Assembly (NCBI GenBank): GCA_000002445.1
Contig: CM000208.1
Span: 128,001-192,000 of the forward strand
Origin: Trypanosoma brucei
Taxonomy: Eukaryota
Direction of reading: 5' to 3'
DNA length: 64,000 nucleotides
Below, in pieces: positions 1 to 64,000 of the stretch (position 1 is its first letter; every line of letters begins with the position of its first letter). Made by a program: the position numbers and the translations under genes. The notes beneath the pieces were generated by a model, which made no database searches, had not been told where the DNA came from, and saw only the letters and a program-made list of their open reading frames with translations.

Positions 1-866
1 AAAGAAAAGGGGATTGAAAAAAAAAAGAAAAAAAGAAAAAAAGTGGAAATGAGAGTTGCGTTAACTGACGCAACTCCGTCGCTATGTTTTAATGAGTGAC
101 ACGCGTGTCTTTTTTTTTAAAAAAAAAACCTCTCTTTCTTTCTTTTACTATTTTATTATTTTATTTCTCTCTTAAACACACGTACAAATTGCAAAAGCAA
201 ATACACCAAAGAAAAACACATTTCATCATTCTCATTATTATTATTATTGTTGTTGGTGGTGGTGCTGTTTTTTTTTCCCCCCTCCTCCTCTTCCTTCTTC
301 TGATTTATGTTATCGGCAATCTTATGTTTGCTCTCTGATGCATTTATGTTTTTCCTTTCTTTCTTTCTTATTTATTTATTTCTACTCCCTAACATCACTC
401 ATGTCTTCGATATTTTACTACCTTTTTATGAGCTATTTATTTATGTTTGTGTTTATGTTTATGTGTGTGCCGGCAGCGACTTCCTGTCCTTATTATTCTT
501 CATTATTATTTGTATTTATTTTCTGTTTGATCCGTTTTTTCCCCCCCTTTTACTCTGCCTTGTTATGTCATGTCTGTCCTTCTTTTTCTTTTTTTTTTTG
601 GTTTTTACTGTTTTTTTTTTTACTTTTTGTATATCTTCATGGTAATTTATTTCCCCCTTTTGTTTTTTTCTTTCTATTATATATACGCAATGTGTAACAA
701 ATATCCCTTTAAATATAATATCACTGTGTATGTGTGTGTGTCGCGCACCATTTGGCTCATAAATGTCATGTACCTCATTTCCCTTTCTTTCTTTCTGTTT
801 AATTCATTCCTTCCTTTTATTCATTTATTTACTTATTTACTTAATCTGCTTTTTATTTTATAAAAA

Positions 867-912
867 AAATATATATATATATATATATCCATCCATCCAT
901 TCATCCATATAT
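867..912. repeat. (TA)n followed by (CCAT)n simple repeat
   Basis: atatatatatatatatatatccatccatccattcatccat seen directly. Confidence 0.8.
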
Positions 913-3000
913 ATATTAATATATTAATATATTTAATTATATTTATTTATATAAAAGAGTGCTGATATCAAATCGTTTCGAATTTTAACTCGTGTTTGCT
1001 TCGGGTTTTTTTTTACCCCTCCTCCTCTGCTGAATTGACAGGCGATTATCCAATGGAGATGGTTGATATTATTGTTATTATTAGTTTAACATATGCGTGT
1101 GTTATTTTTTATTCTAACGCAAAAGTGATGAAGAAAAAATAAAAAGAGATTATCTGCAACGTTTTATAAAAATAAAATAAAATAATTACTGTTGTTATTG
1201 TTGTTGTTGTTGTTGCTACTGCTATTATTATTATTATTTTTAAAAATATTATGAATATTTATTTCCTTTCTTTGATGTGTGATCGCATCTACTCCTCATT
1301 TTTCTCGAGTACATGTACCGAAAATGCCATAAATTCCGCTATTTTTTTTTTTTGCGTTTGTGTGGTGACAGAATTGTGAAGAAATTATTCAAAAAAAAAT
1401 AATAATTAAAAATGAACGAAAAAAAAAAGACGAAATAAAATAAATAATTATATATATATAAACAAATATTGATAAATTCAAGACGGTTATCTGACATGAG
1501 TGTTGTACAAAAAAAAAAAGAAGCAAAGAGTCGAGAAATTATAAAAGTGGTGGAAAAGTGCCTGAGAAAGAGTGACGGAGGGAGAAAATATGTTAAAATA
1601 TATAAATATATGTATTGTATTTTGTTTTTTTTTCTACCTCCCATTCCTTCTATGTTTTTCTATAGATTTATAAATAAATTAATAAAAATATACGCAAGAA
1701 AGCGTGTCTGAGTTTACATGTGGTCACTGCATCAATTTCATTACGAGAAGGACCGGCAAGTGACGAACCGCAATGTATAATAAATATATATATTTTTTTC
1801 TTTTTTTTTTTTTAGCATATTTATATTTATATCTATCGGCATGTTCATATTCGTTTCTTTTTTTTTTTAATTTGGTAGAATTCTTTTTGTTTAACTCTTT
1901 GGCATTCCATTTCCCATTCGTCCTCTTTTGCACGCAAACGTGTGGCTGAGTGGTGGAATCTGCCGGTAATGAAGAAATAAAACAATAAATGACAATTAAA
2001 AAAGAAGAAAAGAGAAACAATAATGATAAAACAAACTCACATTTCTTTTTTTTTTTTAAAGAAAAAGGTGCGAAATTATTAACGTAATGAATTAAACAGG
2101 TGACTATTTGACAGAAAGATGTGAATAACTACAGAAATTTGAGAGAAAGAGAAAAGAAACGAAAAAAAAAAGGACAAAAAAAAGAAGGAATAAATCAACA
2201 AAGTAATATGAAAAAAAAATGTGATTCACGTATGTATTAATGTATGAAACACATTTATGTCTCAATGGATTTTGCTGCTTTTTCTCATTATATTTATGTT
2301 TGTCTCTCGATGTATTTATTTCTTTATTTATTTTTTAAATATGTGAAAGGAATTTATTTGTGACGCGTCAGGAACTCCTCGCGCCTGTTATCATTTCACG
2401 TAATGGAGAATAAATAAATAAATATTTATATTTACGCGCTCGTTTTGTTGAATTCTTATCCTTCATCATATCCATTGTACCATTTTTATATTTATAATTC
2501 ATCTATTCAATTTTATTCTGTTTCTTGTTTTACCTATTTATTTTTCATCTGTACACGAATTAACAGATTGCGTTTAGCAGTTATCAATTCAGTTCCAAAA
2601 AAAAAAAAGAGAGAAGGCATATTCTTTCTGTGTATGAGTTCACAAAAAAAAAAGAAAATGTTATTAAATGTATTCACGTGTCGTTTTGCTTTCTTTTTTT
2701 TTTGTTTCCCCTTCACTCTGCTCAGACACTCTACAAGGAGAAAAAAGATGTTTTCTTGTTGTTGTTATTATTATTATTATTTCGTTCATGTTGTTTTGTT
2801 CTATTCTGTTTTTTTTCCTTTTCCTTTTGCTACCCGGTGCGAAAACGGTATCTTCTTTAATATGGTGAAGTGAGCGAGTAATAGCTATTTTTAAAAAAAA
2901 TAATCAAACGATAAAAGTTAAAAATGAAAAAGGAAATGATGACGATGACGATGGCGATGGAGAATAAAATAGGGAGAAATGTACGATTGACTCCCACTTA

Positions 3001-3200
3001 TTTCATTCCATTCTTCCCTCTGTTTATTGTTTCTTAAATATGTGTTCTTATTCTCATTTTTGTTTCGGTCATTTCTTAATACATTACTGCCTGCTCTTCT
3101 TTTTCTCTTTTTTTTTATTTCAACACGTTGCGTATCAAATAGTAATACACAACAGGTGACGAGGAGCTTCCTTCCCCTCCTTCCCTTTTTTCTCCTTTTA
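3001..3200 (+). promoter_or_regulatory. Polypyrimidine tracts (candidate trans-splicing/polyadenylation signal) upstream of the 3331 gene
   Basis: Long C/T runs at 3001-3121 and 3165-3195, followed by AG dinucleotides before the ATG at 3331. Confidence 0.4.
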
Positions 3201-3330
3201 AAAGATAAAAAGAAAACATTAATCACAAACATATCTGTACGTTTGGGAGGAATAACGACGGAGGGAAGGTACACATATTTTCATTGAAAGAATCAAAAAT
3301 AAAAAATCTTTTAAAAAAATATTACATCAC

Positions 3331-4335
3331 ATGCCTCTCATGTCTGCAGATGGAAGTGGTGAATTGCCACCCGTAATGCTCCATCGCTATCCGGTAACAC
3401 TTGGACTTCCCACGGCGGATCCATATGCACTTGCTATCGAGTGTATGTTACGAATTGTTGGGGCACATTACAAAAAAAGAGATGGAGGACTACCCGTTAC
3501 ACTCGAAGTGCCAGTTGATGGTAGGAATAAACCTGCGATGAAGCGACATGAGGGTCTCACGTCATGTTTACAATTAATTGAGTCCGCCACACATCAGGAC
3601 GCGGAAGTAATCACATCGGCACTTGAACCGGAGGCGTTGTGTGTGCGACTTACGGCTGAGGTGGTGTTAATACCCGCGTTTGTGTATATAACGCATAGTG
3701 ATGCCGGAATTTTACGTAATGCCATTCAAAAGGCGGTAGAACCAAAAGTGGCGAGCATGTGGCAACGGTTCCGCGGTTCATATTCCCGTCACGTGGTGCA
3801 ACAAACGTCTTTTTGTCGGTCGTATAAAAATATGGGTGAAGCCATCGAGAATGTGGAGCGCTGCCTTCGGGCGATTGAAGCAATTTGTTCGATTAACACG
3901 GCTGGTAATGGGATGTTCATTCTTGGTACTGAGAGACCATGCAGTGCTGACGCGTTAATATACGCGGCAGCTTCTTCTTTTTTTCATGCTGATTTTGCTT
4001 CCCGCCAGGCATCAGGCGATATTATTGCAATGCAGCAGCGGTTAAGGGAAGGATGCCCCACATTACTGACTTACGTGGAGCGACTCCGTGGGTTATATTT
4101 CGAAGATTACAGTGCCTTCTACCACCTGCGTGCCCCAACCTGTGGAATGGAGGGTGAAGCTACGCAGAAGGCTGCAGAAGAAACTTTTGTTAGGGGACGG
4201 TGGAAAGTTTTGGCATTCACCGGCGTTTTCTCTATCACATATTTTCTTGTTGCAAATATAGATGTCTTTTCGGCAGTTCTGCTGCATTATCTGGAGGATG
4301 ACGGGGAAGAAGAGTTTTTAGAAGATGAAGAGTGA
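3331..4335 (+). CDS. Conserved hypothetical protein; possible metaxin-like GST-fold protein with C-terminal tail-anchor
   Basis: 334-aa ORF starting with ATG. The C-terminal half (SADALIYAAASSFFHADF...CPTLLTYVERLRGLYF) resembles the GST-C/metaxin fold. A hydrophobic segment (VLAFTGVFSITYFLVANIDVFSAVLL) precedes an acidic tail at the extreme C-terminus. Upstream polyY 3001-3200. Confidence 0.6.
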   Translation: MPLMSADGSGELPPVMLHRYPVTLGLPTADPYALAIECMLRIVGAHYKKRDGGLPVTLEVPVDGRNKPAMKRHEGLTSCLQLIESATHQDAEVITSALEPEALCVRLTAEVVLIPAFVYITHSDAGILRNAIQKAVEPKVASMWQRFRGSYSRHVVQQTSFCRSYKNMGEAIENVERCLRAIEAICSINTAGNGMFILGTERPCSADALIYAAASSFFHADFASRQASGDIIAMQQRLREGCPTLLTYVERLRGLYFEDYSAFYHLRAPTCGMEGEATQKAAEETFVRGRWKVLAFTGVFSITYFLVANIDVFSAVLLHYLEDDGEEEFLEDEE

Positions 4336-5296
4336 AGAATCTCCAACAGATCACTCAAGTGAGTGATACATGAGGTAAAACAACAAAGGGGAGGAAGAAG
4401 CACCAGAAGGGAGTTGAATGGAGGAGCGAATGGAGTCCAACATTCATGAATGCGGGACGATATATATATATATATTAATGCATATAAACATGTACGCGTG
4501 AGAGCAGCGCTTGAAGGGAACGAAAGAAATTAAAAAAATTACGGATGTTTGAATGACAGATCCCTTTACTCTGAGAAGGTTCATCATTCAGCAACGCCGT
4601 TTCTTTTCCTTTATCTTCTCTATTCTATGGATTCTCCTGTGCCATGTGGGTTCGCGTTATAGTTGTATGTGTTGTCCCATTCTATTCTCCCTTTTTTTTA
4701 GTCTTAACGGGCACTAAAAGTGAGGGCAGTTAAAAATGTAGGCACGAGCAGGGTGCGGGCGAGGGACTTCCACTAACAAATCGTCACATTTCTCGTTTGT
4801 CTGCATATCTTTCTTTTTCTTGTTTTTTTTGTATTTCACAGGTTGTCACAACAGAAAGCGTTTCGTTGGTGTGTGTGTGTGTGTTTGTGTGTGTGCACGT
4901 TAGCGGTGTTGTTTACTTAGTCCCTATTTCGCTACCATCTATCAGTTTTGGTTCTGTTTTTTTTCTTTTAGTTTTCGTGCAAAAGTCTTTGTTATTGCCT
5001 TTTATTGAAATGTTGCTTTACTGTCAATGTTCCCCGTTCTTCTGCCTTTGTGCTTATCCTATTCTATCGCCGTTGATATGCGGCATGCAGTAGGTTTTCC
5101 TCCTTGAAGAAGGTGAAGGCAAGGGACCATTATTATTTTTTTTTTGTATTGCGGCAGAAGGTTGCGGAAGCTACTGTCAGTTCAACGATACTCAAGCGGT
5201 TACGTGTAAGCAAACAAAGGAGGGTGTTCAGGACACTATAAATTACTTCACAGTTTATTTACCTTTAAATCGTAATTGTCTTCACGTTTGGGTAAA

Positions 5297-6487
5297 ATGC
5301 AGGGCAGTTGGTCGGTTTTGAAGAAGAACTGTTCTAACTTCTTCCCTGGTTTACTCGCCTTTGCCCAACAGACGCAAGAGGCATACGGCATTTGGCTCCG
5401 AATTTATAACCGTCAACAAAAATATGGCCCAACAGACTTCGTTGAGCAGAGCGAAACATTTTCACCCGACTACCATAAACGCTTCCACTCACAAGACAAG
5501 AACATGTGGGTTGACAAGGAGCTCTGCACGGAAGTCTCCCAGAAGGAAGTGGCGCGTCTGATGACGTACAAACTTGACATGTGGCGTATGGCTCATTGCG
5601 CTGGTGCGTTATTGGCCACGGGTGGTTATGCCATTCCCTTCGGACTCTTTTGGCTCGCAAATGATACGTGGGTTCCATCATCTTTTAACCTTACTGGAGA
5701 GGAACTCCGGGCGTGGCGTGAAGCTCAGGACCTTTACCGTTACCGCAGTGCGCCGTCATATCTTACGGATACGAAATGGCACTTCGATTTTCATGCGTAT
5801 CCATGGAATGAAACACAGGAACGTGCCTGGGATGACTTGTTTGAGAAGAATGATGTTCGACGTGACCCTAAAGTGGTACGCCCCGCCGCTGAGATGTATG
5901 ACGGCTTCATCAAGTTTGAGTTGATTCGTCGCAAGTCTCTTCGTCATCTTTGCAGGAGCATGAACATTCCCACCTTTCCCATGCTCGCCCGCCTTTGCAA
6001 TGGTACACGGGTGCGTGACTACTGGAATTTGGCATGGTGTGAAGATTACATGGTCATAACGCAGCGACTGCACGAGTCCATGACGGATGAGGAACTATAT
6101 GACTATGCGTGGCGTCGGTATCTTGCCCCTTATGATAAGAACCTCAATCGAGAACAGCTTATGGAGCGTGTAGAGGATTATTTTGAGTTCCTTGGCCCTG
6201 ACTTCGTTGCCCATGGAAAGGCACCGAATCTTGTCATTTTAACCAATTATGTCCTTGGTTATTATAACGACCCCGCTTATCTGGAGGGAGACATATCGGA
6301 ACTGGACAAAAATGATTACGACCACTTAGCGAGTTGGGGGAAAGATGCGTTTCTGCGCCGACTCGAATTTGAAAACGGGCCTCTAAGAGATCAGGTGGAG
6401 GCGCACACACAACGTTTGTTGGCGGAGCGTGCAGCGATTGCAAAGGGTGATAATGCAGCCGCAGTGGAGGGCCGACACACAGCTTAG
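5297..6487 (+). CDS. Conserved hypothetical protein
   Basis: Long ORF in the + polycistron. The track start 5276 is TTG; the first in-frame ATG is 5297. One hydrophobic segment (AGALLATGGYAIPFGLFWLA). No family recognised. Confidence 0.6.
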   Translation: MQGSWSVLKKNCSNFFPGLLAFAQQTQEAYGIWLRIYNRQQKYGPTDFVEQSETFSPDYHKRFHSQDKNMWVDKELCTEVSQKEVARLMTYKLDMWRMAHCAGALLATGGYAIPFGLFWLANDTWVPSSFNLTGEELRAWREAQDLYRYRSAPSYLTDTKWHFDFHAYPWNETQERAWDDLFEKNDVRRDPKVVRPAAEMYDGFIKFELIRRKSLRHLCRSMNIPTFPMLARLCNGTRVRDYWNLAWCEDYMVITQRLHESMTDEELYDYAWRRYLAPYDKNLNREQLMERVEDYFEFLGPDFVAHGKAPNLVILTNYVLGYYNDPAYLEGDISELDKNDYDHLASWGKDAFLRRLEFENGPLRDQVEAHTQRLLAERAAIAKGDNAAAVEGRHTA

Positions 6488-7140
6488 TTACTGCGATATC
6501 AGCACGTTTTTGTATTGTGTTGTGTTGTTGTGAATTTGAGTGTGGAGTGGACTGTGTAGGAAGAAATAGTAGTAGGTGGTTTCACGCGCACATCAGATTA
6601 GGGAACGTAAAAAAAAAAAAGGAGAGACAGATCTGGGAATGAAAGAAAGGAGGGGGATGTTAGGACGCTTGTGTACCTTTCTCGTATATGAAGTCATGTG
6701 CAAGCTACGCTGATAGAGCAATAACATGGTGACAGAGTGAAAGGCAAAAGGCACTTGCAGAAGGGGGAATTTTTGTTTTCGTATTTGATATTAACTCTCC
6801 ATGTGTTGTCGCAGCGACTGTTTTCGCATATGACATAATTGCGCACATGACAGCATGCATCAGCAGTTTTGGTAGCATCTGCCTCATGTCAATGTTTGAC
6901 AGTCAAAGGTTGAAATCATGTCATGATGGAGGTGGTTCAACACCTCAAGGGGACTTTTTTTTTTTGAATATTTTGGCGATGCCTTCATGACGTTTATGCG
7001 GTGCAAGAAGCAGGTTCCCTTTATTCTTTTTACTTTCCAGATCTTCATCGGAATGTCCAATCGAAGTTTAGTGTGAATGAATGACTTTATATTTGTCTGT
7101 GTCCTTTTTGTTGTTTTGTGGTCTCCCATCTGAAACTCAT

Positions 7141-7232
7141 TTTATTTTACTCTTTCTTTTATCTCATTATGATTTTACTCCCTCTGGAGGACAAAATCAC
7201 GTTTATCACCTCTTTTTTCTTTGCCCATTTAG
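7141..7232 (+). promoter_or_regulatory. Polypyrimidine tract upstream of the CTL gene
   Basis: C/T-rich sequence ttactctttcttttatctc...cctcttttttctttgcccatttagg, about 270 nt upstream of ATG 7497. Confidence 0.35.
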
Positions 7233-7496
7233 GTAGTAGAGGTCACTAGGTCCTAGTTTTCTTTTTTAATTCCACTTCGCCACGTTACTCCAATCAAGCA
7301 AAGAGAAAAGGTAAAAAGAAGGGGAGTGAGTTGAGTCAGACAAGAAAAGAATACGTGGGTCGACGCAGTGTGATAATATAAAGGCGTGAAGCAGGGGGAT
7401 AAAAGTAAAGGAAAAGAGAAGTGGGAACGGTATCCTATTTTCACGCACCGTATACCATAGTGAGTTGCTAACACCGTATTTGATTACTTACGGAAT

Positions 7497-9563
7497 ATGG
7501 GCAATGAACCTGATGAAGCCCGAGTGGGCGGGGTGCCTGAAATGCCAAAGGTATATGAAAAGAAGCGCACCTGCACAGATATTGTGTTCCTGTGCCTTTT
7601 CTTCGTTATGTTGTTGGCTTTCGCTGCTTTAGGCATCATTGCTTTTGTGGACGGCGAAGCGAAGGATTCCCTGAATGGTCGTGACAGAACTGGGCGTTAT
7701 TGTGGTAGCGGCTCTCCTCCAGAGGGTTTCGCTGAAAGTATACCTCAGGGTGCACCTTTTCAAAGTAAAGTCTGGGGTGAGAACAAATATCTGTGGTATC
7801 CGTTCCCATTGAAGCAAACGGCAATGTCGTTGAACCCACTGCTGTACCTCAGTTTGGGTCTGTGCGTGCAGCAGTGCCCAATGGCAAATGAGAGGTTATT
7901 GGAGCGTCTTTTGAAAAACCCCTCTTCTGTAACTGAAGAGGAGAAGAATACCATGAAGGTGTACTCGTATGGAGGCAGTTCAGTTGTGGAGAGTGGCATG
8001 CAACCGGTCAATCATGCGTTTCCGGTTTACCACACGGGGCCCATTTTGCGGCGGTGTCTTCCCACCATCACTCAGCCACCCTCCGTGCGCGATCTATTGA
8101 TGACTTCAGAGTATAGTCAGAGGGTTTACGCATTTGTGTTGAAGGGTGTACTGGAGGTGAAGGCAAGTTGGAAGGTTTTTCTGTGCGCCGCCGCTGCATG
8201 TACGCTCCTGTGCTTCATTTTCTTGTTTTTGGTGCGTTTCCTAATCAGCTTCGTCGTGTGGGCGTCCATTATTGCATGCTTCCTTTTGCTGTTAAGCGGT
8301 GGGTGCATATGCATTCAGCTTTACCTTAACGACGGTCACTTTATGAACCTCCATTTAGACGTCACGAAGTACTCTGTTCTTTTGCTGTGCGTTGCTATTG
8401 GGCTTTGGATCGGGGCGCTGGTGTATGTTTTTGTCATTATTGGAGCATGCCCGAGGATCCGCCTGGTATGCGCCTTAGCGAAAATCGCATCGCGTGTTGT
8501 TGATAATGCGCCATCAACTGTGCTGTTACCGATTCTAATGAACGTGGCGATTTTGTGTCTGCTGGTGTGGAGTATTCTCGTTGCTCTTGGCTTGTACAAT
8601 GCTCGGAGAAAAACTGGGAAGATTTCGTTCGTGCCCGTAACCGACGCTATTGGCATTAATGACGGTTCATTCAAGGGAATCGGTGAGACAAAATTCTACC
8701 AGGGGGTTGTGGAAGGCGTGGAGCACCGCTACGCATTGGTTTACCTCTTATTTGGAGAGTTGTTTGCCTTCCTGTGGTGCGTATCATTCCTCAACGCCGT
8801 GTCCTTTACATCAATTTCTTTCGTCTCGACATTTTGGTATTTTTCGAACCTTAATGGTGGTAAGAAGAGGGTACCATTTTTCGGGGTGCTGAGAGCGTTT
8901 GTATGGACAGTGTTTTATCATGCAGGAACGCTGGCGCTGGGTTCTCTTCTAATTGCTATTCTTCAGATCGTTCGCATATTACTTGTTTATGCGGCAGAAA
9001 AGGCAGAAGAGGCAGTGGACAGACATGACTTAATCCAATGCTTGCACTGTTACTTGCAGTATGCTCTCCTCTGTTTCGAGAACTTTGTGAGTAGTATCAA
9101 TAAGAACATTTACGTCGTTGTTTGTCTGACCTCCGGGAGCTTTTGCACATCAGCCTGCACCGGCCTCTCAGTGCTTAAGGGTCATTCCTCTGATTTGTTC
9201 CTCATCTCGTGGATGGTGTTATGCGTAAAGATTTTGGGAAAACTGTTTGTTACTGTCGGAACTGTCGTGACTTCATATTTACTTTTTAAGCACACAACTT
9301 TGGCACCGGGTGTGGATTCGATGGTAATGCCTCTCATTTTAATTGGTATCGGCGCATATTTCCTCAGCGGTCCCTTTTTTGATGTTTTCGATTCCTCCAC
9401 ACTCGCCCTATTGATTTGTTACTGCTACGATCACCACATCAACCAATCGGTTGGAATATTTTACGTTCCTGCGGAACTTGAGCACCAACTGAGTGACTAC
9501 TCTCAGAAGAAAAAGTTGCGCCGCCTGAAGAACCAACAAGCGGCCGCACATAGGAGAGGTTAA
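7497..9563 (+). CDS. Choline transporter-like protein (SLC44/CTL family, PF04515-type)
   Basis: 688 aa. The N-terminus (KRTCTDIVFLCLFFVMLLAF) matches the CTL N-terminal motif. There are multiple transmembrane segments. The C-terminal block (CFENFVSSINKNIYVVVCLTSGSFCTSAC ... LGKLFVTVGTVVTSYLLF ... IGAYFLSGPFFDVFDSSTLALLICYCYD) aligns with the conserved CTL C-terminal domain. Confidence 0.85.
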   Translation: MGNEPDEARVGGVPEMPKVYEKKRTCTDIVFLCLFFVMLLAFAALGIIAFVDGEAKDSLNGRDRTGRYCGSGSPPEGFAESIPQGAPFQSKVWGENKYLWYPFPLKQTAMSLNPLLYLSLGLCVQQCPMANERLLERLLKNPSSVTEEEKNTMKVYSYGGSSVVESGMQPVNHAFPVYHTGPILRRCLPTITQPPSVRDLLMTSEYSQRVYAFVLKGVLEVKASWKVFLCAAAACTLLCFIFLFLVRFLISFVVWASIIACFLLLLSGGCICIQLYLNDGHFMNLHLDVTKYSVLLLCVAIGLWIGALVYVFVIIGACPRIRLVCALAKIASRVVDNAPSTVLLPILMNVAILCLLVWSILVALGLYNARRKTGKISFVPVTDAIGINDGSFKGIGETKFYQGVVEGVEHRYALVYLLFGELFAFLWCVSFLNAVSFTSISFVSTFWYFSNLNGGKKRVPFFGVLRAFVWTVFYHAGTLALGSLLIAILQIVRILLVYAAEKAEEAVDRHDLIQCLHCYLQYALLCFENFVSSINKNIYVVVCLTSGSFCTSACTGLSVLKGHSSDLFLISWMVLCVKILGKLFVTVGTVVTSYLLFKHTTLAPGVDSMVMPLILIGIGAYFLSGPFFDVFDSSTLALLICYCYDHHINQSVGIFYVPAELEHQLSDYSQKKKLRRLKNQQAAAHRRG

Positions 9564-10021
9564 AATGAAAAAAAAATGAGAGGGTTGTGTGAGTATATTG
9601 ATATGAATTTAATCGTTAAGGCATGTTATGTTGTGTTATATTATTTGCATGCATACTTTGCTCTGCATCATATAAAGGGGTCACGTATTTTGCTGGCTGT
9701 TTTCCATTTTTTTTTTTCCATTTCCATTTCCCTTTTCTTTTTCGCTTTTTTTTCTTCTTCCATTTGGGCGTGCCACTTAATATTTGTTTCCTCTGTTCCT
9801 CCCCTACTGTTTTTCATAATGCTTTTTTTTTGTTGTTTACTCGACCGAATTTTCTTGTATTCCTTCCTTCTGTCCCATCTGTTGCTGCACAATATACTGT
9901 CTCTTTGCTATTTAAAAAAAAAAATCGGTGAGGTGGGGAACCTCCTTTAAAAACGTTTTCGAGCAGATGCGGATTTCTTCTTTTTTTTTTCTTTTGTTAC
10001 AATGTGTTTAATAATTTTTTG

Positions 10022-10046
10022 AAAAACAAACAAACAAACAAACAAA
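10022..10046. repeat. (AAAC)n microsatellite
   Basis: aaacaaacaaacaaacaaacaaaac seen directly. Confidence 0.8.
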
Positions 10047-11385
10047 ACTTACCCTTTTATAACTTCTTCATAACCGCTGCGGTGCTTCTCGGGCTCATAA
10101 GCCATTACTTTCTTTCTCTTTCAGAGTTGATGCTTTCTCTTTCTTTCTTTCTCTTTACCGCATGTAAAGGGAGGGTTAATGCATCCCAATAAGAAAAGTA
10201 AATTTTTTTAGGCTTATGTTTTATGTTTTGTGTTTTCGAAAAATATTTGTATGTTTTATTGGTGTATCAAATAGAGATGACTTTTGTGAAATAGTCGATA
10301 ACGGCAGTGATAACGATAAACGGAATTTTTTTTCTTTTTGACTTGAGGAGTGGTCTCATCCTTTTGGTTGTTATTGACGCTTGTTTTTTTTTCTTTCTTC
10401 CATTTCTTCATTCTTTTTTTTCTTCTTTGTTTTTCATATCCTTTTTTTTGTTTTGCAATTATTTACATTTATTCCTCCCTTCCGTATCTGTGGGGGAACA
10501 TTTTTGTTGTTGCCTAATTTCTTTTTTTTTGTTCCTTTTTCTTAAGTCGTTTCATTTCATAATGTTTTTTTTGCTTTTTTTTTGTGTGTTTGTGTTTGCA
10601 GTACCATATGGTGCTGCATTTATATTTTTATGTGAGTGAGTGTGTGTGTGTGTGTGCCATCAGTGTGTTTTTTTTTTTTTGGGGGGAGGTATTCTGCACA
10701 AAATCGAAAGAAAGGAAGAAAAAACGAAAAGGAAAGAAAAAAAAAAGAATGAAAAAAAATTAAGAAAAAAAACATCTCCAGATATTTTGCAAGCATATGC
10801 GGTGGCTTGCTGAAACGCATCTCTTCAGCATAATAAAGATGAGTTGTGTTGTACCTCACTTTTGTTTCTGTTTTTAAGTTCCTTAAGGCCGCTTACTTTT
10901 TTTGTTTTTGTTTTTGTTTTTGTTTTTTTTGTGGCGGCTTCTTGTCGTCTGCTGATGTTGAATTGTCTTCCGTTTTTTTTTGTTGTTGTATTTTTACTGT
11001 ACCTACATTTGTTGTGTTCACAAATATCAGGTGTTATTTTGTCCCACATTACTATGAAACTCGCTTCTTTATTATTGTTGTTTTTACCATTCAGTTGCTT
11101 CTCTTAAATATATATATATATATATAATTAAAAGAAATATGCGCTGCGTCTCATCTTTTCAATACGTTTTTCCCTCTTTTTTTTCCCCTCTTCCTCTACT
11201 CTCATTTTCCTCCTTCATAGTTTTAATTGTTTCATAGTTTTAAAAGGTGTAGTTTAAGGAAAAGATGTGCACATGTAACAAATGTTAGCGCTTCTGGTGT
11301 CTTTTTTTTTTTAAATTGCCATCATCACTATTATTGTTATAGTCATTATTAATCCTATTATTGCTTACATATTCCCCCCCCCCCC

Positions 11386-11522
11386 CACAAACACACACAC
11401 ACACTTTTTCTGCTACATTCTTTTTTTTTAAAAAAATTCGAGGGTGCGGTTGTACGTGCCACTGGAGGAGGAGGAAAAACAAAAAAAGAATGTAGCAGAA
11501 AAAGTGTGTGTGTGTGTTTGTG
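11386..11522. repeat. Perfect 42-bp inverted repeat (arms 11386-11427 and 11481-11522) with a 53-nt spacer; potential hairpin or cruciform
   Basis: Read directly from the sequence. The left arm is cacaaacacacacacacactttttctgctacattcttttttt. The reverse complement of 11481-11522 is identical. A C13 homopolymer flanks it on the 5' side (11374-11386). Confidence 0.9.
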
Positions 11523-11932
11523 GAAAAGAAAGGATACTGATGAGTGCAAGAAAAAAAAGAGAGAGTTGGTTAAGTGTATTAAATTTTAATTAGTTTTGTT
11601 AATGATCGTGACTGCCTTTATTTTCTTCTTTTTCTTTCTTACACCTAATTTAATGGTGAGTTGTGCTTTACTCTTTTTTTTTTTTGTGAATTTATTCTTA
11701 CCATTTAATGTTTATATGGCATCAGCATTTTATGTGCCTTCAACATAAAAAATGTGATTTTACTCGCTTTATTGTTATCCATTACACCTTTCCCTCACTT
11801 TCTCCAATACTTTATTTTAAAAATTTTTGACAAATAATATATATTTTAAAATTTTTTCTAGTCATTGACAACAGGTTAGCAACAAGATTTCAAAAAAAAA
11901 AGAAAAGAAAAAGAAGTTAAAGATAAATTAAC

Positions 11933-13243
11933 ATGAGTAGTGGTCTCGCTGACTTTGACGGAGATGATGTGCGGGCGCCAGTTGTGGCTGCGCAACCGCA
12001 TATTGGTGTTGGTCTCGGAACCCACAGTGCCGTTGCTCTCGGCGGTTTCCAAGATTTTTGTCTCAAAAGTGAACTCGCCAACGCCATTCGAGAAAACGGC
12101 TTCGAACATCCCAGTGAAGTGCAGCATCAGGCCCTTCCACAAGCCATGCTCGGTGCAGATATCCTTGCACAGGCAAAGTCTGGTATGGGTAAAACAGCCG
12201 TGTTTGTGTTTGCTTTATTGGAGCAAGTGGAAAAACCAACGGATGGGCAGCGGCCCTTCTGTCAAGCCATCGTCATTGCCCATGCACGCGAGTTGGCATA
12301 TCAAATTGAGCAGGAGTTCAAGCGTTTCAACAAATACTTGCCGCATTGTACCACTGGTGTCTTCTTTGGGGGCGTCCCTGAAGACGAGAACATAAAACAA
12401 CTCAAGAAGGAGGTTCCCGCAATAGTGGTGGCCACACCAGGTCGAATTTGTTCCCTCATTGAGCGAAAAGCTCTCGACGTGTCGCGTGTTAAGTGGTTTG
12501 TTGTTGATGAATTCGATCGCTGCCTAGAGGATGTGAAAATGCGTCGCGATGTGCAGACGGCATTCCTTAAGACACCGAAGGAAAAACAGGTGATGATGTT
12601 CTCAGCCACCATGACGGAGGAGCTGCGGAATGTGGCGAAGAAATTTATGTCGAACCCCACTGAAATCTACGTTGACCAGCGTTCCAAGCTTACACTTCAC
12701 GGGTTGGCGCAATATTACATCAATGTGACGGAGGCACAGAAACTTCGTAAGTTGTGCGACATCCTCGACGCTGTTGAGTTCAATCAAGTCATTATATTCA
12801 CTTCCACTGTTGAGCGCTGTGAGGCTCTCAGCCGTCAGCTGCAGGCTCTTAAGTTTCCCTCCAAGGCGATTCACTCTCGCATGGAGCAGGCGGAGCGGTT
12901 GGTTGTGTATGAGAGCTGCAAAACAAACCAAGCTCGTATCATCGTCGCCACAGACATCTTTGGCCGTGGTGTGGATATTGACCGTATTAATCTTGTTGTA
13001 CAGTTTGATATGGCGTCTGATGCTGACTCGTACCTTCATCGTGTTGGTCGTGCTGGTCGCTTTGGTACGAAGGGACTTACGGTGGCATTCCTCACTGAAG
13101 AGGAAAAGGAAATTAAGCGTGAGAACCGTAAATATACTGACCAGGGTATCATGAAGGAAGTGCAGGAGCGATTTGAGATGCAGGTCCAGGAACTTACTGA
13201 CATCGCCACACAACTGAACCAGAGCCAGTATATGAACCAATAG
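11933..13243 (+). CDS. SUB2: ATP-dependent RNA helicase Sub2/UAP56 (DECD-box)
   Basis: 436 aa with ATG start. The sequence is near-collinear with UAP56: FQDFCLKSEL, AKSGMGKTAVFV, VATPGRI, DEFDRCLE (DECD variant), FSAT, HRVGRAGRFGTKG. Confidence 0.9.
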   Translation: MSSGLADFDGDDVRAPVVAAQPHIGVGLGTHSAVALGGFQDFCLKSELANAIRENGFEHPSEVQHQALPQAMLGADILAQAKSGMGKTAVFVFALLEQVEKPTDGQRPFCQAIVIAHARELAYQIEQEFKRFNKYLPHCTTGVFFGGVPEDENIKQLKKEVPAIVVATPGRICSLIERKALDVSRVKWFVVDEFDRCLEDVKMRRDVQTAFLKTPKEKQVMMFSATMTEELRNVAKKFMSNPTEIYVDQRSKLTLHGLAQYYINVTEAQKLRKLCDILDAVEFNQVIIFTSTVERCEALSRQLQALKFPSKAIHSRMEQAERLVVYESCKTNQARIIVATDIFGRGVDIDRINLVVQFDMASDADSYLHRVGRAGRFGTKGLTVAFLTEEEKEIKRENRKYTDQGIMKEVQERFEMQVQELTDIATQLNQSQYMNQ

Positions 13244-14175
13244 AAAGGCGTAGTGAGTGATGGTAGCGTAAATTGGATTTACTGGTTTGGGTAGTGTGGT
13301 GAATTAAACGTGTGGAGAAAATGCGGGATGCGGGTGTTGCGAGGGACGGCATTATGAAAGGAAAATCAAGGAGAGACCAAATGAACAAAGGTGGTGAAAG
13401 TATAGTCACGCTCTGTGGAGGTGAAACTCTACTAATGATGCCGTGTTGAGGAGGAGGAGGGAAGTGGGGAATCATGTGCGCACACGTGTCTTTGCACTCC
13501 GTGCCCCGAAATAGACAAGACAACATGGGACAGCGGTAGTGCGGTGCGTTTCTTCCTCGTTTCACATGGTGGTGCAGAATTTTGTACTTTTTTTTTTTTT
13601 TCAAATATGCTGTCTCGGTCCACACATTTGTTGTTTTCCCCTCCCTTCTCTCCCCCTCTCAGCTCTTCTAACAGTTTGTGACGCTTCCACTTGTGGAGTC
13701 CGATCGCCGTATTTTCTGTTTGCTTGACCGTATTGTTTGGAATCCACTGCGTGGGGAGTTTTTCTTTGCGCGGAAATCCAACCAGTTGCGGTTCCCTCCT
13801 CTGCTTGTGTGGAGCGCAGGAAATGTGTGGGGGGGAAAGGTGAAATTGTGAGGATATAAACGTCGGCAAGACACGTAGCGGCCATCATCTGATGTAAAAT
13901 GGTTGGCGTGTGTTGTGTGATTTCCCACTCGCCCACCAACACATGGGAAAAGAGTGAGTGGATGAATAAATGGAATTTTTCGCAAACTACAAAAAGGTGA
14001 CGAGAGACGGATATATGAAGCAGGAGGGGATAAAAGGGTTTGTAGAGAGAAATTCACTTCACTTTCGGTGACCTCAGTGACGAGAAAGGGAGTAAAAAGG
14101 CATTAGATAGACTGCGCCGCTGACCTTTACACACACCCTTGCTCATGTTCTTCTCACATTCTCTGTCCTGCCCTT

Positions 14176-14211
14176 TTTGTTGTTGTTGTTGTTGTTGTTG
14201 TTGCTGCTGCT
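14176..14211. repeat. (GTT)n(GCT)n trinucleotide microsatellite
   Basis: ttgttgttgttgttgttgttgttgctgctgc seen directly. A (TA)n/(TG)n-rich block follows at 14290-14350. Confidence 0.8.
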
Positions 14212-16155
14212 TCCTTTCGCCTGTTGCTCTTATCCAATCGGTGCGCACCAACATTAACGGATATGAGGCGAGTTGCAACATGCCCTAACGGTCGTGTGTG
14301 TGCATAGATATGCATGTATATATATATATATACACATTTATACATATACGTATATAAACACAACGAAGGAAGGGCTTCAGCTTCAATTTAATCCTTTTTG
14401 TGGGGTTGAGGAGTACCGGCCTTTCAATAAAACATGAAGGAATGTACCGAAAAGGCAAAACGGAATACAAAACGGTAACTCGGAGCTGAGAGGGACGGAG
14501 GAAAGATATAAAACACCTAACTCAGAAAGGAAACTAAACGCCAACAATGAAACGAAGCAAGGACAAGTGAACGAAAGGAGAAAAGAAAAAGGGAGCTGAA
14601 CTAAAATAAAAAAGAAAGTGATAATAATAATAAGGCATTAATAAAAAATGTGAGGGAGTAAATGCTACCTATTGTAGCATCTTGGTGAATGAATCTATGA
14701 AGGGAATGAAATGAGAAAGGGGGAAGAAAAGAAAAAAAAGGTGAAGGGTAATAGCTTGCATGTGCTGTTTGTGATTTAAACGTTTGCGGGGGATAGGAGA
14801 GGAAAAAGAAGAGCTAGGGACTGTTGGAGTATACGGAAGAAAATACATTCAGCGGGGTGCGGGGGAAGAAATAAGACACATTTGATAAAAGCAGTAGCGC
14901 ACGTTTATGGGTTTGCATATGTGTTATATGGAGGCAAGAAGTCTTGGCGAAGAAGCATACGTTTACTCATTAGAACGAAAACTGCTTTGATGTTTCTTCT
15001 TCTTTTTTCCTATTTCCTCACATTCCCACCCAGGTCCTTAAGCATCACGGCATGTATCACCACGTGTCCTTCAACTCGTTTAAATCCTGAGGGATTACTG
15101 CAGCGAGGAGCGGAAGAACTGCGGAATGCACGCAACCGGTGAAAGTAAATAAAGAAAAGGGGCAAAGGGGCAAAATATATGTGAACTTCGACGTAGCTTG
15201 TGACCCCATTACAGGACCTACGTATGTATGTCGCCATACTGGTTACTTAAATGAGGCTTTTTTTTTTTGAGTCGTTCATGCTTTATTTTTATTCATTCCA
15301 TTTTCGCGCCCTTGTTATTGTTATTGTTAACTTCCCACTGGTGCTCTCCTCCCGTCGTACGCCAGATTTCTCTCCATCATTTATGCTTTGGTTTTGGCAT
15401 CCCTCGCCTCATTTCATCCCCCTTTTCTTTCCTTCCTTCCACTTAAATAAATAAATATAAATATATATATATATATGTTTAGGTTAGAGGTTTTGTTTGG
15501 TGCTAATGATCAGCATTTTAACAAGTAATTCCGTGGCAGGAACTAGAGAACATAGGAAAAAAAGGAAAGAAAAATAATGAAGTGGTGTGGGTGTGGAACC
15601 GCTCTGTTCCCCCCTCTTTTTGTTTTTTTATTTTACTCCTCCTCTTCCCAATGCCGGCTGAAGTTTGTGGGAATTTGCGCAACGGAAGGAGGAGGATGAG
15701 GAAGAATGACATATAAGCAGAGGAACTGAAGGGGATGACGTGGGAGGCCGTCACGCCTTGAAGGGATTGGAAGTACCGCCCCTTTTATTATTGGAATTAT
15801 CTGCACAACAAAGAGGATTTTTTTTTAAATTGTTTCCCTCTCTTTTTTCTTGAAGTTCACTCGGAGGGAAGGAGAGTTAGTGAAAAAAAAGGTAATGAAA
15901 ATAATAATAATATAAAATATAACCTTGAGGACAGGTGAGAGAGATGGCTTCTCCCTCCCCACACTACTGCCATATATATATATATATATTTTTTTTTTTG
16001 CATTTTTCGTGCATTTTTCTTTTTTTTCTCAGTTATCTTATCTTTTTTTTTAATATTTGGTTCTCATTTTTATATAAATACGTTAGGATTTGTTACAGTC
16101 CGTTTCGAATTGTTCACGAACATCTGTTAGTTTGCAGGGGGCACACTCGGGCGCC

Positions 16156-17250
16156 ATGAACGTTTACGGCAAGGACCAGCGAATTCATAATGGCTCCCGC
16201 ACCAAAGCGGAAAGTTGGGTAATGCATTCCTTCACCGCCATTACGGGTTTGCAAGCGTCTTGCATTGCAGTTTGTTTGTTTCGTATGCGAGGTAGGTTGG
16301 ATAATGTACTGCAAAACAGTTACTTCATTACTTCTCCATTGCAACTTAACCCGGTGTATCACTCGCAATCGTGTGCCCTGGAGGTAAATGAAGACATCGC
16401 AATGTTTCGTAATGTTACATACACCATCACAGGCGAGAATGTGGAGTACTTTTTCTCGAGAGGTGCCTTTAATACTCGGATACTGTTTTTCCTCGTTGCG
16501 ATGACTACCTTCATTGCGCTTGTTAATCACACGCTGTTGTGGTTGGATATTTCTAAGATCCGCTACCATTTTGTCGTGATACGAAAGGATCCATTGGCGG
16601 TGTTCCAAGTATCGGCTGCAGTTGCTGGAATTTTTCAGAATTACATAGTAAGTCGGGAACATAAATATATGAACGACTACTTGAACACGTGTAACGCCCC
16701 AGATCGCCCGTCCTTGCATTCCGTCACGCCGTTTATTGAGCTTTACCTGCTATTTGGAGGAACACTTGTCACTTTTTTAATAAATTTCCTAATTGCCGTT
16801 ATTCTGCGATGCCAGAAAAATCCTAAGGAGGAGCTTATTCGGGAGAATGAACTGATGCAAATGGAGAAAAGTATGACTGGAGAGCTCCCATTTTCTGGGG
16901 ATCAGTTAATGCTGTCGCAGCGTTCGCGGGGTGACGCAAATGTGAGTAACTCATCCATTCCTAATCAACGGCTGGCCCACAGCAGAGGTCCTTCAGAGGG
17001 AAAAGAATTCCGACATGTTGACCCACTCGCATCACCCACCTCCCAATTATCATTTGCCCGTCGTGACTCGGTACCAGCGAGTCGCGTATCAGTTGCGCGG
17101 GAGGGTCGACTTTCACGAGGTGAAAGTGCGAGACGGGCTCTTCCTTCTCAAGCGTCTGCATGGCCTCCGGTTAGTGGTAGAAGGAGTTTTACCGGACCCG
17201 TGTCAGCACCAGCATTTGATGATATTATTGGAGACTCGACGCATAGATAG
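16156..17250 (+). CDS. Hypothetical multi-pass membrane protein
   Basis: The track ORF 16090 begins with TTG; the first ATG is 16156 (MNVYGK). Several hydrophobic helices and a Ser/Arg-rich C-terminus. No family recognised. Confidence 0.5.
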   Translation: MNVYGKDQRIHNGSRTKAESWVMHSFTAITGLQASCIAVCLFRMRGRLDNVLQNSYFITSPLQLNPVYHSQSCALEVNEDIAMFRNVTYTITGENVEYFFSRGAFNTRILFFLVAMTTFIALVNHTLLWLDISKIRYHFVVIRKDPLAVFQVSAAVAGIFQNYIVSREHKYMNDYLNTCNAPDRPSLHSVTPFIELYLLFGGTLVTFLINFLIAVILRCQKNPKEELIRENELMQMEKSMTGELPFSGDQLMLSQRSRGDANVSNSSIPNQRLAHSRGPSEGKEFRHVDPLASPTSQLSFARRDSVPASRVSVAREGRLSRGESARRALPSQASAWPPVSGRRSFTGPVSAPAFDDIIGDSTHR

Positions 17251-18229
17251 CGAATATAGAAATGTTGAACGTGTGAATTAACTTCTCACACACCCCTTCC
17301 TTACCCCACCATTTTGCATGTTAAACCCTACATGTGTGGTCGTCCCCCTACTCTCCACCCCCCCCCCCATGCGTTCCCGCATGTCTTTTGTGGTGCATTT
17401 TTCTGCCATCTTTTATCAATTCCAAGAAATCCATTGTCCGATATATGTTGAAACATCAATCTTTTATTATTATTATTATGCTGATGATTCGGTGGGGTGG
17501 GGGACAGTTGTTGCCACTGTCATTGTTTTAACTACGGGCACTTTTCATACTCTTTTCTTTTTCGTTTGTTTAATTGTTTGCTCGTTTGTTTCGGGGGTGG
17601 GAGAGGTTAGGACTTATAATACAAAAAGAAAGCAGGAAGCTGTGGGAAATCGAGAAGGACGTCCGAAAGAAAAAAAGGGGGGTTGTAGTCATGTTGTCAC
17701 GAGGCGCAAATGTTCGATGGGAAAGCATGATATTATCGTTTATTGAGTTTTACCTGCACATCCCTATACTTGTGTGCATGTGTTTTATTACCTGTTGCCT
17801 TTACCTTTCCTACCAGTGTTCTTTTCTTTAGTGATGTACTGTATTGTTATTATTATCATTATTTATAATAGAGGCGTGATCTTTTGTGTGTTTGCTCTTC
17901 CTCCGCCCCGGCTGTTTTGTAAGGGGCGACGCTTTTCATCATTTTTTTTTTGCAAATGATTTCGTGTCGTGTAAGGAAAAAGTATCACTTCCGCAAACCA
18001 GTCGAGCAGGTGGTCTGGAGCACATGGCGACAAGTAGTAATTATTCGATGCAAATGTTTTTTTTTCTTGTGGCTTTGTGCGCTGGAAAGCGGTTGTTTCC
18101 TCTTCCGCAAACACTGTTATGTGTACTTATATATAAATAAATACATATTTATGTGTTGCGCTTTGTTTTGTCTATATATGTATGTGTGCGCGTATGCCAC
18201 GTAAAAAAAAAAAATAGGGATAAGAGCAA

Positions 18230-18754
18230 ATGACGAGCAAGCAGGAGAACTATGCGCGCACGCCCACCGTCGATCTGACGGTGCAGCACGAAAAGGCCTA
18301 TCAGCGCCAGACGGCCGTCAATGAAAACATTCGCACGGCCTCCAAGAAGCACGTGAACCGCAGTGGGCACATTCGTTACTCCAAGAAGATCGGTCTCGGT
18401 TTCGCCACGCCCAAAGCTGCCATCAACGGAAAGTACATTGACCGCAAATGTCCCTTCACAAGCAATGTGTCCATTCGTGGCCGTATCCTCCGTGGCGTAG
18501 TGCACTCCACAAAGATGCGCCGTTCCATTGTCATCCGCCGTAACTACCTGCACTTCATCCGTAAGTACCAGCGTTACCAGAAGCGCCACCGCAATATTAC
18601 CGTCCACTGCAGTCCCTGCTTCGACCCGAAGCCTGGTGATGAGGTGGTGGTTGGACAGTGCCGCCCGTTGAGCAAAACAATCCGCTACAATGTGCTGCAG
18701 GTCGTCTCCAAGTCCGCCGCCGATAAAATGGGGAAGAAATTCTCCAAGAATTAG
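18230..18754 (+). CDS. RPS11: 40S ribosomal protein S11 (uS17)
   Basis: 174 aa with ATG start. Collinear with eukaryotic S11: [77 protein letters not shown]. Confidence 0.9.
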
Positions 18755-19357
18755 GTGCTGGTGCTCTTTTGTGTGTTAGGGGAGTGAGTGATGGGGCGTA
18801 AACTGGCATCCCACACTGGCATTTCTCTCTACCTTTTTCCTCTTTTCTTCTTCTTTAGTCACACTCCTTTCCTTTCCATGTTGGTATGGATTATGTTTGA
18901 ATTTTTTTTTGGGGAGGGGGGAAACGGTGATGGAGGAGACAAGACGGGTGAGAGGGAAGGGGGACGAGCTGGCGGTGTCATTGACTCTTTTTCCCTTTGT
19001 TTTCTTTTTCCTCATTACTTTTACTTTCTTCGTAAATGGAGTTAATAGAATTTTACCTCATTATTACTATCCCTTTTTTTTTTGTGATCCGTTAGCACAT
19101 TTCCATCCTTGGTTATCTGTTTTGGTATCAATATTCTTTTCGATTTCCTCTTGCTGTTTCTTCTCTCTCTCCCTCCTCTTTTTCGTTGAAATGTAATGGC
19201 GGTGTTAATTCCATTGCCTTACTTACACATTGTTGATGGGTGCATGACTTCACAGGTGTACAAAAACGGTTTTGTTGTTATTTTGGAAAAGTGAAAGGAT
19301 AACCGCAGACGAAACGGCTTCTCTCCGTCAAGGCGTGGTGTGCTTTTGACGGTGAGA

Positions 19358-22300
19358 ATGGCATGGCGGTACAATAGCAATAGCCCTCCGAGGGGAAACG
19401 TAAGTGCGAACGCCTCACTTGTGTCACTCTCTTCAGCTAATAACAACAATAGAAACTTCACCGACAGTGCGGATGATAACGCGGACACATCGGCCTTGGG
19501 AAATAACAATACATTTAGAAGGGACCGAAGTGCCATGGATGGAGCAGGGGCATTTCTGCGGAGTAACGCCAAAGGCAAAATGTGGTCAAGGCAGGAAGGT
19601 CGGGATGAGACACCAGATGATGACGTGTCGAGCCGAGACGGTACATCGCCTTGCTCCATTTCCTTTGCGCGACCCAAATTAGCCCCCACCGAGAGCACAA
19701 CGAGACCCCATCGCTCGCTTATTTTCAGCAGGAATCCCAATCGAGGCGTGAGTGGTGCTGCAACGAGAAGTGGAATGGGTAGCATGAGTAGGTTAAGTGT
19801 TGACTCGGCTTTAAACACGCCACATCGCGTTGCAAGTACTCGGTGCGTGGAAGGGAGGGTTACGTCGAGTAGCATTGCAAACTGGAGGCTTCCTCGACAT
19901 TCGGGTTCTCCTCCCATCAACACCGGTGAATGCAATGGGGAAATGACTATCATTAGTGAAAGTGGGGATTTCGATGAAGATGCTACCGGGGGAGACCCAT
20001 TATTAGGTTGTGCGGATCGCAATCTCCACCGTGCAACAGAAGCCTTACTGGCAGAGGCGGATCCTGACCTCCGCGCAACTGATTTCACTCCTACGAAGCA
20101 CGTACTACAAATTGTTGTGAAGGAGGATGGAACGGAGTGCTCCGGTGCGCAAATAGATGAGCGGATCGCACCTCTGTGTGGATTACAAAATCGACTGGAC
20201 GATATGCTGGGGTTGCACATTCAGTCGCACAAGGATGTGTTCAATAAGGCTATTGGCCGATTTTCTGATATCGTATTGGCAGTTTCGGATAGTAACGAAG
20301 TGCTTGGGTTATTGAAGCAGAGACTAGGCATGGCGACAAGTTCCCTCGAGAACCGCGCCGAGCAGTTGCAAGTTCTTCGCATGCGCGCAGCGAAGGCACT
20401 TCTTATGGAGGAGTCACTAAAGCGCATGGAGGCCGCACTCGCTTCTGAGAGGGAGATAAAACAACTCGTGGCGTCACGCCATTACCTTGCTGCGGTGCGG
20501 TTGCTGCGTCAGCAAAAGGCAAGGTTGGAGTCACCCGACATGGTGAACATACGCGCCACACAGAGTATGCGGGATTTTGCCAATCACACGCTCGAAACAT
20601 TGCACAAGAATGTTTTAGATGGTTTGATGGGGTGCGTGTTTGACAAGGACCGCTTTAGCGAAGCAGACAAGCAGCTAATGGGCCGCATGGTGGCAGACGG
20701 AGCGCTAGAAAATGTCGCAGGGACTCTTAGTTTTATGGGTGATACATGTGGGGCCCTGTCCTCGCAGTGTTTCACTGGCGGTGGCGGCAAGAATGGCGAT
20801 AGTGACTTTGTTTCCCTAGACGGTATTGTAGACGATCCGTGCGATGAGGGTATGGTGAAAAACCACTTGCATTTCATTCCGTTGTGTGTTAAGACGCTGA
20901 AGGAGCTTGGGAAACTCGATCAGTGTTGCGAGGCTTTTCGTTCTGGTGCCACGCGTAGTATTGAGCAATGCGTGGCAAATTTTCTTTCACTTTACGACAC
21001 ATGGAGGCGAGACGCTGAGTCATCAAAATGTGTTGGCAACAATGACGATATGGGCTCCACCGTTCGGATTTTAGAACTTCAAGGACGAGATGTTGCGTCG
21101 TGTACTGTTTCACATGATGAAGCGGTCGCCCTTATTCAACAGCGGGACCTCTGCCCCTTACTCAACGCTCTTTTTACGGAACTTGAGAGGGTCGTGCGTA
21201 ATGCAGACTACCTTGTTAGGGTCGTACTCTTGGCCTATTTTCCGTTCCTTACCGACGTACCGCCACGATCTGAGGTTTTTGACGATAACTTTTCTTGTCA
21301 TGAGTGGGACGTCACTCAATCGCCGCTGCGCACAAAGAATGAACTGCGTGATATAGTAGTACGTACCCTTGCTGAAGCCATTTCACGGCATAGTGAGGAT
21401 TCAGTTAGCAGCGAAACCCCAGAGAGCCGGAGGTTAGCGGCTCTAAAGCGACTTATGGCCAAGTTTGACGTCGACAAGGCGCTGAAGGGTTCATCATCGC
21501 ACGACGCACCAACGTCAAAAAAAGGCTCTCTAAGGCAAGGAAGTGTAGATGATGGATCCATCAGGTGTGAGAGTAACAATGCCGTTTGCTTGGGCGACGT
21601 GCTGACTTCACTAAATGCGGCAGCCTTCTTGGCCGTGGAGGAATTTCCAGATGGCAGTGAAGAAGTGCCAGCGTGTTGTGAGCGTCTGAGCAAGGCCATA
21701 AGCAGTGCAGTGCAAGACTCATTTCGTTCGTATATGAGGGAAATCTACCTCGATTGGGACTTGTGTGCCTTATCATCCCAACTAAGTTATACTGTTGAGC
21801 TCGTCTTCAAACTTATTTGTTCCAATGATGCGGCCACCAGCAGTAAGAGCGACGCGACCGCCGTGAATTTATCTAAACAAAACCTGAAGCATCGGAGGAC
21901 AACCTCCCGCAGCTGGTGGCAAATTGATAGCATTGGCGGCAGTCACACTAACGAAACATTTACCTCTCTAGACAAAATGCTATCATCTCATGGCTCCTCG
22001 GGCCTGCTTTCTGCAATAGAGCAAATTGGTGGCGTGTCCTTCAGCATCGTCTCCACGGTAAATGCCTCTTCAGTTGAGCAAGTTCGTGCAAAAGACAAGA
22101 AACATTTGCACTCAGGGGCTGGTACGAGGATTATTTCATCATTTGGCGAGGTGCAGGGAGCTGCCGCACCTCTCAAGTCGGCAGCGAGACTACGAAATTG
22201 GTTCATGTTTACACCAATGAATATTTTGGCGTGCTATGACTGTACGGGTCACTTTTTCAAGCGGTGGAAGTCCTACAAACTCTATTTTGCTACTGTTCCT

Positions 22301-24415
22301 GTCGTTGAGATGACAAATTTTTTCCAGGATTTTTTAGAACGAACGTATTCACCGTGCCTTCGTGCCTTTCACATGATGCAACTGGGGAAGTTCTTAGCAG
22401 AAATGCCAGAACCACAAGGCGTGCATGATGGAACAGAATCAATGGGAGGCCCAGGGGATGCAGGCGGAACTAGGGCGAATTCGTCTTTTGCAACGTCTAC
22501 AAGACAATATATGCACCACTTGAAGACTCAGCAAGAGTATATGAGGTGGCCAACAGTTACTCCCGGAGACAACGGTTGTAATGGTAATGCGATTCATCCC
22601 GTGCTGACGTGTGTGCACTATGTGGGTCAGGTGGTGCAGAAGTTGTCACGCATCTGCCGTGTACTACCCAGTGTATTAGTGGATAAGATACAGCAGTTTC
22701 TTGTACAACCTTTATTGATTGAACTCAATTCGTTTCTGAAAAGGAAAGTGCAACTCATTACGCGCGGTTCCTTATCTCACTGCCTGCTAAACTCTGATTT
22801 TGACGACGCTTTCCATGGCACCCACACAGCTCGTTGGGATGCGCTCTGTGATGAAACGAGGCGGGGGGATTCGTACGAAGCGATTGATATGGGTCTCTTC
22901 CGGTTCTATCGGTACATCAACGCGAGGCGCACACGTGCCGGTGCGGACGGTGACGTTGAAGTTGTTGTGCCAGAGGAAATGCAGGAACTTTTTAACCATG
23001 TGAGGGTCAAAAGGGAGAAACAACATGAGAGGAGTGAGAGGAGGAATGAGGTTTTTCGCAGTAACGGAAGTCTCGTCAGTCCGATTTCTCCTAGAGGAGC
23101 AGCAAATGGGATACAGTGCGAAGATGTGACCGCTGCAGATTTGGCGCTGCAGGGTGACGGCATTGTTGTGGCGCTTGCACTTTTTTGTCACTCCACAGAA
23201 TGGCTATGCGGGCTGCTACTTCGTGCTTTCGGGCCAGAGGGTTGGTGTCAGCACAGTGATGGAGATAAGTTAGTACCTGGTGCTGCGTTTCGGGAGCGCC
23301 GGCGACCACCACGCAAGGGTGTAACGCCAATGCAAGAGGGTACGGAAGGTTGGCAGCACCTCGGGAATTTTGTGGATCAGCTGTATACAATTTCGCAGGC
23401 GTGTTTGTTTCATTTGCTCGTGGAGGCCCGATTTACTGCCTTTCAGTTTATTCCACAGTTGAGTGAGCATTCGTACAACATCGTGGCTGGTGCAGGGACT
23501 CCCGATACCTTTGTTCAAGCATACAATAGGCGGATGACGAACTTTTTTGCTCTACTCAAACCCTATCTCCCTTCAAAGAGGGTGAAATTTGTGTGTCTAA
23601 CTGTGGCAAAGCCGCTGAGCGATCTCTTCATGTTGGAGATTAGTCAACTGAGAGACAAGGTTATCTCAACCACTGGCGTTTCCCGTCTGCAAGTGAACCT
23701 GCTCGCGATGGAGGCTGCCCTGCAGTTAGTACTTCCCACAGATGATGACGTTCGCGAATCCGTAAAGTTTCATTTTGCGCGGCCAGCCACATTTGTGCGT
23801 TACCTTTCAAATGGGGATGTGACGGATGACCTCATAGCCAGTGGCGATTACAAGATATTTGAGGTACGAGAGATGGAGGAGCTTGTGCGGCTTGTTTTGA
23901 AAGGTGATGCGACTGCTAGCAGCGTGGCTGAAAAGATAAAATTATTACATGCTGGACTGGAGCGGGAACAGTATGATATGATTTCACCACTCACGACTTC
24001 TCCCGCCATTACGCCGAATAGAAAGTTGCCCCCGGTCGCCAGGGGTTCATCAACAGGGTGTAAAGGTCACTTTCCCGTATCAGGCTCAGACGCTGCCGCG
24101 CATGAGGAACCGGGGGAGTTGGATAACGCAAAATCCCCGTCATCGCCACAACGAAGATCTGCTAACAATAAGGGCACGTTGAAGCATGTCGACCCCAACT
24201 CTGGTGGTATAATAGATCCCAGTTTAGTAAACTCTGATCTCAAGATGCCAAGCTCTCCAGGCGACGCAAGGGAAGTGACGGAATCGCACAGTAGCGGGTC
24301 GGAAGAGGGGGATGAAGAAGAGGAATATGAAGAGGAATACGAAGAATATGAAGAGAGCGATGAGTATGAAGAGTCGGATGATGCCGATAATGACGATGAT
24401 GATAGTAGTTTGTAA
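19358..24415 (+). CDS. Exocyst complex component Sec8-like, with a low-complexity N-terminal extension and an acidic C-terminal tail
   Basis: The track start 19340 is GTG; the first ATG is 19358. Residues about 300-400 (VFNKAIGRFSDIVLAVSDSNEVLGLLKQRLG...AEQLQVLRMRAAKALLMEESLKRMEAALASEREIKQLVASRHYLAAVRLL) match the Sec8 N-terminal exocyst domain pattern. The N-terminal 300 aa are S/N/R-rich. The C-terminus is an E/Y/D-rich tail. Confidence 0.55.
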   Translation: MAWRYNSNSPPRGNVSANASLVSLSSANNNNRNFTDSADDNADTSALGNNNTFRRDRSAMDGAGAFLRSNAKGKMWSRQEGRDETPDDDVSSRDGTSPCSISFARPKLAPTESTTRPHRSLIFSRNPNRGVSGAATRSGMGSMSRLSVDSALNTPHRVASTRCVEGRVTSSSIANWRLPRHSGSPPINTGECNGEMTIISESGDFDEDATGGDPLLGCADRNLHRATEALLAEADPDLRATDFTPTKHVLQIVVKEDGTECSGAQIDERIAPLCGLQNRLDDMLGLHIQSHKDVFNKAIGRFSDIVLAVSDSNEVLGLLKQRLGMATSSLENRAEQLQVLRMRAAKALLMEESLKRMEAALASEREIKQLVASRHYLAAVRLLRQQKARLESPDMVNIRATQSMRDFANHTLETLHKNVLDGLMGCVFDKDRFSEADKQLMGRMVADGALENVAGTLSFMGDTCGALSSQCFTGGGGKNGDSDFVSLDGIVDDPCDEGMVKNHLHFIPLCVKTLKELGKLDQCCEAFRSGATRSIEQCVANFLSLYDTWRRDAESSKCVGNNDDMGSTVRILELQGRDVASCTVSHDEAVALIQQRDLCPLLNALFTELERVVRNADYLVRVVLLAYFPFLTDVPPRSEVFDDNFSCHEWDVTQSPLRTKNELRDIVVRTLAEAISRHSEDSVSSETPESRRLAALKRLMAKFDVDKALKGSSSHDAPTSKKGSLRQGSVDDGSIRCESNNAVCLGDVLTSLNAAAFLAVEEFPDGSEEVPACCERLSKAISSAVQDSFRSYMREIYLDWDLCALSSQLSYTVELVFKLICSNDAATSSKSDATAVNLSKQNLKHRRTTSRSWWQIDSIGGSHTNETFTSLDKMLSSHGSSGLLSAIEQIGGVSFSIVSTVNASSVEQVRAKDKKHLHSGAGTRIISSFGEVQGAAAPLKSAARLRNWFMFTPMNILACYDCTGHFFKRWKSYKLYFATVPVVEMTNFFQDFLERTYSPCLRAFHMMQLGKFLAEMPEPQGVHDGTESMGGPGDAGGTRANSSFATSTRQYMHHLKTQQEYMRWPTVTPGDNGCNGNAIHPVLTCVHYVGQVVQKLSRICRVLPSVLVDKIQQFLVQPLLIELNSFLKRKVQLITRGSLSHCLLNSDFDDAFHGTHTARWDALCDETRRGDSYEAIDMGLFRFYRYINARRTRAGADGDVEVVVPEEMQELFNHVRVKREKQHERSERRNEVFRSNGSLVSPISPRGAANGIQCEDVTAADLALQGDGIVVALALFCHSTEWLCGLLLRAFGPEGWCQHSDGDKLVPGAAFRERRRPPRKGVTPMQEGTEGWQHLGNFVDQLYTISQACLFHLLVEARFTAFQFIPQLSEHSYNIVAGAGTPDTFVQAYNRRMTNFFALLKPYLPSKRVKFVCLTVAKPLSDLFMLEISQLRDKVISTTGVSRLQVNLLAMEAALQLVLPTDDDVRESVKFHFARPATFVRYLSNGDVTDDLIASGDYKIFEVREMEELVRLVLKGDATASSVAEKIKLLHAGLEREQYDMISPLTTSPAITPNRKLPPVARGSSTGCKGHFPVSGSDAAAHEEPGELDNAKSPSSPQRRSANNKGTLKHVDPNSGGIIDPSLVNSDLKMPSSPGDAREVTESHSSGSEEGDEEEEYEEEYEEYEESDEYEESDDADNDDDDSSL

Positions 24416-24752
24416 AGTTTCTTAGCGTAACAAAGAAAAAAAAATAAATCTTTTCCCACACGTATATTGCTTCTGTACAAATAAATGTGCGTTTTGTTTT
24501 GACTTGCTTCGCTTACCCCTTTCTCAATTGCAGGTTCATTTTCTTCGTTGCACCACCATTTAAACTTCTATTTGTATTTGCTCTTACTCGTGATCGTTCG
24601 TTTCAGGTAACCGTTGCAACATTCGTGACGCTGTTTTTATCGTGTATATCTTTTTTTTTTTTTAATCCTTCGATGCATTGATATATTTTCTTCGTTTCCT
24701 GCATTATAGCATTCGAAGGAGGCCACAGGAGGAAATTTACCACGAGCTTGTG

Positions 24753-25469
24753 ATGCTTCTACAGTGTGGTTCTTGTAGTCAACGAATCGCATGTTGTCCA
24801 GGGTGTGGTGGCAGGTGCTTCACCTTCACAGATGGGCGTGTCGCACCAATTACGGGAGTTGCACCCATCACTGCCACAAGTGTTTCCGTAGCGGTAACCG
24901 AATCGCCCACACCGACAACAGCTTTTGAACTTTTCTGTCAAGATACCGCAGTACAAGAAGAAGCATTAGCGGCTAATCGCATTGAGGGAGAAACTGACAT
25001 CACGTGGGCTGCAGGCGGAAGAAAGCGGGTCCTTGCTGAGATGTGGCTTTCAGCAGACACGCCGGTCCGCCGTCGATATGAAGAGGCCGCCAGGGAAGGT
25101 AGAAAAGGGGTTGACCTTCAGGCTGCTAGTGGTGGGGATTTGAGTATAGCTCGCCAAAAGCACGCTGGTAACCCTACGCAGGTGAACAACAGTAACCATT
25201 CATCTAGCAGTGGTTCTTCAAAAGGGAAAATTCAACCCCCCGGTGCCCCGGTGGGCGCAGTCCCTGACGGGAAAGCAAATAAAGCATCTAAAAAGTCCAA
25301 ACAACGCGCAAATACCCCAACTGCATATCAGCTATTTTGTAAGCGGAATAATGAACTACACAAAAGTAACAGAGCCGCCGTTTTTAATGCTTGGAAGGCA
25401 ATGGGCGCTGCGGAGAAGGAACCGTTCGACATTGAGGCGGCACAGCTTCGCGTGTCGCTGCAGAAATGA
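24753..25469 (+). CDS. Small basic protein with two HMG-box-like segments (possible mitochondrial or kinetoplast-associated)
   Basis: The track start 24678 is TTG; the first ATG is 24753 (MLLQCGSCSQRIACC..., presequence-like). Two segments resemble HMG boxes: TAFELFCQDTAVQEEALAANR...WLSADTPVRRRYEEAAREG and ANTPTAYQLFCKRNNELHKSNRAAVFNAWKAMGAAEKEPF. Confidence 0.45.
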   Translation: MLLQCGSCSQRIACCPGCGGRCFTFTDGRVAPITGVAPITATSVSVAVTESPTPTTAFELFCQDTAVQEEALAANRIEGETDITWAAGGRKRVLAEMWLSADTPVRRRYEEAAREGRKGVDLQAASGGDLSIARQKHAGNPTQVNNSNHSSSSGSSKGKIQPPGAPVGAVPDGKANKASKKSKQRANTPTAYQLFCKRNNELHKSNRAAVFNAWKAMGAAEKEPFDIEAAQLRVSLQK

Positions 25470-25990
25470 TTTTACCTTCACTTGCGTACGTTTGTTTGCT
25501 CATTAGTGCCAGAATTACAGAAACAGATGCAGAGCCCATATTGAAGTTGTGCAGATTTACTTGTTACTTTGTTTTAACATTTCTTTTCATTGTTTATTTT
25601 TGTCGCTTCCCCCCTCTATCAACTTATTCAAATTTGTCATATTCTACTTCAGACATTTAGCACCGCCGTTGACAGCGTATCGCCTTTATTTTCTTCTGTT
25701 GCTGCCGCGGTGCGGTGAATGGTATGAAACTTCTTATAATGTGTTGTCCACGTCCGAGTTTGTTTGCTTGGTTTCTACTTGTATTTATTATTATTATTAT
25801 TATTATTTTTGACTGTTACCGAGTTTCTCGGTTGACTGCGTGCAGATTGGGAATCACGACCCCAACTGCAACCGTATTGTCACTTAACTTTTCAATTATT
25901 ATAATTATTTTGCTCCCCCTGCTTGTGTAGCGTTCCATTCCAGTGTAGTTTACTATTGGATGAAGGGTGGCGTGCACCTGACGACTTTAG

Positions 25991-28132
25991 ATGTCCAGAA
26001 ACCCCCCTGATAGCGTCTGTGTGACACCCACGCGCCATATTGTCACGGATGCGCTAGCGGAATCTACCGTCACTATGTACTTTAGTGTGTTTCCATGCAA
26101 CTGCGAACCGATATTTTGCTCTAATCGCATACCGCTGCTTCGAGAAGCCCCACCGTACTGTGATGGTAATGTAGTTTATATTGGACCCGCAAGAGAAGTA
26201 GCGCAACAAAAGCTTCAACAACTTGCGTTTCCGCGTGGTTTCGGTTGTAAAAACATGGAGGTTCGAAGTGGGCCGTCATATAGCGCACGGTTCGAGCAGG
26301 TGCGTAAGCGCGGTGTGCTGCGGTACCACCGCATTAAAATCGCTTCCACCTTTGTCGCCCTCGTGGTTTCGGAAAATGGGGAACTACGAACAATTCAGGC
26401 GAAGCATACCGCTGTTGCGGTAGTAATCACTTGTCCACCCAACACACCTCATTATGATACGTTGCTACAAAACTTCGATAGCGTTCTGCGTTACGCCTTG
26501 CATGTCTCTCTTGATTTTGCCATGTGGGCCACACAAAGGTTTTTCTTAAAGTTGTCACGTACGGCAGCGTTTAAGGAACTGGTGGCTGAGCTTGAGCAGC
26601 ATGACAGGGCGCTGGAGACGTACAGCGTCGTTGGGGCTATTCTGGCCAACGCTTTAACGTACACTTCACCAATTCCGCGGCTCTACAGCGGTGCATCCGT
26701 GACGGTAGCTTCAAGCGCCTCCGAGCGTCTGCAATCTTCCTCTCATGATCCTGCGGTTTCTCCAGTGCGCAACTCGGGAGTTTTCTCAAGTAATCCAAAT
26801 GTGCTTGTGTACGAAGCTCTCCGCAAACTTCGTGGGATTAATGAACGGTTCACGAGCCGGGTCGTGGCAGGTTTTCTATCCGTGTCATGTTGGGAGGGTT
26901 ACGGTCTTTCTTATCGAAATGGTACCGGCATATGTGTTTGTAACGGTATCGCTGAGGCGCAACAACAGAAAGGGCAACAACTGAATCTTTCTGACGGAAG
27001 ATCTGTTGGGAAGGCAGCGGGTTTCAAATGTGACGCCGACGACATTTACGCTGACTACTGGCGGTTTATGGAGGAGGAAGAACGGCAACGGGAAAAGGAA
27101 GCGCACGAGAGTTTGCGTAACGTTAGTGGGGGGACCAATTCGGATGAACATGAGCCAGGTGGAGGTGAATCAGATGTCTGGAAGTCCGAGCCGAACGCTG
27201 ATATTCCCGAATCGCAAGCGGCTGTTACGGAAGAGCGGAATTCATCTCCCCATGCCACGGAGTCTGCTACGAGCGGTACATCAGCGCTGTCGTGCCCTCT
27301 TTCGCTATCTCGCGTGGGTCGTGTTGTAATTTTCTGCACAGACCCTGAAATAGCAAAATGCCTTATGATATTGGCCGCTTTTTTCATGCGTGATCGCCGC
27401 GTCATCGCATCAACTACGACACCTGACATGACACCATTTGCGGGTCGTGTAGAGTCATGTGCTCACTCTTCGTTACCTGTGCAGTGGCTGATGGAAGATT
27501 ACAACCCGCGGCGGTTCGAACGGCTTCTTTGTTCACCTTTTACTGTTGAAAACATCGTTTTGGTCATTGATCCCCGCTCTCTGGTTTGCCAACGTCTAAG
27601 AGTTCACAAGACATTCAGTGTTAGCCCTATTCTTGTGGAACGTTTCGGTGAGAGGCATCCGGTTGTTCGGCCCTTCCAGAAGTTGCTACTCGGCAATGTG
27701 AGGGTGGCTTCAGATGCTGTAATTACCTCTGCGTTGCGTTTGGCGTGCAAGCTACACAAATTAGGTGACCCTTCGTCCAGCTGCACAAAGTTCCTCGAGT
27801 GGTTCGTAGTGTGCTTGGTAGGGCGTTGCCATGCCATACGCTTTGAAAAGGGGCTGAACAGTCAACTCATTAAAGAGGTATCACCGTCTCCATCACAGTT
27901 CCCTCATTCTGTTGATGAACGAAGTCGTATAGGGAAGGTTGAGTCGCCTTCACGAATAAATGACGGGGATGTCAGTTTCCTGGACCTAATAAGTAATGTT
28001 TTCGGTAATGACGGGGCCACGAGTGCTGGGGGACCTCTGCCACACCGCTCGACTCATGAAATGATCGAATCCATTTTTAGTGGACCTAAAGAAGGGTCAC
28101 AGTTACTGCAGTATTTACCTTATGATGAGTAA
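25991..28132 (+). CDS. Conserved hypothetical protein
   Basis: 713-aa ORF with ATG start in the + polycistron. No family recognised. Confidence 0.6.
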   Translation: MSRNPPDSVCVTPTRHIVTDALAESTVTMYFSVFPCNCEPIFCSNRIPLLREAPPYCDGNVVYIGPAREVAQQKLQQLAFPRGFGCKNMEVRSGPSYSARFEQVRKRGVLRYHRIKIASTFVALVVSENGELRTIQAKHTAVAVVITCPPNTPHYDTLLQNFDSVLRYALHVSLDFAMWATQRFFLKLSRTAAFKELVAELEQHDRALETYSVVGAILANALTYTSPIPRLYSGASVTVASSASERLQSSSHDPAVSPVRNSGVFSSNPNVLVYEALRKLRGINERFTSRVVAGFLSVSCWEGYGLSYRNGTGICVCNGIAEAQQQKGQQLNLSDGRSVGKAAGFKCDADDIYADYWRFMEEEERQREKEAHESLRNVSGGTNSDEHEPGGGESDVWKSEPNADIPESQAAVTEERNSSPHATESATSGTSALSCPLSLSRVGRVVIFCTDPEIAKCLMILAAFFMRDRRVIASTTTPDMTPFAGRVESCAHSSLPVQWLMEDYNPRRFERLLCSPFTVENIVLVIDPRSLVCQRLRVHKTFSVSPILVERFGERHPVVRPFQKLLLGNVRVASDAVITSALRLACKLHKLGDPSSSCTKFLEWFVVCLVGRCHAIRFEKGLNSQLIKEVSPSPSQFPHSVDERSRIGKVESPSRINDGDVSFLDLISNVFGNDGATSAGGPLPHRSTHEMIESIFSGPKEGSQLLQYLPYDE

Positions 28133-28996
28133 GGATCCTTGTGTCGGTTGTTAGCAAGAGCTGGTAATTTGAGGGTGAGCTGTGGGTCACTTAAGCGATA
28201 ATATGAACAAGTAGGCGGCGCTGTGCGTAAGAAGGGATAAAACATTGGGCACTTAGAGGGTATGCATTACGTTGAGTCGAACTGCCAAAACCAGTGTGGG
28301 TTAATACAATAGGAGGTAGCATACGTGTTCGAATATTGTCCGCTTCATTACCCCGCGGTGGTGGTGACCGGGAAGCGCTTCCTGCCACATTTAAATAGAA
28401 TATTTTACTCTCGCCGTTTCCGTTTCGTCGAAGGTGCGAAAACAATGTGGTATTATGATGCGTCACCTTTCACCAAGATGTAGGCGTGGATTGCACGAAT
28501 GTGTATCGTATGCATATAGACGATCGTGTTATCTCGTTGGTCCTTAGGGGCTGTGCGTTAACCTTCCTTATGTGGTGACTGGCAGGCCGGTGCCCGGTTT
28601 GTAGTGTCCATTTGTTATTTGTTGCGCATGCGCAGACCGGTCGTCATGCTATTTTTGTCTCTGTGTGAATTCCAAATCTATGAAACTATGTGATCTCGGC
28701 TACAGTTCAGTTATTGTAGTATGACTGCCGCTGTTGCCGCTCATTACAACGGTGAACAAAGGGAGTGGCATAATGTTTTGTACACGCTCGTGTGTTGGTT
28801 TGCATCTGGGACTTCATACATGTGGTAATAACAGCGTAAGTGTCAAAACCATGTTTTTACTAATAAACTATTATTATCGCCACGATTTGGTATCGTTATT
28901 GTTATCTTCACCTTTCCCCTTGTCGTATTTACTCCTCATCAATCTCCATTGCAGTCACCCCAAAAACAATAATCCCCCCCTGAGCACAGGGTTTCC

Positions 28997-30622
28997 ATGT
29001 TGTACACTAGGCGGTTGATGACGACTGGCGGCTCAGCGACTGCCGACGGTGCTGTGTCTTACAGCAAAGGAAGTTATCACATCGTGCCAAAGAAGTACAC
29101 CGTGGGAAAACGAATTGCGGTTCGCTCATATCTTGACCGAAATCGAACAGAGCTGTCAGATCGCACATACATGCCCCAGAAAGCGTGGTTCGAACCTTAT
29201 ACACCGAAGAAGTTTGATATGGAGCACCAAAGGATTAGTCACAACTTCTACAACCTCGAAACGAAACTTATATGGACTGCATTCGATACGCCTGAACTCA
29301 TAGGTATTCTTCTGCATGATGAAACAATCAAAGGAGCTCCGCACCTGTATGATGCGGAATTTTTGGAGTCTGCCGTTCACTGGACTAGGGAGAGCCGGTA
29401 CTGGCGGTGCATTGGGATTACAAAACCTTTTTACAACAAAACAACGCTTCGCGCGCAGTGCTGGCATGACCGCGGCCTTCAGGTAGGGACACTTGTATTT
29501 TCTCAGGCTATGCGTGATGCGCTTATGGACCTGGAACGGGCGGTACGCCGTAAGGAACTTGGCCTTGAACCCAATTATGTGTGGGACCGTTGGGGTCCTG
29601 TTGGGTTTATTGACGGCGCCAGAACCGACCACTTACCTCGATTCGCTCATAACCCCTACGTGGACCCGGACGGCGTGGAGGTGACGGAAGTTGATATAGC
29701 GCCCTTCAACACACACGAGCAAATAAAGGAGCGGTACGGTGCTTTTATCGACCCCGACCTGAGACCCTTCGAGGGCGTCTTCCGAGCCCCATCCCATGGT
29801 GCCTTGACACTTGATGATGTTCCACACCAGGAGGCGGTGCGGTTATATCGCGATTTAATGGAAAAGGCTGATATGCCTGTTATGTTGGGCAACGGAGCCG
29901 AGATCCCACCTATGGATCTGAGGGCCCTGTTTCATCTGAGCGCTAACCCCGAACGAATGAAGGCGGCATCGGAGTTGAGTTCATGGCGAGAAGTGCGAGG
30001 GATGCTAGCGCCCGTGCAGGAGGTTTGCGATGAGAAAGTGGAGGCCTTGCGGTTGATGGAAAACACACGCCATGACGTCGCCCGTGTGCGGACCTTTTAC
30101 GAGGAAAAGTGTGGCTTTTCAGATTTTATGCGTACCCCAGACAAGGTAATTACGGCGGCGGTGTTGTGTTACCTTCAAGAACTGCAGCGAATTTGCACAG
30201 AAAGAGATTGGGGTAAGCCTCTCGCACGATGCTTGACGGACTTGGAGCGAGTAAATGTTATGGGTAAGGATGCCTTTCTTGTGTATCGTCACATAGAAGA
30301 TGCTATACTGGATAAGAAGCGCCGCGTGTGGGCCACACGCTTCGCCGGAGAGGCCAACGAGGAAAGCACGCTGGATTACCTTCTGGAGAACTTCGGCCGT
30401 CGCACAGAGCAAACGCGTAATGTCGGTACCACTGGCACGGAGTTTGATCGTGAGCAGGAGCCTATTGGTCGGCAGGTACAACGCCGCGTTCTCGACTCCG
30501 ACAAGGCCAGTAAACTGGCGGAAGTGCGGCAGAAGAGAGGGAAAATGTGGTCTAACAAGAAAAGCGTCTTTGATTCACTCCACCAAAAGCAGCTGCAGAA
30601 CGTGACGTATGGTGTTCATTAG
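28997..30622 (+). CDS. Conserved hypothetical protein (N-terminus looks like a mitochondrial presequence)
   Basis: 541 aa with ATG start. MLYTRRLMTTGGSATADG looks like a mitochondrial targeting sequence. No family recognised; possibly a kinetoplastid mitoribosomal or mitochondrial protein. Confidence 0.6.
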   Translation: MLYTRRLMTTGGSATADGAVSYSKGSYHIVPKKYTVGKRIAVRSYLDRNRTELSDRTYMPQKAWFEPYTPKKFDMEHQRISHNFYNLETKLIWTAFDTPELIGILLHDETIKGAPHLYDAEFLESAVHWTRESRYWRCIGITKPFYNKTTLRAQCWHDRGLQVGTLVFSQAMRDALMDLERAVRRKELGLEPNYVWDRWGPVGFIDGARTDHLPRFAHNPYVDPDGVEVTEVDIAPFNTHEQIKERYGAFIDPDLRPFEGVFRAPSHGALTLDDVPHQEAVRLYRDLMEKADMPVMLGNGAEIPPMDLRALFHLSANPERMKAASELSSWREVRGMLAPVQEVCDEKVEALRLMENTRHDVARVRTFYEEKCGFSDFMRTPDKVITAAVLCYLQELQRICTERDWGKPLARCLTDLERVNVMGKDAFLVYRHIEDAILDKKRRVWATRFAGEANEESTLDYLLENFGRRTEQTRNVGTTGTEFDREQEPIGRQVQRRVLDSDKASKLAEVRQKRGKMWSNKKSVFDSLHQKQLQNVTYGVH

Positions 30623-31531
30623 CGAATATGTCCACCATGTTTTGGACGGTTTCATTCATTTTGATTTCATCGCTGCTATGTGGATAAGCAGCCTTTCCGC
30701 TAGGGTTCACTGGATTTTTTTTGAAGGTGGTTTCTTCCTGTTTTCGTTGGGGCGTTTGTGCCTATGAGGGCGGGGTGTTACCCGGAAGTTTATGACCACT
30801 CGACCGCAAGTTCTGTCCACGCACCGTTACGAAGGTTTGTCACATCGCAGACACACGTACATATATATATATATATGTTATTTATCGTCTGTGAGAAAGT
30901 TTGGAGGAAGTAACCCTCAATCTCCTCCGTTATTTATATCCAACCCGTGAGGGTGCGCCTGAGCATATATATATATATATATATGTCCCTTCCACTATTT
31001 TTTTTTTTAAAGGGGTCAAATCTTCACTTCTCTTAACATATTGTCTGAACAGAATCCTATAGAAGGGTGCTTGGGCACCTCAAGGTAGTTTTTGTTGAGA
31101 AAAGAAAAAAGTAGTAGAGGATTTTTGGCTCGCCGAACCTGTGTGCAAGTTGTCGTTTGACTTGAGTGATACTTAGTTGGTGAGGTTGCTTGTCTTCTGT
31201 TGAGGAAACCCGGTCCGACTTGGTTTCAGCTAGTTAAGGGTGGAGGGGAGTAAAGCAACAACAACGGGAGGAGCAAAAGGTGAAGGCACAAGAAGAGCAT
31301 CCACCGAGGTAAGTTGACACTGTCTACACAATTACATATAACTTTATTTGTGTGTCAGCGAGCGAAAGTTGACGTATTTGAGGTGAACTGCTCAGCAAGC
31401 AAGGAGGTGGGTTTCCAGAAAACTTATTCAGTGTGGCTGGTAACTTTGACAAATATAAAGGGACGCCATATCTCCACATAGCGGAGAGGAAGGACGGTTA
31501 TCCGCTGAAGTTCAGGTTAAAAAGGTAGAGA

Positions 31532-32506
31532 ATGGTAGTGAATACACGCGTGTCTCCAAATGCGCGCGCGCGTCCGCCCCCACGTCGCCCGGTTAACCAA
31601 CATCACTTGCCGCCACTACAACCCACCACTTCCCTCCAGCCGCTGCATTCTCCACACGTTAGAAAAACGTCGGAGCCGGCGTATCGCCGCGGTTCTACGC
31701 GTAATTGCTGTAGTGTAAGCGCCACGCCGGTAGGTGCTGACGTAGTTCATTACCGCGCAGGTAATGTTGAGAAGGATGACCCAGTCTCTTATGCTGCAAA
31801 ACACCAGCTTCCGCTGTTGCTGAACAGCATGATAAGAGATTTACTGCGGGAGCGGCCTGAGGTTGATGTAGATGGCTGGATTATGCGTTGGTTTGAACGT
31901 GAGTATGAAGAGCAGAAGCGGGTAAATAAGCAGCGTTTGGAAGCGTCCACAGTAGTAAATACAGCAGAGCCGACAAAACCGGAACCGCAGCAGGGACATC
32001 GGCAGCCGTCGCTTCCACTAAATGAAAAATGGATATCCCAACCATTTGTCACAACCGTGCAAAAAGATGTACAACCGACGACAATAATATCCACGACACC
32101 ATCAAACATGTCATCCCCCACAGTAGTTATCTCACTGCCACAGCGCAGGTTGAGCACAGAGGTGATGCGGACATCAACGCCCAGTTCACTTGACTCACGC
32201 TCATGTACCATTGTAATGCATCCTCCAGAAGACCGAAAGGCAAATTTGCTTCAGCTGGAGACATCACACCCCACATTTACCAAATTCCCCTCCATCAGCA
32301 GCGTATCGGTAGCCCCAACTATAATAGTACCGCGCTCACTCCCTCAACAGCAAGAAAGACGGCCGCAGAGAATAGGAGAGGAAAAGGAACAACAACAAAT
32401 GATTGTGATACGGATGCCGCGACCTGTGGACTGCAGAACAAAAATGAGGACGACACAATACTTAGATATTAATGGAAACGATGGTGCTGCACCAAAGGCC
32501 ACGTAG
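31532..32506 (+). CDS. RIIa (PKA regulatory-subunit dimerisation/docking)-domain protein
   Basis: 324 aa with ATG start. The segment AKHQLPLLLNSMIRDLLRERPEVDVDGWIMRWFEREYEE fits the RIIa helix-turn-helix consensus (hydrophobic LL...L..P.D...F). The N-terminus is Pro/Arg-rich and the C-terminus is T/S/P-rich and disordered. Confidence 0.55.
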   Translation: MVVNTRVSPNARARPPPRRPVNQHHLPPLQPTTSLQPLHSPHVRKTSEPAYRRGSTRNCCSVSATPVGADVVHYRAGNVEKDDPVSYAAKHQLPLLLNSMIRDLLRERPEVDVDGWIMRWFEREYEEQKRVNKQRLEASTVVNTAEPTKPEPQQGHRQPSLPLNEKWISQPFVTTVQKDVQPTTIISTTPSNMSSPTVVISLPQRRLSTEVMRTSTPSSLDSRSCTIVMHPPEDRKANLLQLETSHPTFTKFPSISSVSVAPTIIVPRSLPQQQERRPQRIGEEKEQQQMIVIRMPRPVDCRTKMRTTQYLDINGNDGAAPKAT

Positions 32507-35500
32507 CATATTTTTGCTTTACCACGGCGGTAATGGGAAAGAATTCGGGAGAATCATATTGGACGGTTATCAATGCAACGCTATGTGTATGCATGGGGGC
32601 GTTAGAAAAACAAAAAGAAAACCAAAAATAAAAGAAAAAAAACAGGTTTAGCGACATATCTGCGCCGTGCAGCGGGGAAGGTAATGGGGTTATTTGTGGC
32701 AAAAGTGTGCTGAGCCGCGTGAATATGGGGGGTGGTGGTGGTGAAGAAATAAAGGAAAAAAAAAGGGTGCAAATCCATCATTGGAAATGTAAGGTGTGGG
32801 AGGGCGGCAGACGACAGGAATCCGAAAGTTGTGGAATGAGTCACCGGCAGCTGGAAACTTGAGTCTGTCATTGTGTTAACGTAGGGGTAATGCACTTGAA
32901 GGTGGGAAAAAGAATATATATATATATATATATTTATACACATGCATACATATATGAGCGGAGCAGAAAAATCTGGAAAGGTGAAAGGGGGAGGAGGAAG
33001 ACGTCTTGTTTCCATTTTCTTTTTGTTTTCATTTTGTTTATTTGTTTGTTTTGGGTGATAGCGGTGCTGTGGTGAAGTTCTGTGATAATTCTCTACCAAA
33101 TTAAAAGCATTATTTTGTTTTCTATTAGTATTTCGTATGTTTGTGTTGAAGGCTTATTCCTTTGTTGGGGTTTCATGAGGGTCATAACCATTTTAAAGAA
33201 ATATGGAAGGACTAAATATGTGTACGTATGTATGTGTTTTTGATTGCTCGGGAGAATTCTTGTGGGAGGTGGAGTTTCTTTTTTTTTTTTTTTTGCTTTT
33301 TTCTTCTTTTTTTAGAAAAAAAAATGTTAGCTTCAAATCGTAAAAACTGGTACATCTTGGAGGTCATTATGAACCAATAATGATAGTAATATTGAAAGGA
33401 AAAGAAAGGTGGGGGAAAGGGGGGAATTGCTTTTACCGTCAGGATATACGATTAGTGGAGAGTCGTATAAACAAAAAAGTTGTGTCTAATCTTTCTGTAT
33501 GCGTGCTTGTGTTTGTGTGTGTACATGGATGTGTATGTGTATGTGCAAATGTTGGCGATGGTCGGTGGATTTATCAATGTTTATATGTGTGTTTGTATAT
33601 CTTTTCTTTTTTTTTTCTTTTAGGTTTTGCCGCTACCATTTTGCTTTTTTTTTGTTTTACTTTTTGTTTCTTTTGTTTTCTTTAACTTCCACCTTTGTCG
33701 TCGTCATAATCATCACTACCACCATTAGGCGCTCCCCTTCGTTTTTTAAACACGCAGCTGATTGGTACACTTCTGTATTTAACTTTTCCTTCATTCCCGC
33801 ATTTACCAGTTTGTACCTGATTTTTTACTCTGTTTTTCTTTGTTTTGCTTTTATCCTTTTCATTTTTGTTTTATGGTGTTGTTGGTGGTTGCCTTTCATC
33901 CATTTAGTTTTTTGCCACTAACTTGTCTTCCTTTAAGAACAAAAAAACTATTTCCCCCTCATTTAGCCTCTTCTTTTTCTTTTTTGCCCTTTTTTGTCGC
34001 TGCGTTTGTGATTTTTTTTTTAAACCCCCACTTTTCCGTTTCCTCTTCTCCTCTTTCTCTAATACCTTTCCCTTCTTTTGAGTGTTTTACAGTGAATCCG
34101 TTCGTTTTTGCTCAAATTATTTTACTTTTGTCCCGCAATTTTTTCTTGTTTCGCAGGAACGAATTTATAACACCGTTCATGGACTTGTTTGCATTTGTGA
34201 ACTTATAGTACCGTCGGATTTACTGTTACCCTTCACCTATTTTCCTGTTAAGTATAAATATATAATATATATATATATATGTACATATATATTTACATGC
34301 ATATATTTATGTAAACTGTGAAAATAGGGTTGGTTATTAGTTTCCACTATTTTCACACGCATATGCGTATGTATGTGTGTTTGTAAAGGAGGGGTAAGGT
34401 AGAAGAGAAAACAATGAGAGAGGTGTGAAATGTGCTTAACTTTTGATTTGAGTTATTTCATTTCGCATAAATGGAGGACGATTTTTCTTTTCTTTTTTTC
34501 TTCCTGTTGTATGAAAGCGCGTGAGAGTGAGGAAAAAGAGGGGAAGAAGGAATAAACAAACGGGCGAATGAATTTTGGCAACAGTAACGCTGGTGAATGA
34601 TTAAGGAAGGAAATATTTTGCTGCTTTTTACGGGATGATGAATGATACGGGTGAGCACCTCTTCCAGCAGCACCTGTTTTGTTTTGTTGTTGCTTTTTTT
34701 TTTTTTTTACAAGAGAGAAAAAGAACAGAAAGTGGAAGGAAAAATGAAGGATTAACGTAGGAACAAAGAGGAATAACATTTGAGATATTTGTATTGGATG
34801 TTGTACCTTTTCCATACCTCATTCGCATGCAGTTGAGGTGTTTCTTGCGGCTGGGGGTAGGTGTAATTTTTTTTTTAATAATAATAATAATTATTATTAT
34901 TATTTATCTTGCGTTTATTACCTGCCAGACACGGCGATATGTTTCTCATTTTCCATTGGCTAAAATGTCCGTGTATTTCCTTCTCCACATGTTCCCTTAC
35001 CCTCTTTTTTTTGTTGTTATCTTACCTTTACACACTTAATTTATTGTTATAATGTAGCGGCGCCTTCTCCTCGTTTGTTTGTTTATTTTTATTTTTGGTC
35101 CTCCTCCGGGTGTTGCTGCAGCCTCATGAGTTTTATATTTAAGTACTTTCAGCGAGGCGCTTCTGGTTTTTGCCAACGCCTTTATATGAAATACAATGTG
35201 CTTTATTGTATAGAGAGAGAGAGAGTAGTCCTCGCGCTAATGCACTTCACCATAGCAATCTTGTTCCACTCTTCCCATCGTCAATCAGATAGCTAGTATT
35301 TAAAAAAAAATAAAAATAATAAAACTTGAGTCAAGACAATGTGAAGGTGATGAACGAACGCACATGCAACTGCAGCTTTAAACTGCAGGGTTGTGTTGCT
35401 CGTTTGCGCTTTCTGGTTTGATACGCTGCTTACGAGTTACTCATAATATATTTTAACATAATTCCATCTCACTCCTGTTTTTCTCCCCCTTCTTTTTTCT

Positions 35501-35743
35501 CTCCTCCTACATTCGTTTACGAACACACAGCGGTACTCTTTTAGGTTCAGCTCGGTAATATATATATATATATATATATTACCTGTGTACACCCAATTGA
35601 TTGTATTTGGGTGACGAGGCAGCGCTTCTTAGCGCCCGACTAGGGGAAAAGGGGGCGGATACGATATAGCAGGGAAAAGGTAAAAGAGGGAAAAGTAAGA
35701 AATTAGTGGAAAATAAAGGTAAAGGGATAAAAACTTGTACCAA

Positions 35744-37348
35744 ATGGAGTTTCCGCAAGTCACATGTGATGATGTGAATGCTCTCGTTCAAATGTGTTCA
35801 ATACCGCACGAGACGGCCATCACGTCGCTTAAGCAATGCTCGTCAAGTTTATTTGTGCTTCTCTATCAGCGGTTGTTCAACTGTACAATCGTGGGCATCG
35901 AGAGCTCTCCCTATACTGTGGAGCAGAAGAAATGGAACGTGAAGTGTGTTCTGAATGAATTGTGTGCCAAATGCGGTATGAATGTTGAAGGGATCGACGC
36001 TGAGAAAATTGTCCAACTCAATGAAGAGCACATTAGTCGCCTTATCGCACTTTTCCTTGAAATTGCAAACCGCATGAGTATCCATACCGGCGCCGGGCGC
36101 GGTGCGCTGCCTGTTGGCGCAGGTTTAACTGCTCCCACACCATTTCCAGCCGCTGCACTGCGACCCAAGTTGGCTGAAGTTCCACGTGATCCCGCGGAAG
36201 ATGGGACTTGGTATCCTCCAGCTGCTGCAACACATGTATTACCTACACATTTGATGAGACCCGTCCACGCGGCAGAGGGTCATATGAGAGCTGCTGTTCA
36301 GGCATATTTGCATCACAATGAATCCTCTTATCGAGGGCATCACGACTCTGCTCAACTTGGGGATGCAGTGGACAGTGCGCATGAAAAACATAAGGACAAC
36401 CACGACTCTATGAGAAGTGGCAGAAAGTTTTATGCCGATGTAGTTGAAGCTGAGATGTCCGTGTCCGATGTTGCGAATAGCGGTGACGATGACAAGGCAA
36501 CTTTGTTAGATGAAGAGGATGATGGTGGAAGCGGCGGGAGTTTTGTAAACACGGAGGAAAAGGAGATTCCCACAAGTCAACTCGTAGAGGTGTGGAGCGC
36601 TCAAGTCATTCCACCGAAGCGACATATCGGCATGGGAGACTCCCCAGACCTAACGGAATTACGTGGCCAACTAACCGCTATGGACAAGTGCTTACGGAGA
36701 GGAGAACAACGAAGGGTTCGGCTCCGCCACCAACAACGTCAGCAAAGCGCGGCTCAAAACCAGCGAGGTCATATGGATCCGGTTAGTGATGGTGTCAGTG
36801 CTCAAATGTGGCGTGACAGGCGCGCAATAGCTTCAGCCTTCTTGCCCCATGGCCTCAATGTTGATACCATTAAAGGAAACAAATTTTATGAGAAGCAACC
36901 GAGGCGGATGATCGACTATGAGCGTAGAAATGAGAAGATTGAAATGCTCCGTTCGGTAAGGTTTATTGATGAATTAGAGAGGGAAGTCGGTCGCAAGATG
37001 GTGCAGCAGCATCGAGATACTACAATGAAGCTTCGGGAGGAAGTTAAAGCCGCATTGGAACGGGATCGACAAGAGGTTTTGGAGCGAAGAAGGCTTATTC
37101 GTGAAGAGGATCAAAAATACCGCAACGCGTACACCGCAATTCTCACTGCTGCCAGTAATGATTTACGTATGACCAAGGTACTGATGCTAGAGCGAATGCA
37201 ACATCTTGCTCAGCAACATGCCCTTTCATTACGAGAAAGTCGCCGTATGTGTCAACTTCTTAAGCGGGAGAGTAAAGAGCGGGTTCGTCATGACCTCCTC
37301 CGCTACGCAAGTGCCGTGACGGAGTGGCAATCACATTTTGTTATCTAA
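35744..37348 (+). CDS. Conserved hypothetical coiled-coil protein (possible CH-like N-terminal domain)
   Basis: The track start 35735 is TTG; the first ATG is 35744. The N-terminal 110 aa are globular (SLFVLLYQRLF..., possibly DUF1042/CH-like). The C-terminal 200 aa are charged heptad-like coiled coil (ERRNEKIEMLRSVRFIDELEREVGRKMVQQHRD...). Confidence 0.55.
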   Translation: MEFPQVTCDDVNALVQMCSIPHETAITSLKQCSSSLFVLLYQRLFNCTIVGIESSPYTVEQKKWNVKCVLNELCAKCGMNVEGIDAEKIVQLNEEHISRLIALFLEIANRMSIHTGAGRGALPVGAGLTAPTPFPAAALRPKLAEVPRDPAEDGTWYPPAAATHVLPTHLMRPVHAAEGHMRAAVQAYLHHNESSYRGHHDSAQLGDAVDSAHEKHKDNHDSMRSGRKFYADVVEAEMSVSDVANSGDDDKATLLDEEDDGGSGGSFVNTEEKEIPTSQLVEVWSAQVIPPKRHIGMGDSPDLTELRGQLTAMDKCLRRGEQRRVRLRHQQRQQSAAQNQRGHMDPVSDGVSAQMWRDRRAIASAFLPHGLNVDTIKGNKFYEKQPRRMIDYERRNEKIEMLRSVRFIDELEREVGRKMVQQHRDTTMKLREEVKAALERDRQEVLERRRLIREEDQKYRNAYTAILTAASNDLRMTKVLMLERMQHLAQQHALSLRESRRMCQLLKRESKERVRHDLLRYASAVTEWQSHFVI

Positions 37349-37388
37349 AGGAATAAATGGAAGTGAATTTGAAAAATGGTGTACCGGT

Positions 37389-37408
37389 GGGTGGGGGGTG
37401 GGGTGGGG
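37389..37408 (+). repeat. G-quadruplex-forming motif G3-T-G6-T-G4-T-G4 on the sense strand, about 40 nt downstream of the 35744-37348 stop codon
   Basis: The sequence is gggtggggggtggggtgggg: four G runs of at least 3 with 1-nt loops. Confidence 0.7.
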
Positions 37409-39063
37409 TGGAGGCGCAGGCGAAATGAAGAACACCAATACAATAAATAAATAAATGAATAGATACAGTAGCACAACAAAAGAAAATAACTTAAAATGAA
37501 TGAAGGAGAGAGAAGGGAGGGGGAAAAAAAGTAACGTGAGGAAAAGGTGGGTCAGCAAGAAGGTAGTGAAAAGAGCATGTAGATGCTATGGGCATCAACT
37601 GGGGACGAAAGGAGGTAAACTGTGGTTAACAACCCTGTTTGGAGGAAAGGGAATTAATGGTATTCTTAAATTCCACTAAAATTTCCCCTCCCGCTTCGCA
37701 TTCGCAGTTGCGTGTTCGTTGATACGCATGTGCGCATACTTTTTTTTCTTTTGTTTTTGTTAAATTATACATTTGGTTGCGGTGTGTCAGTGTGGTTTCC
37801 ACCACGCAGGAAATTGTGACGTTTTTTTTTGTTTTTGCGTGTGTCCGTGAATGCCTGATTACGTTTCAGTTTGGTTGCAGCTTAGTTCCCTACTTACTGG
37901 TACTGCGCACATGCGTTTTTTTTCTCATTTTTTCTTCCTTCAACATTGGTTCATTATTTCCACCCTGGTAAATATTTGTTTGTTTTTCTTTTCTTTGTTT
38001 ATTAACAGTAATTTATTTTTCCTGTTTTAAAGAGAAATTGAGGTGAGAAGAAAAGTGGAGGGAAAAGAAAACAGAAGAATTACTTACATTTTGTTTTATT
38101 TATTTTATCTGTGCAGCCATTTTACAGTCATTTCGTAGTAGTTGCAACTGCACACATCTGCGATTGTAAAAGTTTTTTTTTGTTTTTTCTGTTGAAGTTC
38201 CTATTCCATGATATATTCTTGAACACCTCCAACCTCGTAGCGTCGCTGCGCATGACATTTCCCTTTTATTTTTCTTTTCTTTTATGCTGAAGCGGTGTCG
38301 TATTCACTGTGTAGACCGTGTTTTACAACGCAATAGTTAATTATAGACACACGCAGGGAAGTTTGCTTCTTTTTTTACTTTTTTACTTTTGTGTGTGTGT
38401 GTTTGGTTTGTTTGTTTGTTTGCTGCCACGTTGATGATGAATTGTGTCGTTATTGTTGGGAAGAAGAAGTGAATGAAGTCTGTGGAGCCGCTTTTTTCTT
38501 TTTTTTCTTTTTTTTTACGTATAAGTGTCAATCGACACTTTGAACAAATGTGTATGGGAGAAGGTACGAACCCATGGCTCGAAGGAGTGGGCAGAAGTGA
38601 ACAATGTGGTGAATGGGCGGCGGTTGTATGAAATGGCTTGTATACATGCATATGTTTTGTTTTATGTTTGTACGTCTTCGTGTTCCTCCCTGTGTTTTGT
38701 ATATTGGAGGATGCCTTTTGCTTGCCTCTATTTTTTTTCTTCTTTTAAAGATACTGTTCCCCCTCAAAGTCCTGCTGTGTTCATTCTTTTCTTGATTACG
38801 CGTATCGATAATGCGTTTTTAAGGAATGTTTTCACGACAAGCGCTTTCTCTCTTCCTTCTCGTTATCTTTGGCCCCTACCCTCGAACGAACTAATGTATA
38901 ATAATAACAAATAAAAACCAAAGAGAAGGGAACTCACGGCGTGGATATTAAAAAAAAAATAGCTGCACACTAGGGTAGCTGTGTGCAGTAATAGTTCCTT
39001 TAGTGGAGGATTCTACTGGCAGGTGGTGGTGCTACTGTCAGTTTGTAACGGTAAAAGACAGGA

Positions 39064-41037
39064 ATGTCGTACAAATATAGCAGTAGAGAATATTGTTCAC
39101 CTGTTTGTATGAGATGCGTGAAGTCGAATGGGGTACGAGGAAGTGTTGATACCGTGGGCGGGGATACGGGACGGTGCGAGTGTCACACTTCGATCGGGCA
39201 TCGACATAAATATTCAGTGGAGCGAAAGAACAATGCGGGTAGACAAACAACCTCCATATTGTCACCTGCACCATGCAGCGCCCGCGGTACTGCAACCGAT
39301 GCTCCTGCTGATCGCCAAAATGTTGACGGCCAGCGGCGTTCTTCATTTGCAAAACCCTCCCCAAATGACATAGTTTGGATCCCCACCTCTCAACTTCTTC
39401 CCCGTTTTCATGGCACTGACACCGGTGGAAGCAATGAAGAGGAGGAGTACTGCCCAGTGACGAAGTGGCCAAAACCGCAAGATATTCCGTTGCCGTCGAT
39501 GATTCCCCTCCCTTCCAGTGTTCTGCGCTCCCTTCCGCCGGAAAAGTCACAACCGCCATCACAATGGTCTTCCATCCCCGTAAATGAACAAACGATTAAG
39601 AAAAAGCGGGGATGTGACGGCCAGGGGTATGAAGTCGCGGAACGGCCCGTAGCACCAAGTGTGAGAGTAGAAGGGCATGTGTGTCCATGTGAAAAGCGCA
39701 TGTTACATACGTATCCGAGCAACCGCGAAACGGCAGAAACACATGAGGAGGCGGAGCAACAAAAGTGTGATGTAAAAGAATCTGAAGAAGAACCGGCCAA
39801 TATCAACAACAACAACAACACTCCGGGACAATATATTAATGAGTGCTGTGACTCTGATGAAACTCAAAAGTATGACAGCGTACAGATGTGGTGCCAGTCA
39901 CTTCGGCAACCGACTCGTCGGTGTGAGCAGCCACCACCGCGTTCAAGAAAATCGAGTGCTTCCCCTACAGCCGAGGGGTTTGCGGCTTGTGGCACCTCTC
40001 AGCACAGATGTACGGCAACTCATCCAGACGGTTCTTGCGAGAGGCGACGAGATTCGGAGTTGCGTGGCGGTAGTGGCGCTCGCGAGAATTCTTTACATCC
40101 TCCTCGGAAGAGCGTGGATAGCAAGGTTTCGAGGGGAACAAACAACATTCACGCAAGAAAATCTGAAACACGTAAATTGCGTGAGGTTGTGAATGTTAGA
40201 ACCACGTCTTCTAATTCAGATACGGCTTCGGTGAGAAGTGAGCCGGAGGAGGTTTCCAGAGATAGGGAAGAGAGGTTTCGGGTGCACCTGACAAACATGG
40301 ATGAGTTGTATCGACATCTACTGAGCAGATACGATGAGTTCCAGAAAGATCATGCGGATTTCTTGGAAAAAAATGGCAGCTCGAGACGGGTTGTGGATGA
40401 ACAAACTGCGCATCCACAGAAACTTTCCATAAAGAAGGACACGGTTGACTTAGTAGATGACATACCCCCATTACCTGAACGCGGGTACTCGGGTAAGTTA
40501 TATCCGCTTTCTGAAGACTCTCAGAAACTTCAAGAGCAGTTGATTAGCCTGGAGACGCGGTGGAAACAAACTGGAAGACCTAAAAAAGGAGGCGCGGAGG
40601 AACGAATGTGGGGTCTGGCTGAAACTGCAGTGAATGCAGAAAGGGACCGGAAGCAAACGCGACCACTGGCACGGCGCACAAAGACTCTCTCCGCCGATCG
40701 GAAATTTTCCAGCGGTCGAACATATGTGGTGAAAAAAGCAGAAAGTAAAGAATCAAGGGGTAGAACTCAGAGTGTGAAGCGTGTTCCAACTGATTCTAAA
40801 ATTGTCGGAACCACAAGGCACATGTCTCCTCAGGGTGGTGCACGGCGCCGTGACGTCTCTCCACAGTTGGTCTACAACTTCCTCGCTGCTCAGAAAGACA
40901 AAAATAGTGAGGAAAACGACGGCAACGGTGAGTGTGTAAGCGACAGTAGGGGTAGACACTTGGATTTCACTAGGGAACAAGTTCTCCACCTAGTTCGTGA
41001 ACGAAAGATGTTATTTAGTCGTGAAGAGAAAAAATGA
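39064..41037 (+). CDS. Hypothetical low-complexity (Ser/Arg/Glu-rich, likely disordered) protein
   Basis: 657 aa with ATG start. Same strand and context as its neighbours. Basic and Ser-rich throughout; no domain recognised. Confidence 0.5.
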   Translation: MSYKYSSREYCSPVCMRCVKSNGVRGSVDTVGGDTGRCECHTSIGHRHKYSVERKNNAGRQTTSILSPAPCSARGTATDAPADRQNVDGQRRSSFAKPSPNDIVWIPTSQLLPRFHGTDTGGSNEEEEYCPVTKWPKPQDIPLPSMIPLPSSVLRSLPPEKSQPPSQWSSIPVNEQTIKKKRGCDGQGYEVAERPVAPSVRVEGHVCPCEKRMLHTYPSNRETAETHEEAEQQKCDVKESEEEPANINNNNNTPGQYINECCDSDETQKYDSVQMWCQSLRQPTRRCEQPPPRSRKSSASPTAEGFAACGTSQHRCTATHPDGSCERRRDSELRGGSGARENSLHPPRKSVDSKVSRGTNNIHARKSETRKLREVVNVRTTSSNSDTASVRSEPEEVSRDREERFRVHLTNMDELYRHLLSRYDEFQKDHADFLEKNGSSRRVVDEQTAHPQKLSIKKDTVDLVDDIPPLPERGYSGKLYPLSEDSQKLQEQLISLETRWKQTGRPKKGGAEERMWGLAETAVNAERDRKQTRPLARRTKTLSADRKFSSGRTYVVKKAESKESRGRTQSVKRVPTDSKIVGTTRHMSPQGGARRRDVSPQLVYNFLAAQKDKNSEENDGNGECVSDSRGRHLDFTREQVLHLVRERKMLFSREEKK

Positions 41038-41480
41038 TTTTTGTACCATTATTGTTATTACTGTTATTATTATTGTTATTGTTGTTGTTGCCATTAGTAG
41101 TTATGGCCTATGCAGCACGCTTTTCGTTTTGTTTTGCTCATTGATGGAAAAGATCAAATAAAGAAATGAACACGCGGGTAAGATTAGAGCCGTACTCTTG
41201 TTTTGGGGAGGGATCAACCGTATCTGCCAGGAGAATATCACGGCAGCAAGAGGTGAAGCAGTACACGGATGGTTGATGTTTTTGTGTTTTACTCTTTTGC
41301 TTTGTTTTGCTTGTTAGTGGCCTTTGCATTTTATCAAACTGGTACCCCTCTGCCTATATGCCCAAGCAACCTGCTAGTTTGCGGAGTTTTTCTCTTACCA
41401 TCATCATCATCACAATTATTATCGTTGAATCGCGTTAGCTCCCTCCTCCATTTTTTTTAAATACTGCTGTTGGTACGTAT

Positions 41481-41517
41481 ATCCGCTTCTCATTGTGTTA
41501 TCTTCTTTTCTCCCGAG
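41481..41517 (+). promoter_or_regulatory. Polypyrimidine tract plus AG (candidate spliced-leader acceptor) immediately upstream of PRMT5 ATG 41537
   Basis: atccgcttctcattgtgttatcttcttttctcccgAG. The track's GTG start (41495) lies within this tract. Confidence 0.45.
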
Positions 41518-41536
41518 TGAGGAACAGCCGCACGAA

Positions 41537-43891
41537 ATGAAGCCATGTGTTTCCGCTGCAGCTCCTGCGGATTGGCCGGTTGCCAGCGATGAACAAAAAC
41601 CATCGCGACCGGAGACAGCAATGGAGCACGACGAGGAAACGCGGGGGTGTTCGTCTTCTTCTGTGAGACTTCAGGGCTATGGAGTGAGCGGTGCGGGATC
41701 CTTAATGGACTCCATGAGGCAGCGGGAGATGAGTGGCTCGGCTTTTTTTATGTTTTCCCTAGATGGTGTAAACACCGATGACCCACTCGCAGGTAATGTG
41801 TCTCCCCTTGCGGCGTTGTGTCCTGCAGGGCAATACTCGAAAGAGTCTCAACACTGGTTTTGGAAGGTGCTGTCTAACACGTCATCATGGGGCATGACTG
41901 CTTGCGGTAGCGTGTCGTACTCATCGTGGGCCGACCCCAAATCCGTGCGATGTATTGAAGGTCAACTTCGTTTAGGGGCATTTTTAGGTATACACGCAGT
42001 TGTTGTACCCCTTCCTGATTTCGATGAGGAAGATCCCCAGTGCTCTGAGAAACTTAAAGCGGCTGCGCTTGTAATCTCCAAGCATTTGCAGCACTCACAA
42101 ACAACAAACGTTTGGGTACGCTGCGACGCTTCACGCCAAGCTGATCGTGTGGCTTTTTCGCGCCTTCGTACATTTGTTCTTTGGGGTGGGGAAAATCCAC
42201 CCACCGCTGAAGAAGCACCGCACCGAGTCGTTCGTCCGGCTCCTTACAGGATTGTAGCGTTTCTGAACTTTTCCGAAACGTTTGGTGCGATACCATCAGA
42301 GTGGCTTGGGGAGTCCGTTGCCGCGTTTGAACTTCCCAACGCTGAAAAGCTAAGGCGTGCGTTAAGCGCATCCGATTGCGGACGGCATATGAAACTTCCA
42401 AGTGACTTGATGCCACTGAAGGATTCTTACTGGGGCACTGCCCAACCGATGTTCGTTTCCCTAGCCACGTTCGTTGTTGAGCTGTTGCGCCGACGAGCAG
42501 CTCCAGTTTTTGCGATGGAGGAATTTGTTGATTCGTATCAATTGTTGAATACCTTGTACGAGATGCACGTAGCAGACGGGGGAAGAGATAAGTTTTTCGA
42601 CTACGAAGATGTCTTGCAACTTCCACTACAGCCTCTTGGACATATGCTTGCTAGTGGGGTGTATGAAGTGTTCGAACAAGATCGCACAAAATATCAACAG
42701 TACCACACTGCCATGAGCAAATATTTTAATGAGTGGTTGAACCACAGCGAAAGCCGCAGTCACGAGAAGATGTGGTTGCAAGGACCTAATCCCCGAGACG
42801 GTTGTGGTTGCAGCGCAATGGGAAGTGTGTATGTTGTGTTGCTTGGTGCTGGTCGGGGTCCATTGATCAGCGAGTGCTTGTGCGCTGCAACAGGTGTTGG
42901 GGTTCGCGTTCATTTATTTGTCGTAGAGAAAAATCCCGAGGCGTTGGAACTCGTGCGGCTGCGCGTGCGTGCTGATCCGCAGTGGCATGACTGGATGAAT
43001 TACTCTGGCCACGTAGTCGAAACAATTTATGCAGATGGCCGTAGTGTGTGGTCTGGAGAGGCTCCCGGAAGTGATGATCGGTTGCCGCCATACTGGGGTC
43101 TTTGTGATCTCGTTGTGTCCGAGTTACTTGGAAGTTTCGGCGACAATGAATTGAGTCCTGAGTGCCTTGATGATTTTTACTGCAATCTGTTGAGTTACCA
43201 AGAGTCGTCTGGGATCCCGTGTAATCCCTATCTGACGTCAATTCCACAGCAGTACACGGCATGGATTGCCCCACTGCATTCGGCGCGCATGGAGGAGTCG
43301 GTTGCAACTGCTGCTTTTGGAGGCCTCACAACTCCGCCAGCGGATTGCCACGACCGTCACGCCGCGTTGTACCACTCTATGTTTGTCAGCAACGTTTGCC
43401 GTGCGGTTGGATTGTGCCTCCCTCAACCTTGCTGGACGTTCCACCACTTCGCAACTAAAGTTCAATCGAAGGAACGAGAGGCAACACTTAACTTTACGTT
43501 GTCGGGAGATGGAAGGTTCAGTGGATTTATTTGCTACTTCTCCGCTGTGCTCTTTACTCCCGGGGACACGGGGAATGTTGAAGACAGCATCGCATTACTT
43601 TGCGCATCCGCTGGGTCGCTCTCCACCGTCCAGTACGGGCGCACTACTGGTTTATTTAGTTGGTTTCCTGCTTTTCTTCCTGTGGAGCCTCGTGATGTGG
43701 TGGAGGTGAAATGTGGAGATGAGCTGAGCATCCATCTGAAACGTTGTGTGGACGTTAAGAAAGGACGTGTATGGTACGAGTATGAAGCCTCAATTCTTGT
43801 GAAGGGACATCCAGATGGAAAATTTATGAAGCGGTTGACAAAGACGATGAATGCTGGCGGATGGGCGGGCCACATTTCTCTGCTGACGTGA
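41537..43891 (+). CDS. PRMT5: Protein arginine N-methyltransferase 5 (PRMT5/Skb1)
   Basis: The track start 41495 is GTG and lies inside the polyY tract; the first ATG is 41537, after the polyY-AG. Motifs: VVLLGAGRGPLI...VHLFVVEKNPEA (SAM-binding) and CDLVVSELLGSFGDNELSPECLDDF (the PRMT5 catalytic double-E loop region). An N-terminal TIM-barrel-like region is present. Confidence 0.88.
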   Translation: MKPCVSAAAPADWPVASDEQKPSRPETAMEHDEETRGCSSSSVRLQGYGVSGAGSLMDSMRQREMSGSAFFMFSLDGVNTDDPLAGNVSPLAALCPAGQYSKESQHWFWKVLSNTSSWGMTACGSVSYSSWADPKSVRCIEGQLRLGAFLGIHAVVVPLPDFDEEDPQCSEKLKAAALVISKHLQHSQTTNVWVRCDASRQADRVAFSRLRTFVLWGGENPPTAEEAPHRVVRPAPYRIVAFLNFSETFGAIPSEWLGESVAAFELPNAEKLRRALSASDCGRHMKLPSDLMPLKDSYWGTAQPMFVSLATFVVELLRRRAAPVFAMEEFVDSYQLLNTLYEMHVADGGRDKFFDYEDVLQLPLQPLGHMLASGVYEVFEQDRTKYQQYHTAMSKYFNEWLNHSESRSHEKMWLQGPNPRDGCGCSAMGSVYVVLLGAGRGPLISECLCAATGVGVRVHLFVVEKNPEALELVRLRVRADPQWHDWMNYSGHVVETIYADGRSVWSGEAPGSDDRLPPYWGLCDLVVSELLGSFGDNELSPECLDDFYCNLLSYQESSGIPCNPYLTSIPQQYTAWIAPLHSARMEESVATAAFGGLTTPPADCHDRHAALYHSMFVSNVCRAVGLCLPQPCWTFHHFATKVQSKEREATLNFTLSGDGRFSGFICYFSAVLFTPGDTGNVEDSIALLCASAGSLSTVQYGRTTGLFSWFPAFLPVEPRDVVEVKCGDELSIHLKRCVDVKKGRVWYEYEASILVKGHPDGKFMKRLTKTMNAGGWAGHISLLT

Positions 43892-44506
43892 GTAATGCAC
43901 TCGCTATAACGTTTATTTTTCACTATGATGTTTTTTTTTTCTTTTTGTGACAGACCAGTTGTTAATTCATTTAATCTCTCGTGCACGCTTCGTTTTGCCG
44001 CTGTCTGTGTATGGTCAGCTTTACGTGCAGTTCAATGTTCCCACTGTCACCGTTTTGTTGTCTTTTGTACGCCTCGTTCATTGTTAGAACGAAGCATATA
44101 CATGTGCACACATACAAACTTTTGTTTATGGATGAAGGAGTCTTATTGGCGATGTAGTGATCGCGTGCGGAACTCTTTCTTTTTTACTTCGTATAAAATG
44201 TCGTGTTCTGTCGTCTGTACCCTTTGCTAGTTCAGCATCGGTATAAGGTTGTAGGAGCACAAAACTGGAAAAAAAGAGCAAAAGTAAGAATACAACCAAC
44301 AAGAAGAAGCTGTTGGACTCTTGCACGCAACGAGACCCCACACACACAAAAAAAAATTTCCCTCTATTACTTTGCTGTAGGGTTTACACCAAGGAAGCAG
44401 CACCACCTGGAGGTTTGCACTATTTAGGTATCCGCGATAAGACATTCACGGATAACATATATAAAGGGACAGAAACGTGATTGAAGTCACTACTTAGAAT
44501 ATAAAT

Positions 44507-45169
44507 ATGCCCCGTTATTACACCCCACATGAGGTGCGTGCGCACTGCTTCGAGGATGATGCATACGTTTCCATCAATGGGAAAGTTCTAGATATAACTC
44601 CTCTCATACAAATGTATCAGGGCACTCGGTACGCCAGTTTGCTGCAGCCGCTTATTCTTGCGGCAGGAACCGATATGACACACCTTCTCGATAAGAAAAC
44701 AATGGATTTCAAAACATGCATCGATCCAGAGACGGGATTCCGCACGTATGCGCAACCTTTCGGCCGCTTCGCCCACACCCCGACGGTTCTCCCCGACAGT
44801 AGCATTGACCTCAGTTATGAGGTGCCATGGTGGCAAGACGAGCGGTACGTTATTGGACAACTCACACGCAAGACCCGAAAAATTCGCATCGTTAATACTC
44901 TCAATGGTCACGAACACACACTCGAGGTTTGTTCGGAGGAAACGCTTCGAGAAATAGTGATGACGAGGTACTTGAGCCACAACGCCCACGCGCTAAGCTA
45001 CACGTGGCGGCGGCTTGACAGTGAACCCCGAGACCTTGATATGGACAAAACGCTAGACGAGAACGGTGTGCTGGACGAGTCGGAGGAATTCGAGTCATTG
45101 GGATTAAATGCAGATTATTACATTCCCGCGCTTCATTTGTATTACGATGATGATCTCACGGAGGCGTAA
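44507..45169 (+). CDS. CYB5D1: Cytochrome b5 domain-containing protein 1 (CYB5D1) orthologue
   Basis: 220 aa with ATG start. Collinear with metazoan CYB5D1: YYTPHEV...VSINGKVLDIT, PWWQ, KTRKIRIVNTLNGHEHTLEV, YTWRRLD, LYYDDDLTE. Confidence 0.85.
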   Translation: MPRYYTPHEVRAHCFEDDAYVSINGKVLDITPLIQMYQGTRYASLLQPLILAAGTDMTHLLDKKTMDFKTCIDPETGFRTYAQPFGRFAHTPTVLPDSSIDLSYEVPWWQDERYVIGQLTRKTRKIRIVNTLNGHEHTLEVCSEETLREIVMTRYLSHNAHALSYTWRRLDSEPRDLDMDKTLDENGVLDESEEFESLGLNADYYIPALHLYYDDDLTEA

Positions 45170-45854
45170 TTTGTCTAGAGCGTGGTGCGCCAAAACATTC
45201 AAGAAGAGAACGAAGTGTGGGAGAGGGAAGGGACAACGGCAGAGTTTGTTGGAGACGCCCTCGTGTGGACGTGAGGAAGGATAGAGGGAGTTTGGGTTTT
45301 TGTGTATGTGACCAAACTGACCGTTTTTTTTTGTTCTTGCCGCGTTTCTTCCCCGGGGGCTTGCTCCTTCATCCGTTTGTGTCCCTCTTTTCATAACTTC
45401 GTCCATGTAAAGAACGAGTTACTGCGTGTGTTTGTTTACATATTTGCCGCATTTGTAGGCAAATCACCACTCATACGGGAGGGAGAGGGGGTAGGTCGGT
45501 GAGTGTCGCTCCCCAAAGCTATTCTTCCCTGATCCCTCCTTTATCTCACTTGTATTTCTTGTTGTTGTGTTGTTTTTTTTTTTGCGTTCACTTCCAGTGT
45601 CTCTCCTTAAAGATATACACACTCACGGGTTAAAAACGCTGATTCCACTTATCGTCTTTATTTACCGTTCTCTACTCGGCACTTACCATGTTCATAGCAA
45701 GATTAAACTGTGGTAGGGGCAAGTCTTTGTTTTCCGGACACACCGCATCTGTCAAGTATTAATTTTGTAGCATTGATCTTATTATCGAGAGAGGCTGAAA
45801 CGGGTATTTGGGTTTGATTACATTTACTAAAATCATTTGTTGCAACTGGTGGTG

Positions 45855-47105
45855 ATGCTCCGAGTCTCGTGCCGTTTTTTTGGTGCCCTTCAGGAAATCT
45901 TTTCTCGGGGTCAAGGGGTGTGGAATTTGGATTTTGGTAACTCGCCGACGACGGAGGATCTCATCTTCAACTCGGCCCCCAAGACCTCGACACCCCCTTT
46001 TCACGTCCTCGACCTTGAAGGTAATATCGTTAACAAAATAAACGAACCAGTGGTGCCGAAGGAAACATTAGTGAAGATAATGGAAACGATGATACGGTCA
46101 AATACTATCGACAACATTCTTTTGGAGGCGCAGCGACAGGGTCGAATTTCATTTTACCTTACCGCATTGGGTGAGGAGGCCACCGTCGTTGGTACGGCTG
46201 CAGGATTAGAGATACGGGATGAGGCCTTCCTGCAGTATCGTGAGGCTGGGTTCCTCCTGTACCGTGGTTATAACATTCCACAGTTGGTTGCGCAATGCAT
46301 GGGGAATGTGGAAGACGTGCTGAAAGGGAGGCAGATGCCCATACATTATGGATCGCGGGAGTTAAATGTGCATATGGTAAGTTCGCCACTCGCAACACAG
46401 ATTCCACATGCGGCAGGTGCGGGTTATGCTTTTCGGCTTGAGAATGAGGAATTGTCCGATGAAAGCAAGTCACGAGTAGCCGTAGTGATTTTCGGTGAAG
46501 GAGCAGCGAGTGAGGGAGATTTCCATGGGGGAGTTAACTTTGCCGCTGCTACGGGATCTAACACTCTCTTCGTTGTACGGAATAATGGCTATGCTATTTC
46601 GACTCCTGCGCGTGTACAGTACAAAGGTGATGGAGTGCTAGCGCGTGGTATCGGCTATGGTATTCCATCTGCTCGAGTGGATGGGCAGGACGTGCTCGCA
46701 ATATTGCAAGCCGTCCAGCAAGCACGACAAATCATACGTACTACCAACCAGCCTGTTCTAATCGAAGCTCTTTGCTATCGTTTACAACACCACTCCTCTT
46801 CTGATGATAGTGGTATGTACCGTTCAAGTGATGAAATTGAAAACTTCTTAGCGCTCTCCCCACTTGATCGATTTGAAAAATTCCTTGTGAAACGGGACTT
46901 ATGGACAGCTGAGCATACGGGGGCGCTGGCGAAACAGGTTCGTGAGGAACTGTTGCAGGAGTTACGTCGACAAGAATTGTTACCTCATTGGCCGGCAGAT
47001 GTTATGCATGATGATGTCTACAAGGTAAAGACACCAGACTTGGTTAAAGCACAAAAGGAATTGCAAGCTCACTACGAACGAAACAGGGGATTCTACGGCA
47101 AGTGA
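45855..47105 (+). CDS. 2-oxoisovalerate (branched-chain alpha-keto acid) dehydrogenase E1 alpha subunit, mitochondrial
   Basis: The track start 45837 is TTG; the first ATG is 45855 (MLRVSCRFF, a presequence). Collinear with BCKDHA: YREAGFLLYRGY, GRQMPIHYGS, SSPLATQIPHAAGAGYA, FGEGAASEGDFH, NNGYAISTP, GYGI, IEALCYRLQHHSSSDD. Confidence 0.88.
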   Translation: MLRVSCRFFGALQEIFSRGQGVWNLDFGNSPTTEDLIFNSAPKTSTPPFHVLDLEGNIVNKINEPVVPKETLVKIMETMIRSNTIDNILLEAQRQGRISFYLTALGEEATVVGTAAGLEIRDEAFLQYREAGFLLYRGYNIPQLVAQCMGNVEDVLKGRQMPIHYGSRELNVHMVSSPLATQIPHAAGAGYAFRLENEELSDESKSRVAVVIFGEGAASEGDFHGGVNFAAATGSNTLFVVRNNGYAISTPARVQYKGDGVLARGIGYGIPSARVDGQDVLAILQAVQQARQIIRTTNQPVLIEALCYRLQHHSSSDDSGMYRSSDEIENFLALSPLDRFEKFLVKRDLWTAEHTGALAKQVREELLQELRRQELLPHWPADVMHDDVYKVKTPDLVKAQKELQAHYERNRGFYGK

Positions 47106-47562
47106 CACGAAAAAGGGGGATGGTGTCGGAAGGGTAGTCTCACATTGTTGTCGACGTATGCACCACTCTGCCGTTCCTGCATCGTCGATTTTATCGTCTT
47201 GAAAGAACGTGTGTTCTCAAACTTACACCTGAAGTGTTTTTTTCATCAATTTTAGTGAACTCATCTGATCCTCCACTTCCTTTTTTTTGTCAAAAAATTT
47301 TTTGAATACTTTTGAGCGCAATACAACTAACGAGCACTCCTAGTAATGCTGTTCCTTCATAACCTCCTTTGCTTCTTTCTCTCATCGCATCTTTTGTTCG
47401 GCCCCTTGAAGTGGCAGTAGCGCCAGCGGTCATTAGGTTTCCTACGGTGTTTGTCCACAGTTCCACATATTATTAACCACAAGAGTACCAAATCACTGTT
47501 AGTTGTTAAATTTGTAGCAACGGGTGGTTGCAGCATCACTCGTTATTCTTCTCACATGTGTA

Positions 47563-48243
47563 ATGTCGTATCGATTTAAGGGTCGCTTGAACCCTACCAT
47601 ATTGCGTAAACTACCCCGCAATTTGGTAGTGTTTGATGGACACTGTTTGATGTGTCAGGCACGTGTGCAATATGTACTGGAACGTAACTTCTCGTATTTT
47701 AGCCTCCTTAATCTTACCCATGACGTGGACAAGGTTAAGCTTGAGGAGAATAAAGTGCTCTTTTGTAGCTTTGACTCAATTGAATGGCGGGAGCTGCGCC
47801 GGCATTTTCCCGATGTTACAAAAGACGTAGAGGGTATTATACTATTCGAGAAGGTACCGTCACGCACTGCCGACTTCCTGAGTAGGGTACGGCGAATGAA
47901 AAAGCGATCAAAGTCCTTATCCAAGTCAAACGAAGCGCTAAGCTTTCCGGTTGCGTCGTCATCGCACCGGCGGAGCTTTACCGATGTGGAAGATGAACTT
48001 GACATACTTATTTCAACTAAGCACACTGCTGTGTGTCGTGTGGGTATGAAATTGGATAGGTGGTTGCCAAGTGTAGTTGCCCGGTGCATGTTATACGCCA
48101 TGCCGCGGTGGATTGGGGACCGTTGGTATGATCGCGTGTTGAGGCGGCGGACATTATGGGGGACATCTGAAGAAGATGCAGTTCGGTACCCCGCCCGTGT
48201 GCTCGGTTTGAAGGAGCGAACATGGCGGCTGCGGGACATGTGA
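47563..48243 (+). CDS. DUF393 / DCC-family thiol-disulfide oxidoreductase-like protein
   Basis: The track start 47524 is GTG; the first ATG is 47563. VVFDGHCLMCQARVQYVLERN matches the DGxCxlC signature at the family's N-terminus. Confidence 0.7.
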   Translation: MSYRFKGRLNPTILRKLPRNLVVFDGHCLMCQARVQYVLERNFSYFSLLNLTHDVDKVKLEENKVLFCSFDSIEWRELRRHFPDVTKDVEGIILFEKVPSRTADFLSRVRRMKKRSKSLSKSNEALSFPVASSSHRRSFTDVEDELDILISTKHTAVCRVGMKLDRWLPSVVARCMLYAMPRWIGDRWYDRVLRRRTLWGTSEEDAVRYPARVLGLKERTWRLRDM

Positions 48244-48567
48244 GGCAATTCGCATTTTGTTGCCACTACTTCGGGTTCCCCGCCATTCTACACTTTTTTT
48301 TTTTGTTTTGGGCGAATTAGCAAACCTTTTTTTTTTTGACATTTCCCCTCATTGACGAGACCCATGTTTTCCGTGTTTGCTCGTTAGCATGTTCTTGTGC
48401 ATATTTCTAATTACAGTAACCACAAATTCCCAGTTATGTGTACTTCGCATCCAACTGCCGCTGTTAGTGTTCACTACGCTACATATATATATATTTCTAT
48501 GAAGATTTTATTTAGTGTGACGTGTCATTCGTAGGGTCTGCTCTTTGTGCATGCTCTCATAGTTTTA

Positions 48568-49440
48568 ATGCGTCGTTCATTAGTATTTCCTCCCTGTCAT
48601 TTGCAGGAGGCCCGTTTGTTGCAGTCGCAACAACTTTTTGGTTGGTACCACCAGACACGCCACTTCACCTCATTAGTTGACCGTTTGAGTACAGGCGTTG
48701 CGAGAAAGTTATCATCGTTAACGGAAACGCACATGATGCCGCTAAGCGAGAAACATATCACAGAGCCGCGACGCCCCTACCCAAAGCGTCCTTCAATGCA
48801 GGAGAATTTGGCCGAGCGCTTGGCTGAGCAACGGCGGTGGCGGAGCCGTGTGGTGCCGCAGCAAATTATACTCTCTAAAGACAAACTTTACATTGAGTTT
48901 GTGTGGAGTGCCGCCACCCTCAGCGCCGCTGCCGCGCGGGAGATGAGGCAGCAACAAAATAACGAGGAGGAAAACGGGGATGGTTGCACACAAAAAAGAA
49001 AGGGAATATCCTGCGGTAGCTTTGCTAATGATGGTATCATTAAGAGTGAGAAGCTTATGTCCCACCGCACACGCTTCCTTGCGGAGTTCTTGCGCGCTTA
49101 CTCCCCCAGCACCGATGTGATTGGTGCTGATGCCCTCATTTACGGTCGTCGCGGCATCACCATAACGGATGTTATTCCAGTTGGAAACTACGCTTTGCGC
49201 ATCGTGTTTTCCGACGGGCATTCAGGCGGTATTTACCCCTACGAATACCTGTTTCATTTAGGTCAATGCAAATACACGAAAATGCGGGAGTATATAAGAC
49301 GACTGCGAGAGAAACGCAAGTCGAGAGATCCGCCGAAGCGGGTCCCGTCAAAGTACGTTCCGCGCGGTCGGAATGCCGCAGAGGGCACACCGAAACGTGA
49401 CAAAACTGATGACTGTGGCCATCGCGTTGCTGCAAAATAG
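48568..49440 (+). CDS. DUF971-domain protein (likely mitochondrial)
   Basis: The track start 48547 is GTG; the first in-frame ATG is 48568 (MRRSLVFPP..., presequence-like). The C-terminal segment ITITDVIPVGNYALRIVFSDGHSGGIYPYEYL fits the DUF971 consensus (GnYal.i.FsDGH.sGiy...yL). Confidence 0.6.
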   Translation: MRRSLVFPPCHLQEARLLQSQQLFGWYHQTRHFTSLVDRLSTGVARKLSSLTETHMMPLSEKHITEPRRPYPKRPSMQENLAERLAEQRRWRSRVVPQQIILSKDKLYIEFVWSAATLSAAAAREMRQQQNNEEENGDGCTQKRKGISCGSFANDGIIKSEKLMSHRTRFLAEFLRAYSPSTDVIGADALIYGRRGITITDVIPVGNYALRIVFSDGHSGGIYPYEYLFHLGQCKYTKMREYIRRLREKRKSRDPPKRVPSKYVPRGRNAAEGTPKRDKTDDCGHRVAAK

Positions 49441-49754
49441 TACCCAAAGTAATTTAACAGCGTAAAGAAAGCTGGTGTGTGTGTGTGTGGGGGGGGGGGT
49501 ATTGGCCTCTGCTATTTTTTTTTTTTGCTTACTGATTATGAACAGGTCCTTGTGTAACCGCTCGAGCTGTCAATTTGGTTATGGATATATTGGATAGGAG
49601 AGTATGCCACTGCTTACAAGTTAGTTATTACTACCGTCACATTATTGTTTCATTTTACGTATAGTTGCTTACGTAATCTCTTTGTCCCCCTCCAGTCAAT
49701 TCACTCTCCTTTCCGCACAGTTAGTGCCTCCATTTTCATTTACTTCTGTGGGTT

Positions 49755-49823
49755 TGTCCTTTCTTTGGGTTTGCTAACTAGTGTTTAATGTTTGTCGCCT
49801 TCCTTGCTACTTTCCTTTTATAG
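49755..49823 (+). promoter_or_regulatory. Polypyrimidine tract plus AG upstream of DHHC ATG 49882
   Basis: ttgtcctttctttgggtttgc...ttgtcgccttccttgctactttccttttatAGg. The track's TTG start (49792) lies within this tract. Confidence 0.45.
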
Positions 49824-49881
49824 GCGTGGACTTAATAAGGGTGCTACGGCGCCCCTTCATATTTGCAACAGTAGAAAGGCA

Positions 49882-50886
49882 ATGACACGCACATCACGGA
49901 GTACCCATGAGGCGGTTTGGTACTTTACGTACATTATGGTACAGCGCGGTGGTATCGTAGTTTTGACAATGGGCCTATCTCTTGTAGTTTTCTGCAGTGT
50001 GACAACTGTGCGCTCAGTGATACCAATGCTGGTGGAACCAGGGACTTTAGGCTTCATGATTTTGTACGGCCTATGCTGTATACTATCATTCGGTATTTTG
50101 TTTAATTACGTTGCTGTCGCTTGCCTCTGTGGACCAAATATAGACCCGAAGGAAACGAAAAGATTGACAGAGCAGGCCGAGGCACTGCCCCCTCAGGAAA
50201 GATGCCGACTGTTGGACGCGCCGAGGCGCTTTTGTCACATATGCGAGCGTCTAAAAGCGCCGCGTGAGTACCACTGCCGGATATGTGGTCGTTGCATTGC
50301 AAGGAGGGACCACCACTGCCCATGGATAAACAATTGTGTTCAAGCGGAAAACAACCGTTACTTTTTAATGATGGTGTTGTACTTGTTGCTTTCAACAGGT
50401 TTTGTGTCATCTATGTTATGTGCAATATACACACATTCCGTGTGGCACGGCTCCACTGTAGCAGCTCGTGATGTCAAACGGTCAACATCGCATCAGTTCT
50501 GCAAAAGTGGAGTTTACTCTTCTCCGATATTGTTGCTTTTTGGCGTTTGCATCATTACGTTCTTCATACTTCTCTTCCTATTTGGAGCGGCCACACTTGC
50601 GGCGCTACGGAACGAAACAGCTGTGGAATCATTCATTGTGGCACAAAAACAAAGTGCCTTTCAAGGGAGTTTGGTTCCCTTTCGCAATCCATATGACCTT
50701 GGCCGACAACGTAACTTACTTGCATTATTCGAAACGAAGGGAGATCCATTGATTACACATTTAAGGAGAGGAGGCCGCATATCTAACATTTGGATTGGTG
50801 TGTGGCTTCTGCTTCCCACATTACGTCCCTCTGCATTTGACGGCATGCATTATGTTGTCTTTGATGACGTGGTGCATGCCGTTTAA
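49882..50886 (+). CDS. DHHC-type palmitoyl (S-acyl) transferase
   Basis: The track start 49792 is TTG, inside a polyY tract ending tatAGg (49822-23); the first ATG is 49882. The DHHC-CRD is CHICERLKAPREYHCRICGRCIARRDHHCPWINNCV, with two TM helices before and two after it. Confidence 0.85.
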   Translation: MTRTSRSTHEAVWYFTYIMVQRGGIVVLTMGLSLVVFCSVTTVRSVIPMLVEPGTLGFMILYGLCCILSFGILFNYVAVACLCGPNIDPKETKRLTEQAEALPPQERCRLLDAPRRFCHICERLKAPREYHCRICGRCIARRDHHCPWINNCVQAENNRYFLMMVLYLLLSTGFVSSMLCAIYTHSVWHGSTVAARDVKRSTSHQFCKSGVYSSPILLLFGVCIITFFILLFLFGAATLAALRNETAVESFIVAQKQSAFQGSLVPFRNPYDLGRQRNLLALFETKGDPLITHLRRGGRISNIWIGVWLLLPTLRPSAFDGMHYVVFDDVVHAV

Positions 50887-51152
50887 TCGCTTAGCTTGTT
50901 ATATATGTATGTATATATATATATTAACCCTGCGAGAGTGTGTTGCGTGGTTATCGCAGTGCAGAGGCGGACATTTTTTTTTTCAAAAAATGTCTCATTT
51001 TCGTTTGTGGCACTTCTTCCAAACCGGTGGTGAATTCCACTTATAAAAATCACAATTTTTCACCTCCCCTTTGTGTGTTATCGACCTTCTTTCTCCTTTT
51101 CTCTTTAGTAGTAAGCTGCAGACGCCACTGGCGCATTTGACGAAACGGAAAG

Positions 51153-51938
51153 ATGCTACCGTGGCTATTATTTATCAACGCCATAACATTTGCTGCACTT
51201 TTAATTGCAGTTGCGGTTCCTCCGCTCTACTTTCAGTTCGGAAATGCCAACGATACCCCGACGGACAGTTATCCTGCAGGTAATAGCTTTCCAGGACGTA
51301 ACGCAGAGGGTGAAATCGTGTGGCAGAGACTTTATATACTGTTTGCTGTACCACTGTGCGGGTGCCTGAACGGTTTATTTTTGTACTTTACTTATTATCG
51401 TCATATGAGACATATGCAGTTCAGAGTCGAACTCTGCTGCACAGAACAGAGAAATTTGAAAACGGCACTCTTCGTTTTTCTACATAAAAAGAAAAAGCCA
51501 TCCGGTATGTTTAGCGAGAGTGAAGAAGAGGGTAATTTTTCGGCAGATCTCGAAGGTAATTGGCGACTGCCGGGCGACAGTTTCATTAGAGGATCGTTCG
51601 CTTTCCAACCGAAAGAAGGCAAGGCGCCGCCTATACGTACGGAAGGACTATCACATCGTGCTTACTCCACCACGCCGTGGCTTCCGGAACTGCGAGAACT
51701 ACAAGATATAATTGCAAGCGTGTTTATTCAACGCGCTGACAAATTGCGGGACGAGGTTATGGAACTCCTTCATGAGACAGTTTTGATGCATATTGAAAGA
51801 GACAAGGGATTGACTGAGAGGAGTATACAAAAGTCTATTCTTTTATTGCTGCAACAGAAGGAGGAACTGAGTGTTCCAGTTATGACCAAGTGCTTGAAAC
51901 AGATAGAAATAGAAGGATTTAGTAAAGTCGTGTCATGA
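51153..51938 (+). CDS. Hypothetical membrane protein
   Basis: 261 aa with ATG start. Two N-terminal TM helices and a helical, charged C-terminus. It sits only about 270 bp downstream of the DHHC stop. No family recognised. Confidence 0.5.
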   Translation: MLPWLLFINAITFAALLIAVAVPPLYFQFGNANDTPTDSYPAGNSFPGRNAEGEIVWQRLYILFAVPLCGCLNGLFLYFTYYRHMRHMQFRVELCCTEQRNLKTALFVFLHKKKKPSGMFSESEEEGNFSADLEGNWRLPGDSFIRGSFAFQPKEGKAPPIRTEGLSHRAYSTTPWLPELRELQDIIASVFIQRADKLRDEVMELLHETVLMHIERDKGLTERSIQKSILLLLQQKEELSVPVMTKCLKQIEIEGFSKVVS

Positions 51939-52559
51939 TTGAGGGTTTTGAATCCCCCTTTTCCGTCACCGTATGTTTCGTGTACCTCAGTGTCCCACAT
52001 ATGATAGGAAGTGTTTCCGTATTTATTCATCACAAACACTCACTTTTTTTATCCGAAGGGGCAAGTTTTCGGAGTCGGTTGCTCAAAAAGAGTAAAGCAC
52101 TTGACATTCTGCGGGTCCGTTTAAGTATGTGTGAGTGAATGTGTTGAGTGTATCTTTGTTATGTTTGCATTAAAATGGAAATGACACAAAGGTGTCGCCG
52201 CCGTGACCGCAGAAAATGTCATTGCATCAAATGCTGCGAGTGTAACGACAGATGGTGGTAATGGGTTACCAATAGTCGTGATTGGGGAGAGGATTCGTAC
52301 GATAGCAGTTAACTATTTTTTCTTTCATCTTTTCTATGTATCTCCCCCGTTTACTTATTTATTTTTTTACCATCTCGGTGGGGGCATGATCTTCCAACGT
52401 GAAATATTCGAGAGACGCCAATAAAACGTGGTACCAATCTTTGTGTTTTTATGTGACGCATACCTCTACTGCATATCTTGATGTCCGTGGCGACGCAGCC
52501 TCAATGCCTACGTGAATACGACATCCGCCGCTCATATCATCCCTGCAATTTTTTTCTTA

Positions 52560-53459
52560 ATGCGCAGTGCTTATTGTAGGAAGCCCTCAAGTGGCTTTAT
52601 GGCTCATTCAAATGTTGTAGTGGCTTTACTTTCGCTTGTGGCGCTGCATTTCGTGCCCTACTACATCCAGGGCACTGTTAGTGCCGACAGTGGATCTAAT
52701 ACCACTGTGGGATTCCGTTGTATGAGGCCTTTTGCTTCGCTCCCACGCTTTTCTTCAACTTCCATGGACGCAGCGGAAAATTGTAAGTTTAAACGATATA
52801 ACGTACTCAATGCTTCCGCTGTTGTGAAATGTGAGTCCACTGGAAACGCTACGGGGAAGGCTGAACCAACTGCTGTCACTTCGACTTGCAGTGTGACGAT
52901 TCATGCCGCATTCCGTACGATGGGTGGCGGTAAAGATGACAATGCAGACGCGGCGGACGTATACAGGTATTCTCTGCAGCTTCGTGCAATTAATAACAGT
53001 GTGGTGCACTACAAGGGCTTCGACCAGAATGGTTATGGCTTGTGCTGCAGTTTCATTGAAGGGGCGAAATGCACGTGGGAGGAGCGGGAGACCTCTGGAG
53101 TACAGGAGGCTAAACAAGAAGTTAATGCCACGACCTCACAGGCACCCACAGTTAAGGAACCTGCGGTTGTGTCATGCCCACTTCATCATGGGGAAGAGGA
53201 GCATATCGCCTTTCGCGGTAGCACCGTCAAGCCGCTTCACCGCCTTGTAGTGGGAAATTGGGAGGCACGGCTGGAGTTTTGGCGGGGTGGGCCCTCCAAC
53301 CGCGAGGTACTTGGCCGTTTGTTAGTGCCATTTCGACTGACGGATGAGAATATTGCGCAGGGAAACAATAACACGATTACGGAGCGGTCCGACCATACAA
53401 CCGCTGTTGTTGTTGTTGCTGAGCAGGGCCAACTGACGGGAAGCCGTGGGGACCTTTGA
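52560..53459 (+). CDS. Hypothetical secreted/surface protein (signal peptide, N-glycosylation sequons, Cys-containing)
   Basis: The track start 52512 is GTG; the first ATG is 52560, and another in-frame ATG at 52599 directly precedes the hydrophobic signal-like segment VVVALLSLVALHF. There are multiple N-x-S/T sequons and a C-terminal ...GSRGDL. Confidence 0.5.
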   Translation: MRSAYCRKPSSGFMAHSNVVVALLSLVALHFVPYYIQGTVSADSGSNTTVGFRCMRPFASLPRFSSTSMDAAENCKFKRYNVLNASAVVKCESTGNATGKAEPTAVTSTCSVTIHAAFRTMGGGKDDNADAADVYRYSLQLRAINNSVVHYKGFDQNGYGLCCSFIEGAKCTWEERETSGVQEAKQEVNATTSQAPTVKEPAVVSCPLHHGEEEHIAFRGSTVKPLHRLVVGNWEARLEFWRGGPSNREVLGRLLVPFRLTDENIAQGNNNTITERSDHTTAVVVVAEQGQLTGSRGDL

Positions 53460-54290
53460 TGTGGTTCCGCACGATTCCGTGATTGCTGTGAAGATCGAAA
53501 ATGGCACTGTGTATACTTGACGAAGCATGAGAGCACCACTAGAAGATGTTGGCAGATAACATTGACTGCCGTCATCTCTGGTGAAGAGGGGCTTAATGGG
53601 AATGATGGATGTTGCTGTGTGTAACATATGCACAGCGCGCGTGTGACTTCTGGTTTTTTTTCGGTGTTACTTATCTTTGATTGCGGCTTTTCCTTTTTAA
53701 AAAAGAATACTTTCGATACGCTGTTCGTGTGTTGGTTGCGAACCACAGACTTTCTTGTTCTCTTTTTTCTTTGCTAAACTCCAATAGCTATTCTTTCATT
53801 CCGTAAGAGGCTTCAGCTGCAATTCACACACTGGGGGAAAAGGGGACCTTTGAGGTGGGAGATTGTGCGACTTCCACGTTACCCTTTCGTAAGAAATTGA
53901 TAGATCCCTCCAGACGCGCCCCTTACCTGTAGAAATCATACACAAACCATATACGCACGCTCCGCCATTGTCTTCTAAAGAGGAGGAGAATAAACAGTTT
54001 TGACAGTTTTTCTTTCACAAGTGCTCAGTGAGGTGTTTAAGAGCTGTCATTTCTGATACTAAGTAACAGTACTGTGCCGAAGGGAAAGAATACTTGGTTG
54101 CTGCAACTAAGAAGGGTGGTTGTTACCATTGACGTACACGGGAGAAGAGAGACTGTGACGTGGAACGGTACCTGAATTTCCCGGTTTGGCGACTCGTGGA
54201 GTTTCTCTGTAAGCTATTGTCGCGATACTATACCTCGTTTTTTTCTTAGGTCCAGCAGGTGCTTCAGCAGTTCGACTATCCAGCTGAGCA

Positions 54291-57200
54291 ATGCCAAAGA
54301 AGAGTGAACCGGTCGCACCCGTCACCTCTGCGCGTTCCAGCTCACCCACTTGCAGGCCCCCTGTTCATCCAAGTTCTTTGGGGGAATGGGTAAATGATTC
54401 CGTTAATCAGGAGAATGTAAAGGGTGAGGCTGCCAACAGGTTTCATCCAGAGAGCATGCGGGGCGTAGACTCGCTTTTCTACCGACCACCTGTTCAACAG
54501 ATGAAGACCCCGCCACGTGGAGGTCCTCTTGGGGAGGTAAATGCGGACCCACTCGGTGAACTTGAGGCAATACTCACGTATGTGGAGCACGTTACCGTTT
54601 CTCTCACACGGCGCGAGCGCGTCTCTCCACCACCGGAATCCTTGCGCACGCTGCATGGCTCACTTGTCACGTTCCGTCGCGCGGTAAACACGTCGGACCG
54701 TGAGAGCACAACAAGGCGGGCACTCGCTGCGGAGCTTCACGACCAAGCGGCCACTTTACTTGCGTGGATTGCAAGACTGGAGTACGTATCGATTTCACAA
54801 AGCATTTCCTTAAGGGAGCTGGAGAAGGAGGTTGGTGCATCGGCAGCAAACATCGATGCTGTACTCGATGCCATAGAGGTGCGTTACCGCAATCACGACG
54901 TGGCGGATGTACAAGAGTTCTTCATGGGGAGCAGGGAGACTTTGAAAAGCTGCCGCAGCGCCGTCAGTGATCTAGTAGGAGGCGCACGTAAGGTGCTCGT
55001 GCTGCGTCGTGCTGTGGCCTCACGAGAAGCAGTGCGTGTTAAGGAGCTGTTTGGTGAGTATTGGGGAAACAAGGGCGGGGGAGGGACAGTGCGGATTGTA
55101 TGCCCGTTTGTTGATTGGGTGGAGAAGAGTTGGTTTCCTGCGATAGAAAAGTGGGAGGCGATCGTTTCGGGGGCAAAAAAGGAGGCGGAGTTGGGTGACG
55201 TTAAGGGCGCGTTCGCTCGCGCGCAGCGGCTGGCGTTGACGGAAAGCAGTATGATAGGTAAGATCATTCAACCCGGTGAGACGTTATCTGAACTCCTGCA
55301 CCAGTACCTGGAGGAGCCCCTTGCAGCGGTGGAGCAATCCCTAAAACGGAGGAAGAGCCGTATGGAGGCGTTGCGGGTGGCCATGACAACCAAGGATGGG
55401 AAGAGGTTGGCGGAATGTCTCTGTGCTGTCGAGGAGTTGCGCGCTGGAAAAGAACTGTCAGCCGAAGACACTGAACTAGCGGAGAAGGCAAGGAAGCAGA
55501 TTGTACATCTACAGCAGGTAGGGAATATAACGATGGCTTTGCGCTTGGCTGTTCAGGCGGGCGAAACGGTAACTCTCTTTCGTACAATTCATCAGGCGAA
55601 TGAGCTTTTGTTGCAACTTGGCATTGTGGGTAACCCCGAGGCCGGTGAAGAGACGGTTCAGCGCTGTAATACCTTGCTTAGGGAAATGCAGAATCTTCCC
55701 TCTGGAGTGTCGCTCACAGACTTCGTTGTGAAGCGTGTGAACCCTATGAAAATGAACCTTGCGCACGTGCCCTCGCACGTTTGGACGTCGGAAACAACGG
55801 CAGCGTACCAAGCGGCCTGGCAGCGGCTTGCTACCCGGGCGATGCAAGGTCTTTGTCGCTTTCAACACGAAAGTGATCCTGAATCTGATAGCGGTACTGC
55901 CCATGGTCTACACACAAGGAGCAATAGTGGGTTGAGTTGCGGGTCGCACAGCGTCAGGGGAGGCGGAAATGCGATCGCGGCGTTCACACGTACGCGGACT
56001 CAACAAACTGAGGTGGGAAATCCACAAAATGAATGGTCACATGTACAATTTGGTTCATGGGTCGAACCAGCAGCAAGCGAACGAGCACTAGCAGGAAGGG
56101 CGCGTTCCTCTGATGTGGATGGATTTAAGCTCAAGATCCACTTCGAGGCGCAGTTGCGCGTGCTGCGAATCCAAGGAACTGAAACGTGCACCTTTGATGA
56201 AGTGTATAAGAGGGTGCACGACTTGTGCACACAGCAGACGGCGCTGCATCATCGACCAGCGGGGCAGAAACTCCGGTTACGATATGAAGATGCTGAAGGA
56301 GACTGTATATCCCTGCTTACGCAGGAAGACTGGAACGTATTTATTAGTGAACAAGCACCTAGCGGACTGCGTGGTGCAAAACTAGAGATCTACTGTGACT
56401 TCCCGCCGGTACCCTCCCAAAGTACACTCGATCGTACGCCGCTTTCAACTACTTCAAAGGACGGAGGAAGCAGCCCAACCGTTAAGAATACCCCTCAGAC
56501 CACCACATCTGCGCGGTTAGCGACGGGCGGTACACAGATGAAACCGCTATTAGAGTCGGACCAAGCTAAGGGTGCCAAACCATCACGGTGTCAGAGTGCC
56601 GGCATTGCTCACCGTAGGGGAAATGGTGTTTCTAGATTAGTGTCGAACAGACGAGTTTCCCATGACGATTTCCATGTTCCGAAGCAGACTCCAAAAACGC
56701 CTGCAGGCATGGGAACTTCTGCAGATGGTGGAAAGGATGCGCTTGAGATTGGGGTCCCAAGAGACTTCGACGCAGCAGTCCACGAGAGGGAAGTGCCAAA
56801 AAGGATTGGCGCGGCACCTTCAGTGTCGTATACGCAACCTCGCGCGTTTCCTGTGAAGCAAACAACCTCCTCTGGTAACGCTATGCGTGTCTCACCTAAG
56901 GTTGGGAGGCCGTTGGGAACTGCAGCTGAAGCGAAGAAGTTACGAACCCCACCAAAGTTAGTTGGAGGTGACGTGAAAAATGCAGTGCGTGGAGCTGGAC
57001 TTGCGGGGAACCTGGCGGTAGAGGAACCGGTTGAGGCCATTGAAGCTAAGAAGTGGAAGGATGATGAGACGGGAATGGAGTCGGATGTTGTTACCTCAAC
57101 TATAAGCCAAGCACGAACCCCCATTTCGCAAAGGAAAGCTCCTTCCAGGGTGGTGTCTGCCATGAAGCAAACTGTCCCTAGAAGCGCAGTAACTGGGCAC

Positions 57201-57542
57201 CATGTCAATTCCCGCGTCAGAAACGCACCCGTGGGTGGCATACCGTGCGATGCAGCAGTGGTGGAAGAGAAGCGTGAGTGGAGTGTATACCATTTTAGGC
57301 CAAGTGAAATTCACCCCGTGGCGAACGATCGGGAGGAAACACCGCCGTCAGTGGGAAGTCGTGTAAAAGGTGCTCTCGTTACAGAGCGTTTAAGCGGTTC
57401 TAGTTCCACCTCCATCCCGAATTCGACAACAACCCTTAATGGTGGTGCCAAGAAGGCGGAAGCTCTGATTAGGTATAGACAACTACGCGAAGAAAAGCAA
57501 AGAGCTCTTAAGGCTGCTGTTCAGAAACGAATTAGTAAGTAG
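54291..57542 (+). CDS. Conserved hypothetical protein (1083 aa)
   Basis: ATG start, long ORF in the + polycistron. The N-terminal half is helical. The C-terminal 450 aa are S/T/P/K-rich and disordered. No family recognised. Confidence 0.6.
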   Translation: MPKKSEPVAPVTSARSSSPTCRPPVHPSSLGEWVNDSVNQENVKGEAANRFHPESMRGVDSLFYRPPVQQMKTPPRGGPLGEVNADPLGELEAILTYVEHVTVSLTRRERVSPPPESLRTLHGSLVTFRRAVNTSDRESTTRRALAAELHDQAATLLAWIARLEYVSISQSISLRELEKEVGASAANIDAVLDAIEVRYRNHDVADVQEFFMGSRETLKSCRSAVSDLVGGARKVLVLRRAVASREAVRVKELFGEYWGNKGGGGTVRIVCPFVDWVEKSWFPAIEKWEAIVSGAKKEAELGDVKGAFARAQRLALTESSMIGKIIQPGETLSELLHQYLEEPLAAVEQSLKRRKSRMEALRVAMTTKDGKRLAECLCAVEELRAGKELSAEDTELAEKARKQIVHLQQVGNITMALRLAVQAGETVTLFRTIHQANELLLQLGIVGNPEAGEETVQRCNTLLREMQNLPSGVSLTDFVVKRVNPMKMNLAHVPSHVWTSETTAAYQAAWQRLATRAMQGLCRFQHESDPESDSGTAHGLHTRSNSGLSCGSHSVRGGGNAIAAFTRTRTQQTEVGNPQNEWSHVQFGSWVEPAASERALAGRARSSDVDGFKLKIHFEAQLRVLRIQGTETCTFDEVYKRVHDLCTQQTALHHRPAGQKLRLRYEDAEGDCISLLTQEDWNVFISEQAPSGLRGAKLEIYCDFPPVPSQSTLDRTPLSTTSKDGGSSPTVKNTPQTTTSARLATGGTQMKPLLESDQAKGAKPSRCQSAGIAHRRGNGVSRLVSNRRVSHDDFHVPKQTPKTPAGMGTSADGGKDALEIGVPRDFDAAVHEREVPKRIGAAPSVSYTQPRAFPVKQTTSSGNAMRVSPKVGRPLGTAAEAKKLRTPPKLVGGDVKNAVRGAGLAGNLAVEEPVEAIEAKKWKDDETGMESDVVTSTISQARTPISQRKAPSRVVSAMKQTVPRSAVTGHHVNSRVRNAPVGGIPCDAAVVEEKREWSVYHFRPSEIHPVANDREETPPSVGSRVKGALVTERLSGSSSTSIPNSTTTLNGGAKKAEALIRYRQLREEKQRALKAAVQKRISK

Positions 57543-58530
57543 AGTACTTGAATGCCTTATATCGTGCTTGTACTATTTCTGATCCCCTCTGTAGCATTCA
57601 CTATCATCACGTTGCAAGGTACATGTTACCCGTATGTTTGTACGAGTAATATATGTGCATTCAGATACAACCGTTGCGGATGTACCAATTGTCGACGAAA
57701 GATTTCGTTAGTAATTCTATACCATTTTTTTCCTTTTTTTTTTCGGAGTGGTGTTGGTCATGCTGTCTCTTTTTCCGTTTGTGTGTGTTGTGTATGCCTT
57801 AAAACAAGGTGTGGTGGTTTTTGTGGAAGCAGAGTGCTTTAACGCTCTCGCGTTTTCTTGTACGCGCCACTTCGGTATTTTCGTTTTGTTTGCCTTTGTT
57901 TGTTTTCCCTCTTCTCTTTTTCACTTTTTTTGTTTCAGTTATAAAAATAATTTTTTTTTTCAATATTCCCTCACCGTTTATTGATATATGGTAGCTTCCA
58001 CAATGCTTTGAAGGTTGTGAAGGGGGTTAACTAGGGGCTGCTTAAGGTTGTACGCGGAGTGATTTAAAAAAGATAATAAATTGTGAAAAGGGGGACGCGG
58101 TTGTGCGTGTCACCCCGATTTAAAGATTTCACATACATACCACCACTTAAGGAGTGAGTACATCAGGGAAAAGGGACTCAAGCGAATTGCGGGTAAGGTG
58201 CCTCTCACGTGACGTTGTTAGATGCTGCTGGTGTCGCTACTGTTAGGATATCTACACGACCTCTCGCTATTGTTCAATTTGGTTATTTTACTTCGTTTTC
58301 TTTTGTCCGAGTTGTCGGGATTCGTTGCATTCTTCTTAACAGTGGATATTCTGTTGTATTTTTTAACTTTCCTGGCGTTTTCATTAGTTTCGCTGCTTTC
58401 CTTTAAAATTTTTTTTGTGCACCTGGAACGGCTAGTTTGCTCATATACATTTTTGTGACTGTAGCTGTGTTTGTCTGAAGTTCTAGCTGACACTCAACGG
58501 GGATTTTTATTGATATTGTAGAGAGAATTC

Positions 58531-59937
58531 ATGTCGTCCACGCCCGAGGTTGCGGATGCGCTCTTCCACGTGCGAAAAACGGGATTCGTAGATGAAACCA
58601 TGACGCAGGTGCTTGAGCAGCTTTTTGACTGCCCGCAGCATGGAAGGGTGTTGGAGACCTATATGAGGGGAAGGCACGAGGACATCTGCATGGTGCTGAT
58701 CAAAACGCTTGCAACTACGCATAATAAAAGCACTCTTGGTGTTCTGTTGCGGTTGTTTGCGGATCTCGCTCGATCGTCAACCGTAATGGGAAAGACGCTG
58801 GGACTGTGTTCATCAGTGCTGGTAGACCAGGAAGACCCCGTTCAGATGTTCCTTTACCTCGCCACCACACACAGTCGCGACCGAATGATTTCAGACCCCG
58901 CCCTGTATTTAGCTGCGACGACGTTGCGGTATGCCGATCCGAAGCTTAATGAGGAGTCGTTGGAGCGTTTCTTTGCTATTGTGAACGAGTCCCTTTCGGT
59001 TAACCCGTTACAGGTTGAAGCGGTTAGCTTTACAGTTCATAACTGCGCGATTATGGCCCACGCGAAAGCGCTACGCCACTACTTCTTTGACAACAAACTG
59101 GTGCAATACTTTCCACGGCTTCTTACTGACACCATAGGCGATGATGCAGCGAGTCTTGTTCAGTTGACATACGAGGTGCTGGTTGTGACGTGGTTACTCT
59201 CCTATGAGGTTGACGGGGTCGTCTCCCTGCAGGAACACAAGATGTTGCCACATATTCACCGTGTTATACAACGTATGCAAAAAGAGAAATGTATCCGCGT
59301 CGCGTTGATGGTCCTTTGGAATTTCGTGCAGGCGGAGCGCCAGTACATGGACGCAGTGACCAATCCTTCCGACGCCACATGGGTTTCGGACGAAATATTT
59401 AAACTTGCGCGAGTGAATGGAGGAAAGGGTCCCTCCTTTATTGCTGAGATGGTGGGTGTTGGAATGTTGAAGACGCTAACTCAGCTTGCTCGCCGTAAGT
59501 TTGGTGACGAGGATATAAGTGAACTCATACAAGACTTGCTGAATGTGCTTGAAAACAGCATGGAAACCTTAACTAGCTTCTCGGAATACCGTGGTGAAGT
59601 ACTTAGCGGGTCTCTTGAGTGGACTCCAGTGCACACCTGTGCGAAATTTTGGCAGAGCAATATTATGCAGTTTGAGAAAAACGGCTATGAGGTGCTGGAA
59701 GCATTGGGTAATATAATTATGAATTCCACCAACAGCCTTACTCTCGCTGTTGCATGCCATGACATTGGTGAGATTGTCCGGCATCACCCAACAGGCCGTG
59801 CGCTGCTGCAGTTACCGCAGTTGGAAGGTGTCATGGCTCGTGTTATGGAGCTGATGTCACACGAGACTCCTGAGGTAGCCAAAAATGCCCTTCTCTCAGT
59901 ACAGAAGATTATGGTTCAACGGTGGGAGTGCATTTAA
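58531..59937 (+). CDS. V-type H+-ATPase subunit H
   Basis: 468 aa with ATG start. The C-terminal domain (VHTCAKFWQSNIMQFEKNGYEVLEALGNII...LAVACHDIGEIVRHHPTGRALLQLPQLEGVMARVMELMSHETPEVAKNALLSVQKIM) matches the V-ATPase H C-terminal consensus. The N-terminus is armadillo-like. Confidence 0.8.
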   Translation: MSSTPEVADALFHVRKTGFVDETMTQVLEQLFDCPQHGRVLETYMRGRHEDICMVLIKTLATTHNKSTLGVLLRLFADLARSSTVMGKTLGLCSSVLVDQEDPVQMFLYLATTHSRDRMISDPALYLAATTLRYADPKLNEESLERFFAIVNESLSVNPLQVEAVSFTVHNCAIMAHAKALRHYFFDNKLVQYFPRLLTDTIGDDAASLVQLTYEVLVVTWLLSYEVDGVVSLQEHKMLPHIHRVIQRMQKEKCIRVALMVLWNFVQAERQYMDAVTNPSDATWVSDEIFKLARVNGGKGPSFIAEMVGVGMLKTLTQLARRKFGDEDISELIQDLLNVLENSMETLTSFSEYRGEVLSGSLEWTPVHTCAKFWQSNIMQFEKNGYEVLEALGNIIMNSTNSLTLAVACHDIGEIVRHHPTGRALLQLPQLEGVMARVMELMSHETPEVAKNALLSVQKIMVQRWECI

Positions 59938-61599
59938 ATTCGGTTCCACGGGGGTTTGGAGGTGGGCAAGGAAAGCTCACGTAAGGGATGAAAATAAGAC
60001 CCACCGGGGATTGAAGGTATATGGCTTCGTTTGGTGGTGCAGCGATATTTATGAAGTTGTGATGTGGAAGGGGAGCGCCGGTATACATATATGATATGTA
60101 TACAAAAGCGTATATATATGTGTGTGTCCCTTCTATTTTCTTTCACAACTGAAGACTCTCTTTACGCTCTTTTTTGGTGTGATTCGTCCTCCTCCTTCAC
60201 TCAGTGGTGTGCTAATGAGGGATGGAGACGGTCCTACGTGTGTATTCTTTGCTATTGTTTCATGCTTAACGAAATTTTCATTGGAGGCGCCATAGTTGTT
60301 TCCGCCATTGCCCATTTTAGGTACTTTTGGTGCATGTCTTTGCTGAATTTAGGAATAAGTTACAGAACACCCCAACAAAAAGAGGGGTAAAACATTGGGT
60401 AGTATTTTAAAAAAGCAGTCGGCGGTTGTGTTTTGTTTTGTTTTCGGTCCCGTCCCATCACTCCAGAAACATCGATTTGCCGCGAAGTGGGAGAGGGGGA
60501 AAGTATATGCATCCATTTTTTTTTTTTTTTTGAGCTTCTCCCTCGACCTTCGCCTGATGTCGTTTTGGTTTGCTCATGTGGTGTAAGATAACATTTGTTC
60601 CAACGAATTACCCCCTTGTTCATGCGCGCACACTCCCATATTATAATTTGCTTTTGTGGCAGGTTGATTCACCGATGTAGTGTTGAGTGCTGAACCTGAA
60701 ACGCAGTTCCTGGAGCATACCTTACAGCCTTTCTTTCCCCTTTTTGTTAGTATTTTCTGGTATCCACTGGAAGAAAAGGGAAGATTTAGCTGAAATATTA
60801 GGTTTTAATACTAGAGCCGATGTGGGCATGCATTTGCGCATTGTGTAGTTTCCAAGCTTGGAGGGCGGCCTTTATGAGTGTTCTGTTGTATAACAGCTAT
60901 GTTTTCCCTCTTCCGTCGGTTATGCCTCTTATGTTGGGCTTCCCCTCTTGCTCTCTCTCTCTCTATCTCTCTCTCATCGGATATTGCGTCCATATTTCTA
61001 ATGTGATCAGGGTACCAGTGAGGAGTTGTAAAACAACGGTTGCACGTTTCCTTGAACATCTGCGTACCAACGTCAGCCAACTTATCATGTTAAAACTCCT
61101 TGCGGTAACCGATATTCCTTGACACGTTTTTTTTTCAGAAATTCCCTCTCTTTTCCAGCAAGTGTGCGGTTTGTTGGTTTCGTATATGTTGTTATAATGG
61201 CGCTTAGTTTCTTCCACGTCATGTGCCCTTGACTCCGGGAGCGAATAGGGCGCCAAAGATTTGATGCGGGTACATTTTAAGTAAACATATCACTAATGCT
61301 ACGGAGGAAAAGCCGAGGGTCATTTATAGGGAGTATTCGTGTCTTCATGCAAAACAGGTATCAGCCGTGGTCGATTTAATCACCATGTTTACTGAACTTG
61401 GCATATTGTTACATGTTTTTTTTTTTGTGAACAGCACGCTCATGTCACTATTTACGGCCCCAGGTAGCGGTGCGCCCTTGACATTAGTTGCTGAAGCACC
61501 AGTCTTCTTACTATCTTACTCCTCTTCCTTTTGCTTCCCTTTTCCTTTTTATAACAATCAAAATATAGGAAAAGTCGAACCTGAGGACACGAACGTGGG

Positions 61600-64000
61600 A
61601 TGAGCTGCGAAAGCAACGGAGATATTGCTCAACCAGTGGTAGAAAAGGTTTCGAGACTGATAATACGTGACATTGACGTAGAGAATTTCAAATCGTACGC
61701 GGGAAAGCACCGCATCGGACCGTTTCATAAGACATTTGCGACGGTTGTTGGACCTAATGGCTCCGGAAAGTCTAACGTTATTGATGCAATGCTCTTCGTG
61801 TTTGGAAAGAATGCGAGGAAGATCCGTTTGGAGAAACTCTCTGAACTTATTCATACCTCTGCGGCGCATCCAAATTTCACATATGCCTCAGTAACAGTGC
61901 ATTTTGTACGCTTACGCGAGAGTGCAGAACAGCAACGGGACCCGAACCAACGTGAGGAAATCCCAAACAGTGTACTTTCCATTAAGAGGGAGGTGTATAA
62001 AACCGGTGCCTCTCAATATTTCATTCAAGGCACCAGAACAACACAACGGGAGGTCGTGGAGACGCTCATCAAAGAGGGTGTAGACCTGGAACACAACCGG
62101 TTTCTTATTCTTCAAGGTGAAGTGGAGCAAATTGCGCTCATGAAACCTAAAGCAGAGCGTGAGGGTGAGGAGGGTTTACTTGAGTACCTTGATGACCTTA
62201 TAGGAACTAACGACTTTGCACAGTGCATATCAGAGGCGACACGGGAAGCGGAAGCGGCGCAACAACAGCGTTTAGACGCCTTGGATCGCGAGCGTAAGCT
62301 ACGCGCTGAACGGGAGGCGCTAGACTCCGCCAAGAATAGTGCGATAGAATTCGTCAAGAAAGACAATTTACAACAAAAGACGTTGATTGTACTCTGCCAG
62401 CTGAGGATGCAAGTTGTCGAAGAGAAGCTCGCTGAACCCCGTCGTCTTCTGAAAGAAATAGACAACCGTGTCGAAAAATTGAAGGTGACTGTGGATGAAA
62501 AAATGGCGGAGAAGTCAGCTGCTGAGGATGAGCTTCACAAACGGAAGAAAGAACTCGCTGAAGCAACGAAGGAGCGTGACGCAGCCCGTACAAAAAGAGA
62601 CGTTGCTCAGAAGGAGGTGGATCGTTTGAAATCCGGGGCCGATGAGCAGTCGAAGTCAAGGAAAGAAAAGGAAAAACAAATAAAAGATGCTGCAAGCGAC
62701 ATGCAAAAGGCTCAACTACAACAACAGGACGCGGATCGAGAGGCTGCCATCCATCAGCAGAATCTCAATGAAGCGCGAGAACAAGTAGAAAAACTTCAGA
62801 AAGAGTATGACGTCGCAACAGAGAGGTTTGTTAGCATCTTCACACCACTTCGCCAGGAGCTAGATAAGAAGAAGGCTGATTTTGCCCCATATGAAAAAGC
62901 TCTGGTGGAAGCAAAGGAGCAACTTGATACGGCCCAAAACCGCTTACAATTACTTGATGTTTCGGGGACGAAGCGGCAGGAACAGTTACATAACATTGCC
63001 TCTGCGTTACAATGTAACATGCGGCGTATTGAAGAAGTGGAGAGGCTCTTGAAAGGAGCTGATCCCAATAAATACAACGCGGAGCTAAAGGGTCTTCAAG
63101 AAACCCTTGCAAAAGCAGCAGAAAAGAAACACAGCATAAATGCTTCTATACAGGATATCAAGAATTCCTTTAGCGAAGGTGAAAGCGATGATCGGGCCGT
63201 TAGATTTCTTCTTCTGCAGCGCTCGCTCAAGGGCTACTATGGCACACTAAGACAACTTGGTCGCATTGATGACGCATACGATGTTGCAGCTGGTGTGGCA
63301 AGCAACGCGTGGTCTTATCACGTGGTGGAAGATCGGGAGACGGCAGCCAAAGCCCTCGAGTTGCTGCGCACGCATGACATTGGACGTGCCACAATGATTG
63401 TACTGAAGGAAATCGAACGGCAAATTGGAAACCGAATGGAAACACCCTTCACTTCACCAACCCCAAAGGCAAAGCGCTTGTTTGATCTTATTACCCCTGT
63501 CAATGACCGGTTCCGTATTGCCTTCTATCAGGCTTTAGGGAATACACTTGTGGTATCTGGTCTTACTGAGGCGCGTGAGGTGGCCTTTGGTGGTCCTCAA
63601 CGTTATCGTGTCGTAACGCTTCGTGGAGAGTTGGCAGAGCCCGGTGGGTCCTTAACGGGAGGCGGTAACACGCCACGTGGGGCGGGGCTGAAGGCAGCTC
63701 GACTTCCGGTAGACAAGGAGGCGGTGCGCGCAACTCTTCAAAACTTGCAAGCAGAGCTGGTGGAAGCGGCTCAAGCCGAGTGCGACGCCCAGAGTAGAAT
63801 ACATGAACTACGCGAAAAGCAGCGGCACCTCAATCCTGCTCAGATATCGCAACTTCATGTGGAATTAAACACGCTTCGTGTCACCGTGGAAGCGGATTCG
63901 CAGCGCCAGGCTCGGATAGAGCGGGAAATTAGGGAGGCTTCGCAAGAGAACGAGAGGAAACGGAGGGCGCTGGAGTGTGCTGTCGAGGAAGCAGAAAGAC
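61600..64000 (+). CDS. SMC4: Structural maintenance of chromosomes protein 4 (SMC4, condensin); 5' partial, the ORF runs past the window end
   Basis: ATG at 61600 follows an in-frame TGA at 61582. The ORF stays open to 64000, which is why it is absent from the track. The N-terminal Walker A head (FKSYAGKHRIGPFHKTFATVVGPNGSGKSNVIDAMLFVFG, NRFLILQGEVEQIA) is collinear with SMC4. A long coiled coil follows, and a hinge-like segment (LGNTLVVSGLTEAREVAFGG) is present. Confidence 0.88.
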   Translation, partial: MSCESNGDIAQPVVEKVSRLIIRDIDVENFKSYAGKHRIGPFHKTFATVVGPNGSGKSNVIDAMLFVFGKNARKIRLEKLSELIHTSAAHPNFTYASVTVHFVRLRESAEQQRDPNQREEIPNSVLSIKREVYKTGASQYFIQGTRTTQREVVETLIKEGVDLEHNRFLILQGEVEQIALMKPKAEREGEEGLLEYLDDLIGTNDFAQCISEATREAEAAQQQRLDALDRERKLRAEREALDSAKNSAIEFVKKDNLQQKTLIVLCQLRMQVVEEKLAEPRRLLKEIDNRVEKLKVTVDEKMAEKSAAEDELHKRKKELAEATKERDAARTKRDVAQKEVDRLKSGADEQSKSRKEKEKQIKDAASDMQKAQLQQQDADREAAIHQQNLNEAREQVEKLQKEYDVATERFVSIFTPLRQELDKKKADFAPYEKALVEAKEQLDTAQNRLQLLDVSGTKRQEQLHNIASALQCNMRRIEEVERLLKGADPNKYNAELKGLQETLAKAAEKKHSINASIQDIKNSFSEGESDDRAVRFLLLQRSLKGYYGTLRQLGRIDDAYDVAAGVASNAWSYHVVEDRETAAKALELLRTHDIGRATMIVLKEIERQIGNRMETPFTSPTPKAKRLFDLITPVNDRFRIAFYQALGNTLVVSGLTEAREVAFGGPQRYRVVTLRGELAEPGGSLTGGGNTPRGAGLKAARLPVDKEAVRATLQNLQAELVEAAQAECDAQSRIHELREKQRHLNPAQISQLHVELNTLRVTVEADSQRQARIEREIREASQENERKRRALECAVEEAER

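What the first reader, a model, noticed from the sequence alone, without database searches (positions are those of the whole stretch)
11386..11522. Perfect 42-bp inverted repeat with a 53-nt loop in the intergenic region upstream of SUB2
The arms 11386-11427 and 11481-11522 are exact reverse complements: (AC)7, T5, a unique 11-mer ctgctacattc, then T7. A C13 homopolymer flanks the 5' side. A perfect 42-bp stem is far longer than chance allows in 64 kb, and the unique 11-mer core rules out simple-repeat self-complementarity. If it is transcribed within the polycistron, in the upstream gene's 3'UTR or the SUB2 5' region, it would form a long dsRNA hairpin. In an RNAi-competent trypanosome, that would be a plausible source of siRNAs or an mRNA-stability element. 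At the DNA level it is a cruciform-capable palindrome and so a possible recombination or replication-pause site.
Basis: seen in the sequence. Interest (0 to 1): 0.55.

Follow-up and report, generated by a model that had tools for sequence, protein, structure and literature searches.

The report
Perfect 43-bp hairpin ending a 3'UTR
A real, far-beyond-chance 43-bp perfect inverted repeat lies at the very end of the 3'UTR of the gene upstream of SUB2 in Trypanosoma brucei, but it occurs only in the T. brucei group and no published data show it makes small RNAs, so it is a modest curiosity.

Summary
The inverted repeat is real. Its arms are 11385-11427 and 11481-11523 (43 nt, 100% complementary, 53-nt spacer), one bp longer than reported. 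Shuffled windows give at most 14-18 nt. The RNA fold is -84.4 kcal/mol (z -12.5).

The window is T. brucei TREU927 chr10 (v4 128001-192000). Published poly(A) mapping (Kolev 2010) puts the predominant poly(A) site of the upstream choline-transporter-like gene (Tb10.70.7750, inferred = Tb927.10.530) at window 11550. That is 27 nt past the hairpin base. The hairpin therefore belongs to that gene's 3'UTR, not to SUB2.

It is present in T. b. gambiense and two T. equiperdum assemblies. There the perfect part is shorter (31 and 35 bp in two of them), because microsatellite and homopolymer lengths differ between the arms without compensation. It is absent from the syntenic spacer of T. vivax, T. conorhini, T. 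grayi and T. theileri.

Published AGO1-bound small-RNA catalogues list nothing at this position. The host mRNA is not unusually unstable (half-life 31 min in bloodstream forms, median 12).

Best reading: a young inverted duplication that forms a 3'-terminal stem-loop and acts, if at all, in cis on the upstream mRNA. siRNA production, a DNA cruciform and a transposon are less likely.

The parts
11385..11427 (+). Left arm of the inverted repeat: C-CACAA-(AC)7-T5-CTGCTACATTC-T7. It is pyrimidine-rich like the rest of the 3'UTR and is the presumed source copy.
   Evidence: composition
11428..11480 (+). 53-nt spacer (loop). It contains its own small stem (about 11437-11467) and a GGAGGAGGAGG tract (11464-11474).
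11481..11523 (+). Right arm, the exact reverse complement of the left arm. It is purine-rich, which is atypical for the sense strand of this UTR, and is the presumed inverted copy.
11374..11386 (+). C13 homopolymer abutting and overlapping the left arm. Its length varies between strains, about C7 to C13.
7497..9563 (+). Coding sequence of the upstream gene: a choline-transporter-like protein (PF04515), old ID Tb10.70.7750, inferred to be Tb927.10.530. The hairpin belongs to its mRNA.
9564..11550 (+). Predominant 3'UTR of the upstream gene (1987 nt). The hairpin occupies its last 166-28 nt.
   Evidence: Kolev 2010 Table S13; coordinate offset of 128000 verified on three genes
11550..11558 (+). 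Predominant poly(A) site: v4 coordinate 139550 = window 11550. It is followed by a genomic A8, so the exact cleavage position is ambiguous within 11550-11558.
11615..11685 (+). Two polypyrimidine tracts (11615-11646 and 11666-11685). The first AG after them is at 11724-11725. This is the inferred trans-splice signal for SUB2, 176 nt from the poly(A) site and within the published 123-178 nt interquartile range.
   Evidence: sequence; Kolev 2010 main text; inference, the splice site was not retrieved
11933..13243 (+). SUB2/UAP56 DEAD-box helicase coding sequence (Tb927.10.540 = Tb10.70.7730), the downstream neighbour. It is not part of the hairpin's transcript.

Best explanation
The repeat is a young inverted duplication restricted to the T. 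brucei group (Trypanozoon), sitting at the very end of the 3'UTR of the choline-transporter-like gene (Tb10.70.7750, inferred = Tb927.10.530).

Origin (inferred): the purine-rich right arm is a reverse-complement copy of the pyrimidine-rich left arm. It was most likely made by a replication template switch or fold-back in low-complexity DNA.

At the RNA level: the repeat is transcribed by Pol II as part of the polycistron and is kept in the predominant mRNA isoform (from published mapping). There it is predicted to fold into a 43-bp perfect stem-loop, with 31 and 35 perfect bp in two other strains. The base of the stem lies 27-35 nt upstream of the poly(A) tail (fold computed here).

Action (inferred): whatever it does, it does in cis on that mRNA. 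It would be a rigid 3'-terminal helix plus an A-rich copy arm that help position the poly(A) site and hinder 3'-to-5' decay. It does not act on SUB2, and it is not a significant siRNA source. It may well be selectively near-neutral.
For: - Real and unique hairpin.
- Coordinates: Kolev 2010 Table S13 values for three consecutive genes all fit window = chr10 v4 minus 128000. The stops fall at 6487, 9563 and 13243.
- Position in the transcript: the predominant poly(A) site of Tb10.70.7750 is 139550 = window 11550, with a 3'UTR of 1987 nt. No separate transcript is listed between the two genes in that table. Neither gene ID was found in any other held supplementary file, including the uncut table of alternative processing sites.
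- Splice-signal geometry: the distance from the poly(A) site to the inferred SUB2 splice site fits the published 123-178 nt range.
- Phylogenetic range: present in T. b. gambiense, T. b. equiperdum and T. equiperdum. No perfect inverted repeat of 12 nt or more in the syntenic spacer of T. vivax, T. conorhini or T. grayi, and only a 13-nt T-run pairing in T. theileri.
- Direction of copying: the sense strand of this UTR is T-rich throughout, and the right arm is a local A/G-rich exception.
- Host mRNA is not destabilised: 31 min half-life in bloodstream forms (median 12) and 20.5 min in procyclics (median 20) (Fadda 2014).
- No siRNA locus is reported here.
Against: - No functional data exist for this element.
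- The averaged poly(A) position (window 11413, dispersion 144) lies upstream of the predominant site. A sizeable fraction of transcripts therefore end before or inside the hairpin and lack it.
- The predominant site abuts a genomic A8, so some internal priming cannot be excluded.
- The outer stem is not maintained between strains. The (AC)n of the left arm is 6-14 nt shorter in other strains, with no matching change in the right arm. This argues against selection for the full-length helix.
- There are zero substitutions in the arm cores, but only about 2-3 would be expected across the tree. This neither supports nor excludes constraint.
- The template-switch origin cannot be reconstructed without a close outgroup; T. 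congolense was not retrievable.
Confidence: 0.55

Rival explanations
1. Endogenous hairpin-RNA locus. The 43-bp perfect duplex is diced by TbDCL2 or TbDCL1 into 24-26-nt siRNAs loaded on TbAGO1. Dicing would cut the poly(A) tail off the host mRNA (self-regulation). The siRNAs might also target (GU)n- or (AC)n-containing transcripts.
For: - T. brucei is RNAi-competent, and its long inverted repeats do yield siRNAs (Tschudi 2012).
- The duplex is perfect, longer than one siRNA, and sits in a Pol II transcript.
- The host mRNA is about 8-fold lower in procyclic than in bloodstream forms.
- 22% of mapped small-RNA reads in that study were left unassigned, and only inverted repeats of 422 bp or more were surveyed. 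Low-level production is therefore not excluded.
- In Chlamydomonas, UTR hairpins of coding mRNAs are Dicer substrates (PMC4817775, abstract only).
Against: - It is not among the catalogued siRNA loci. The 'miscellaneous' list goes down to 84 reads and has no chr10 entry.
- Neither small-RNA study found miRNA-like hairpin products.
- The host mRNA half-life is 2.5 times the median in bloodstream forms and at the median in procyclics, not what efficient dicing predicts.
- The Rfam miRNA hits are all below the gathering scores and hit both strands, so they only reflect a generic hairpin.
- Not conserved outside the T. brucei group.
Confidence: 0.1
2. DNA-level element. The palindrome extrudes as a cruciform or forms a lagging-strand hairpin, and acts as a replication pause or recombination hotspot.
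For: - The DNA fold is -51.6 kcal/mol, z = -12.
- Strain-to-strain indels cluster in and next to the arms: the C-run, (AC)n, (GT)n and the T/A runs.
Against: - The indels are all in microsatellite or homopolymer tracts. Such tracts are equally unstable elsewhere in this spacer, for example the 25-nt (TTTTTG)n deletion at 10898-10922.
- A 53-nt spacer strongly disfavours cruciform extrusion and palindrome fragility (established knowledge, not tested here).
- The repeat has persisted in four lineages without deletion.
- The locus is inside a unidirectional polycistron, not at a strand-switch region. This is inferred from the + strand genes.
Confidence: 0.07
3. A 139-bp miniature inverted-repeat transposable element (MITE), or the footprint of a dispersed repeat with 43-bp terminal inverted repeats.
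For: It has the form of terminal inverted repeats around a short unique core, and it is lineage-specific.
Against: - No target-site duplication. The left flank ends in ...CCCC and the right flank starts AAAAG....
- No second copy in the 64-kb window, in 13 fetched loci, or in JGI metagenome contigs.
- The outer arm ends are ordinary microsatellite.
- To my knowledge no DNA transposons are described in T. brucei (from memory, not tested).
Confidence: 0.03
4. Pure passenger. The repeat is a neutral mutational accident with no measurable consequence for RNA or DNA, for example because the helix is unwound or never forms in vivo.
For: - Restricted to one young clade.
- Outer stem length drifts freely between strains.
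- It lies in a fast-evolving, low-complexity spacer with about 2.5% substitutions plus many indels between subspecies.
Against: A helix of -84 kcal/mol lying 27 nt from the 3' end is physically hard to ignore for exonucleases and the processing machinery (inference). A core of at least 31 perfect bp is intact in all four genomes.
Confidence: 0.25

Closest known systems
Long inverted repeats IR1-IR7 of T. brucei that produce siRNAs (Tschudi et al. 2012, PMC3447711)
   Same: Same organism. Essentially perfect arm identity. Transcribed by Pol II. [quoted passage not shown]
   Different: Those arms are 422-10,011 bp, against 43 bp here. Their siRNA output was demonstrated, and none is reported here. 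The chr10 member (IR6) lies at 467-478 kb, not at about 139.4 kb.
Dicer-processed hairpins in UTRs of coding mRNAs (Chlamydomonas DCL3 miRNAs, Valli et al. 2016, PMC4817775; Drosophila hpRNAs)
   Same: A hairpin embedded in the UTR of a protein-coding mRNA in an RNAi-competent unicellular eukaryote. Processing would inactivate the host mRNA.
   Different: No small RNAs are known from this locus. The stem is perfect, with a large 53-nt loop. No miRNA-like RNAs have been found in T. brucei. I read only the abstract of the Chlamydomonas paper.
3'-terminal protective stem-loops (chloroplast and bacterial 3' inverted repeats, histone mRNA stem-loop)
   Same: A stable helix within about 30 nt of the mature 3' end, a geometry that blocks 3'-to-5' exonucleases.
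   Different: Those RNAs are not polyadenylated for stability and their stem-loops are conserved and protein-bound. Here the mRNA is polyadenylated, the element is clade-specific, and no binding protein is known.
Template-switch (fold-back) mutations that create perfect short inverted repeats
   Same: Perfect arms and a short spacer. One arm is out of compositional context. Recent, lineage-specific origin in low-complexity DNA.
   Different: The ancestral state could not be reconstructed, so this is a mechanistic inference and not a demonstrated event.

Membership tests
T. brucei siRNA-producing inverted repeats (Tschudi 2012) | Near-identical inverted arms | tested here: met
   43/43 complementary
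T. brucei siRNA-producing inverted repeats (Tschudi 2012) | Arm length of hundreds to thousands of bp (422-10,011 bp) | tested here: not met
   Arms are 43 bp, against Table 3 of the paper
T. brucei siRNA-producing inverted repeats (Tschudi 2012) | AGO1-bound 22-25-nt small RNAs from the arms, dependent on Dicer | not testable with these tools
The published lists contain no locus at chr10 about 139.4 kb.
microRNA precursors (Rfam families) | Score at or above the family gathering threshold, on one strand | tested here: not met
   Best hit is 50.8 bits against a threshold of 85 (MIR530). All ten miRNA-family hits are below their thresholds, and they fall on both strands.
MITE / TIR transposon | Target-site duplication flanking the terminal inverted repeats | tested here: not met
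   Flanks are ...TATTCCCCCCCCCCC and AAAAGAAAGG..., with no direct repeat
MITE / TIR transposon | Multiple dispersed copies in the genome | tested here: inconclusive
   No other copy in the 64-kb window, the fetched loci or the metagenome contigs. The whole T. brucei genome could not be searched.
3'UTR cis-element of the upstream mRNA | Lies between the stop codon and the mapped poly(A) site of that gene | tested here: met
   Stop at 9563, hairpin at 11385-11523, predominant poly(A) site at 11550. From Kolev 2010 Table S13, with the offset checked on three genes.
3'UTR cis-element of the upstream mRNA | Conserved in orthologous 3'UTRs | tested here: not met
   Kept only within the T. brucei group. 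Absent in T. vivax, T. conorhini, T. grayi and T. theileri. T. congolense was unavailable.
3'UTR cis-element of the upstream mRNA | Compensatory change that maintains pairing | tested here: inconclusive
   No substitutions in the arm cores, with about 2-3 expected across the tree. Length changes in (AC)n and (GT)n are not compensated.
Cruciform-forming or fragile palindrome | Short or no spacer between the arms | tested here: not met
   Spacer is 53 nt. The spacer requirement itself comes from established knowledge.
Template-switch inverted duplication | Ancestral sequence lacks one arm, and the copy replaces or is inserted next to its source | not testable with these tools
   No alignable outgroup. 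The spacers of other species are unalignable and T. congolense is missing. Only compositional asymmetry supports it.

The most novel reading that the evidence does not exclude
The hairpin is a genuine endogenous Dicer substrate: the first short, mRNA-embedded hpRNA or miRNA-like locus in T. brucei. Stage-dependent dicing would remove the poly(A) tail from the choline-transporter-like mRNA. This would contribute to its roughly 8-fold lower level in procyclic forms and release siRNAs rich in (GU)n/(AC)n.
Probability: 0.07. Interest if true: 0.65.

Novelty: new member of a known kind. Interest (0 to 1): 0.3.

Why it matters
If the helix forms in vivo, this is a natural test case. It would show how an RNAi-competent trypanosome treats a short, perfect, mRNA-embedded dsRNA: does it tolerate it, use it to set the 3' end, or dice it? 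The host mRNA is not unstable and no siRNAs are catalogued. Taken at face value, that suggests 43 bp is below the effective threshold of the trypanosome Dicers. This would be useful for designing RNAi hairpins and for understanding self/non-self dsRNA discrimination. Beyond that, it is one clade-specific structure in one 3'UTR with no demonstrated phenotype.

Tried and rejected
- Rfam scan of the spacer: only sub-threshold, two-stranded hits to assorted miRNA precursor models. These reflect a generic long hairpin, not family membership.
- Looked for the spliced leader at the 5' ends of three short Logan contigs carrying SUB2. They simply break at the A-run upstream of the ATG and are uninformative.
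- SUB2 splice-acceptor site: Kolev Tables S4 and S12 are truncated in the held copy. The Nilsson 2010 supplements do not contain the genes. The Siegel 2010 supplements are not held. The splice site is therefore inferred from sequence only.
- T. congolense, the closest outgroup: neither its SUB2 nor its choline-transporter-like orthologue has a contig in the collection.
- Exact look-up of the TREU927 choline-transporter-like protein, to find RNA-seq contigs running into the 3'UTR: not on record.
- Metagenome scan for the arm core: 0 hits.
- A GC-rich imperfect structure at a similar distance upstream of SUB2 in T. conorhini (z = -3.0). Rejected as a homologue because there is no sequence similarity and the score is not significant after scanning about 75 windows. 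The best T. grayi window has z = -0.13.
- Literature search for short hairpin-derived small RNAs in T. brucei after 2013: nothing relevant.

Full report
**1. The observation**

The sequence and the repeat finder show a perfect inverted repeat. The arms are 11385-11427 and 11481-11523, 43 nt each, 100% complementary, with 53 nt between them.

The left arm reads C-CACAA-(AC)7-T5-CTGCTACATTC-T7. The C13 tract is 11374-11386 and overlaps the arm by two bases.

The 22-nt core (CTTTTTCTGCTACATTCTTTTT) occurs only in the two arms, even with 3 mismatches allowed; none is expected by chance. Across the whole window every other inverted repeat is AT- or homopolymer-based. The second longest perfect inverted repeat with a loop of 200 nt or less is an 18-nt AT repeat. 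Dinucleotide-preserving shuffles of the window never exceed 14 nt. Shuffles confined to 150-nt blocks, which keep the local low complexity, never exceed 18 nt.

As RNA the 171-nt segment folds at -84.4 kcal/mol (z = -12.5). As DNA it folds at -51.6 kcal/mol (z = -12.1).

**2. Where it is**

- The downstream ORF (11933-13243) is a DEAD-box helicase. It is identical to T. brucei EAN77484.1 / Q38CI6, which is Sub2, Tb927.10.540.
- The upstream ORF (7497-9563) carries the Pfam choline-transporter domain PF04515.
- Kolev et al. 2010 (PMC2936537), Table S13, lists for Tb10.70.7730 (annotated as an ATP-dependent DEAD/H helicase) a predominant poly(A) site at 143913 with a 3'UTR of 2670 nt.
- For Tb10.70.7750 it lists a predominant site at 139550, a 3'UTR of 1987 nt, an averaged site of 139413 and a dispersion of 143.58.
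- For Tb10.70.7760 it lists a site at 135132 with a 3'UTR of 645 nt.
- Subtracting each UTR length gives stop codons at 141243, 137563 and 134487. With one offset of 128000 these equal the ORF ends in the window: 13243, 9563 and 6487.

The window is therefore TREU927 chr10 (v4) 128001-192000. The predominant poly(A) site of the choline-transporter-like gene is window 11550. A genomic A8 follows it, so cleavage is ambiguous within 11550-11558.

The hairpin base (11523) is thus 27-35 nt upstream of the poly(A) tail of the upstream gene's predominant mRNA. That table lists no separate transcript between the two genes. Neither gene ID was found in any other held supplementary file, including the uncut table of alternative processing sites.

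Downstream of the poly(A) site lie two polypyrimidine tracts (11615-11646 and 11666-11685). The first AG after them is at 11724-11725, 176 nt from the poly(A) site. This falls inside the 123-178 nt interquartile range that Kolev et al. report for the distance between a poly(A) site and the next splice site. The SUB2 splice site itself could not be retrieved, so this last step is an inference.

Conclusion: the hairpin belongs to the 3'UTR of the upstream gene, not to SUB2.

One caveat applies. The averaged poly(A) position is 137 nt upstream of the predominant one. A substantial minority of transcripts therefore end before or within the hairpin.

**3. Gene identity and expression**

In Fadda et al. 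2014 (PMC4285177), Tb927.10.520 is an ATP-synthase subunit with a coding sequence of 1191 nt. That matches the 396-residue gene called in front of the choline-transporter-like gene. Tb927.10.530 is therefore, by order, the choline-transporter-like gene. This assignment is an inference.

Published values for the Tb927.10.530 mRNA:

| Life-cycle stage | mRNA copies per cell | Half-life | Median half-life of all mRNAs |
|---|---|---|---|
| Bloodstream | 2.2 | 31 min | 12 min |
| Procyclic | 0.29 | 20.5 min | 20 min |

The mRNA is not unusually unstable. This is not what efficient dicing of its 3' end would predict. It is compatible with, but does not prove, a protective 3' structure.

**4. Conservation**

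The repeat is present at the orthologous position in T. b. gambiense DAL972, in a T. b. equiperdum assembly (GCA_003543875) and in T. equiperdum (GCA_001457755).

The unique core and the inner stem are identical in all of them. The outer stem is not. The left-arm (AC)n is 6-14 nt shorter, the right-arm (GT)n is 4 nt longer in one strain, the C-run ranges from about 7 to 13, and the T9A7 at the loop border becomes T12A3 or T11A3. Perfect stems are 43 bp (TREU927), 35 bp (gambiense) and 31 bp (T. b. equiperdum). The folds of all three other assemblies remain strong, -66 to -75 kcal/mol.

The spacer differs by about 2.5% substitutions between TREU927 and the other two aligned strains, a figure inflated by low-complexity misalignment. 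Only about 2-3 substitutions would be expected in the 86 arm positions across the tree. Observing none is therefore not significant. The uncompensated length changes argue against selection for the full 43-bp helix.

The choline-transporter-SUB2 gene order is kept in T. vivax, T. conorhini, T. grayi and T. theileri. Their spacers contain no perfect inverted repeat of 12 nt or more, apart from a 13-nt T-run pairing in T. theileri. They also contain no outlier hairpin. T. cruzi lacks the transporter gene at this locus. T. congolense could not be retrieved. The element is therefore specific to the T. brucei group as far as can be tested.

**5. What it is not**

- **Not a known RNA family.** The Rfam hits are sub-threshold matches to unrelated miRNA precursor families on both strands, so they reflect a generic hairpin.
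- **Probably not a transposon.** There is no target-site duplication. No further copy exists in the window, the fetched loci or JGI metagenomes. A MITE is unlikely, although the whole T. brucei genome could not be searched.
- **Not a catalogued siRNA locus.** Tschudi et al. 2012 lists seven inverted repeats of 422-10,011 bp; the chr10 one is at 467-478 kb. Its 'miscellaneous' list has no chr10 entry and includes loci with as few as 84 reads. It reports no miRNAs. Zheng et al. 2013 likewise found no typical miRNAs. This is evidence against a notable siRNA source but is not decisive: 22% of mapped reads were unassigned and short inverted repeats were not surveyed.
- **Probably not a cruciform.** The 53-nt spacer disfavours extrusion (established knowledge, not tested here). 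The strain-to-strain indels are of the ordinary microsatellite kind seen elsewhere in the same spacer.

**6. Most likely mechanism**

Shown here or taken from published mapping: the repeat is a real, unique, perfect inverted repeat. It lies in the distal 3'UTR of the upstream gene and ends 27 nt before the main poly(A) site. It is restricted to the T. brucei group, and its outer stem drifts in length between strains.

Inferred:
- The sense strand of this UTR is T-rich throughout, while the right arm and its surroundings are a local A/G-rich exception. The right arm is therefore probably the inverted copy of the left arm, created by a replication template switch or fold-back in low-complexity DNA.
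- In the mRNA the helix would be a rigid 3'-terminal stem-loop. Its plausible effects are in cis. The A-rich copy arm and the helix would help position the poly(A) site, and the helix would hinder 3'-to-5' decay after deadenylation.

I give this package 0.55. About half of that weight allows the cis effect to be small and unselected. The separately listed pure-passenger reading, with no effect at all, gets 0.25. The other rivals are an siRNA/hpRNA source (0.10), a DNA-level pause or recombination site (0.07) and a MITE (0.03).

**7. Verdict**

The element is transcribed and lies in a UTR, but it is the upstream gene's UTR. No small-RNA evidence exists, and there is no conservation beyond a very young clade.

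It is a new member of a known kind: a hairpin-forming inverted repeat in a 3'UTR. Interest is modest (0.3). Its main value is as a natural probe of how an RNAi-competent trypanosome handles a short, perfect, mRNA-embedded duplex.

Noticed in passing
L009 and L010 (T. cruzi) compared with window 5276-13243: T. brucei, T. vivax, T. conorhini, T. grayi and T. theileri share the gene order of a roughly 396-aa gene (ATP-synthase subunit in T. brucei), a choline-transporter-like gene, then SUB2. In T. cruzi the transporter-like gene is missing and the 395-aa gene sits directly upstream of SUB2.
   Followed up: partly
window 7497-9563: The choline-transporter-like protein evolves very fast. It is 39-46% identical between T. 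brucei and T. congolense, T. grayi or T. conorhini. The neighbouring SUB2 is 89% identical to its T. conorhini orthologue.
   Followed up: no
window 10898-10922: A perfect (TTTTTG)4.8 tandem repeat in TREU927. A 25-nt block of it is absent from T. b. gambiense and T. b. equiperdum. This is ordinary microsatellite instability in the same 3'UTR.
   Followed up: partly
window 10631-10656: A (TG)13 tract about 730 nt upstream in the same 3'UTR is 90-94% complementary to the (CA)n of the hairpin's left arm (pairs I9 and I16). It could compete for pairing with the outer stem.
   Followed up: no
window 11430-11437: At the loop border, TREU927 and one T. equiperdum assembly have T9A7. T. b. gambiense and T. 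b. equiperdum have T11-12A3. This is a clustered multi-base A-to-T change that extends the inner stem by several A-U pairs in those strains.
   Followed up: partly
window 11464-11474 and 11374-11386: The loop carries GGAGGAGGAGG, a possible two-tetrad G-quadruplex or GGA-repeat motif. A length-polymorphic C13 run abuts the left arm. The minimum-free-energy fold does not pair the two.
   Followed up: no
window 11166-11220: A strong polypyrimidine tract followed by AG (11219-11220) lies about 170 nt upstream of the hairpin. The averaged poly(A) position is 137 nt upstream of the predominant one. Together these hint at an upstream alternative processing site that would give hairpin-less isoforms.
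   Followed up: no
L011:4500-4700 (T. conorhini): A GC-rich imperfect hairpin (-83.5 kcal/mol, z = -3.0) sits at a similar distance upstream of SUB2. It has no sequence similarity to the T. brucei element and is not significant after multiple windows.
   Followed up: yes
window 13244-15913: SUB2 itself has a long and heterogeneous 3'UTR according to Kolev 2010: predominant length 2670 nt, average 2266 nt, dispersion 404.
   Followed up: no
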